This document shows positions 1 through 42,011 of a DNA stretch of 42,011 bases, piece after piece. The DNA is from a virus (lineage: Duplodnaviria; Caudoviricetes). Below the pieces are notes generated by a model, which saw only the letters and a list, made by a program, of their open reading frames with translations, searched no databases and was not told where the DNA came from. Within the stretch, counting starts at the first letter, position 1, and every line of letters starts with the position of its first letter. The DNA lies in IMG/VR virus record IMGVR_UViG_3300033985_000086, positions 1 to 42,011 of that record. One strand, written 5' to 3'. Both the position numbers and the translations under genes were made by a program.

Positions 1-108
1 GGCAAAATACATAAATATTACACAACGGAAACAGATAATAAATTCCATTGCCAGAAATGCAAATTATCAGCTCCGGAAGCAGTATGGAGGCCTGATGCTC
101 ACCCGTGA
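1..108 (+). CDS. 3' fragment of a small protein (CxxC), cut by window edge
   Basis: Frame 1 is open from base 1 to TGA 106-108 (...FHCQKCKLSAPEAVWRPDAHP*) and overlaps the next start. Confidence 0.35.
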   Translation, partial: GKIHKYYTTETDNKFHCQKCKLSAPEAVWRPDAHP

Positions 109-307
109 CCAGCTCACCGCCCTGCGGCAGAAGAACGAACGGACCACGACGCACGGCTGGCCCAGGCAGACCATCCTGGACCTGCTTGACACCATCGACG
201 CCATCAAGAAAGAGAAAAAGAAGTGGCAGCGTCTGGCCGAGGACCGGAGCGAACGGCTCCTGAAGATCGAACAAATTGTAAGACCTGTGGTCGGGGAGGA
301 GAAATGA
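95..307 (+). CDS. hypothetical phage protein (coiled-coil)
   Basis: GGAGG RBS, 70 aa, stop overlaps next start. Confidence 0.7.
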   Translation: MLTRDQLTALRQKNERTTTHGWPRQTILDLLDTIDAIKKEKKKWQRLAEDRSERLLKIEQIVRPVVGEEK

Positions 308-501
308 AAAGCTTTCACAACATTCGGTGCGAGGTGTGCAACAAGTTCATCACGGCGGAGGACGTCCTCGACGATGGTATGTGCGAGAAGTGCGCGGATC
401 GCTTGAGAAGGAAGCTCTCGGAGCGCCTGCGGGCCTGGCGAGTCATCAGCGCGGCCCTCACCGTCTCCGTGGTCATCCTGGCCTGGAGGGTTCTTGGATG
501 A
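304..501 (+). CDS. small CxxC..CxxC protein with C-terminal hydrophobic helix
   Basis: ATG 304 after GGAGGAG; MKSFHNIRCEVC...CEKC; ATGA overlaps at both ends. Confidence 0.65.
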   Translation: MKSFHNIRCEVCNKFITAEDVLDDGMCEKCADRLRRKLSERLRAWRVISAALTVSVVILAWRVLG

Positions 502-1118
502 GAATCTACATCGAGAAACTCACCAACACGGCGCTGATGCGCAGGGCCTGCAAGTTCACGACGCACGGTCAGGTCGATTCCATGATGAGCCTGGACAAGA
601 TCTATCGCTGCGAGCACAGCCCGATGCGGACCCAGCTTTTCTGGATCGAGATGATGGGGATTCCGAGCTTCGTGAGTGTGCACATGGTCCGGCACAAGAT
701 CGGAGTGGAGCACTTCGTTCAGACCATGCGCGACGACCGCGGGGCCGAGACCGTGGCTGACCGGAACACTCCCGTGAATCACGCCATGCTCCTCAACGCC
801 CAGGCCATCATCAACATGGCCAGGAAGAGGCTCTGCATGAAGGCCCACCCCGAGACCCGCCTCGTCTTCGAGCACATCAAGGACCACATGAAGATAGTGG
901 ACCCGGATCTCGCCCTAGCCCTGGTCCCCGAGTGTGAATATCGCGGCGGCGTCTGCCATGAGCTGCGGCCCTGCGGGAAGATGGCGCAACGATTCATCGC
1001 TACGTCTGGCTGTACAATCACCACTAAGGCCCAGATAACGGCAAAGTTAGGCGCCATGGAGCACGAGGTTCAGGAATCGGATGGAGGTAGATGTGATCGG
1101 CAGAATCCACTTCGCTGA
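498..1118 (+). CDS. thyX: ThyX-like (flavin-dependent thymidylate synthase family) protein; C-terminal ~45 aa probably foreign read-through
   Basis: EHSP, VHMVRH, NAQAIINMARKRLC, VPECEYRGGVCHE motifs; ATG 498 with GGAGG. Confidence 0.7.
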   Translation: MRIYIEKLTNTALMRRACKFTTHGQVDSMMSLDKIYRCEHSPMRTQLFWIEMMGIPSFVSVHMVRHKIGVEHFVQTMRDDRGAETVADRNTPVNHAMLLNAQAIINMARKRLCMKAHPETRLVFEHIKDHMKIVDPDLALALVPECEYRGGVCHELRPCGKMAQRFIATSGCTITTKAQITAKLGAMEHEVQESDGGRCDRQNPLR

Positions 1119-1998
1119 GAACCTTGACGTGCTTCGGGCGCTGCCGTCGGCGTCCGTGGACCTCGTGTACATCGATCCTCCGTTCAACACGGGGAAGGTC
1201 CAGCAGCGCACGCAGCTCAAGACGGTTCGCTCCGCAGACGGCGACCGCGTCGGATTCCAGGGCCATCGCTACGAGAGCATCGTCGTGGGAACGAAGCGCT
1301 TCAGCGATCTCTTCGACGATTATCTGGCCTTTCTGGAACCGCGCCTCACCGAGGCCCACCGCGTCCTGGCGCCTCACGGATGCCTCTACTTTCACGTGGA
1401 CTACCGCGAGGTGCATTACTGCAAGGTGCTCCTCGACAGCATCTTCGGGCGCGAGTCCTTCCTGAACGAGATCATCTGGGCGTACGACTACGGCGGCCGA
1501 CCGAAGAACCGGTGGCCAGCGAAGCACGACAACATCCTGTTCTACGCGAAGGACCCGTCCAACTACGTGTTCAACGTCGACGAGATCGAGCGCATCCCGT
1601 ACATGGCGCCCGGGCTCGTCGGGCCGGAGAAAGCAGCGCGTGGGAAGCTCCCGACCGACACGTGGTGGCACACGATCGTTCCCACGAACGGTTCGGAGAA
1701 GACGGGCTATCCGACTCAGAAGCCCCTCGGCATCCTTCGTCGAATCGTCCAGGCATCGACACGGCCGGGTGCCCTGATACTTGACTTCTTCGCCGGAAGC
1801 GGAACGACGGGCGCCGCGGCGCTCGAGTTCGGTCGCCGTTTCATCCTCGTCGACAATAACCCGGAGGCTCTCGCAGTCATGGCCCGGCGATTCGACGGTG
1901 TCGAAGGGATCGAGTGGGTCGGATTCGATCCGGCGCCGCACCAAAGGGTCGAAAAGCAGCGCGGCTTGTTCTCAGCCCCAGCCGCCCAGGAGGAGTGA
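1081..1998 (+). CDS. N6-adenine/N4-cytosine DNA methyltransferase (beta class)
   Basis: YIDPPF, YPTQKP, LDFFAGSGTT motifs; GTG 1093 (after GGAGGT) may be the real start. Confidence 0.93.
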   Translation: MEVDVIGRIHFAENLDVLRALPSASVDLVYIDPPFNTGKVQQRTQLKTVRSADGDRVGFQGHRYESIVVGTKRFSDLFDDYLAFLEPRLTEAHRVLAPHGCLYFHVDYREVHYCKVLLDSIFGRESFLNEIIWAYDYGGRPKNRWPAKHDNILFYAKDPSNYVFNVDEIERIPYMAPGLVGPEKAARGKLPTDTWWHTIVPTNGSEKTGYPTQKPLGILRRIVQASTRPGALILDFFAGSGTTGAAALEFGRRFILVDNNPEALAVMARRFDGVEGIEWVGFDPAPHQRVEKQRGLFSAPAAQEE

Positions 1999-2002
1999 TC
2001 GA

Positions 2003-2562
2003 GTGCAATACCAGATCAAGGATCCTGAGGTCCTGATGCTCGCGACGATCGCGGGCACCCTCAAGGGTGACTACGTGCGCGAGGGGCCGGACGACCCTTG
2101 GGCGGGAAGCCCCTTCGCCTGGATTCGGACACGTCCGTCCCGTCAGGTCGGCAAGATCGGCGAGCAGCTCGTGGCTGGCTGGTGCGCGGCCAAGGGGCTC
2201 GATGTTACGCGCAGTTCAAACTCCGAGGCAGACCGCGTCATTGCCGGGAGGCGCGTCGAAATCAAGTTCTCCACGCTCTGGGAGAGCGGCGTCTACAAGT
2301 TCCAACAGCTCCGAGATCAAGACTACGAGTTCGCCGTCTGTCTTGGCATTTCGCCATTCGACGCGCATTGCTGGGTCATCTCCAAGGCCGTGCTCCGGCA
2401 GCACGTCATCGGCCATACTCCGCAGCACACCGGCAAGGGTGGCACCGACACCTTTTGGCTTTCCTTTGACGCATCGAGCCCCCCCCCGCGTGGCTTGCGG
2501 CCTGCGGCGGGCGTCTCGCGGATGCGTACGAGATCATGCGGAAGTGGCAGGCGAGGCGGTGA
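2003..2562 (+). pseudogene. PD-(D/E)XK restriction endonuclease-like gene, frameshifted at a C9 tract
   Basis: GTG 2003 after AGGAGG; GEQLV..EADR..VEIK motif; changing C9 (2479-2487) to C7 or C10 gives ...PAWLAACGGRLADAYEIMRKWQARR* ending just before attC. Confidence 0.7.
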
Positions 2563-2571
2563 CGGCATGGC

Positions 2572-2620
2572 GCCTAACAACCGGTTGCAGCGGATGGTCC
2601 GCTGCGCGGCAGTAGCGGTG
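2572..2620 (+). other. truncated attC site (left half)
   Basis: GCCTAAC-AACCG-GTTGCAGCGGATGGTCCGCTGC...; no L'/R' (GTTRRRY) partner found downstream. Confidence 0.65.
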
Positions 2621-2667
2621 GCGCTCCGACCCGCCGCCGCGCGCTTACAAGGCAAATAAGCTGTGGC

Positions 2668-2916
2668 GTGCCAGCCCTGCCCCCACCGCCGGCGCGCCGC
2701 CGCGCGCGCCCCGGCCCCGCGCACGGGGACCCGCCCGCGCAGCGGGTGGGGAGAGCGCGGAAAAAGGCCAGGGAGAACCGGCGGGCCTATCGCGAGAGGC
2801 GCGGCCTGACCCTGGCCCCGATACCCCGGGGTAAGATCGAGGCGCCCACCTGGGGCGACGGCTGCGCGGTCGGATCGATACTGTGGTGCCCCTTCCCGGG
2901 CATCGAGGCTTGGTGA
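2668..2916 (+). CDS. hypothetical protein, 5' half probably disrupted or poorly resolved
   Basis: Basic C-terminal half looks protein-like and abuts next gene; 5' half is low-complexity GC. Confidence 0.3.
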   Translation: MPALPPPPARRRARPGPAHGDPPAQRVGRARKKARENRRAYRERRGLTLAPIPRGKIEAPTWGDGCAVGSILWCPFPGIEAW

Positions 2917-2919
2917 AAA

Positions 2920-3114
2920 ATGCTCCTCTCCATCCGCCACGCCGCACAGCGGCTCGACGTGCATCCGGACACGCTCCGGAGATGGGCCAGGGACGGCCTC
3001 ATCGCCGTCGTGCGCCTGCCGTCGGGCCGCCTGCGAGTGGCCGAGGAGGAGCTTGAACATATAGCCCGGCCCGACACCCGGGTCGATCAAATTATGAGGA
3101 GTATCGGACTATGA
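2920..3114 (+). CDS. excisionase/MerR-type HTH DNA-binding protein
   Basis: LSIRHAAQRLDVHPDTLRRWARDGLI..RLPSGRLR. Confidence 0.85.
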   Translation: MLLSIRHAAQRLDVHPDTLRRWARDGLIAVVRLPSGRLRVAEEELEHIARPDTRVDQIMRSIGL

Positions 3115-3230
3115 TCTGTCCAGAATGTGGATGCCGAGTCATCCATCAGGCAAGGTCAGCGAGACACGCACCTATCATTAGCCGAAACCCACCGTATCGC
3201 CGGCACTGCGCTGGCGAAGGGGAGGAGTGA
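3111..3230 (+). pseudogene. N-terminal half of split Zn-ribbon mini-gene
   Basis: MICPECGCRVIHQ then unrelated tail; GAGGAG RBS and ATGA overlap. Confidence 0.55.
3124..3148 (+). repeat. 25-bp direct repeat, copy 1
   Basis: AATGTGGATGCCGAGTCATCCATCA, identical to 4048-4072. Confidence 0.95.
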
Positions 3231-3233
3231 GCC

Positions 3234-4022
3234 ATGAATGCTCCCGTCGTCATCGGCAACGCGGTACTGTACCTCGGCGACTGCCTGGAGGTCATGGCAG
3301 GGCTGCCGGATGCCAGCGTCGACATGATCCTTTGCGACCTGCCCTACGGCACGACGGCCTGCAAGTGGGACACGGTGATCCCGTTCGATGCACTGTGGGC
3401 GCAGTACCGCAGGGTGGCAAAACGGAACGCGGCCATTGTGCTGACGGCATCGCAGCCGTTCACGACGGCGCTGATCTCCAGCAACATGCGCGAGTTTCGC
3501 TATTGCTGGGTGTGGGTCAAGTCCCGCGTAACCGGGTTTGCCAACGCGAAGTTGCAGCCGCTTCGATGCGTTGAGGACGTCGTGGTGTTCTACCGCAGCC
3601 GCCCAACGTACAACCCGCAGGGGCTTATGCGGATCGACGCCGTAAGGCGAAACGGGGCGTCTGTGGGTGGCGACTCCCTTCGTGGCGATACGGGGGCCAG
3701 CGCCAACAGGGGTTCCCTGCGAACGGCGGGCGCGGAGTATGTCCAAGAGTTCACCGGGTATCCGCGCCAAGTCCTGAGCATCGGTAGCGAGTCGGGAACG
3801 GCCCACCCGACCCAAAAGCCCGTAGCGCTGATGGAATACCTGATCCGCACATACACCAACGAGGGCGAGGTGGTGCTGGATAACTGTATGGGGTCCGGCA
3901 CAACTGGCGTGGCCTGCGCCAACACGGGCCGCCGGTTCATCGGCATCGAGCGAGAACCTAAGTATTTCGATATTGCCTGCCGCCGAATCAAGGACGCGTT
4001 GGGACAGGAGAAGAACCATTGA
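3234..4022 (+). CDS. orphan N6-adenine/N4-cytosine DNA methyltransferase (beta class)
   Basis: GDCLE, CDLPYG, HPTQKP, LDNCMGSGTTG motifs. Confidence 0.93.
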   Translation: MNAPVVIGNAVLYLGDCLEVMAGLPDASVDMILCDLPYGTTACKWDTVIPFDALWAQYRRVAKRNAAIVLTASQPFTTALISSNMREFRYCWVWVKSRVTGFANAKLQPLRCVEDVVVFYRSRPTYNPQGLMRIDAVRRNGASVGGDSLRGDTGASANRGSLRTAGAEYVQEFTGYPRQVLSIGSESGTAHPTQKPVALMEYLIRTYTNEGEVVLDNCMGSGTTGVACANTGRRFIGIEREPKYFDIACRRIKDALGQEKNH

Positions 4023-4031
4023 ACGAATTGA

Positions 4032-4157
4032 TCGAGATGCTGCGGCAAATGTGGATGCCGAGTCATCCATCAAGAAGGTTGCGCCCTCTGCCCCGTCTGC
4101 GGGTGGAGCCCGTGTAAAATGAGGAAAATATTCCATCGTCGGCAACGAGTCTGGTGA
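4032..4157 (+). pseudogene. start-less Zn-ribbon frame (other half of split mini-gene)
   Basis: CGKCGCRVIHQEGCALCPVCGWSPCK follows in-frame TGA 4029-4031 with no start codon. Confidence 0.55.
4048..4072 (+). repeat. 25-bp direct repeat, copy 2
   Basis: Identical to 3124-3148. Confidence 0.95.
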
Positions 4158-4246
4158 AACCCATCTGTCCCGATTGTGGACGGGAGCTGACCTTCCAGGA
4201 AGGCTGCTTTTTGTGTGCGGCATGTGGGTTTACCCGGTGTGGATGA
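4154..4246 (+). CDS. 30-aa Zn-ribbon peptide
   Basis: GTG start in GTGA overlap; KPICPDCGRELTFQEGCFLCAACGFTRCG*; too short for the ORF track. Confidence 0.65.
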   Translation: MKPICPDCGRELTFQEGCFLCAACGFTRCG

Positions 4247-4518
4247 GGTCGATCCCCGCGTGCGCGGGGGAGACACCCAGGCCAGTTGGTCGAGCGCGAT
4301 GAGCCGGGGTCGATCCCCGCGTGCGCGGGGAGACGGCCAGAGCGTGGCCGACGCCCTGAAGTGGGCGGGTCGATCCCCGCGTGCGCGGGGGGAGACATGG
4401 CCGCCGAGTGTCAATAGAGCCGCATTGCGGGTCGATCCCCGCGTGCGCGGGGGAGACGCTCCACCTTTGGAGGTCAGCTCGTCTATCTTGGGTCGATCCC
4501 CGCGTGCGCGGGGGAGAC
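4246..4518 (-). CRISPR. type I-E-like CRISPR mini-array, 5 repeats / 4 spacers, no cas genes, no leader
   Basis: Repeat (minus strand) GTCTCCCCCGCGCACGCGGGGATCGACCC at 4246-4274, 4307-4334, 4367-4396, 4429-4457, 4490-4518; unique 32-bp spacers 4275-4306, 4335-4366, 4397-4428, 4458-4489; CCCCGCG/CGCGGGG stem. Confidence 0.98.
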
Positions 4519-4524
4519 GCTGCT

Positions 4525-5025
4525 TCATGCTGGCCACTCCAAGACCGGCAGTTCCGGCTCGATGTCAGCGTAGCCGCTGGGGGCAGGCCGCGTCCCAGCT
4601 TCGACCTCGGCCAGGATTTGATACAGCTTCACCCACGTAGCGTCACGCGCCTCGACCGCATACTGGCCTTCAGCCTTGAACTTGGGCACCGTGCTGGCGG
4701 CGTATGTGGCTGCCGACAGAATGCCGTCATAGCCTCGCGTCCGTGCGAAGTCGTCGAGGCGTTTCTGTACCGCAGCCGTGTATTGGGCGACGATCTGCTC
4801 AGGGGTTAGCGGCTCTGGTTCCGGCTCTGGTTCCGGCTCCGGCAAATCTTCAAACACCCAAGATGCCCCTGTCCAGCGGGCGCGCTTTCCGGCTGGAGTC
4901 GTTGGCGGCTCGGCTTCTATGCAGCCGCCCGGAATCAAAAAAACACCAGGCTCAAGCGGAGATTCGTCTGCAATTGTTGTGCCGACAAAAAATCCATCGG
5001 CGTCAAGTTGACATACAATTTTCAT
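4525..5025 (-). CDS. tail fibre assembly/chaperone-like protein
   Basis: ADESPLEPGVFLIP N-terminus, PEPEP linker, LDDFARTRGYDGILSAATYA; directly after fibre gene. Confidence 0.8.
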   Translation of the reverse strand: MKIVCQLDADGFFVGTTIADESPLEPGVFLIPGGCIEAEPPTTPAGKRARWTGASWVFEDLPEPEPEPEPEPLTPEQIVAQYTAAVQKRLDDFARTRGYDGILSAATYAASTVPKFKAEGQYAVEARDATWVKLYQILAEVEAGTRPAPSGYADIEPELPVLEWPA

Positions 5026-5036
5026 ATTTTAACTCC

Positions 5037-6824
5037 TTAGAACTTGATGCAGGCCAATAGGGCGACGTTGCGAGGGCGGGTTTCAGTTGCCGTACGTGGC
5101 GTTCCGTTTATTCCATCACTCACAGGAGTAGTAATTCGGCCGGTTCTTATTTCGTTTCCCGGCCTATCATTCGCCCCCAGAAATTCACCAGTGCCCCCAG
5201 TACCCCCAATCCTTAAACTTCTGTTTGCGTGTCCATGGCCTTGCATGGCGTCTTCTTGCACAGTGCCGAGCGCCCGCCCGCTGTCCACGCCGCGTCCGTC
5301 ATCCCAGCCGCGCAGGAACTCACCGCGCAGATCCGGCAAGTTAAAGGTAGTCGATCCGTCACCAGCGCCAAACGCTGTTCCAATAACGGCAAATAGTGCC
5401 GCGTACGTCGTGCGGCTCACCGCAGCGCCGTTCGCCTTGAGCCAGCCGGACGGGGCTGTGTTTCTCGCGAAGTACGCCACCATGCCAGGCGGTGCATAGT
5501 CGGTGGGATTGAGGTTGCCGGAATGAAAAAACCTATGCCACGGACCCCATGATCCAGGGCCACCAACATCTGGCGGATTGCCTTGACGCCAATAAATCTC
5601 GCCGTTGCTGAAACCGGTTACGATTTGAAGAATGGTGTCATAGCCACCACGAGCAACAATCAATTGCCCAAACGCAACGCCTTCGGGTGCGTTTCCGGGA
5701 CTGTTACCGAGGCGGTAAAACCCCGGGAATACCACGGTGTTCAAATCGGTGCCGGCCGCAAGAGCGCCAAACCCTGCTGCACCAATCTCCGCCAGCGACC
5801 ACGACACGTCGGCCGACCCGTCGAAGCTCTTGCCGGTGTTGCCGATGGTGAGGGTGCGGGCGGTTTGGAGTCTGGTGGCGGTGGTGGCGTTTCCGACCAG
5901 CGAGCCGGCAGAAGCCTGCCATGACGACCCATTCCACACGCGCATTTCGTTGGCTGTGGTGTTCCAGTAGAGAGCGCCGACCTGTAGCGCGTTGCCATCG
6001 TTGTCCGTGACCGGGTCGCTGGGCTTGGCCCCGAGGTAGCGGTCGTCAAACGCATCGAAGCTGGCGGCAGCAGCCGAAGCCGAGGCAGCAGCAGCATTGG
6101 CGCTGTCCAGAGCCTGGGTGGCGCTGGCGGCAGCAGCATTGGCGCTGTCCAGAGCCTGGGTGGCGCTGGCGGCAGCAGCATTGGCCTTTGTGGTGGCGGT
6201 GGTGGCGCTGGCGGCAGCAGCATTGGCGCTGTCCAGAGCCTGGGTGGCGCTGGCGGCAGCAGCATCGGCCTTTGTGGTGGCGGTGGTGGCGCTGGCGGCA
6301 GCAGCATCGGCCTTTGTGGTGGCGGTGGTGGCCGCAATCTCGGCCCGCTCGGCGCTGTCCAGGGCGGATGCCGCAGAGGCCACGGAGGTGTCCCGGGCTG
6401 CGAAGATGGAATCCCGCAGTGCCTCCGGGGTCGTGCTGCTCGCCACGTCCACAACGATGGCCCGATCCAGTTTCTCCTTGAGCTGCTGCCGTTCAGCCGT
6501 CGCCCTGTCCAGGGCGGTCTCAACGACCTCTGGGTCCCAACGAGTTCCGCTAATCAGATCCACATCCTGAAGGAAGTCCATGGAGCGGGCGATGGTTATC
6601 TTGTGGCCGCTGGGCAGGGCAGGCCCGGAGGTCGGGTAGGTCACCGTTCCGCCCGTGCCGGCCAGGGAGACCGACCAGTTCGAGACCACCGTGGTCACGC
6701 CGGCCGCGTTGGTGATGCTGACTTCAAGGTCGGCCGCTTTCCAGACCTTGAAGGAAAACGGGAAGGAGGTCTGGACCCCGTCGCCGTTGAGTGTCACCTT
6801 GGACACCGCTGAACTCATAGTCAT
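5037..6824 (-). CDS. tail fibre protein (podovirus anchor, Ala-rich coil, collar domain)
   Basis: GDGVQTSFPFSF N-terminus; collar motifs GWLKANGAAVSRTTYAALF, TFNLPDLRGEFLRG; ETRPRNVALLACIKF end. Confidence 0.92.
   Translation of the reverse strand: MTMSSAVSKVTLNGDGVQTSFPFSFKVWKAADLEVSITNAAGVTTVVSNWSVSLAGTGGTVTYPTSGPALPSGHKITIARSMDFLQDVDLISGTRWDPEVVETALDRATAERQQLKEKLDRAIVVDVASSTTPEALRDSIFAARDTSVASAASALDSAERAEIAATTATTKADAAAASATTATTKADAAAASATQALDSANAAAASATTATTKANAAAASATQALDSANAAAASATQALDSANAAAASASAAAASFDAFDDRYLGAKPSDPVTDNDGNALQVGALYWNTTANEMRVWNGSSWQASAGSLVGNATTATRLQTARTLTIGNTGKSFDGSADVSWSLAEIGAAGFGALAAGTDLNTVVFPGFYRLGNSPGNAPEGVAFGQLIVARGGYDTILQIVTGFSNGEIYWRQGNPPDVGGPGSWGPWHRFFHSGNLNPTDYAPPGMVAYFARNTAPSGWLKANGAAVSRTTYAALFAVIGTAFGAGDGSTTFNLPDLRGEFLRGWDDGRGVDSGRALGTVQEDAMQGHGHANRSLRIGGTGGTGEFLGANDRPGNEIRTGRITTPVSDGINGTPRTATETRPRNVALLACIKF
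6088..6332 (-). repeat. tandem 42-bp (14-aa) repeats of two unit types in tail fibre
   Basis: TQALDSANAAAASA x3 and TTATTKA(D/N)AAAASA x3. Confidence 0.9.
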
Positions 6825-9800
6825 TTACTGCCTCCTTTTGCCGTACAGTAGTTCCTTGACCGAAAGCTCCGGGTCCTCCCCGGTCAAGTAGTCGATGAGG
6901 ACCTCGCCGCTGTCTATGAATTGGTCGGGGATAAGTCCAGTTGTGGTACCGACAAGCTGGGCTGTCGGTTTGACCGCGATGCTGGCGTCTTCCTGCTCGA
7001 TGGCCCGGGCCACGGATGAGATCCACTGGCCGACAGACTCGAAGGGCTTCAGCGCCGGGCTGAACCTGTACTGGAAGCCCTTGGCTATCCCGGACAGCTC
7101 GCGGGCGATGAGCACGGACTGGGCCGGGTAGGTCAAGAGGTTCACCAGGAGCTTCTCGGCTAGGGTCTCGTCGTCATCATCGTCTGCCACATCCCCGCGG
7201 ACCAAGGCCTCGAGCAGGACCGGCATGACCCACTGCAGGACCAGGAACGAGGACGCCCCGAGGGCCGCCGCACCGTACTGCCCGGAAGCCAGCTGCTTCT
7301 TCGTGATGCCGGCCCGGCGTGCTGCCAGATTGTAGAGCACGTTTCCGAAGGTGTAGAACATGGTCAGGAACCGCTGGATGGACCCGCCGCGCTGGATCTT
7401 CGAAAGGGCCCGGGTGTAGCCGGCGCCCATAGCCTGCTCGACCACGAAGTCGGCCTGGTTGATGGCGTCCTTCTCGGTCATGCCATCGGTCAGGGCCTGC
7501 AGGTAGGCGCCCTGCCATGCGACCACGTCGGCCACATAGAACTGCACGGCCACGGTGGCCTTGAAGCCTGCCTTCTTATAGGTGGCCAGCCAGGACTCGG
7601 ACGTGCTGAACTCCTTGGTCGCGTCCCTGATGTCGCGGTCTGCGTTCAGCAGGCGCTCGTTCATCTGCGGGGACTTCTCGCGGATCTCCTTGATGAGCGG
7701 GTGGCTGATGATCTCGCCATCCGAGAACATGTTCAGGGACAGGAGGCCCTTGCCATAGAGCTGCCAGACCGCCTGTCCGACATGCTTGGCCCGCACGAAC
7801 TCGAAGACCTGGAAGAAGCCCGCGGCCTGTATCAGGGCCGTTCCGACCTTGTATGCCATTGTGTAGAAGGTCATGGCCGGCCGGAAGTGCAGGAGCATCT
7901 TCTCGACCGCCGTGAGCTGGATCTGCTCGCGGCCCTCCTTGGACACGGAGACCAGCCAGGGCCAGAGCTGCTTGGCCTTCTCACGCCCAACCACGTCGGT
8001 GATCAGGGCCATGATCTGCTTGTTCTTGAGCAGCTTGGCCACATTGATCACGGCCTCCCGGTGCGTGATGTCGCGCAGCACCTGGGTGACATGGTCGGAG
8101 ATGACCGACAGCTCCTGGGACAGCCGCTCCCCGGTCCCGGCGGATGCGCGGGCCTCGAGGTGGCCATGGGCCGTCATGGCCGTGCCTGCCGGCGTTCCGC
8201 CGAAGAGCGCGTCCAGGGCCTCTTTGGCGTCCCGGGCTTCACCCTTCTGGTCGCGCAGGAGCTTGTCGTAGACCACCGGGTAGTAGCCGCCAGCGTAGGT
8301 CTTGCCTTTGAAGGTGAACGGGACCGGATCGACGCGCTTGGGCTCGCGGCCGGTCAGGCGCCGCTCGACAGCGAAGGCCTCCTCGCGGAACGTGTCGATG
8401 TAGTCCCAGACCGCCTGCACGAAATCCATCTCCTCGGTCGTCAGCGGGTCGAGGAGCTGCTGGAGCTGGGCCTCGTTGATGCCAAGGCCCGCCATGAGCC
8501 GCTCCCGGTTCCCCTGGTTGCCGATGTTCAAGGCCACCGCGACCAGCTGCGCCCGGGGACGGGCCTTGCCCAGGACCACCACCTTCTTGCGGAGCTGGCG
8601 CCGGATGGGCTCGAACAGTGCCTTGATCTTCGGGGCCTCCGTGGCCCAGCGTGCGGACAGGTCCGAATCGGCGTCCATGATCGGGCGGTAGATGAGCTGG
8701 TAGAACAGCCCGCCCGCTTCCCAGTTGTCCAGGGCTTGGATGATCGTGCTCGTCTTGGTGTGCTCGGCGAAGAAGTTCCGAGCGGCCAGGGTCACGGCGT
8801 TCGGGTCATAGGTCAGCGGGTCGGGAGCTTTCCCGCCCCGACCGGCCACATGAGCCTGGAGGCGCTCGATGGCGTCTTCCATGGTGATCGTGGACCCGTC
8901 GATCCAGGTCACGGTGTGCAGGCCTCGGTCCACTCTCCGAAGGATGCGGACGCCCTCTTCCAGGGCGCGGAACTGACCGACCGTGATGTCCTTGTAGCTG
9001 ACCGCCGCGGCGTTGTTCAGGAACGGGTCGAGCGGGGCGCTGATGCCCAGCTTGCGCATCTCATCCACCCAGCCCTCGATGGTCGGAATCTTGCCTCTTT
9101 TCGCAACCAGATCCTGATTCCACATTTCAAACGCCCTGACCGGGTCGCGCTCGCCCTTGTAGGGCAGGATGCCGTACTGGATGCCCAGGCCCTGCAGGAG
9201 CGTCTTGACCTCGGGGCTGATACCCTTGGTCTTCTGGATGCCCCGCTTGATCCTGGCCGCTGTCTTGGCCACGCCTTCCTTGAGCTTCACGCTCTCGATG
9301 AACATGGCATGGTTCAGCACCTCCTGCCGCTTGTACTCGGCGGCCTTCTTGGCGTCCCCGCGCTCGTAGGCCGACCGGGCCAGCTTGGCGGCACGGCGCT
9401 CGAGGCGTGCGAACCGGCCGGTCTGGGTGGCGAAGCCGACCTTCTCGGAGGCGAGCAGCTGCTTGGCCACATCCCGGACCATGGCGGCTTCCAGCCGCTT
9501 GACCTTCTGGGCGGCCTGCCGGGAGAGGATCTCGAACTCGGCCACCAGGACGGCGAGCTGGTCGTCGTTGTGGTAGGCCTCGTCTGCGGCCAGATCGGTC
9601 TCGGCCAGGCCCCGGGCGATGCGCTGCCGCTCCGCTTCCATCCTGGCCTCGACGCCGGCCGTGATTGCCGCCTTCTCGCCGGGGAATGCGAGCATGTCCT
9701 CGACCATGGCGACAGCGGAGTCGTAGCCGTGCTCGGCGGCCAGGATGTCCGGGTCAACCGTGCCGTCCTTCTTGACCAAGGAGGAGTAGCGGCCAACTGC

Positions 9801-12800
9801 CTTGAGCTTCTTGCGCAGGTCCTCGCCCACGGAGGCGTCGAGCGCCTTCATGTTGATGCCGGCGGCAGCGGCCTTGATGACGGCCATGACGGGACGCGCC
9901 TTGACCTCCTCGGCCACCTCGGCGCGGATCTTCCCCTTGCCGCCGTTGGCTTTGACCCATGCGTCGGTGAGCTGGCGCAGGCGCTTGTCTTCCATGGACT
10001 CCCTGGCCCGCATCCTGCGCTCCTCGTACTTCTCGCGCTCCTTGGCCATGACCTTCGGGTCAACGGCGGCGAAGAAGGGCTTCTGGCTGGAGTAGAAGGA
10101 CCTGGCCTCCTCGATGTCCTTCTCGGTCGCGAAGATCCGGTCAAAGATGGGTTTCAAATCCTCGTTGAACTGCGTGCCGCTCTGCAGGAAGATCTGCTCG
10201 ACCTGCTTGTAGATGGAGCGCAGCCACTGGGCGTACTGCGCGAAGATCTTCCGCAGACCAAGGCTCGGGGCCGCGCCTTCGAGGAAGTAGGCCTCGAGGT
10301 TCCGGGCCCACTCTTCATGGGCTTCGCGGGGGATGGGGCCATCATCGATCTTAAGGGCCGTCTTGGCCTGGGCCCACAGGGCCGCGATGGGTGCGGGGGC
10401 GTTCGGGGCCAGGGCCAGTTCGCGCAGCATCTCCAGATAGAGGTGGCCGGTCTCGTGCAGGAAAGACGACTGGTTGGCCGTGCGGAACAGCTCGATCAGC
10501 GGCCGGCCCGACTTGGTCTTGAAGGTGAAGCTGGCCTGGGGTTCGGATTGGTCCTGGTAGAACGTGTTCAGAATCTCTATAGCGTCGTCGTCGAAGATGA
10601 CGTAGTTGTACGACCCTTCGCCAGCGCCACGGCTTGTTCCGTCAAGGTACTTGATGCCCTTGATGCCGAGGCTGTTGAGGTACTCGGAGGCCGCTTTGTC
10701 GGAGCCGTGCTGCTCTGTAAGGTTAGCGTAAAATTCCTCTCCTTTTGTATTCGGATCGACCACGTTTCTGCGAGTTACTTCCAGAATCTTGCGGATATCT
10801 TCGCTACTTACCCCCCGCTCCGCATACCGGTGTGCTATGCTTGGCAGGTGCCTCTCCACCTCGGACAACAGCGCCTCCCGCACCTTCTCCGGCTGTTCGG
10901 ACAGGGGCTTGTCCCAGTGGAGCATGACGTCGTCCTCGGGGATGTCGACTTCGTAGAGTTGGCCCGACTTGCTTAAGTCATTGAACAGTTTTTTAGCCTC
11001 TCGAAGAATAGACAGCGCTTCATCTTTTGAATGGCCAAGGGCATCAAGCCCAGCTAGGATTCTATCGTGTGCAACACCTGCGTCGATCTGAGACGCAACC
11101 TGATTTACACGGTTAGGGGTTCCGTCTGCATTGAACTGGTTTTCTCTAAGATACTTAGACATGCCAAGCGTCTTCCGATACCACTCCGCGACTTCTTTCT
11201 TCCCCGCGAAGTACAAACCCCAGCCGTAAGCCTGCGCACCCTCGCCGGTGCCGATGGCGTCCAGCGTGAACTTGTCGAAGCGGTACGGGGAACCGTGGAA
11301 GGCGGTCTGATATAGAATACGAGGATCGTTGGCGTCGAAGGTGCCGCGGTTGTTGACGGATTTGATCTGCTCGGGAAACCACGCGACGAAGTGCCGTTCC
11401 CCGCTGGGGAAGACCTTGGATACACCATCGTACCCGGTGACTTTGTTGACGGCTTCACGGAACGCTGTAGCGTTGTCGCGGAAAAAGTCGTTCTCGAGTG
11501 ACCCTAGCTGGTCTACATAGTTCGTAGCCACCCGGGCTACGTGAGCCTTGGTGAACTTCTTTCCCCCGTTGTCCACCCAGTCTACGAGAGGGCTTTTTTC
11601 AGCGTCAAAGATGTTGGGGGCGAGAAGCATTATAGCTTCGGCCTGCTTAGCTGTTAGGCGTACCCCGGAAAGGCTGCCCTGTTCTGCACCAAGTACGATC
11701 GGCTTCTGTATAGAGAGATATGAGGGGGTAAGATTTCCTTTTTCCCCAGCGTAGCCCTTAGCGGTATCCTCGTCGGAGGTAAAGTAGAAGCCACTCCCGA
11801 GCTGGTCATTTCCCTTGCCGGTGCGATCCGGGTCGAAAGCTTCGATATCCGCGCCCGTCCCGTGGTACACCACCAGCGGCTTTCCCTGCTCGTCCACAAC
11901 CTTGGAGTCGCCAAACCACTTCTTGAAATACGGCGACTCCGTGCCCATCTCGGCCCACAAGCGCTGCGCTTCCGCGACCTCGGGGGCAGTGGTTGCTCCG
12001 GCGGTTTCGGCGGGCTGCTGCATCAATATGCGCGGATCGTTGGCGTCGACGGTGCCGCGGTTGTTGACGGATAGGGACTGATAGAACCTGTCGTTTATGA
12101 CCGTATACCCGGATTCATCGGGATAGGTCATCTCGCGGACGTCAAACACCTCAGAAATGAAAGCCCTGCCATCTTTCTTCTTGGAGTACCCGACGACCGA
12201 GTCGTACCCCGCTTCACGCACAGCGTGCGCCACGATGTTTTCCTGGATGGCGTAGGCAAGGGTATTACCCTGGCGACTGTTGGTGAAAATCTCGTAGGCA
12301 TCCACCTCTGTGGCGCCATACTTATCCAGAAGGGCGCGGATGTTGGCCACCTTGGCCTGCTCCGTGAGGCCCCAACCGCTCACCACCTGCAGGACTTCCT
12401 CGCGCATTTTGCTGTACGCTTTCTTGCCCATGATTGAGTCGTAAGCGGCTTCTGGGGCTTTTCCGCCCGTAGCGCCCTTCACGAACAGCGGCGCTTTCAA
12501 CAGCGTGCGGCCCTGCACTTTGACAGTACCTCCGTAGCCGTACTTCCCACCACGGTAATACTTCTCTTGTGCCGAGCCTGTGGGCAGATAGAACACGCCG
12601 GTCCTGATCGCAGTGCCGCCTGTCTGCTCTTCTTTCTGGTATCGCGTGAGATCCAGCTCCAAGCCATCAGCTACCAGTTCCGCGCCCGGAGTGTTGGCTA
12701 CCGCGTCCGCGAAGAGTGGGTCTGTGGGTATCTTGGACTCGTAGTTCAACGTGCGGGCGACCTCTGGTGATACTTGGTACATTACCCGCGCATCCGCCGG

Positions 12801-15800
12801 GTCGAAGGTGCCACGGTTGTTGACGGATTTGATCTGGGTTGGGTCGAACGCTACTACCCAAGGCTTATCTTTTTTTGCGGAGTACTGCGGATTAAGTATG
12901 ACGACGCCATCGTGGCCTGCGGATTCTATAGCTTTCCGCGTGTTGTTTTCAAAACGCCCCTCTGAAATGATAAAGCCCTCCGCGTTACGAACGTCCGGCG
13001 TCATTCCAGAGTGCTCGCGCATAAAGGCGCGGAAATCCTCTTGGGTCTTAAAAACCATGGGGTTTTTAAGCCCAACATAGTACTTTCCGACCTTAGGCCC
13101 GAAACGCTTGGCATCCCTTTCCTTGGACGCAAAAAATGATCCGATATTATCCCCGAGCGGATTACGCGCCGACAAGTCCATAGACCTATCGGAAGTATCG
13201 AAGGCGTCGAACTCAGCGTCCGTACCGTGGTATACCTCGAACACCTGTCGCCCGTCTGCCCACTTCTTGAAATACGGCGACTCCGTGCCCATCTCGGCCC
13301 ACAGTCTGGCGGCCTCTTCCGCCTCGGCGGTAGTGGTTGCTCCGGCGGTTTCGACGGATTGCATCAATATGCGCGGATCGTTGGCGTCGAAGGTGCCACG
13401 GTTGAAGACGGACTTGATCTGCTCCGGTTGGAAAGCCAAGTACGCTGTGCTGCCAGATTCCTTGATCACAAGGCCGTCGTACCCGTGATCTTCGAGCCGC
13501 CATTTAAGCGCATCGTGCTTGACATGGTTGTACACGGGAACAGAAGACGGTTTGAACTCAATCCCCGAAAGATCGATGCCTAGCTTGTCCCGCAGGTAGT
13601 CCCTAAGGCGCAGGCCGTCGACTCCTCCGTCCCCAAAATGCGTCAAGTCCAGTGGCTTTTTCATCGATAAGTAGCTCGGATACACGCCACCCGTGTTTCC
13701 GGCAAATCGGTTGGCATAGTCTTGGTCGGGGGTGAAGTACACGTAGCCCCCCTGGCCGCGCATGAACTGCGTGAAGCCTGGGCGGCCCGTCCCGTGGTAC
13801 ACCACCAGCGGCTTGCCTTCGGCGTCCACCACCTTGCTGTCTCCGAACCACTTCTTGAAGTACGGCGACTCCGTGCCCATCTCGGCCCACAGTCTGGCGG
13901 CCTCTTCGATCTCTGCCCGATTCTCGACGCCGGCATAGGCCGCGTCTTGCTGCAGGGTCTGTTCGTCAACAGCAGGCTGCCCCGCCCTGATCTGGGGCAT
14001 GTAGGCCTCGAAGAGCTGGGTCGGCGTGTACTTGCCCTCGGACATTTTGGCCATGGAAACCAGTGCCGCCGTGAACTGCGCGGCGTCCAGGCGGGCCGCA
14101 TCCGGAACCCGGCCGGCGGCCTGCCTCGCGGCATAGACCTGCTCGAAGATCGCCTTGGTCTCGGCGTCTTCCTGGTCTTTCAGCTCCTCGGTCTCAGCCG
14201 CAAGCTGCAAGACGCGCTTGGCCTCCTGGGCCCACTCCTGATTGAATTTGGCCAGCTCGTTTCTGGTGTAGCCATCAGCGGAGAGCTTGCGGTCGTTCAC
14301 GAACCGGGCGGCCAGATCCGGGTTAGCGGCGATGGCCGCACCGTACTGCTCGATCGGGATGGCTACGGTGCCCCCTGTGTTGAGGGCGAGATCGAAAGCC
14401 TCGAAGGAGACACCGAACTGGTTCAGAATCTCGGACACCTCGGCCAGATTGTCGGACATGATCGCGCTGGCGGGGATATGGATGTCGGAGATCTTGCCGC
14501 CCTCCTTGAGGACGGTCAGGGCCTCCTGGTACAGGACCGGGTCGAGCTGGGCCAGATTGGACTGGGCCACGTTCTCGGTCAGCATGTCCAGGACTTCCTG
14601 CTCCTTGGCGGCGAACTGGGCCTTCTGATACTCCATGCGCTCCGTAGCAGTGCCTGCCAGACCGCCCGTGATGAGTGAAGGCAGGAAGACGTCGAAGCCT
14701 TTCTGCGTGGCCTCCACGATGTCGGCGGCGATGGTGGGCACGGAGTCACCCCGGGCGATGCCTGCGACCAAGGCCTGGATGGGCTCCTCGGCCCACTCTG
14801 TCGCGCCCTCCACGGCGCCCTTCACGAAGAAGCCCTTGACCAGCCGCTTGGCCCAAGAGGTGGCCACACCCTGGCCTAGGACCTTGTCGGCGCCGATAGC
14901 GTTCAGAGCGCCCGACAAGATGCCGAAGACCTGACTGGCCGTGTTCGCCTTCCAGTCCTCCATGCCCTCGTCCAGCAGTTCCTGGTACAGTCCGCCGGCT
15001 TCCATGCCGCCGCCGACCACACCGGCAGCTGCAGGCCCGCTAGCCATGTAGGCCGCGATGGTCGCCCCGATGGAAGGCAGTATGTCCGTAGTAACATAGG
15101 CGACCCATTCCGGGTCGAGCATGATCTCGGGGTTGTCCCAGGCCCCCTTGCCGCGCAGGTCCTCGCTGATCTGCAGTGGCTCCGCGTTCAGGTAGTTCTC
15201 CCTGATCCATTTCGAAGCGCCCAGCGCAGCGTCCCGGAGCTCGCCAAAGTAGCCGCCCCGGGGCAGGCCCGTGAGCTGCTCGACGCCCTGCGCGGCGGAA
15301 TCGATGGCGCCGGGGAGGATGGAAAACAGGTTGAGGCCCATCTCGGCGAGAGAGCCGGGGGCCTTGATCAGACCCTTTCCGATAGCCCCTATGGGGTCCG
15401 CGATCAGCTCCTTGGCGAGCTTGTTGTCTCCATTTACGGGCATCTGGCCCGACATGGCGAAGCTGTCGACAGGTCCCGTAGCGATGAGGCGCTCCAGCTC
15501 GGCCAGATTCTCGATGTCGGTCTGGGCCACGGCGAAGCGGTCGGGGTCGGATAGGAAGCTGGTGGTCTTGGGCGCCTTGGACGCCACGTCGGCCAGGAGG
15601 CCATCGTTCAGCATCTCCCTGCGCTCGATCTCGTCCATGCGCTCTTCCACGATGCGGGGCGGCAGGCCGGCCTTCCTGGACAGGTTGATGACCTTGGCCG
15701 TGCGCTGCGGGTCCATGCCGTGGGTCAGCTCACGGGCGTTGATCAGTGCGGAGGGGTCCGCTGGCTTCACGCCCTGGTCCGGGTCGAGGAAGGAAAGGTC

Positions 15801-15872
15801 GGGCGAGACCGCGCCCATGGGGGTCTCGTCCGTCGAGTTCATGTTCGGGTCGAGGAAGGAAAGATCAGCCAT
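6825..15872 (-). CDS. giant internal virion (ejection) protein, polyvalent type, with tandem ART-like modules and HExxH motif
   Basis: 3015 aa; last ejection-protein position before fibre; repeated YHGT..G(x)YF..YL..P..GYDG..QIKSV.NRGTFD modules; FLHETGHL. Confidence 0.85.
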   Translation of the reverse strand: MADLSFLDPNMNSTDETPMGAVSPDLSFLDPDQGVKPADPSALINARELTHGMDPQRTAKVINLSRKAGLPPRIVEERMDEIERREMLNDGLLADVASKAPKTTSFLSDPDRFAVAQTDIENLAELERLIATGPVDSFAMSGQMPVNGDNKLAKELIADPIGAIGKGLIKAPGSLAEMGLNLFSILPGAIDSAAQGVEQLTGLPRGGYFGELRDAALGASKWIRENYLNAEPLQISEDLRGKGAWDNPEIMLDPEWVAYVTTDILPSIGATIAAYMASGPAAAGVVGGGMEAGGLYQELLDEGMEDWKANTASQVFGILSGALNAIGADKVLGQGVATSWAKRLVKGFFVKGAVEGATEWAEEPIQALVAGIARGDSVPTIAADIVEATQKGFDVFLPSLITGGLAGTATERMEYQKAQFAAKEQEVLDMLTENVAQSNLAQLDPVLYQEALTVLKEGGKISDIHIPASAIMSDNLAEVSEILNQFGVSFEAFDLALNTGGTVAIPIEQYGAAIAANPDLAARFVNDRKLSADGYTRNELAKFNQEWAQEAKRVLQLAAETEELKDQEDAETKAIFEQVYAARQAAGRVPDAARLDAAQFTAALVSMAKMSEGKYTPTQLFEAYMPQIRAGQPAVDEQTLQQDAAYAGVENRAEIEEAARLWAEMGTESPYFKKWFGDSKVVDAEGKPLVVYHGTGRPGFTQFMRGQGGYVYFTPDQDYANRFAGNTGGVYPSYLSMKKPLDLTHFGDGGVDGLRLRDYLRDKLGIDLSGIEFKPSSVPVYNHVKHDALKWRLEDHGYDGLVIKESGSTAYLAFQPEQIKSVFNRGTFDANDPRILMQSVETAGATTTAEAEEAARLWAEMGTESPYFKKWADGRQVFEVYHGTDAEFDAFDTSDRSMDLSARNPLGDNIGSFFASKERDAKRFGPKVGKYYVGLKNPMVFKTQEDFRAFMREHSGMTPDVRNAEGFIISEGRFENNTRKAIESAGHDGVVILNPQYSAKKDKPWVVAFDPTQIKSVNNRGTFDPADARVMYQVSPEVARTLNYESKIPTDPLFADAVANTPGAELVADGLELDLTRYQKEEQTGGTAIRTGVFYLPTGSAQEKYYRGGKYGYGGTVKVQGRTLLKAPLFVKGATGGKAPEAAYDSIMGKKAYSKMREEVLQVVSGWGLTEQAKVANIRALLDKYGATEVDAYEIFTNSRQGNTLAYAIQENIVAHAVREAGYDSVVGYSKKKDGRAFISEVFDVREMTYPDESGYTVINDRFYQSLSVNNRGTVDANDPRILMQQPAETAGATTAPEVAEAQRLWAEMGTESPYFKKWFGDSKVVDEQGKPLVVYHGTGADIEAFDPDRTGKGNDQLGSGFYFTSDEDTAKGYAGEKGNLTPSYLSIQKPIVLGAEQGSLSGVRLTAKQAEAIMLLAPNIFDAEKSPLVDWVDNGGKKFTKAHVARVATNYVDQLGSLENDFFRDNATAFREAVNKVTGYDGVSKVFPSGERHFVAWFPEQIKSVNNRGTFDANDPRILYQTAFHGSPYRFDKFTLDAIGTGEGAQAYGWGLYFAGKKEVAEWYRKTLGMSKYLRENQFNADGTPNRVNQVASQIDAGVAHDRILAGLDALGHSKDEALSILREAKKLFNDLSKSGQLYEVDIPEDDVMLHWDKPLSEQPEKVREALLSEVERHLPSIAHRYAERGVSSEDIRKILEVTRRNVVDPNTKGEEFYANLTEQHGSDKAASEYLNSLGIKGIKYLDGTSRGAGEGSYNYVIFDDDAIEILNTFYQDQSEPQASFTFKTKSGRPLIELFRTANQSSFLHETGHLYLEMLRELALAPNAPAPIAALWAQAKTALKIDDGPIPREAHEEWARNLEAYFLEGAAPSLGLRKIFAQYAQWLRSIYKQVEQIFLQSGTQFNEDLKPIFDRIFATEKDIEEARSFYSSQKPFFAAVDPKVMAKEREKYEERRMRARESMEDKRLRQLTDAWVKANGGKGKIRAEVAEEVKARPVMAVIKAAAAGINMKALDASVGEDLRKKLKAVGRYSSLVKKDGTVDPDILAAEHGYDSAVAMVEDMLAFPGEKAAITAGVEARMEAERQRIARGLAETDLAADEAYHNDDQLAVLVAEFEILSRQAAQKVKRLEAAMVRDVAKQLLASEKVGFATQTGRFARLERRAAKLARSAYERGDAKKAAEYKRQEVLNHAMFIESVKLKEGVAKTAARIKRGIQKTKGISPEVKTLLQGLGIQYGILPYKGERDPVRAFEMWNQDLVAKRGKIPTIEGWVDEMRKLGISAPLDPFLNNAAAVSYKDITVGQFRALEEGVRILRRVDRGLHTVTWIDGSTITMEDAIERLQAHVAGRGGKAPDPLTYDPNAVTLAARNFFAEHTKTSTIIQALDNWEAGGLFYQLIYRPIMDADSDLSARWATEAPKIKALFEPIRRQLRKKVVVLGKARPRAQLVAVALNIGNQGNRERLMAGLGINEAQLQQLLDPLTTEEMDFVQAVWDYIDTFREEAFAVERRLTGREPKRVDPVPFTFKGKTYAGGYYPVVYDKLLRDQKGEARDAKEALDALFGGTPAGTAMTAHGHLEARASAGTGERLSQELSVISDHVTQVLRDITHREAVINVAKLLKNKQIMALITDVVGREKAKQLWPWLVSVSKEGREQIQLTAVEKMLLHFRPAMTFYTMAYKVGTALIQAAGFFQVFEFVRAKHVGQAVWQLYGKGLLSLNMFSDGEIISHPLIKEIREKSPQMNERLLNADRDIRDATKEFSTSESWLATYKKAGFKATVAVQFYVADVVAWQGAYLQALTDGMTEKDAINQADFVVEQAMGAGYTRALSKIQRGGSIQRFLTMFYTFGNVLYNLAARRAGITKKQLASGQYGAAALGASSFLVLQWVMPVLLEALVRGDVADDDDDETLAEKLLVNLLTYPAQSVLIARELSGIAKGFQYRFSPALKPFESVGQWISSVARAIEQEDASIAVKPTAQLVGTTTGLIPDQFIDSGEVLIDYLTGEDPELSVKELLYGKRRQ
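11311..13908 (-). repeat. dispersed intragenic module-boundary repeats
   Basis: LWAEMGTESPYFKKW-coding blocks at about 11916-11959, 13260-13319, 13849-13908; NRGT(F/V)D-coding blocks at about 11311-11372, 12019-12071, 12775-12837, 13359-13423. Confidence 0.9.
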
Positions 15873-15881
15873 AGGGCCCCC

Positions 15882-17879
15882 TTATCGTTTGTAGGACAGG
15901 ACTTTCTTGACGTAGGCGATGGTCTCGGCTGGCACCTTGCTCGGGTCGGCCCCGGACTCGTACCACTGCGCCGTCGCGTTCGGGCCCCAGTTGTAGGCCA
16001 TGAGGGCCAGCTTCTCGGCGTTGGCCGGGTCCACCTTGGTGAAGCGGTCGATCAGCTGCTTGAGATACCGGACGCCGCCGGCCACGTTCTGCTCCGGGTC
16101 CCTGGGATCGACACCCAGGTCCCGGGCCGTGCCGGGCATGAGCTGCATGTAGCCATAGGCGCCCTTGGGACTCTTGGCATCGATCTTCAAGTTGCTCTCC
16201 GTTCGGATCACACCCTCGACCAAGTATTCAGGAACGCCCTGAATCTGGGCCTGCTTGCGGGCGTAACCGACCGGGTCGGCTTCGACGTCGATGTAGAAAT
16301 CCTTGCCTTCAAGCTGGGCCTCGAATCGGGTCTTCTTTTCCCAGTCCGAGCTCCACCAGCTGCCTGAGCCCTTAACCTTGCCCTTGTAGAGGATCTCGTC
16401 GTCCACGATTTTCTGCTTCTCGGCCGTGGTGAGCTTGCGGCCCTTGTTGGCCATCTCCATCTGGACCAGGGTGGTGTACCGGCGGTTCAGGGCTGCGAGC
16501 TTCTCGCGATCCGAGTCCCTCATCTGGGAAGGCGTCGTCCGGATCTTGAGCAGGCCCGCGGCCTCGTTGATGATGTCCGAGTCAGAGCGGATCTCATCGA
16601 TCACGGGGGACGACGCACCCTTACCCAGGGAGATGTAGGCATTGTCGAACTTCTCACGGGTAGCCTGGGAGAGCTTGGCGAGCACGGCCGGGCTGTTCCA
16701 CTCCTCACGGAACTTGGTCGGGTCGTTCGCCAGCATCTGGGTCCACTTCCACTTCTCAACTGGGTCGTCCTCGACGGACTTGCCCGACAGGATGGTATCC
16801 CGATAGGCCGAGAATTCCTTGCGCAGGCCGGCGGGCGCGTCCTCGATGATGCGCTGCACGGCGTCCAGGTCCTTGACCTCCAGGGCCCGGACCAGGGCGT
16901 CCTCGGAAACCTTGGCCTTCTGGGCCTCCGCTTCCTTCTGCTCCGACCGCTGCCATTGGATCTCGGACTTGGTGCGCTGCTCTGCCGCGTCTTTGATGAG
17001 CGGATCGATGTCCTGCTCACGCAGCCAGCCGAGGGGGTCCTCATGGCCCATGGCCTCCTGGAACAGGCCGTAGCTCTTGGCCCGGTCGGAGGCGGCCTTA
17101 AAGCTCTTCTCGACGGCCGCGGCATCGTCGCCGGTCAGGCGTTCGTCTTTGAGCATACCCTGGACCGTGGTGAAATTCCCGTTCTCGATGTGGCGCATGG
17201 CCACGTCCTTGAGCGTCGAGGACTTGAGCGCGGAGACCATAGACTCGGTCGCCTCCGGGTCGAGGCCGGAAAGACGTGCAGCCGCCCGGGCCGACTCTTC
17301 CATCCGGCCAAGAGCCGCATCGACCAGGCCGGGGTCCGTGAAATTGAGGAGAGCGTAGCTGTTCTCCTTCTTCGCCACAGCTTTGTATCCCTCGACCAGG
17401 GCGGCCTTGCGCTGCCTGCCTTCGTGCCTGGCAACGGAGAGCAGCGACTCGCTGGCCAGCGAGTCGGCCTTTAGGCCAAATGCCCGCTGCTGGTCTGGGT
17501 TCTCGAGCGTCCCGGCGATCTCCCGGCGTGCGCGGTCAAAGGCCTCCTTGGCTTCCTTGGTCGCCCCTATGGCCCCCTGGCCGGAACGGTTGAACAGGCC
17601 CGTCTCGGGCGAGCCGTCGCCGTAGAGCAGCATGCCCACGGCATCATGGTAGCGGCGATAGGCGTCGAGGACGGCGGTCTCGTCCTCCTCCTTCTTCATG
17701 CGGTTGGCGGTGGCCAGCATGACAGTGCCGACGTTGGCCATGCCGCCGCCAAGACTTTTCAGCCCCGCGGCGTCCCCGCCGCCGAACATGGCCAGATTCG
17801 TGTCGAAGCTCTGCTTGGGTGCTCCGAGGTCAACGCTCTGCCGGTCGAACTGCCGGTCGTAGACTGGGATCTTAGGCAT
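15882..17879 (-). CDS. internal virion protein with C-terminal lytic transglycosylase (SLT) domain
   Basis: IRTES..AKSPKGAYGYMQLMPGTA..AYNWGP..ETIAYV. Confidence 0.9.
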   Translation of the reverse strand: MPKIPVYDRQFDRQSVDLGAPKQSFDTNLAMFGGGDAAGLKSLGGGMANVGTVMLATANRMKKEEDETAVLDAYRRYHDAVGMLLYGDGSPETGLFNRSGQGAIGATKEAKEAFDRARREIAGTLENPDQQRAFGLKADSLASESLLSVARHEGRQRKAALVEGYKAVAKKENSYALLNFTDPGLVDAALGRMEESARAAARLSGLDPEATESMVSALKSSTLKDVAMRHIENGNFTTVQGMLKDERLTGDDAAAVEKSFKAASDRAKSYGLFQEAMGHEDPLGWLREQDIDPLIKDAAEQRTKSEIQWQRSEQKEAEAQKAKVSEDALVRALEVKDLDAVQRIIEDAPAGLRKEFSAYRDTILSGKSVEDDPVEKWKWTQMLANDPTKFREEWNSPAVLAKLSQATREKFDNAYISLGKGASSPVIDEIRSDSDIINEAAGLLKIRTTPSQMRDSDREKLAALNRRYTTLVQMEMANKGRKLTTAEKQKIVDDEILYKGKVKGSGSWWSSDWEKKTRFEAQLEGKDFYIDVEADPVGYARKQAQIQGVPEYLVEGVIRTESNLKIDAKSPKGAYGYMQLMPGTARDLGVDPRDPEQNVAGGVRYLKQLIDRFTKVDPANAEKLALMAYNWGPNATAQWYESGADPSKVPAETIAYVKKVLSYKR

Positions 17880-17888
17880 GTTGTCTCC

Positions 17889-18488
17889 TTACAGTCCGGA
17901 TACCCGGCCGCCGCCCATGTTGAAACCGCCGCCTGTTCCGGTCGATGTGCCGCGGATGCCCCCGACGTTGTGCCACTTACTACCGCCGCCCAGCGATGCA
18001 AAGCCCATCCCGGCTTGACCCGCACCCGCAAGGAGCGTCCCGCCTGCGGCCAGGAAGGGGTTTGTCTTGCTCGACTTGTACAGGTCGCTCTGGGCCATGA
18101 AGTTGCTGCCCTGGACGCGGGAGCGCCAGGCCTGCATCTTGCCCTCGTTCAAGAGGGCCATGGCGTCCAGTTCGCCCTGCTTGGCCGTGTCGAGCGTCAA
18201 GTCGAGGAAAGAGCCAGAATCGACCACAGCGCCGGACGCGCCCATGCGGGCCCGCTGCGCCCCGATCATGATGGCCGTCTTGCGCCTCTGGGCCTCGGCG
18301 TTCCTTTCGCCCTGCTGTTCGGCAAATTTTGCTTCCATCTCGGCCGTGGCAGCATTGTTAGCCGCAACCTTGGCCTGATAGTCGGCCTGCTTGTTCGCCG
18401 CGTTGGCGGCCTGGTACTGTCCGTATGCGGTGACCGCAGTCCCCAGCAGGGTGGCCCCGAGAGCTATTGGTACAAATGCTGCGCCCAT
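17889..18488 (-). CDS. small internal virion/ejection protein
   Basis: Hydrophobic N-terminus, Ala/Gln coil, QRARMGASG motif; synteny. Confidence 0.8.
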   Translation of the reverse strand: MGAAFVPIALGATLLGTAVTAYGQYQAANAANKQADYQAKVAANNAATAEMEAKFAEQQGERNAEAQRRKTAIMIGAQRARMGASGAVVDSGSFLDLTLDTAKQGELDAMALLNEGKMQAWRSRVQGSNFMAQSDLYKSSKTNPFLAAGGTLLAGAGQAGMGFASLGGGSKWHNVGGIRGTSTGTGGGFNMGGGRVSGL

Positions 18489-18491
18489 TCG

Positions 18492-18947
18492 TTACCTCCA
18501 GAATCGAAGAACAAGGTGGCCGGTCGCGGAGTAGACCGGGTCGGGGTCGAAGGTGAAGCCGAGCCATTCCAGCCACCGAATGATCTGCGCATTACCAGCA
18601 TCGACGTGATTTTCCAAATGCCTGTATTGCGCGTCAAAAATGCCAAGCAGTCTCTTGGTTTCCCGCGCAAAAGCGACCGGGTACTTGGCGGCATGCTCCG
18701 AGGCGATGAGCCAGTACACGCCGTCCTGGGAGACGAGCGATTTCCTAGCCACGCCCCAGATGGCCAGGATCTCGTCGCCGAGCCAGGAGCTGACGCGGAA
18801 GTCCGCCATGCAGAACGTGGCCCTGATGGCGGCCTCCGGGTGCATGCAGGCCACTCGGCGTATTTCCTGCAAGTTGCTCTCTGGGATGCCGGCGGCGAGC
18901 AGGGCGTCGATGTCGGCGGGGGTGGCTGCGCGGTGTTCAATCCTCAT
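18492..18947 (-). CDS. T7 gp13-like / GNAT-fold virion assembly protein
   Basis: LENHVDAGNAQIIRWLEWLGF; follows tail tubular B. Confidence 0.75.
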   Translation of the reverse strand: MRIEHRAATPADIDALLAAGIPESNLQEIRRVACMHPEAAIRATFCMADFRVSSWLGDEILAIWGVARKSLVSQDGVYWLIASEHAAKYPVAFARETKRLLGIFDAQYRHLENHVDAGNAQIIRWLEWLGFTFDPDPVYSATGHLVLRFWR

Positions 18948-21000
18948 AGTTCACGTCCAGCATGAGGGCGATGACGGTCATGGGTAAAGGCCTGTCCTGC
19001 GTGATGTAGACCGTGGTTTGACTGGTGTGCTGCGTGTCGGGGGAGAACTCCAAGTCGCCGGAGTAGGGCTGGACTGCTGCTCCCCATTCGTCTGGCAGGT
19101 ACGGGAAGTCATACAGCTCTGTCTCGGAGGAGCCGTACTGACCGCCGACCGTGTCGAGCACCCGGATGCGCGAGAGGCCGACCGTGCGCAGGCGGCCCAG
19201 GGTGGTCCCGTCTTTTGCGTCGGCCTCGTAGGGCATCGGGGCCAGAATCGACGTATACGGGAGGCCGACGTGAACGACGCTTGCCGGGTAGGGCAGGGTG
19301 ATTGACCCGGAGGCGACCACCAAGTCCTCTACCGGGGAACCATCCGCCAGGACGGACACTGTCTTTCCTTCGAGGTGATCCAGGCCGGAAAGAACCGTGG
19401 CCGGCGTGCCGTAGTAGGATAGGCCGCAATCCACGAAGAAGGCTTCTTCGATGCCATCCTCCGCGATCCATTTCTGCTGCATCAGCTCCAGGTAGTACTT
19501 GGCCTGGCCGTCAACAGTCCGCTTCACGACCATGAAGAGATTGTCTTCGAACTCCCCCGTGATAGCGCAGACGCTGCGGTACTGGCCGTCCGTGTCGTGG
19601 CGGCTCCAGGCCCAAATGTCGTGCTCCTTCATATAGGTCAGCGCGAGGAGCACGCCGTCATTGCGCACGATCCAGACCACGGAATTTGGGGCCTGCTGGT
19701 AGGTCCACTGGCGTAGGGTGTAGCCCTCGAAAAGGTGCGGGGCCAGGACGGTCAAGTCGTTGCCGGCGTAGCCGTCCTTCTCCAGGCTGTAGAACAGGTC
19801 GCGCACATGGCTGCCCTGCTTCTGGACGTGGAGGATCGAGTTGCCGATGATGAGCGGGGGGAGCTGCGCCGAGCCCCAGTAGGACTGGGCCTTGACCTGG
19901 ACGTTCGACGGCGTGATCGGGTCGTTGCCGCCGGTCATCTGATACTCAGCCGAGCCGGTCCCGATGAGCAGCTCGCCAAAGGAGGCCATCCAGTTGATGG
20001 CATCGATGGACCCAGAGGCCAGGGTGAACTCGTAGGGGTCATCGTCCAAAAGAGGGGACCGCTTGAAGAAGCCTTTGAAGTTCCCGGTCTGCGAAGCGTT
20101 GATCGTCTGCGGAGTCTTCGCGGCCCCACCCAGGACCAGACGCTGTTCATGGAAAGTGACGAAGCCGGGGTGGTTGCCGTCCGCGAACGGGTTGTATGCC
20201 TCGAACGGCGTCTTGCTCGTCTCGGCCACGTATTTCACGTCGATGAACGTGCCCGTCGTCGTGACTCCGACCAGCCCGTAGTAGCCGCCCTCCTCCCGGT
20301 AGACGAGGTACTCCGTAGCCCCGGGAACGGCCGCTATGGTCACAGTGACCTTGTCGCCCTGAATCCAATCGGACGGATGCCGCGCCATGCAACCGGCCAC
20401 GGCAGAGGCATAGGACGTCTCGCCCTGCGCATTCACGGCCACAGCCTTGTAGCAGAGCAGGTAGTCCGCGGGGGCCACGACAGTCCCGGAGGCCACCGGG
20501 CCAGACGTAAAAACTACCTTCGGTATGAAGGGCGCGGAAATGGCAGGATCGAAGGTCACTGCCTCGATGGTGAAAGTTGTGGCCGACGTGCGGGAGAGCT
20601 TGCGCAGCGCGTGGCTCTTGTGGGCCAGGTAGACCACGTCGCCGCTCTGGGCGTAGGAAATGAAAGGGAGCTGCGCCGTCGTGTATGGCGTGGCCAGCTC
20701 GACAGGCACGCCGGCCACTTTGATGAACCCGGCTGTCGTGGCAAAGCGGACCTTCAGGTTACTGAAGACCATGACCAGGCACTGCGAAGGGTCGGAAGAA
20801 AACTGGAACGGGATCAGGATGGCATCGGCCCCAAGATCCTCGAGGAAGTATGTCCCCGGACGGCGGCGGGCGTTGCCGTGCAGCTCAACCAAGAAATTCT
20901 TCATCACCCGGCACGCTGGCTTGTACTTGGCAAGATCGTAGCGGGCGGACAGGCTCTCATCGATCTCGCCGGTCACGAAGCTGTTGAAGGGGATCTTCAT
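18937..21000 (-). CDS. tail tubular protein B (nozzle)
   Basis: NSFVTGEI, RRPGT, YAQSGDV, FHEQRL, WAWSRH, GLDHLEGKTV motifs. Confidence 0.9.
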   Translation of the reverse strand: MKIPFNSFVTGEIDESLSARYDLAKYKPACRVMKNFLVELHGNARRRPGTYFLEDLGADAILIPFQFSSDPSQCLVMVFSNLKVRFATTAGFIKVAGVPVELATPYTTAQLPFISYAQSGDVVYLAHKSHALRKLSRTSATTFTIEAVTFDPAISAPFIPKVVFTSGPVASGTVVAPADYLLCYKAVAVNAQGETSYASAVAGCMARHPSDWIQGDKVTVTIAAVPGATEYLVYREEGGYYGLVGVTTTGTFIDVKYVAETSKTPFEAYNPFADGNHPGFVTFHEQRLVLGGAAKTPQTINASQTGNFKGFFKRSPLLDDDPYEFTLASGSIDAINWMASFGELLIGTGSAEYQMTGGNDPITPSNVQVKAQSYWGSAQLPPLIIGNSILHVQKQGSHVRDLFYSLEKDGYAGNDLTVLAPHLFEGYTLRQWTYQQAPNSVVWIVRNDGVLLALTYMKEHDIWAWSRHDTDGQYRSVCAITGEFEDNLFMVVKRTVDGQAKYYLELMQQKWIAEDGIEEAFFVDCGLSYYGTPATVLSGLDHLEGKTVSVLADGSPVEDLVVASGSITLPYPASVVHVGLPYTSILAPMPYEADAKDGTTLGRLRTVGLSRIRVLDTVGGQYGSSETELYDFPYLPDEWGAAVQPYSGDLEFSPDTQHTSQTTVYITQDRPLPMTVIALMLDVNYED

Positions 21001-21003
21001 GGC

Positions 21004-21603
21004 CTACCTCGCCGTCCGGGCTTTGATCCACGACACATCTTCCTCGTCCTCCGGTTTGCCCTCGCGGTAGTCGGCCAGCTTCGCTCTGGTCAGCTCGCGG
21101 TCATAGAGCGCCTCGGCCTCCTGGACCTTCTGCGGGTTGTTCTTCAGGATCGGGACCGCGATATCGGCGGCCAGTCGGCGGGACAGGGCCCGGACGAAAT
21201 TCGGGTCATACAGTTCTGGCACGGTGACCAGGGCCGTGTAGGCCAGATAGGCGCTTGCCACATTGGTCAGAACGATCTTGGACCCACCATCCTCGGCCAA
21301 GGCCACGATGAAAGGGAAAGTATTTTCGGCGGCATCCAGCACCGTGTGGGCGTGCAGGCAGTCCACCGGCAGGGCGTAGGCGTTCTCGTAGATGCCCTGG
21401 TACCCGTCTGGGACGTCGAGGGCGGCCAGTCTGCATCGACGCTGGGCGAAGTTCCAGCGATGGTCGCGCAGGGTCTGCTCCAGCGCGGAATCATAGTACT
21501 GGGAGGCGTAGATGGCCTCGGGCCGCTTCTCGGTCAGGGCCGCGATGGGCGGTGCGCCCAGCCAGCCCAGAGCCATGTTGATGATCGAGATCTTGGACGC
21601 CAT
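21004..21603 (-). CDS. tail tubular protein A / head-tail adaptor
   Basis: IINMALGWLGA, HRWNFAQRR, YALPVDCL; synteny. Confidence 0.85.
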   Translation of the reverse strand: MASKISIINMALGWLGAPPIAALTEKRPEAIYASQYYDSALEQTLRDHRWNFAQRRCRLAALDVPDGYQGIYENAYALPVDCLHAHTVLDAAENTFPFIVALAEDGGSKIVLTNVASAYLAYTALVTVPELYDPNFVRALSRRLAADIAVPILKNNPQKVQEAEALYDRELTRAKLADYREGKPEDEEDVSWIKARTAR

Positions 21604-21618
21604 CGCGCCTCCCGTGGT

Positions 21619-21641
21619 AAAAAGGGGCTCGGAGGCCCCTT
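21619..21641 (-). terminator. intrinsic terminator after head genes
   Basis: Minus strand AAGGGGC-CTCCGA-GCCCCTT-TTT. Confidence 0.6.
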
Positions 21642-21645
21642 GGGT

Positions 21646-21831
21646 TTAGAGTTCGTCGTCAGCCGCGGACTTCTTGGTGCCCTTCTTGGGAGCGGGGGTG
21701 TCCTCGAGGATCTCGAGGTAGGTCGCGGTTTCCAGATCGTAGCCTTCCAGCTTGCGGCCTTCGAAGATGGCGCCCTGCGGGTAGTACTGACCGTCGAAGA
21801 AGCAGTCGGCGGTAGCCCGATACTTTGCCAT
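21646..21831 (-). CDS. small hypothetical virion-region protein
   Basis: AGGAGG RBS, 61 aa, in operon. Confidence 0.7.
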   Translation of the reverse strand: MAKYRATADCFFDGQYYPQGAIFEGRKLEGYDLETATYLEILEDTPAPKKGTKKSAADDEL

Positions 21832-21845
21832 GGTTCAGCCCTCCT

Positions 21846-22286
21846 TTAGGCGATCACTCTGCCCTTGTCGATGTACTGGCCGGCCTCGTAGCTGTCCTGC
21901 TCCTCACGGACCAGGGCGGCGGTCACCTTGCCGGTCGTGGGGGCGGTGCCGACCACGGTGTAGACCAGCTTCAGCCAGGGCTTGGTGACCGAGCGGGGCA
22001 GGATGCGGAGGCCGAACTTGTACCCAGCCATGAGGCTGGCCAGGGGAATGGCGCCGGTATCGCCGCCGGCCACAGTGGCGTAGGAGCCGCCCTCGGTGTC
22101 CGCCTGCTGCAGTTCGACCTTCAGCGAGGTCAGGTTGTTGAAAGCCTCGTTGACGCGGATGTCGATGAAGATGGGGTCCATCTTGCCCGCGATCTTCAGG
22201 CCGCCCAGGTGGACCTTCTTGGTAGAGTCAGCGGTAGCGGTGATGGCCTGCTGGTCGCTGAACATGTTCAAGCTATCGTAAAACAT
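21846..22286 (-). CDS. capsid cement/decoration protein (Bbp16-like)
   Basis: FSDQQAITATADST..VNEAFNNLTSL..; follows capsid. Confidence 0.8.
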   Translation of the reverse strand: MFYDSLNMFSDQQAITATADSTKKVHLGGLKIAGKMDPIFIDIRVNEAFNNLTSLKVELQQADTEGGSYATVAGGDTGAIPLASLMAGYKFGLRILPRSVTKPWLKLVYTVVGTAPTTGKVTAALVREEQDSYEAGQYIDKGRVIA

Positions 22287-22302
22287 AGGTTTCTCCTTTT
22301 AA

Positions 22303-22321
22303 GGGGAGCTTTGTGCTCCCC
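22303..22321. other. stem-loop between capsid and cement genes
   Basis: GGGGAGC-TTTGT-GCTCCCC; only a short U run. Confidence 0.45.
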
Positions 22322-22331
22322 CAATCAAAGA

Positions 22332-23318
22332 TTAGGGCAGGGCGGTCTGGGTCGACAGGATCGCGTCACACTGACGCACCGGGCGGCCATGCAGGAACGG
22401 GACGTTCTTGCTGTTGAACAGCTCTCCGTACATGAGCTGGACATTGCCAGCGTCGGAGGCCTGCAGCTCCAGGGCGGTCATCACGTCCTGGTTGCAGTAC
22501 CACACCAGGCGGTTGCGCTTGGCGGTCGGGATCTTGTTCTTGGCCTGGATGGTCAGGCGGTGCAAATCGACAAACCCGGTCTCGCCCTTCTTCAGGGTCA
22601 GCTTCTCGGTGTCGATGTTGCAGATGCGGACCACGGAGCGCCAGTCGCGAACGGTCAGGCCCACGTTCCACTCGAACAGGGTGGCCACGGCGCGGTACGG
22701 GTTGCTGTTGGCGTCCAGCACGTCCTGCTCGGGCAGCACGCGCATGGAGAGGCCAGCCTTGGAACCCTTGGGGAAGATGCCGTGGACGTCGGTGCCACCC
22801 CAGACGATGCCCCACATGTCGGTGCACTTCGAGCCGGAGCCGCCGGCGTCCACGACGTTCGGGGAGGTCTTGGTGGGGTAGCGCATGCCCAGGCCGTTGA
22901 ACTCGTCGGGGGTGGTGTTCGAGTTGCCATAGAACAAGGTGGTCGCCAGCTTCTGGCGGAACGCTTCCATGAACCCGCGGTCTTCCTGGGCGCGGTAGGC
23001 GGCAGCCTGGGAGCCGTGGAGGTCCAAGAGCTTCTTGTCGATGTTATTGCGGGCCTCCATGAGGGCGCAAGCGTCCTTGACCTGCGACACGCCGGTCTTG
23101 CTGTACGGAACGCCCTGGTACAGGCGGCGCCAGTAGACGGTGGGCAGGCTGGTGCGGATAACGGTCTTGTGGCCGTCTTCGCTGTTGGCCTCCATCCAGG
23201 GGATGTCGTCATTGATCGAGTTGTCCTGATCCATCAATTCGATCACGTCGTGGGGCTGGCCGTTCTCCTTGAAGAACTGCCCCCACTCGGCCAGGGTACG
23301 AACGAGAGTGTCAGCCAT
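22332..23318 (-). CDS. major capsid protein (BPP-1 Bbp17-like)
   Basis: RTSLP..WRRLYQGV, FYGN..PDEFNGL, GIFPKGSKAGL, DWRSVVRICNID. Confidence 0.92.
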   Translation of the reverse strand: MADTLVRTLAEWGQFFKENGQPHDVIELMDQDNSINDDIPWMEANSEDGHKTVIRTSLPTVYWRRLYQGVPYSKTGVSQVKDACALMEARNNIDKKLLDLHGSQAAAYRAQEDRGFMEAFRQKLATTLFYGNSNTTPDEFNGLGMRYPTKTSPNVVDAGGSGSKCTDMWGIVWGGTDVHGIFPKGSKAGLSMRVLPEQDVLDANSNPYRAVATLFEWNVGLTVRDWRSVVRICNIDTEKLTLKKGETGFVDLHRLTIQAKNKIPTAKRNRLVWYCNQDVMTALELQASDAGNVQLMYGELFNSKNVPFLHGRPVRQCDAILSTQTALP

Positions 23319-23335
23319 GGTGTAAATCTCCTATA

Positions 23336-23992
23336 CTATTGGGGGTTTGCCGGCCCCATGCCATCTTTGCCATAAAGGCGTTCAGCGAGGGGCCTGTTGT
23401 CGATTTTGCCGCCCCGCTCGCGATCATCGAAGACCTTGTCCTCGCTCAGGGCCGCATGAATGCGGGCCAGGAACTTGATCACGCCCGGGTGGTCTCCGAA
23501 GCCGGAAGTCTCGAGCAGTTCGACCATCTTCCCGTCCACGTCGAACTTACGCAGGGCAAGCTGGGCGCCTTTGACCGTGGCGTCGAACTTGTCGCCGCCG
23601 AACTCCTTGTCGGCCTTGATCTCGTTCACCCAGTTTTTGCGCTCCTGCAGGAAAAGCTCCTGCTGCTCCTGCATGCTCTTGATGTACAGATCGATAGCCG
23701 CCTGGGCCTGCTCCTGCGTGTAGCCCGCTTCCTTGAACTGGGCTTTCGCAGCATCAAGCTGGGCCTTGTCAATCTCGATGCCTTCGGGGAAGGTGAAGTC
23801 CGCGTACTCCTCGGGGACTACGGGCTTCTGCTCTTCCGCCTTTACTTCCGTCTGCCCCTCGACAGGCTTCTGATCCTGAACGCCAGGATCGCCGCCGAGG
23901 AGCGTCTGCGCTCCGGTATTCTCCGGTGCCGCGCCCTCACCACCCGCCGCGCCCGTGTTATCGTTGGCGCCAGTGTTCAGCTCGTCAGCCAT
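23336..23992 (-). CDS. capsid scaffolding protein
   Basis: Acidic N-terminus, VPEEYADF, GFGDHP, LAERLYG end; upstream of capsid. Confidence 0.8.
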   Translation of the reverse strand: MADELNTGANDNTGAAGGEGAAPENTGAQTLLGGDPGVQDQKPVEGQTEVKAEEQKPVVPEEYADFTFPEGIEIDKAQLDAAKAQFKEAGYTQEQAQAAIDLYIKSMQEQQELFLQERKNWVNEIKADKEFGGDKFDATVKGAQLALRKFDVDGKMVELLETSGFGDHPGVIKFLARIHAALSEDKVFDDRERGGKIDNRPLAERLYGKDGMGPANPQ

Positions 23993-24296
23993 GGAAATTC
24001 TCCTTGCCGTGTTGTTTGAGGACGGCCAGGGCGTCGGGTCTCACCTCTACAAGAAGCTCGACCACGGCCGCGCCTATCTGCCGCATGCCTTCGTGCCGGT
24101 AAACGTCCGCGTTGTTCGCGTAGCTCACCTTGAAATATCGGGAACTGTCGATCAACCAAGCGAGGAAGGTACGACAGTTCGGGTTGTCCATCATGGCATC
24201 CAGGGCGTAGCGGAGCTGGTCCTGGATGCCCTCGGCGGCCTTCCTGCGCAGCTCGACCGCCTTGGCCTCGTCGGTGAAGAGATCATCTGCGATCAC
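23985..24296 (-). CDS. Bbp19-like protein
   Basis: RTFLAWLID..HEGMRQIG; between portal and scaffold. Confidence 0.75.
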   Translation of the reverse strand: MIADDLFTDEAKAVELRRKAAEGIQDQLRYALDAMMDNPNCRTFLAWLIDSSRYFKVSYANNADVYRHEGMRQIGAAVVELLVEVRPDALAVLKQHGKENFHG

Positions 24297-26002
24297 GCAC
24301 CACCTCCGAGGGAACCAAGGAGCACGTCAAGCGCATTCGGCGCTTCCTGCTGCAGGGGCGTCTCGGCCATGGTCTTGGCCGTGTTGGCCCCGGCCTGCAT
24401 GGCCGCCATCTGCTCGGCCTGCTGCGCCTGCTGGATCTGCTGGGCCCGGGCATCCCGGACGGCGTCGCGGTCCTCCTGGGCGCGGAGCATGTCTGTCTCG
24501 AGGCCCAGGTAAGAGGCGTAGCCGTCAGCCAGCTTGTCCGGGTCCACCACGTCGAGGAGATCCGGGAGGATCTGGCCATGCATGGTGATAAAGCCCATGA
24601 ACTGGTCCACGGCCGTCGTGGCGACCATCTTTTGGGCCTGGGCGAGCAGCGAGATGAACTCGACCTTGATGTCCTGGCCCTGCACCTCTTCGGGCGGCTC
24701 CGGGAGCATGTTCTGCTCCATCATCAAGTTCCAGGTCCTGTCGATCATAGGGATGAACATCTCATCGTGCAGGCGCTCCAGCACCGGCCCGAGCAGGATC
24801 AGCTTCTCCTCTTCCTTCGCAGCGATCTCGCGGGCGGTGATCTGCCGGCGGTCGGAGTCTATGAGGAGCTTGAACAGGTCGTTGTAGAGGCCTTGCTTGA
24901 TCTCTGTCTTGAGGTCCTCGAGCGCGGCCAGGACACCTTGCGTATCGGGCCGGATGTTCATGATCGGGTAGATGGGTTGGTTGCTGCCGCTCACGTCGTA
25001 GACGTTCTCGGCGCCGGGGAGCAGGGACAGTCCCTTAGTCCCACTGGGGCGGGCCATCGGTGGGTCCACCAGCTTCTGCAGGGCCTTGAGCTTGCTCCTC
25101 TCCATGGCCTGCATCTGCAGCACGTTGCCCAGGACATCCATGCCAGGGCTGTCACCGTAGACGTCGTTGCCTGTCACGTCCCAGCGGGGGCCGAAGCCGG
25201 GGAACTCCCGGAAGCCGCTTTCGGCCAGGAGGTGCGGGTACTGCAGGCCGCCCGCGATGTTCTTGCTGCCCTCGCCGGCCTCGAGGTAGTAGACCGACGC
25301 CCAGGGCATGTTCCTGCTGTCGAGCTTGCCAGGATTGCGGTCGGCTCTCGGGTAGACCGCATGCACCACGATGAAACGGTCAACGGCCATCCGGGTCGGG
25401 TTGTCGTGGATGCGCTTCACGACATCGGGCAACTTGTCGTAGCCGAAGCGGCGGACAAGCTGCCTGGTCGTCATGGGACAGGTCCGGAAGATCGTGTCGA
25501 CCCGGCCATTCTCATCCACGTCGAGGACATACTCGCCAACCACAAGGGGGTGGAAGCGGATGCCGGACTTCTCATCTTCCAGCTCGAACATGAAGCCCGT
25601 GCCGAAAGTGCCCAACTGCCCGTAGATCGAGTGGACCACGTTGTAGAAATTGGAGCGGTGGAAGATGGTCCGCATGCGGTCCTGACAGTCGTCAAGCCAG
25701 GAACGGACAGGCTTGAAGGCGGCCAGATCCTCATCCTGCAGGGACAAGCGGAACCACGGGCGGGCAGGGGACGTCATGCCCCCGTGCATCCCCGCGGCCA
25801 GGTCGCGCATGGCCAGGATGCCCGTCGAACGCAGGATGTCCTTGCGCAGGCCGCCCCGGTTCGTGACGTCGCCTTCAAGCTCCAGACTGCGCATCTTGCG
25901 CGGCAGGAAGTGCTGGGCCAGGAGTGCCCAGTCGGCCTCCCATGTCCTTCGCTCCTGCATCAGCGCCTCGCGCCTGTTCGCCAGTTCCTTCACGTCCACC
26001 AT
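24293..26002 (-). CDS. portal / head-tail connector
   Basis: TSPARPWFRL, SNFY, FGTG, YGDSPG, TAREI..EEKLILLGPVLERL. Confidence 0.95.
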   Translation of the reverse strand: MVDVKELANRREALMQERRTWEADWALLAQHFLPRKMRSLELEGDVTNRGGLRKDILRSTGILAMRDLAAGMHGGMTSPARPWFRLSLQDEDLAAFKPVRSWLDDCQDRMRTIFHRSNFYNVVHSIYGQLGTFGTGFMFELEDEKSGIRFHPLVVGEYVLDVDENGRVDTIFRTCPMTTRQLVRRFGYDKLPDVVKRIHDNPTRMAVDRFIVVHAVYPRADRNPGKLDSRNMPWASVYYLEAGEGSKNIAGGLQYPHLLAESGFREFPGFGPRWDVTGNDVYGDSPGMDVLGNVLQMQAMERSKLKALQKLVDPPMARPSGTKGLSLLPGAENVYDVSGSNQPIYPIMNIRPDTQGVLAALEDLKTEIKQGLYNDLFKLLIDSDRRQITAREIAAKEEEKLILLGPVLERLHDEMFIPMIDRTWNLMMEQNMLPEPPEEVQGQDIKVEFISLLAQAQKMVATTAVDQFMGFITMHGQILPDLLDVVDPDKLADGYASYLGLETDMLRAQEDRDAVRDARAQQIQQAQQAEQMAAMQAGANTAKTMAETPLQQEAPNALDVLLGSLGGGA

Positions 26003-26011
26003 GGTTTTCTC

Positions 26012-26326
26012 CTACTGGCCGAGCAAGGTCTTTGTCTGCCCCGGAGCCGGTGCAGCGCCGAGAGGGCTGGTTAGAATCGTGCCCTGATGGCCCATGTACT
26101 TCTTGCGCTTGGCGTCCTGGTCGGCGACAGCCTCATTGGCGGCAGCAGTCACGTCCTTCTCGGTAGCAGGCTTCGGAGGCGGAGGCGGGGGCGGGGGCGG
26201 GGGTTTCGGCTTGGAGCCCTTGCCACCACCGCCGCCGCACAGGGCGACCGGGCCTTCGTACTCGAAGGACTGCTCGTCCAGGACGTTGCCGTCCCAGTCC
26301 ATCACGATGCGCTCGTAAATTTTCAT
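26012..26326 (-). CDS. Gly/Pro-rich small protein upstream of portal
   Basis: ATG 26326 after GGAGG; ...CGGGGGKGSKPKPPPP...TILTSPLG..KTLLGQ. Confidence 0.75.
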   Translation of the reverse strand: MKIYERIVMDWDGNVLDEQSFEYEGPVALCGGGGGKGSKPKPPPPPPPPPPKPATEKDVTAAANEAVADQDAKRKKYMGHQGTILTSPLGAAPAPGQTKTLLGQ

Positions 26327-26820
26327 GCTTTCCTCCCGAAGTCGTAGACGCTCAAGACGCCCGCGACATGTTTCTGTTTCCGTTCGATCCAGCAGGCCCC
26401 CGGGATCTTCCCCATGATTTTGAAGCCGATGGCCTCGATGAAGGGGAAGACGTGGCGGTGCGTGACCGGGGTCAGCCCGTACACGCTGTGCAGCCACCCC
26501 AGTTCTCCGAGCCACTGCATTGTGGCCAGACCTATTTCCACCGACTCCCGGCGGAACTCTTCAAAGATCGCAAAATGAATCTGCGCCGTGCGCCCCTGGT
26601 AGCCGTTCAGCCAAAACACACCGACAGGAACTTTCCCAGGATTCGTGACACGCACATACCACCAGTTTTTTATGTTGTCCATGAATTCCTGCAATCCTGT
26701 GGGCTTGCCGTCGTACCACAAGGTTTTGCAAAGGGTTACATCGTTTCGGATGGCGTGATAAGAGCCCTCTAAATGCTCCTTGGAGAGATGGTCCTTGTGC
26801 TCGAAGACGTAGCCGCCCAT
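26323..26820 (-). CDS. GNAT-fold acetyltransferase-like protein
   Basis: AQIHFAIF..GLTPVTH..IEAIGFKIMGKIP. Confidence 0.65.
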   Translation of the reverse strand: MGGYVFEHKDHLSKEHLEGSYHAIRNDVTLCKTLWYDGKPTGLQEFMDNIKNWWYVRVTNPGKVPVGVFWLNGYQGRTAQIHFAIFEEFRRESVEIGLATMQWLGELGWLHSVYGLTPVTHRHVFPFIEAIGFKIMGKIPGACWIERKQKHVAGVLSVYDFGRKA

Positions 26821-26821
26821 G

Positions 26822-28384
26822 TCAGGCCCCTAGGACATCGTAGTCCATACGCGCTGCCTGCGTCCCGTAGGTCAGCACGTCGTAATCTGTTTGGGCCCTG
26901 GACCGCATCGGCTCCTGTGGCTTGACCGGGAAAGCGAAGGTCAGGGCCAGGGCGTCTGCACAGTCCGGTGAACGCAGGCCGCGCTTCTTGATCTCTTCCT
27001 TCTTCTCGAGCACCACACGCTGCTCGGAGTCGTACTTGTAGGACGGCGCGGTCAGGTCGGCCTGCAGCTCGTCCAAATCCGGGATCTCGACGCCGTTGGG
27101 GTCGCGCAGCCAGTCGCGCATGAGGCCCCACATCTCGGCCCGCTTGTTGAAATACTTGTCGGCCTCGAGCACCGTGCGCCGACTGCCGAAATTCACCAGG
27201 GTGATGCGCTTCTCGTAGCCCATCTCGCACAGGCGGTCGTAGATGGCCCCGCCCTCACCGCCACGGTCGATGAAGACCATGTCCACCGGATCGTCCGTGG
27301 CGTCGAGGATGCCCTTGATGCGCCCCACGATATGCATGCTGTTCGAGCTGTTTTCCTTCTTGAGACCCCAGGCCACACGGCCGCGGCGGTGGATGTATAC
27401 CGCCCGGTCCTCACCCTCGCGGGCCGGGTCGACGCCGACGATGTGGGCTCCGATAGGCCTGATATTCTTGTTGCGCCGGGCGGCGGCCACGTCCCGGGGG
27501 GAGATGAAAGACTCCGTGCCCGTGACCTGAAAGGCCTCGGCGGCCGTGGCCGGGTATTCCTGCCTGAAGAGGAGCGGGTCCTTCAGCTCGATGATCTTGT
27601 TGCGGCGCCAGGCCATCTGGCCCAGGTCCAGCCCGTAGGCCTCGGCGTACTCGGCCTCCTCCTCGTCCAGAATGAAGCCAGCAGGAACCGGGGACCTGTA
27701 CTCGTCCTGCCAGTACCAGGGGATGAATATGGCCTCGTACTGCCCCTTGCCCGCCTCGGCGTCCTGCCACATGGGGAAGAACATCGGGTCGTAGCCGTTC
27801 GCGGTACTCTCGAAGATGATCTCCTGGGCCATCTCGGCGGCCTGCAGGACGCCCGTGCGCAGCTCGTCCACGTTGGCCCAGAAGGCCGCCTCAGACCCGT
27901 GGAGCAGGTCGATGGTATCGGAGCGGCCCACGGAGCCAGACCCAGCAGTGCCCAGGCCGTAGGCGCTGTCCAGCTTGTCGAAGATCAGTTCCTTGCGGTT
28001 CGAGTAGCTTGTCGAGGGCTGCACGACCCGGGGCAGGTTCTCGTAAAAGCGTTTGACCTGCTTGAACAAGTTGTCGGTCGCGTCGTCACGGTGGGCTAGG
28101 ATGAAGGTCTTCATGCCTGGATTGAATGTGGTCTTGTGGAAGTATCGCCCGCCGATATAGGTTGAGCAGCCTTGCTGACGGCCCTTAAGGATCAGTGCCC
28201 GTACACGGCCCGTCCTGCGCTTCTGGTCTTCGAGCCGCTGGTGCAAGTACATCTGCGCACGATTCAAGACGAAGGGGATGATCTTCTGGCCCGCGACGGC
28301 CACCTTGGCGCGGATGCGCAGGCAGCGCGAGGCATAGAAGGGGAAGTCGTCCCGAAGGCGCATGAGGATCTGATCAGAGGTCAT
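26822..28384 (-). CDS. terL: terminase large subunit
   Basis: LKGRQQGCST, LHGSEAAFW, ESTANG, GVDPA, RSPDCADALAL; start MTSDQ at 28384. Confidence 0.95.
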   Translation of the reverse strand: MTSDQILMRLRDDFPFYASRCLRIRAKVAVAGQKIIPFVLNRAQMYLHQRLEDQKRRTGRVRALILKGRQQGCSTYIGGRYFHKTTFNPGMKTFILAHRDDATDNLFKQVKRFYENLPRVVQPSTSYSNRKELIFDKLDSAYGLGTAGSGSVGRSDTIDLLHGSEAAFWANVDELRTGVLQAAEMAQEIIFESTANGYDPMFFPMWQDAEAGKGQYEAIFIPWYWQDEYRSPVPAGFILDEEEAEYAEAYGLDLGQMAWRRNKIIELKDPLLFRQEYPATAAEAFQVTGTESFISPRDVAAARRNKNIRPIGAHIVGVDPAREGEDRAVYIHRRGRVAWGLKKENSSNSMHIVGRIKGILDATDDPVDMVFIDRGGEGGAIYDRLCEMGYEKRITLVNFGSRRTVLEADKYFNKRAEMWGLMRDWLRDPNGVEIPDLDELQADLTAPSYKYDSEQRVVLEKKEEIKKRGLRSPDCADALALTFAFPVKPQEPMRSRAQTDYDVLTYGTQAARMDYDVLGA

Positions 28385-28928
28385 CAAAGTCCATCTCCTG
28401 CTTCGGGCCCTCGGCCAGTGCCTTGAGCTGGTCCTCGAAGGCCACGACGGTCTTCTGCTCGATCTTGTCCACCCACATGGACAGGTATTTGCCCAGCTTC
28501 TCCAGGGCGGCGATCTTGTCGTGCAGTTCGATGGTGACCTTGTCGCCGTGCTGGCTCGGGGTACAGACAACTTTCTTGATGGCGGGGCGGACGTGCTCCG
28601 GGATCTCGGAGAGGTCCTTCACGTTGAGGCTGGAACCACTGAAGTCCACCACGTCGGTGATATCCACGAAGGCGATCTTGGCCAGCTCTTGCAGGACCTC
28701 ATCCTCGAGCAGCTCATTGCGGCGCCGCTGGGCTTCCTTCCTGCGGTTGATCTCGTCCACGATCTTCTGGTTCTGGAGGAGCCGCCAGCCCGCGTTGTCG
28801 GTGTCGGAGTAGCCGGCCTCGACAGCTGCGCGACGTGCAGACCGATGCAGCATGTACTGCTCGATGAAGAGCTGCTGCATGGGCGTGAATTCATCTGGCC
28901 TGCGCGGGCCTCTGGTCTGTGCCGACAT
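28374..28928 (-). CDS. terS: terminase small subunit
   Basis: QQLFIEQY..RAAVEAGYS, VLQELAKIAF, LHDKIAALEKLGKYL. Confidence 0.9.
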   Translation of the reverse strand: MSAQTRGPRRPDEFTPMQQLFIEQYMLHRSARRAAVEAGYSDTDNAGWRLLQNQKIVDEINRRKEAQRRRNELLEDEVLQELAKIAFVDITDVVDFSGSSLNVKDLSEIPEHVRPAIKKVVCTPSQHGDKVTIELHDKIAALEKLGKYLSMWVDKIEQKTVVAFEDQLKALAEGPKQEMDFDDL

Positions 28929-29344
28929 TATTTCCTTACCTTCTCGAAAGTTCTCATCCCGCCCAGGCCAAGCATGCCCAGGAGGATAGTGGTCAGTGTC
29001 TCACCACCTGCTTCGGGTAGGTCGAACTCCGGGTGCTGAAGGCGAACAAGCCCTATGATGATCGGGCGAAAAATTGCGGCATAGCCCAGCCCGAACGCGC
29101 AGACCCATCCCGTAAATGGCCGCCAGCCCCCGCGGAAGTTGTCGCCGCTCTGGGCCTCCGCGACGTTGACGGCCGTCTGCTGCCGGGACATCTCCAAGGC
29201 CGCCTCGATCTCCTTGAACTCGCCGGCCTGCTGCAGCTCAAAGAGGCGCAGCTTGGCCTTGTCGGCCTCGGTCTTGTCAGGCCAGATCTTGTCTATGATC
29301 GTAGTACCGAGAGAAACGAGAGATCCAATACCTGTGATGTCCAT
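28928..29344 (-). CDS. holin (3TM-holin family)
   Basis: IIDKIWPD, GGWRPFTGWVC, LLGMLGLGGMRTFEK. Confidence 0.85.
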   Translation of the reverse strand: MDITGIGSLVSLGTTIIDKIWPDKTEADKAKLRLFELQQAGEFKEIEAALEMSRQQTAVNVAEAQSGDNFRGGWRPFTGWVCAFGLGYAAIFRPIIIGLVRLQHPEFDLPEAGGETLTTILLGMLGLGGMRTFEKVRK

Positions 29345-29345
29345 G

Positions 29346-29753
29346 TCAGCCCCTCTTCAGCAGCCCGTTCGTGACACCGCCCAGCCCGTTGTGCGCGTTG
29401 GCCAGCATCATCACGATCCGGTCGAGCTTGTCGTCCTGCCTGCGCATCCATTCGAGCATCTCGCGCTGGTTCTGGGCCACCCGGTCCTGACAGTCCCTTC
29501 GGCAAGAAGTGCAATCGGCCTTGGTAGTCGTCTCGCGGGCAAGGGCTTCCTGGCGTTGGTAGAGGATGTCGAACCTTTCGTCTGTCTTGTCCATGCGCTC
29601 TTCCAGTGCGTCAAAGCGACGATCCAGGGCCTGGATGTTTCTCACGAGGGACCACCTTATGAGGGCGAACACGCCGCATGCTATTCCGGTTGCAAGAGTT
29701 CCTCCCATGCCCGCCAGTTGCCACCATGAAATCGCCAAGGTTATTTGCTCCAC
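29346..29753 (-). CDS. lysis-cassette membrane protein (TM + coiled coil)
   Basis: N-terminal hydrophobic helix then coil; between endolysin and holin. Confidence 0.65.
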   Translation of the reverse strand: MEQITLAISWWQLAGMGGTLATGIACGVFALIRWSLVRNIQALDRRFDALEERMDKTDERFDILYQRQEALARETTTKADCTSCRRDCQDRVAQNQREMLEWMRRQDDKLDRIVMMLANAHNGLGGVTNGLLKRG

Positions 29754-29914
29754 ACATCATCTCCGTCACCTGGGCCGGGGGCTCAAAATCAGTAAGGCCC
29801 ACTCATTTGGGTGGGCCATTAGCACAAGAAATTGGATCAGTGCAACAAGAATTTTTGGCAAATCAGCGGCATACGCTCGTAACTCCTTTGGAAACAAGGC
29901 CAAAAAAGTTGGCG

Positions 29915-30463
29915 TTACAGAATCTCCATCAAGCTGCGCACCCGGTTGATCCAGCCGTCGAGGTACTTGCGTGCCGCCTTGCCCTGCTTGCCGCGCAGCC
30001 CGTAGTCGGCCAGCCGCAGGGCGCAAATAGCGAAAGCCAAGGCGCCGGGGTCTGCCCGCTTGACCGCCTCCCGGGTCTGCGGGCCCAGGATGCCGTCCAC
30101 GACCACATAGCGCGACCGGGCCAGACGGCACAGGGCCTCCTGCAGCAGCTCGATGCCGCCCAGGAGGTCGTCACCCTTGCGGCCTGGGCCCATGTTGACC
30201 ACGGCGTCCACCGTGGCCTCGCGGACCCGCTCGGGCAGCGTGTCCCATATCGGTCGGTACTTCTCGCGGTAGAACTCACTGACCATGGCCTCGAAGGCCG
30301 GCCCAGACGTGACACCCGCGTCAACGTACTTCCAGCCGGCCCACTCAGGGTTGTGAACCCTGGAGATCCCCCAGGCCGTATGCCCGCCCGGGTCGTCGGG
30401 GTCGTTGTGGACCACGCGGCCTTCCCACTTCATGAGCCATGCGAAAAACTCATTCCACTGCAT
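29915..30463 (-). CDS. endolysin, glycoside hydrolase family 108
   Basis: WEG..NDPDDPGGHTAWGIS, VDGILGPQT, GWINRV; start MQWNE 30463. Confidence 0.92.
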   Translation of the reverse strand: MQWNEFFAWLMKWEGRVVHNDPDDPGGHTAWGISRVHNPEWAGWKYVDAGVTSGPAFEAMVSEFYREKYRPIWDTLPERVREATVDAVVNMGPGRKGDDLLGGIELLQEALCRLARSRYVVVDGILGPQTREAVKRADPGALAFAICALRLADYGLRGKQGKAARKYLDGWINRVRSLMEIL

Positions 30464-30947
30464 CGCCACTCTCCTGCAGCACGATGACGGCTGCGGCCGC
30501 GTAGTTGATGACGCCGAGCAGCTCGCGGATCGCACGCTCTTTGCCATTGTCCATCTTGAGCAGGGCAGGGGTTTCGTGGGCCTTCTTCCAAGCCTGATAG
30601 ATCAGGCAGCCCGGGCCGAACCTGCGGCCGCCCTGGCATATGGGCTGCTGGTCGAAGGGCAGGCCGTTCGCATGGCGCTCCTTGCCCTTGCCTCCCTGGG
30701 CCTGCTCCAGGGCCATGGCGTAGATGGCCCGCAGGCTGTCGTAACCATCATCGTCCTTCTTCTTCTCGGCCCACTTCGGAAGCCGCGTCTCGATCTTGGT
30801 CTTGGTCTTTCCATCCGGCTGATCTACAGGGCGCCACAGGTCGCGCACCTCGTCGTCAGCCGCAGTAACATCGTCCTCGGGTTCCTCCACGGCCACAGGC
30901 CGCACAATTTGTTTGATCTTCAAGGGTACTGTTAATTGGACGTCCAT
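30450..30947 (-). CDS. phage hypothetical protein
   Basis: ATG 30947 after AAGGAGGT; EQAQGGKGKERHA..QAWKKAHE..ELLGVINY. Confidence 0.7.
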   Translation of the reverse strand: MDVQLTVPLKIKQIVRPVAVEEPEDDVTAADDEVRDLWRPVDQPDGKTKTKIETRLPKWAEKKKDDDGYDSLRAIYAMALEQAQGGKGKERHANGLPFDQQPICQGGRRFGPGCLIYQAWKKAHETPALLKMDNGKERAIRELLGVINYAAAAVIVLQESGDAVE

Positions 30948-31138
30948 TGTGCACCTCCTTGGAATGTTGTGTGGATCCACTGCACGATGTCGGCCTTGTG
31001 CCAGAACAGGCTTTTGCCTCCGATGCGTACCGGCGGCGGGAGGATGCCGCGAGCGGCCCATCTGCGCACCGTCTGCGTGCTCACACTACACATCGCCGCA
31101 ACGTCCTTGATCCTTAGTAGGGTATCGGCTGCTTCCAT
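30932..31138 (-). CDS. AlpA/excisionase-like HTH protein
   Basis: LLRIKDVAAMCSVSTQTVRRW..LPPPVRIGG..W. Confidence 0.85.
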   Translation of the reverse strand: MEAADTLLRIKDVAAMCSVSTQTVRRWAARGILPPPVRIGGKSLFWHKADIVQWIHTTFQGGAQWTSN

Positions 31139-31174
31139 CTGAGATTACCCCCTCTGCAGATTTGTGTTATGGTG

Positions 31175-31201
31175 CAAGGCCCCGCCCCGTGCGGGGCCTT
31201 G
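31175..31201. other. 11-bp GC stem-loop, possible terminator
   Basis: CAAGGCCCCGC-CCCGT-GCGGGGCCTTG; no clear U tract. Confidence 0.5.
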
Positions 31202-31212
31202 AGGTCTCTTAT

Positions 31213-31509
31213 CTATCCAGCGTATACGTAGGCTGCGCTCCCCCTCGCCGAGGGCACCTCCTTGACCACCCCAGCCTGCACCAGGGTGGTGAGGCGGGTC
31301 GTTAGGCAGTGGTAGTATCTTTGCGCATAAACCTTCGCCTTACCGCGTAGGCTGTGGTGCAGGAATGTTCCGATTGTGTAGCTGTTTCGGTCGTCGAGGT
31401 ATCGGCGCAAGAGCTCTTCGGTCGCGGGAGCCGGGCGGTGACCAGCGGCCTCCAAGGTTTTCAGGGCGCGCTTCCATGCGGTGTTGGCGGTGGTGGTGAT
31501 CGCGTTCAT
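31213..31509 (-). CDS. hypothetical protein (moron-like)
   Basis: ATG 31509 after AGGAG; candidate promoter upstream, hairpin downstream. Confidence 0.65.
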   Translation of the reverse strand: MNAITTTANTAWKRALKTLEAAGHRPAPATEELLRRYLDDRNSYTIGTFLHHSLRGKAKVYAQRYYHCLTTRLTTLVQAGVVKEVPSARGSAAYVYAG

Positions 31510-31570
31510 TTTCCTCTCCTTTTGTTTTGGGTTTTGGGTCTCGGGCCTATCCCTCGCCCTTGTTGATTCC

Positions 31571-31640
31571 TGCTTAACCACCATCGGCGCTGCCGTCAAT
31601 ATCTTTTTTTGCTTTTTTTGCTTTTTTTTCTTTTTTCCTT
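31571..31640 (-). promoter_or_regulatory. candidate sigma70 promoter with A-tract UP element
   Basis: Repeated A tracts, TTGACG, 17 bp, TAAGCA (imperfect -10). Confidence 0.5.
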
Positions 31641-31690
31641 ACCAGGCGGCCCCACCGACGAAAAGCTCAAAGGGGCCGCCCGTTAGCGTG

Positions 31691-31744
31691 CTATCGCGGC
31701 CATTGGGCCGCGTAGGGGTCAATCTCGTTGTAGTAAGCAGTCAT
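31691..31744 (-). pseudogene. 17-aa stub of a phage C5 methyltransferase
   Basis: MTAYYNEIDPYAAQWPR*, resembling the AYYNEIDPxAAQWL start of phage C5 MTases. Confidence 0.6.
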
Positions 31745-31791
31745 CGCTCACCTCCGATGCGCAGGGCGGCGAGCTGGTCGCGGGTGAGCAT
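31741..31791 (-). pseudogene. 16-aa stub paralogous to gene 95..307
   Basis: MLTRDQLAALRIGGER*; 31760-31792 matches 94-126 at 31/33 in inverted orientation. Confidence 0.65.
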
Positions 31792-31792
31792 C

Positions 31793-32038
31793 CTAGAGGT
31801 CTCCCCAGTCAGGAGTGACCACAGGGGCTGCCTTGACCTCACGGCCCGCCCAGATGGGGCTGTGGGGCACCAGACAGCACATCTCTGCCGTGGCGTGGCA
31901 CAGGCCGTCAGGCCAAGCCCGCTTCATCCCGCAGTGCTCGCGGCATTTGAGTTCGATCAGGTCGCGGAGGGTCTGCGCCGTCTCCTGCTCTGCCTTGACC
32001 AGCATTTCCATCTCGTAGCTGTCCATATCGTCCTCCAT
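31793..32038 (-). CDS. hypothetical protein
   Basis: In operon, Cys-containing, 81 aa or shorter. Confidence 0.6.
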   Translation of the reverse strand: MEDDMDSYEMEMLVKAEQETAQTLRDLIELKCREHCGMKRAWPDGLCHATAEMCCLVPHSPIWAGREVKAAPVVTPDWGDL

Positions 32039-32042
32039 CCGG

Positions 32043-32387
32043 TTAAAGGTCCGAAAAGTCCATTTTGCCTTTGCCCAGCATTGCCAGGAAGTCCTCGACG
32101 GGCATCGTGACCAACCAGCCCGTGCCGTTGCGCTTGTGGGCCACGACGGGCGTCTTGCCCCCGCAGTCCAGACGCGCCTGGGCCATGGCGTCCCAGATGT
32201 TCAGCCGCTCGACCCACTTGACCTCGAAATGGATGCCAGGAAGGTCGTGAATGACGTCCGGGGACTCGCCATCAGCCGTGCCAGCGTATTGCTGCCCCCT
32301 GCGTGCTACAATTCCATGTTTTCGTAGCACGTCTACGAATTGCAGCTCGCCGCGCTTGCCCTTCTGCCGAGAATTGATTTTTGCCAT
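32043..32387 (-). CDS. Holliday junction resolvase-like PD-(D/E)XK nuclease
   Basis: NSRQKGKRGE..PDV..HFEVK..WDAMAQA; ATG 32387 after GGAGGTG. Confidence 0.85.
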   Translation of the reverse strand: MAKINSRQKGKRGELQFVDVLRKHGIVARRGQQYAGTADGESPDVIHDLPGIHFEVKWVERLNIWDAMAQARLDCGGKTPVVAHKRNGTGWLVTMPVEDFLAMLGKGKMDFSDL

Positions 32388-32404
32388 TTTCACCTCCAAG
32401 AATA

Positions 32405-33015
32405 TTTAGATGCTTTAAGCACCAATTTCATAAAACAGGATTTCAGGCGGACCGAGACACCGGACAAACCCTATAGGGATTTGTCCGTTTGTCCGCCGGG
32501 GTCTTCGGCGCGGCGGACAAAGCGGATTGTCCGCGTAGTATTTTTATATACTTACAAACTTTAGATGCTTTATTGTTATTCATACCCCCGCTACCATTCT
32601 TCTTTAGTTTCGTAGTATTTTTATATACTTACAAACTTTAGATGCTTTATTGTTATTCATAAAAGGCCCTGCTCAAGAGCGCCATGGCCCCGATCCTTCC
32701 TGCCGCCATCTGCCAGCGCCGCAAGCATCCCCTCGTCGCGCCCGCGCCCTTTCGGGCGACTCCGACGCCCAAAGGTCGGTCGCCCCTGGGGCAGGGGGTC
32801 GCAAGACCCGGAGGCCCCTTTAGGGGTGCGACCTCTGCGACCTTGCGACCCTAGGAACCACGCGGGTTCCCAGCCTTCGTCGCAACGAAGTCCGCTGCGA
32901 CCTCTGCGACCCTCCCCATGAAAACCCGGAAAGCTAGGCGCACCAAGGGGTCGCAAAGTCGCAGACAGGTCATTGCGACCTCTGCGACCTACCCTACAGG
33001 TGGTCATCTGCGACC
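32405..33015. other. putative replication origin
   Basis: Intergenic downstream of primase-helicase; AT-rich duplication, many TGCGACC/GGTCGCA heptamers and CGGACA/TGTCCG hexamers. Confidence 0.65.
32534..32661 (+). repeat. perfect 51-bp AT-rich direct repeat x2
   Basis: CGTAGTATTTTTATATACTTACAAACTTTAGATGCTTTATTGTTATTCATA at 32534-32584 and 32611-32661. Confidence 0.97.
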
Positions 33016-35387
33016 CACTGCGAGGACAGAAAGTGCTCGCCATTTTTTCCCGCTCCTTTGACCCTGACGTATCTGATTTCCGACCGCCCGACGATCTGGG
33101 GGCACTCCTGGTAAATCCGCATGATGTGATTTGCGAGCGTCCTGACCGAGGGCGTCTTGCCTTTTTCGGTCTTCAGTTCGCACCCGTACTTGTCGAAGAG
33201 GAGCTGCGCAGCCTTGTTGATGGTCCACCTTTCCCCGGCGGGGATCTCGACGGCCAGATTGGTGATGATGGCTCTATGCAGCGGGTCCATCGGGCTCTCT
33301 TCGACATAATCGAACTCATGGGGCTTGAGCACGCCGATGCTGTCCGTGTTGGGCAGCTTCACGTCGATGCGCTCGAACCACTTGGTGTCTTCCGCCGGGG
33401 GGCGCAGGTTCGACTTGGCGCCATCCAGGCGGACATAAAATTTCCGCTTGCGGTCATCCAGGCCCAGCTTCTTGGCTTCCTTCTCGGACATGACGGTCAG
33501 GGTGTCTGCAATACGGGCCGCGGAGACCAGGGCGGACGCACCGCGCACCGAGTCCATGTTCCCGGCTATGTCGTTACCCTTCCTGGTGTGGTGGACAGCG
33601 CTGCAGGCGCTGTTCGTGTCCCGGCACATCTCGGCGATGACCCGGGCCAGGGCATCGATGCCGACGTTGTCGTTCTCGCTGACCTTGTGGGTGCGGATGA
33701 GTGGGTCCAGGGACCATATTAGGATGCCGTGGGCGATGATGAACTTCTTGATCGGGTCGACGTGGTCATAGTTGATGCGGACCCTACCTTCCTTGGTCTC
33801 CTGGGCCAGGCAGAATTTCCACTCGGAGCCCGAGACGGCTACGTTGGGGTGCTTCGTGGGCAGGCCGAAGAAGTTGCAGATGGCCCAGAGGCGCCTGTGG
33901 ACCTCGTCCTTGGGATCTTCCGAGTTGATGACCCAGACCTTCCCCGTGGTGTAGAGCTTCTCGCCTGTGAGCTCCACGCCATGCGCCAGGGCCAGCATCT
34001 CGGTCATGACCAGGGTGGACTTGGAGCCGCCGCCCGGGGCGACCGTCAGGGTCGGGTAGCCGCGCAGGTATCGGTTGCCCAGAATCCATTCGCGGGGTGG
34101 CGTCGTGGTGATGTCGATGTCGCAGAGCCAGTCCACGTCGATGGTGAAGCCTTCAGGCTCCGGGTACTCCATGGTCTCGGCCGGGGGGTCTATGCCCGCG
34201 AAGACCTCTTCCGGCGTCATCGCACGAAGATGGAAGACCTGATTCCCACGGGCGAACGTGAAGACATTTGGCTCGCCGTCCGTGTTGATCTGTGCCACTT
34301 TCAGGTTGGTTTTCTGGTGGTCGGGTTCGAGTGGATGGCGCACGAACACTTTGTGGTATTTTTCCTTGTTCGCCAGGACCTCGCGCACGGTCACGACCGA
34401 GTCGTCTTCGGATAGGATCAGCGGGAAGTCCGGTAGAAGAACATGGGTGTCGAGGGCCGTCTGGATCTCTTCGCGCTTTTCTTCCGAAAGGTGCGCCAGA
34501 TAATTCTCCAGCCACTTCTTTCTGATCTCTTTGGCTTGGGGCTTTTTCCGCCCCTTGGCCGCCTGGACCAGACCGTTGTACTCAGCTTCCTCTTCTTCGG
34601 TCAGATCTGGCACGGCCACTCTGGTGTCCACGGCCTCGGAGTCGAAGTCATCATTCAGGACAACAGGCGCGGGTCTTCTCTGGACGATGGGCGGCGTGCA
34701 GTTCGCCCCGCCTGCGAAGTCTAGACGCTCTGGTTGCCACACTGCTGCATCGACAGGGGCTCGTTCGACCAAGCCACCATTTTTGGTGATTCGTATGTAG
34801 CCGTGCCCCGAGAGCCACAGGCGTTTGAAGAGCACCTTACCCGCCCGTGGGATGTCCGAGGCGTCCTTCACGCGGATGTAGATCCTGTAGCCGCCTTCAC
34901 CCTTGAGCTGCTTGTCGCCGTTGTAGAGAAACGAGGAGGCACTATGCCACAGAATGGTCGGCGCGTCCTCGAGACCGGGGCAGGCGTCTATGATGGCCTG
35001 GTAGACCTCTTCTCGGCGCAGTCCGGGCCCGTCTTTGGGTGGGTCGTAGTCAATCAGGAATATCCCCTCACCCCTTGGCCAGGAGAAATTCTCACGGGTG
35101 CGCGTGATGATGGGACGGTCGCCGCCCTTCTCGGAGTCCTGGGACTTCTTGGAGAGGACCCGCGCTTCCTGGTGCTCTGAAACACCATAAGCCAGTGCAT
35201 GGGTCCCGTTCAGGGTTAGGAGGAAATCCGCAAATTCGGACATGTAGGAGAAGGATCTCCGGGCGACATATCCCTTGGTCAGCCGCCCTCCGTCCTCTTT
35301 CTTCAGTTCACCACTCTGATCAAGCCAGAACGCCTTGGCGAGAGGAGACTCGGACTCAAACACCGAGATTTCAAATTGTGGTGCCAT
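32994..35387 (-). CDS. primase-helicase (primase-like N-terminus, RecA-like AAA_25 helicase)
   Basis: FLIDYD, APGGGSKST (Walker A), SLDPL (Walker B), VHHTRKG, RGASAL, KSNL. Confidence 0.85.
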   Translation of the reverse strand: MAPQFEISVFESESPLAKAFWLDQSGELKKEDGGRLTKGYVARRSFSYMSEFADFLLTLNGTHALAYGVSEHQEARVLSKKSQDSEKGGDRPIITRTRENFSWPRGEGIFLIDYDPPKDGPGLRREEVYQAIIDACPGLEDAPTILWHSASSFLYNGDKQLKGEGGYRIYIRVKDASDIPRAGKVLFKRLWLSGHGYIRITKNGGLVERAPVDAAVWQPERLDFAGGANCTPPIVQRRPAPVVLNDDFDSEAVDTRVAVPDLTEEEEAEYNGLVQAAKGRKKPQAKEIRKKWLENYLAHLSEEKREEIQTALDTHVLLPDFPLILSEDDSVVTVREVLANKEKYHKVFVRHPLEPDHQKTNLKVAQINTDGEPNVFTFARGNQVFHLRAMTPEEVFAGIDPPAETMEYPEPEGFTIDVDWLCDIDITTTPPREWILGNRYLRGYPTLTVAPGGGSKSTLVMTEMLALAHGVELTGEKLYTTGKVWVINSEDPKDEVHRRLWAICNFFGLPTKHPNVAVSGSEWKFCLAQETKEGRVRINYDHVDPIKKFIIAHGILIWSLDPLIRTHKVSENDNVGIDALARVIAEMCRDTNSACSAVHHTRKGNDIAGNMDSVRGASALVSAARIADTLTVMSEKEAKKLGLDDRKRKFYVRLDGAKSNLRPPAEDTKWFERIDVKLPNTDSIGVLKPHEFDYVEESPMDPLHRAIITNLAVEIPAGERWTINKAAQLLFDKYGCELKTEKGKTPSVRTLANHIMRIYQECPQIVGRSEIRYVRVKGAGKNGEHFLSSQWVADDHL

Positions 35388-35502
35388 GTATCATCCACTT
35401 GACATATGGGCAGAACGCCCATATGGTTGAGGTGTATTCCGCGGTTGGTTCCAGACCGCATCCTCCTCCACCTAACCCAGGTTCGTGCAGACCTGGGTTT
35501 CT

Positions 35503-35808
35503 TTATTCCCCATTTGGGTCATGGTACACCTGACGTAAGCATCTTTCCCGGAAGGACTTGTTTGTATTCAGGAACAGCGCACGCCAGAACACCGAGAGAA
35601 AATCGGCGACGGCTTTGTTCGCAGCTTGAAGCATGTGCGCGGATTCCCGGTAAATCGTATCCGCATAAAGAGCTGGCAGGATCTCCTTAGCGCAATTCGA
35701 GCAAAGGAATATTTCTATGTCGCCCTTCGACCAAAAACCGGTTGCTTGGCATGAACAGAATGAGCAGTTGATGTCCGTTCTCATTCCATAATTTCTGATA
35801 TTTCCCAC
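35503..35808 (-). CDS. hypothetical Zn-finger protein
   Basis: CSFC..CSNC. Confidence 0.6.
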   Translation of the reverse strand: MGNIRNYGMRTDINCSFCSCQATGFWSKGDIEIFLCSNCAKEILPALYADTIYRESAHMLQAANKAVADFLSVFWRALFLNTNKSFRERCLRQVYHDPNGE

Positions 35809-35886
35809 AACTACCTCGCTTTTCTACTGGTTGCGTAACGGGCAGCGGCTGCAAACGTCGTATGCCTTATTTTGCACATACTTACC

Positions 35887-36051
35887 TCACTTCTGTTTGG
35901 ACATTCCAAACGCCATGCACACCCGGTCGCAGTATTTGCGCTTCTCGAAGTCTTCAATGGACTCAAGTCTGCCGCTCGGCCGGTATTTCCTTTCGAGTGG
36001 CCGTCCGCAGTGCCCGCAGATCCGGATGTTTGTTTCTTTTCTCGGTCTCAT
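35887..36051 (-). CDS. 54-aa Zn-finger protein (not in ORF track)
   Basis: ATG 36051 after GGAG; MRPRKETNIRICGHCGRPLERKYRPSGRLESIEDFEKRKYCDRVCMAFGMSKQK*. Confidence 0.75.
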   Translation of the reverse strand: MRPRKETNIRICGHCGRPLERKYRPSGRLESIEDFEKRKYCDRVCMAFGMSKQK

Positions 36052-36084
36052 GGTTTCTCCGGTATACCTTTCTTTTTAAGAACG

Positions 36085-36315
36085 TCAAGCGCCGGTCAGG
36101 GGCTTGCCTTCGAAATACGGGTTCTCGGTCTCGCGGGTGAAAACCCAGTCTTCCCGCTTGATGGGCAGACACATCTTCTTGCACGCCAGTCCGAGCTTGA
36201 TGGCCGTCTCGGCGCTCGCCCGCTTCTTGCGCTGCAGGTAGTATGTGATTTGCCCGGGGCTGACCCCCGCGGCCCGGGCCAAAGCCGCCTTTTCTCCTCT
36301 TCTCCAAGTCGCCAT
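36085..36315 (-). CDS. Cro/XRE-like HTH regulator
   Basis: KAALARAAGVSPGQITYYL..ASAETAIKL; first gene of leftward operon, AAGGAGGT RBS. Confidence 0.8.
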   Translation of the reverse strand: MATWRRGEKAALARAAGVSPGQITYYLQRKKRASAETAIKLGLACKKMCLPIKREDWVFTRETENPYFEGKPLTGA

Positions 36316-36348
36316 TGAAAACCTCCTTCGGATTGTGTTACCCTAGGG

Positions 36349-36377
36349 GAAATACAGGAGTGCATAGCTGCCGTCAA
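36349..36377 (-). promoter_or_regulatory. candidate leftward promoter
   Basis: TTGACG, 17 bp, TATTTC. Confidence 0.5.
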
Positions 36378-36540
36378 AGACTTTGTTCTTGGCGGCTATA
36401 AGTGACTTATATCAAAGGGGGTTTGGAGCAGCTTCTGAAGCGGGAAGGCCGCGGAGGCCAGACAGACCTCGCGGCAAGGCTGGTCGTGACAAAAAAAAGA
36501 ATTTGTCCCCCTGAAAAATAAATATCTGGGAAACCTCGCA

Positions 36541-36602
36541 AAAAATAATTTCCTTCCGAAGAAAATTTCTGCTTGACACATTTCCCCCAAAGGCAATAAG
36601 AA
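36541..36602 (+). promoter_or_regulatory. candidate rightward promoter
   Basis: A/T tracts then perfect TTGACA 36573-36578; -10 imperfect (CAATAAGAA region). Confidence 0.55.
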
Positions 36603-36605
36603 GGA

Positions 36606-36646
36606 CTTGCCGAGGCGATGAAGGCCTCCGGCAAGCTCTTTGAAAA
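36606..36646 (+). promoter_or_regulatory. hairpin + boxA-like antitermination signal
   Basis: CTTGCCGAGGC..GCCTCCGGCAAG hairpin followed by GCTCTTTGAAAA. Confidence 0.55.
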
Positions 36647-36809
36647 ACGAATACCCACAAGCCGAGGCGGGAACTAGACCCCGAAGAGACCCGGCACAAC
36701 ATCTCCGGTAAAGCGTGGGTGCGCTCCCTGCCGGATACAAACGAGACAAGAATCTTCGCTGATTTCAAGGGAGCCTTCGGGCTCCGACCAAACCAACGAG
36801 GAGGATCTT

Positions 36810-37049
36810 ATGGCCAAGAAGAACTACAAGGCACTATTGGCTGATGGTACCGAACTGACACATGGAGCTGACCTGCTTCGAGGAGGCCAAATGAAACTGC
36901 TCTACGAGGGCAAGAGCCCTCTGGACCCGATGCACGTCCGGCGCCAAAAGCGCCGAGCTTGGTTCAAGGAAATCTGCTGTGAAGCTGTCGGGATACTGAT
37001 GGCACTGGTGGGCTTTTGGGCATTCATCGTCTTAATGTTTGTGATGTGA
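36810..37049 (+). CDS. small protein with C-terminal TM helix
   Basis: GAGGAGG RBS; second RBS and ATG at 36891. Confidence 0.6.
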   Translation: MAKKNYKALLADGTELTHGADLLRGGQMKLLYEGKSPLDPMHVRRQKRRAWFKEICCEAVGILMALVGFWAFIVLMFVM

Positions 37050-37061
37050 GGAGGTAGCACC

Positions 37062-38573
37062 ATGGCGAGTTTGCAACACGACGGCCGCCGGTACGTCTGG
37101 AGCGGCACCTACGCCGAGCGGCTCCTGCCCAAGGAAGCCGGCTTCCGCTGGGACCCGGACGCCAAGCTCTGGTACACGACGGACCACCGCAAAGCCGAAA
37201 GCCTCATCAACTACATGGCGGCCAGCGCCCTCAACGCTAGAGCGGCCTGGAAGGAAACGCTCCAGGCAAGCCGTGCTACGGATTCCGAAATCGAGATACC
37301 AGCCCCCGAGGGCCTGTCCTACCTGCCCTACCAGAAGGCCGGGATCGCCTACGCGGCCAGCCGCAAAAGCGTCCTGATCGGGGACGAGATGGGCCTGGGC
37401 AAGACAATACAGGCCCTGGGCCTGATCAACCTCGACACGGCCATCCAGACCATCCTGGTCGTGGCCCCGAAGAGCCTGCTCCTGAACTGGCAGCGCGAGG
37501 CCGAGAAGTGGCTGACCCGCACCGTCGAGCTGACCATCATCAACTACGACATGGTCTGGAAGCGGGCTGACCTGACCGAGCGGACCTGGGACCTCGTGGT
37601 CTACGACGAAAGCCAGTACTTGAAGAACCCCAAGGCCAAACGCACGAGGGCCTCTCTGGCCATCCCGGCCCGGCGCCGGGTATTCCTGACCGGCACGCCG
37701 ATCCTGAATCGCCCCGTGGAACTCTGGCCGATAGTCAACGCCATCGACCCGGAGGGCCTTGGCCGGAACTTCTTCGGCTTCGCGCAGAGATACTGCGGGG
37801 CCAAGCAGATCCGGGCCGGCCGCAAGATGGTCTGGGACTTCACTGGGGCCTCGAACCTGGAGGAGCTGCAGGACAAGATGCGCCAGCGGTTCATGGTCAG
37901 GCGCCTGAAGAAGGACGTGCTGACCGAGCTGCCGGCAAAGCGCCGCCAGATCATCCCGCTGGAAGCCAACGGCGCGAGCGGCATCCTGAAGGCCGAGAAG
38001 AAGCTCATCGAGCAGCTCGGCTTCGAGGAGGCCGCCAGGGCCCTGGAAGGCCAGAGCGCAGCCTTCACCGAGATGGCCAAGCTGCGCCACGACCTGGGCG
38101 TGGCCAAGGTGGGGAAGGCGGTCGAGCACATCATCGACATGCTGGACGGGGCGGACAAGGTCATCGTGTTCGCGCACCACCATGACGTGATCGACATCCT
38201 GAAGGCCGGCCTGGAGCAGTTCGGCTGCGTGACCATCACCGGCCAGACCAAGGACACCGACCGGCAGGCCGCGGTTGACCGCTTCCAGACCGACCCGGGC
38301 TGCCGGGTCTTCGTGGGCAACATCAAGGCGGCCGGCGTCGGCCTGACCTTGACCGCGGCCTCGACGGTCGTGTTCGTGGAGCAGGACTGGACACCGGGCT
38401 GGATGGCCCAGGCCGAAGACCGGGCGCACCGCATCGGCCAGACCGAGAGCGTGCTGGTCCAGTATCTGGTCTTCGACGGGTCCATGGACGCCGTCTTGGC
38501 CCAGACCCTGGTCAGCAAGGCGGACATCAGCGACCGCGCACTGGACCGCGAGGTGGGCCCGTCGGAAAGATAA
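37062..38573 (+). CDS. SNF2-family helicase (HARP-like)
   Basis: GDEMGLGKT, YDESQ, LTGTPILN, GVGLTLT, QAEDRAHRIGQ. Confidence 0.95.
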   Translation: MASLQHDGRRYVWSGTYAERLLPKEAGFRWDPDAKLWYTTDHRKAESLINYMAASALNARAAWKETLQASRATDSEIEIPAPEGLSYLPYQKAGIAYAASRKSVLIGDEMGLGKTIQALGLINLDTAIQTILVVAPKSLLLNWQREAEKWLTRTVELTIINYDMVWKRADLTERTWDLVVYDESQYLKNPKAKRTRASLAIPARRRVFLTGTPILNRPVELWPIVNAIDPEGLGRNFFGFAQRYCGAKQIRAGRKMVWDFTGASNLEELQDKMRQRFMVRRLKKDVLTELPAKRRQIIPLEANGASGILKAEKKLIEQLGFEEAARALEGQSAAFTEMAKLRHDLGVAKVGKAVEHIIDMLDGADKVIVFAHHHDVIDILKAGLEQFGCVTITGQTKDTDRQAAVDRFQTDPGCRVFVGNIKAAGVGLTLTAASTVVFVEQDWTPGWMAQAEDRAHRIGQTESVLVQYLVFDGSMDAVLAQTLVSKADISDRALDREVGPSER

Positions 38574-38592
38574 TGGATGGAGGTCGAGGTCT

Positions 38593-40275
38593 ATGAAATA
38601 CCTGTCAGTTTGCAGTGGCATCGAGGCCGCGACGGTCGCCTGGCATCCGCTTGGATGGGAGCCGGTGGCCTTCGCGGAGGTTGAAGCCTTCCCCGCGGCG
38701 GTGCTCGCGCACCATTACCCCGGCGTGCCCAACCTGGGCGACATGACCAAAATCAACGGAGAGCAGTATCGTGATGTCGATGTTCTTGTGGGCGGGACTC
38801 CTTGCCAGGCCTTTTCCATCGCGGGGCTGCGCAAGGGCCTTGTCGATCCGCGGGGGAATCTCACCCTCGCCTTCGCCAAGCTGGCCGACGACATGCAAGT
38901 CCCTTGGGTCGTCTGGGAGAACGTCCCCGGAGTCTTGTCTTCCAAGGACAATGCCTTCGGATGCTTTCTGGGATTCCTTGCCGGCGAAACTGTGCCGCTT
39001 CTCCCACCAGGGGGAAGATGGGCGGACGCTGGTGCTGTGTATGGACCCGCGCGGGCAATCGCGTGGCGGGTCCTTGATGCCCAATATTTCGGCCTGGCCC
39101 AACGACGCCGCCGTGTGTTCGTTGTCGCAAGTGCTAGAGAAGGGTTCGATCCCGCAGCGGTACTTTTTGAGTTCGAAGGCGTGCGCCGGGATACTCCGCC
39201 GAGCCGAGAAGCGGGGAAAACCCCTGCCGGAACAATTGAAGCAAGCCTTGGCCGCAGTCGCGGAGCGGGAACCCAGGCAGGAGCCTTGACGCATGACGTT
39301 GCCCCTTGCCTTGCCGCAAGTGGACGCGGCTTTGAACGTGCTGGCGAAACGCGAGGGCAAGACCCTGTGGTTGCCTGTCTGAACGGCATTGCAGAGTACA
39401 GGAATGTTTCAGGCACGCTCAATACAAACAGCAACCCGAGTGGGCGTAACACGCCGATGGTGGTCCGCGCATTTAAGGTCAGATGCGGTTGCGAAGGTGG
39501 CGGCAAGGGGTACCTAGGTAGTGACGATATGGCGTTCACCCTATCAACGGGTGCAGACCAGCATGTGCTGGTGAATCAAAGCCAGATAGGATGTAAACAA
39601 CATGCCAATGCTGAGAAAACCAGACCCATTGAAGCATTGCGAATATTGCGGGAAGCAATTGGAGAGGAAGCGTTTTGCGTCTGGAGTCTTGGAATCTTTG
39701 CTGAACTTCAACCGGCGCAAGTATTGCAATCGAGACTGCATGGCACGGGCTTTCGATGCGCGACATTCTCCAGAAATTGGGTGGTCTACTGCGCACTATC
39801 ACGCCAGGAAGATAGTTCCGCCTGGCTCTTGCAGTCGCTGCGGGAAACTGAATGCGAGGGATGTCCACCACAAGGATGGGGACCATCTGAACAACTCACC
39901 AGAGAACTTGGAGCGTATCTGTCGGAGCTGTCACAACCGGGAGCACAAGCCACGCGCTTCATGCGCGATCTGTGGGAAGCCTCAGAAGGGGCTGGGCTAC
40001 TGCGACAAGCACTATCAGCGGTTCAAGAAGTGGGGCGATCCTCTGGCAGTGAAACGCAATCAGCACACCGAACTTACGCGGTCCGCCGATTGACTGTCGA
40101 GGAATGTGAGTTTTTACAGGGATTTCCCCGCGGTTACACCCGCATCCCATGGCGCAACAAGCCCGCCGAGGACTGCCCGGACGGCCCGCGCTACAGGGCC
40201 ATCGGCAACAGCATGGCCGTGCCGTGCATGAGATGGATCGGTCAACGAATTCAATCAACCATTAACCATAGATAG
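38593..40275 (+). CDS. C5-cytosine DNA methyltransferase with long variable region
   Basis: CSGIEA, GGTPCQAFS, WENVPG, AQRRRR, RRLTVEECEFLQGFP, AIGNSMAV. Confidence 0.93.
   Translation: MKYLSVCSGIEAATVAWHPLGWEPVAFAEVEAFPAAVLAHHYPGVPNLGDMTKINGEQYRDVDVLVGGTPCQAFSIAGLRKGLVDPRGNLTLAFAKLADDMQVPWVVWENVPGVLSSKDNAFGCFLGFLAGETVPLLPPGGRWADAGAVYGPARAIAWRVLDAQYFGLAQRRRRVFVVASAREGFDPAAVLFEFEGVRRDTPPSREAGKTPAGTIEASLGRSRGAGTQAGALTHDVAPCLAASGRGFERAGETRGQDPVVACLNGIAEYRNVSGTLNTNSNPSGRNTPMVVRAFKVRCGCEGGGKGYLGSDDMAFTLSTGADQHVLVNQSQIGCKQHANAEKTRPIEALRILREAIGEEAFCVWSLGIFAELQPAQVLQSRLHGTGFRCATFSRNWVVYCALSRQEDSSAWLLQSLRETECEGCPPQGWGPSEQLTRELGAYLSELSQPGAQATRFMRDLWEASEGAGLLRQALSAVQEVGRSSGSETQSAHRTYAVRRLTVEECEFLQGFPRGYTRIPWRNKPAEDCPDGPRYRAIGNSMAVPCMRWIGQRIQSTINHR
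38771..39289 (+). CDS. overlapping +1-frame ORF, candidate MTase accessory polypeptide
   Basis: SLSQVLE..RYFLSSKACAGILRRAEKRGKPLP is protein-like; true start uncertain. Confidence 0.55.
   Translation: MMSMFLWAGLLARPFPSRGCARALSIRGGISPSPSPSWPTTCKSLGSSGRTSPESCLPRTMPSDAFWDSLPAKLCRFSHQGEDGRTLVLCMDPRGQSRGGSLMPNISAWPNDAAVCSLSQVLEKGSIPQRYFLSSKACAGILRRAEKRGKPLPEQLKQALAAVAEREPRQEP
39602..40093 (+). CDS. HNH endonuclease nested in +1 frame of the MTase
   Basis: CSRC..VHHKDGDHLNNSPENLERICRSCHNREH plus flanking Zn fingers; AGGA upstream of ATG. Confidence 0.85.
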   Translation: MPMLRKPDPLKHCEYCGKQLERKRFASGVLESLLNFNRRKYCNRDCMARAFDARHSPEIGWSTAHYHARKIVPPGSCSRCGKLNARDVHHKDGDHLNNSPENLERICRSCHNREHKPRASCAICGKPQKGLGYCDKHYQRFKKWGDPLAVKRNQHTELTRSAD

Positions 40276-40284
40276 GAGTTCATC

Positions 40285-40743
40285 ATGTTGGAAAAAGTCA
40301 TTTGTCTGTTCGAGCGTCTCGTCGCGGCCCAGGAAAAGATCGCGGAAAATCAGGCGGCCTACCTGGAGTTCCAGAAGGAAAACATGGTCGAGAATGTCTA
40401 CGTCGCCGCACCAGAAGCCCCCAAGACCGAAGAGAAGCCCAAGGCCACCCGGGCCAAGAAGGAAAAGGCCACGGAGCCGGTCGAAGCCCCCAAGGCCGAG
40501 GAGCCCAAGAAGGAAGAGCCGGCCAAGCCCAAGCTGACCCTGGCCGACGTCAAGGCCGCCGTGGCCAGTTACGCCGAGGCCCGCATGAAGGGCGGATCGG
40601 CGGACCCGAAGGGTGATGCTCGCGCCTTGATGGCCCATCACGGCGGCGGGGCCAAGAAGACCGACGAGATCGCCGAAGAGTACTGGGAGAGCGTCGTGGA
40701 AGCATGCAAGTCCGGGTGGGAGCCCAAGGATGAGGAGCTGTAG
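40285..40743 (+). CDS. hypothetical protein (Glu/Lys/Pro linker, C-terminal helical domain)
   Basis: AGGAG RBS; usual neighbour upstream of DUF2800 genes. Confidence 0.75.
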   Translation: MLEKVICLFERLVAAQEKIAENQAAYLEFQKENMVENVYVAAPEAPKTEEKPKATRAKKEKATEPVEAPKAEEPKKEEPAKPKLTLADVKAAVASYAEARMKGGSADPKGDARALMAHHGGGAKKTDEIAEEYWESVVEACKSGWEPKDEEL

Positions 40744-40746
40744 GAT

Positions 40747-41961
40747 ATGGCCGCACACGCCAAACTGTCGCCCAGCGCGGCATCACGGTGGATCAACTGT
40801 CCCGGCTCGGTGGCGCTCTGCGCCACCCTGCCGACCCCGCCTTCAACCTATTATGCCGACGAGGGCACAGCTGCCCATGCCCTGGCTGAGAAGTGCATCA
40901 TCGAAAAGCTTGACGCCGCCCGGTATCTCGGCTGGTATATCAAGCCCATGGACAAGGGCGTCCTCTGGACCAACCCGCTGACCTCCATCAACCTCGACGG
41001 CTTCGAGGTCAACGACGAGATGGTCGAGTCCGTCCAAATGTACCTCGACGCCCTGCGCGAACCTGGCCTGCCGATCATCCCGGAGCAGCGCCTGTCCCTC
41101 GAACATGTCTGGAGCGGCATGTTTGGCACCTGCGATGCGCAGATCCACGACCAGGCGAACGGCGTCCTGTACGTCTGGGACTACAAGCACGGCGCCGGCG
41201 TCCTGGTCGCCCCCGACGAGAACCCTCAAGCCATGCTGTATGCGGAAGCGGTCCTGCATGCCTTGAAGGACAAGTCGTGGGTCAAGAAGATCGTAATCGG
41301 CATCGCCCAGCCGCGGCACCACAACGGCGGCATCATGACCTGGGACACCACTCCGGGCTATATCGAGGACTGGATCAAGGGCACGGTCAAACCGGCCGCT
41401 CTGGCCACCACAAAGAAGGACGCCCCCCTGGTCCCGGGCGAGAAGCAGTGCCGCTGGTGCGCCGCAAAAGCGGTCTGCCCGGCCCTGCTGGGGCAGGCCC
41501 TGGAGGTCGCCCAGGTCGCTTTCGCCGACATCGTACCAGCCGAGGTCCCGACTCTGACCTTCCCGAACCCGATGGACATGACGCCCGAGGAGCGGGCCAA
41601 GGTCGCAAGCCTCCTGACAGCCCTGGACGACTACAAAGCCTCCTTCTTCCAATACCTGCAGGAACTGGCCGAACGAGGGGAAGCCACCCCGGGCTGGAAG
41701 CTGGTGCGGAAGAAGGCGAACCGCAAATGGAAATCTGAGGCCCTGGTGATCAACCAGCTCGAAGGCGTCCTGGGCGACCTGCTATGGGAGAAAAAGCTCT
41801 TGTCCCCGGCCAAGCTGGAAAAGATCAAGGGCATCGACAAGAAGGCACTGGCTGCGCTCTGGGAGACGCCGGAAGGCACGCTCGCCCTGGTGCCTGAATC
41901 CGACAAAAGGCCCGCGGTCGTCCCGGCCGCGCTCAACCCCTTCAACTTTGACGACCTCTAA
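40747..41961 (+). CDS. DUF2800-family Cas4-like PD-(D/E)XK exonuclease
   Basis: HAKLSPSAASRWINCPGS, EGTAAH, FGTCD, DYKHG, NPQAMLY, CRWC..C. Confidence 0.9.
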   Translation: MAAHAKLSPSAASRWINCPGSVALCATLPTPPSTYYADEGTAAHALAEKCIIEKLDAARYLGWYIKPMDKGVLWTNPLTSINLDGFEVNDEMVESVQMYLDALREPGLPIIPEQRLSLEHVWSGMFGTCDAQIHDQANGVLYVWDYKHGAGVLVAPDENPQAMLYAEAVLHALKDKSWVKKIVIGIAQPRHHNGGIMTWDTTPGYIEDWIKGTVKPAALATTKKDAPLVPGEKQCRWCAAKAVCPALLGQALEVAQVAFADIVPAEVPTLTFPNPMDMTPEERAKVASLLTALDDYKASFFQYLQELAERGEATPGWKLVRKKANRKWKSEALVINQLEGVLGDLLWEKKLLSPAKLEKIKGIDKKALAALWETPEGTLALVPESDKRPAVVPAALNPFNFDDL

Positions 41962-41989
41962 CCCCTACTGGACTACAGGAGACACAACC

Positions 41990-42011
41990 ATGGCTATCGA
42001 CCCTATCCTCA
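41990..42011 (+). CDS. start of next gene (possibly ssDNA-binding protein by synteny), truncated
   Basis: AGGAG RBS, MAIDPIL at window end. Confidence 0.45.

Follow-up and report, generated by a model that had tools for sequence, protein, structure and literature searches.

Viral mini-arrays and related systems

CRISPR mini-arrays carried by viruses are known to target related viruses, with self-targeting avoided by deletion or mutation (PMC6858448). Those of SPV1 and SPV2 (Medvedeva et al. 2019, PMC6858448) have repeats of the host type and no cas genes, carry a spacer against co-occurring viral DNA while the virus's own copy of the target is deleted, and lie close to the target site, a proximity whose origin that report calls unclear. 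The phage array described here appears to resemble them in each of these respects. The SPV1 and SPV2 arrays differ in having only one or two spacers, a host-like leader with a promoter, and spacers that turn over in place, whereas ours has four spacers and no leader, is of the bacterial type I-E, and apparently sits on the stub of the very gene that it targets.

The phage mini-arrays of Faure et al. 2019 (as cited in PMC7099407, PMC11656645 and PMC8616872) share the host-like repeats and the spacers against related viruses; they also have no host-like leader and are supposed to have been gained by recombination, but they usually hold a single spacer. These citing accounts mention neither a PAM-registered junction nor a targeted gene that is missing from the place where the array sits. 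Mini-arrays have in addition been characterized as having one or two spacers (PMC11656645), where the present array has four. Recombination between a spacer and its protospacer (Varble et al. 2019, via PMC8616872 and PMC10434264) provides another parallel, as a crossover inside a spacer would give a junction like that at 4518/4519 of our sequence; the route described there, however, leads to transducing particles that carry CRISPR loci from one host to another, and a stable array in a complete phage is not mentioned in the citing accounts. Finally, the RNAs termed Racr and Cracr are alike in being cas-less viral RNAs that use host Cas6 or Cascade (PMC11656645; bioRxiv 10.1101/2024.10.29.618823). 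By comparison, the spacers of our array are full-length, its repeats are canonical and it has a target in phage DNA, with no match to a cas promoter found, and its five repeats and four spacers contrast with the single repeat of a Racr.

On this comparison the array would work much as known viral mini-arrays do, host-type repeats, related-virus targets and recombinational gain all being known already. What appears to be new is its position, on the probable stub of a lost gene whose family is matched by its own spacer S1. A PAM-registered junction of a viral array was described nowhere in the literature surveyed, although this consisted mostly of abstracts and the claim of absence is a weak one. 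As a separate observation, Saccharomonospora phage PIS 136 (L256, JX006077.1) contains at about 15,680-15,900 an unannotated, I-E-like array of four repeats and three spacers; a leader-like sequence flanks it, and a PAM in register is absent.

The phage genome and its relatives

The whole 42,011-nucleotide stretch that was analysed (IMG/VR record IMGVR_UViG_3300033985_000086) is referred to below as the window. It represents most of a BPP-1/phiV10-like podophage genome, with genes for portal, capsid, terminase, nozzle, ejected proteins and tail fibre on the minus strand and replication and methylase genes on the plus strand. A virus genome of this kind (portal, capsid, terminase and tail genes), with an array and no cas genes, is the setting expected of a viral mini-array. 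The window has no exact terminal overlap, and a scan of 46 ORFs revealed no integrase. The complete relative G001 has a capsid protein 90% identical to that of the window and about 4 kb of additional sequence, whose ORFs we read, from the sequence alone, as SSB-like and DNA polymerase-like. Twelve loci make up the close relatives; among the five records searched for the junction between early and late genes, G001 is the sole one to span it, with a different tail module and no array.

Almost no capsid relatives are named; the two that are, at 58-60% identity, are Deltaproteobacteria/Desulfovibrionaceae records, and a sample of 401 Rhodocyclaceae genomes, with two candidates scored per genome, yielded distant prophages only (about 39% capsid identity). 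The capsid was found in none of five genomes that bear the repeat. Of the 995 host spacers, not one finds a full-length match in the window or in its close relatives; four short matches checked in Rhodocyclaceae do not lie in arrays.

Several other features of the genome deserve mention in their own right. A type II restriction-modification pair occupies 1081-2659 on the plus strand (MTase_II, E 2.8e-145; REase_II, E 8e-58; PADLOC), is missing from the same region of G001, and may be a second weapon against rivals. An exact 25-bp direct repeat (3123-3147 and 4047-4071) flanks the methylase gene at 3234-4022 and splits a Zn-ribbon mini-ORF, like an insertion with duplication; the same sequencing runs contain a commoner variant of the methylase. 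A minus-strand gene at 6825-15872 encodes a likely ejected protein of 3015 aa with three ART-PolyVal domains and LPD22, and has several promoter-like sites inside. There are 42-bp tandem repeats within the tail fibre gene (6075-6345), and at 32534-32661 two exact copies of a 51-bp AT-rich direct repeat lie 77 bp apart in a low-GC stretch, possibly an origin or control site.

Architecture of the array

In the register used by host arrays with the same repeat, the array occupies 4247-4518 on the minus strand and comprises five type I-E repeats and four distinct spacers, with repeat periods of 61, 60, 62 and 61. The first-pass annotation had found these counts at this place; its span (4246..4524) and its 32-bp spacers give way to the host register, in which each spacer measures 33 nt. 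The features are as follows.

4525..5025, minus strand: tail fibre assembly-like gene, which closes the late block
4519..4528, minus strand: 5' stub of a phrog_3342-type gene; its ATG overlaps the tail-assembly stop and it reads M-K-Q-R-L into the repeat
4519..4553, minus strand: candidate junction protospacer S*, 33 nt (4551-4519), C first, AA before it, ending at repeat 1
4491..4518, minus strand: repeat 1 (counted in the direction of transcription), the canonical 28 nt with a Cas6e-type hairpin
4458..4490, minus strand: spacer S4, 33 nt, no target found
4430..4457, minus strand: repeat 2, canonical
4397..4429, minus strand: spacer S3, 33 nt, no target found
4368..4396, minus strand: repeat 3, 29 nt, one C added in the C-run, hairpin retained
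4335..4367, minus strand: spacer S2, 33 nt, near match in run X5
4308..4334, minus strand: repeat 4, 27 nt, one C lost from the C-run, hairpin retained
4275..4307, minus strand: spacer S1, 33 nt, matching a phrog_3342-type gene in X3, X4 and G465
4247..4274, minus strand: repeat 5, the last, canonical, adjoining the stop of the Zn-ribbon ORF
4154..4246, plus strand: convergent Zn-ribbon ORF, 30 codons, TGA at 4244-4246, weak PHROG match (E 3.7e-4)

All four spacers begin with C, and the repeat hairpins have z scores of -2.4 to -3.4. Elsewhere in the window there are no further repeat-like copies at seven or fewer edits, and an Rfam search matched nothing. The orientation assigned earlier holds, since host loci carry the leader 5' of the same repeat orientation; the reported overlap of the last repeat with the stop codon of the convergent gene does not, as in the host register the repeat abuts the TGA without overlapping it. 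Insertions or deletions in the C-run affect two of the five repeats, compared with none of 1514 host repeats (p about 1e-5), and all of the repeat changes leave the hairpin and the 5' handle intact.

A host-type repeat without leader or cas genes

The exact 28-nt repeat occurs at 22 GTDB loci and 43 metagenome loci, and has no match in IMG/VR. Its GTDB carriers include Thermomonas, Silanimonas, Lysobacteraceae, Thiobacillaceae, Rhodocyclaceae and Burkholderiales, among others. In all four GTDB loci scanned (L007, L008, L012 and L014) the adjacent operon is of type I-E, with matches to Cas3, Cse1, Cse2, Cas7, Cas5 and Cas1e, and in L007 and L014 to Cas6e as well; at L016 a Cas3 HD domain alone was seen among three ORFs examined. 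Judged by a repeat identical to that of cas-linked host arrays, the phage array is of type I-E. Host arrays with the exact repeat are built of 28-nt repeats and 33-nt spacers whose first base varies: among 995 unique spacers it is C in 557, T in 384, G in 45 and A in 9, and C or T thus opens 941 of them. None of the four phage spacers is among these 995, shifted registers included. Comparison with host I-E loci, proposed earlier as a way to identify the host, yielded an identical repeat in several bacterial groups.

The absence of a leader, claimed from the first inspection, is borne out. An AT-rich motif drawn from host leaders, where it sits about 45 bases upstream, is found between -42 and -48 in 8 of 10 GTDB leaders but is absent from the whole minus strand of the window, and the flank upstream of the first repeat is coding DNA with 33% AT. 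Growth of the array in place was rejected because the leader is missing, which supports the earlier view that the array was captured as a block. There was agreement as well on the lack of cas genes in the 42 kb: none was found among 46 ORFs compared with PHROGs and Pfam, among 20 ORFs compared with PADLOC, or by tblastn with the Cas3, Cse1, Cse2, Cas7, Cas5, Cas6e and Cas1 proteins of host loci, a lone Cas5 match being rejected as out of frame and of low complexity. There is accordingly no complete CRISPR-Cas system in cis within the window, a statement that holds for these 42 kb only, because the window lacks about 4 kb that are present in the complete relative G001.

Physical support in public contigs

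Contigs from four public runs of one study (X1-X4, of which X1 may be the source of the window) match the array with no other letters and no gaps, one-base repeat variants included; the variant in repeat 3 has identical letters in X1, X3 and X4. These are contigs, not reads. The depth of the array is 613, 1580, 566 and 514 in X1, X2, X3 and X4, respectively, and that of its flanks 403-609 in X1, X3 and X4 and 1294-1513 in X2. Each of the four runs has single contigs that link the Zn-ribbon ORF with repeats and spacers, and others that pass from a repeat into the tail gene. At neither junction does a record show 31 letters on each side (maximum 30 at the left and 27 at the right), because the assembly graph branches at both. 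Array-less alleles exist: in five of five runs, from two studies, another contig runs along the Zn-ribbon ORF and departs exactly after 4246 into non-array sequence. Low-depth contigs with a like repeat but other spacers (depth 17.2 in X2 and 4.3 in X4) suggest, by their repeat, that a matching host system is present in the same samples.

Could the array then be a chimera of a host array and phage DNA created in assembly? The lack of any contig with 31 letters on both sides of a junction would fit such an artifact, and the four supporting runs come from one study, one of them perhaps the source itself. Yet the array has the depth of the phage (about 500-1600), whereas other arrays with a like repeat stand at 4-17, and contigs cross from the Zn-ribbon ORF into the array and from repeat into tail gene in four of four runs; a chimera is hardly credible. 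The array is real and belongs to phage DNA, at phage depth.

Spacer targets

The clearest target is that of S1. In X3, a 31-nt node (4274-4304) is shared between the array and sequence with non-array flanks on both sides, and these flanks read as the start of a small phage protein, phrog_3342. The target in X3 and X4 is identical to S1 at 32 of 33 positions, with an AA-C PAM and a mismatch at guide position 2, within the seed. By depth arithmetic the target DNA amounts to an extra 4416 across two flanking contigs in X3 (about 2,200 each), to about 70 in X4 and to none in X2; in X1 the contig is unbroken and there is no shared S1-target node. S1 also matches the Burkholderiales genome G465 (locus L252) at 27 of 33 positions with an AA-T PAM, in a gene that hits the phrog_3342 HMM at E 6.7e-47, and in confirmed register five IMG/VR homologues with 9-10 mismatches each. 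The AA-Y PAM was inferred from the first-base bias of the spacers, the I-E PAM list in PMC8482600, and the two matches. At the mismatch, the codon in the spacer gives Arg and those of the phrog_3342 homologues compared give Ile, Leu or Val, so S1 itself may have decayed; a mismatch within the I-E seed can block cleavage (PMC10011333).

For S2 there is one near match, in a contig of the wastewater run X5 (depth 3.9, 2 other letters in 34, non-repeat flank, no PAM visible). Near matches to L253 (7 mismatches) and L254 (6) were set aside as chance, since they fall in housekeeping-like genes and have no AA PAM. S3 and S4 found a target in nothing searched, so that the spacer search with PAM check advised at the outset produced an S1 target with AA-C PAM and a near match for S2 but nothing for the other two. 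There are no self-targets in the window, where the best match has at least 10 mismatches of 32. Exact pieces of S1 are found in neither IMG/VR nor the JGI metagenomes, and the array as a whole gave repeat matches and short chance matches only among the best 30 of 55 cultured phage records and the best 30 of 356 plasmid records. A 99-repeat host array likewise had no target in cultured phages. The earlier idea of inter-phage competition gains support to the extent that S1 matches a phage gene in abundant DNA of the same samples.

Junctions and the replaced gene

The gap of 6 bp between the array and the tail-assembly stop was correctly noted before, but these bases, together with an ATGA overlap, form the stub of another gene. 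The same ATGA overlap with a tail-assembly-like gene occurs in L252 and L044, and five of seven phrog_3342 homologues compared start M-K/R-Q-R-L-L-N. In 5 of the 32 loci tested, a member of the family comes directly behind a tail-assembly homologue (from 40 loci, 4 were too short and 4 had no match to the protein end; L024 was one of the profile seeds). In the ESM Atlas, phrog_3342 falls only into unnamed viral clusters. The rest of a gene of this family is absent from the six frames of the window. From the stub, the gene order and this absence, the array likely replaced a phrog_3342-type gene, the one targeted by its own S1.

The right junction has a further peculiarity. The 33 nt that end at repeat 1 (S*) begin with C, follow AA, and lie 10 bases upstream of the would-be start of the S1 target on the same strand. 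AAC or AAT makes up 1.7% of the strand and 2.7% in the tail genes, giving a chance of 2-3% for a PAM in this register in a test made after looking. The sign is not unique, because among 21 distinct 5' flanks of host loci there are 2 that also have AAY there. It could have arisen by spacer-protospacer recombination or by a Cas1-Cas2 half-site. In E. coli, integration at the leader-repeat junction begins with the non-PAM end of a prespacer, at a time when its PAM end has yet to be trimmed; primed spacers derive from the same strand (PMC10011333, PMC10284694). A different route is indicated by X5, where an array-less allele of depth 4.9 keeps matching six bases into the repeat (to 4513, with 2 other letters), so a 6-base microhomology could have made the right junction. 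We give the crossover and half-site routes, taken together, an even chance, and microhomology one slightly short of even; on a rough weighing the two are about equal.

The left junction falls exactly where the repeat ends, but a gene ends at the same point, and the sole array-less allele seen there has CA rather than AA in the PAM position, which leaves a second spacer crossover unsupported. The end of the Zn-ribbon ORF has no match in IMG/VR, and an 18-nt junction pattern recovered six loci, all unrelated to the window. In the X5 contig matching 4513-4560 (low depth), the array is lacking and the phrog_3342 frame breaks off soon after its start as well; the next bases partly resemble the first half of the repeat, pointing to an independent truncation or a decayed array.

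Under one reading, the locus would be a frozen record of how mini-arrays arise, in which the host CRISPR joined the attacked phage's own protospacer to an array and so deleted the targeted gene, either by spacer-protospacer crossover or through a Cas1-Cas2 half-site during priming. We regard this as unlikely.

A second reading makes the array an escape scar: the swap would have been selected for deleting a host-targeted protospacer, and perhaps more, leaving the array as decaying cargo. S1 targets exactly the gene that was lost, its seed mismatch seems to lie in the spacer itself, C-run slippage is found in 2 of 5 repeats as against 0 of 1514 in hosts, and promoter and leader are both missing. 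Against this, repeat recombination has not collapsed the array, which is at full phage depth in four samples; the repeat indels leave the hairpins intact; and S1, and probably S2, are still close to extant DNA. Such a scar, the strongest competitor of the reading preferred below, is possible but doubtful.

Transcription and possible function

The late gene block is unbroken from 26002 to 4525, with gaps of at most 45 bp, and the array is co-directional with these structural genes, as had been noted from the start. The further claim that it has no promoter of its own also stands, as no promoter-like site occurs in 3000-5300. Read-through transcription is proposed because the late genes run up to the array and no promoter-like site lies nearby; without one, crRNA would come late. 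The direction shared with the late operon would be forced by the capture route and is not a sign of selection. G001 has a strong two-way terminator-like hairpin at its early/late junction (z -4.7 and -4.0) and no array, and so a terminator may also have gone from the window, though the comparison is loose as the tail module of G001 differs. No minus-strand terminator-like site was seen in 3100-5300 of the window, a weak blank because the same simple scan also missed the G001 hairpin.

This arrangement invites the idea of an RNA decoy or 3' end, in which the repeats would soak up Cas6e or Cascade late in infection, or cutting by Cas6e would substitute for the terminator. Phage late transcripts are abundant, and the contrast between the hairpin of the array-less G001 and the terminator blank in the window is what such a substitution would predict, but the blank is the weak one just described. 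Moreover, late expression would be too late to save incoming DNA, and full repeat-spacer units should yield normal crRNAs, where Racrs are single repeat units (PMC11656645). We consider a decoy or 3' end improbable, and for Cascade titration, raised in the first-pass annotation, there is no specific support.

Silencing of a host cas promoter in the manner of a Cracr is very improbable. Multi-spacer I-E Cracr arrays do exist in phages (bioRxiv 10.1101/2024.10.29.618823), but the known spacers measure 21-24 nt with repeat-like units, whereas those here are full-length (33 nt) between canonical repeats. In 65 host loci (392 kb, from which the true host may be absent) there is no match to PAM plus 11 or 13 seed bases; a single 9-base match lies inside a cas7-sized ORF of L005.

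The reading that we prefer, at even chances, takes the array for a block captured from a host: it would be transcribed by read-through from the late genes, and host Cascade/Cas3 would turn it against relatives in which the gene persists. A four-spacer block would have been lifted from a host array and placed over the small gene after the last tail gene, possibly by recombination of a host spacer with its protospacer at the tail gene end, and the junction terminator would have been lost. RNA made by read-through of the late operon would be cut by host Cas6e at each hairpin into four 61-nt crRNAs, and these would load host Cascade/Cas3 and bring about degradation of co-infecting DNA that keeps the phrog_3342-type gene. 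Interference so late would lower a rival's share of the burst rather than exclude it at entry. By I-E processing, the piece upstream of the first repeat would have no 5' handle, and S* should thus escape self-targeting.

Implications

How phages acquire mini-arrays, and why targets often adjoin arrays, is a question raised with the SPV1 and SPV2 arrays (PMC6858448). If the capture reading is true, an array can be gained at the attacked site itself, where it replaces the target and gives the phage a weapon against relatives that have retained the gene, while running on late mRNA with neither promoter nor leader. Were the locus only a scar, it would still mark an escape route from type I-E immunity. 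And if the locus is a frozen record of an array's origin, the phage would gain a guide aimed at siblings that did not recombine. The array would in that case propagate in the manner of a homing element that is RNA-guided and needs no protein of its own, and viral arrays could be searched for the fingerprint of this route, a PAM exactly one spacer length ahead of the first repeat.
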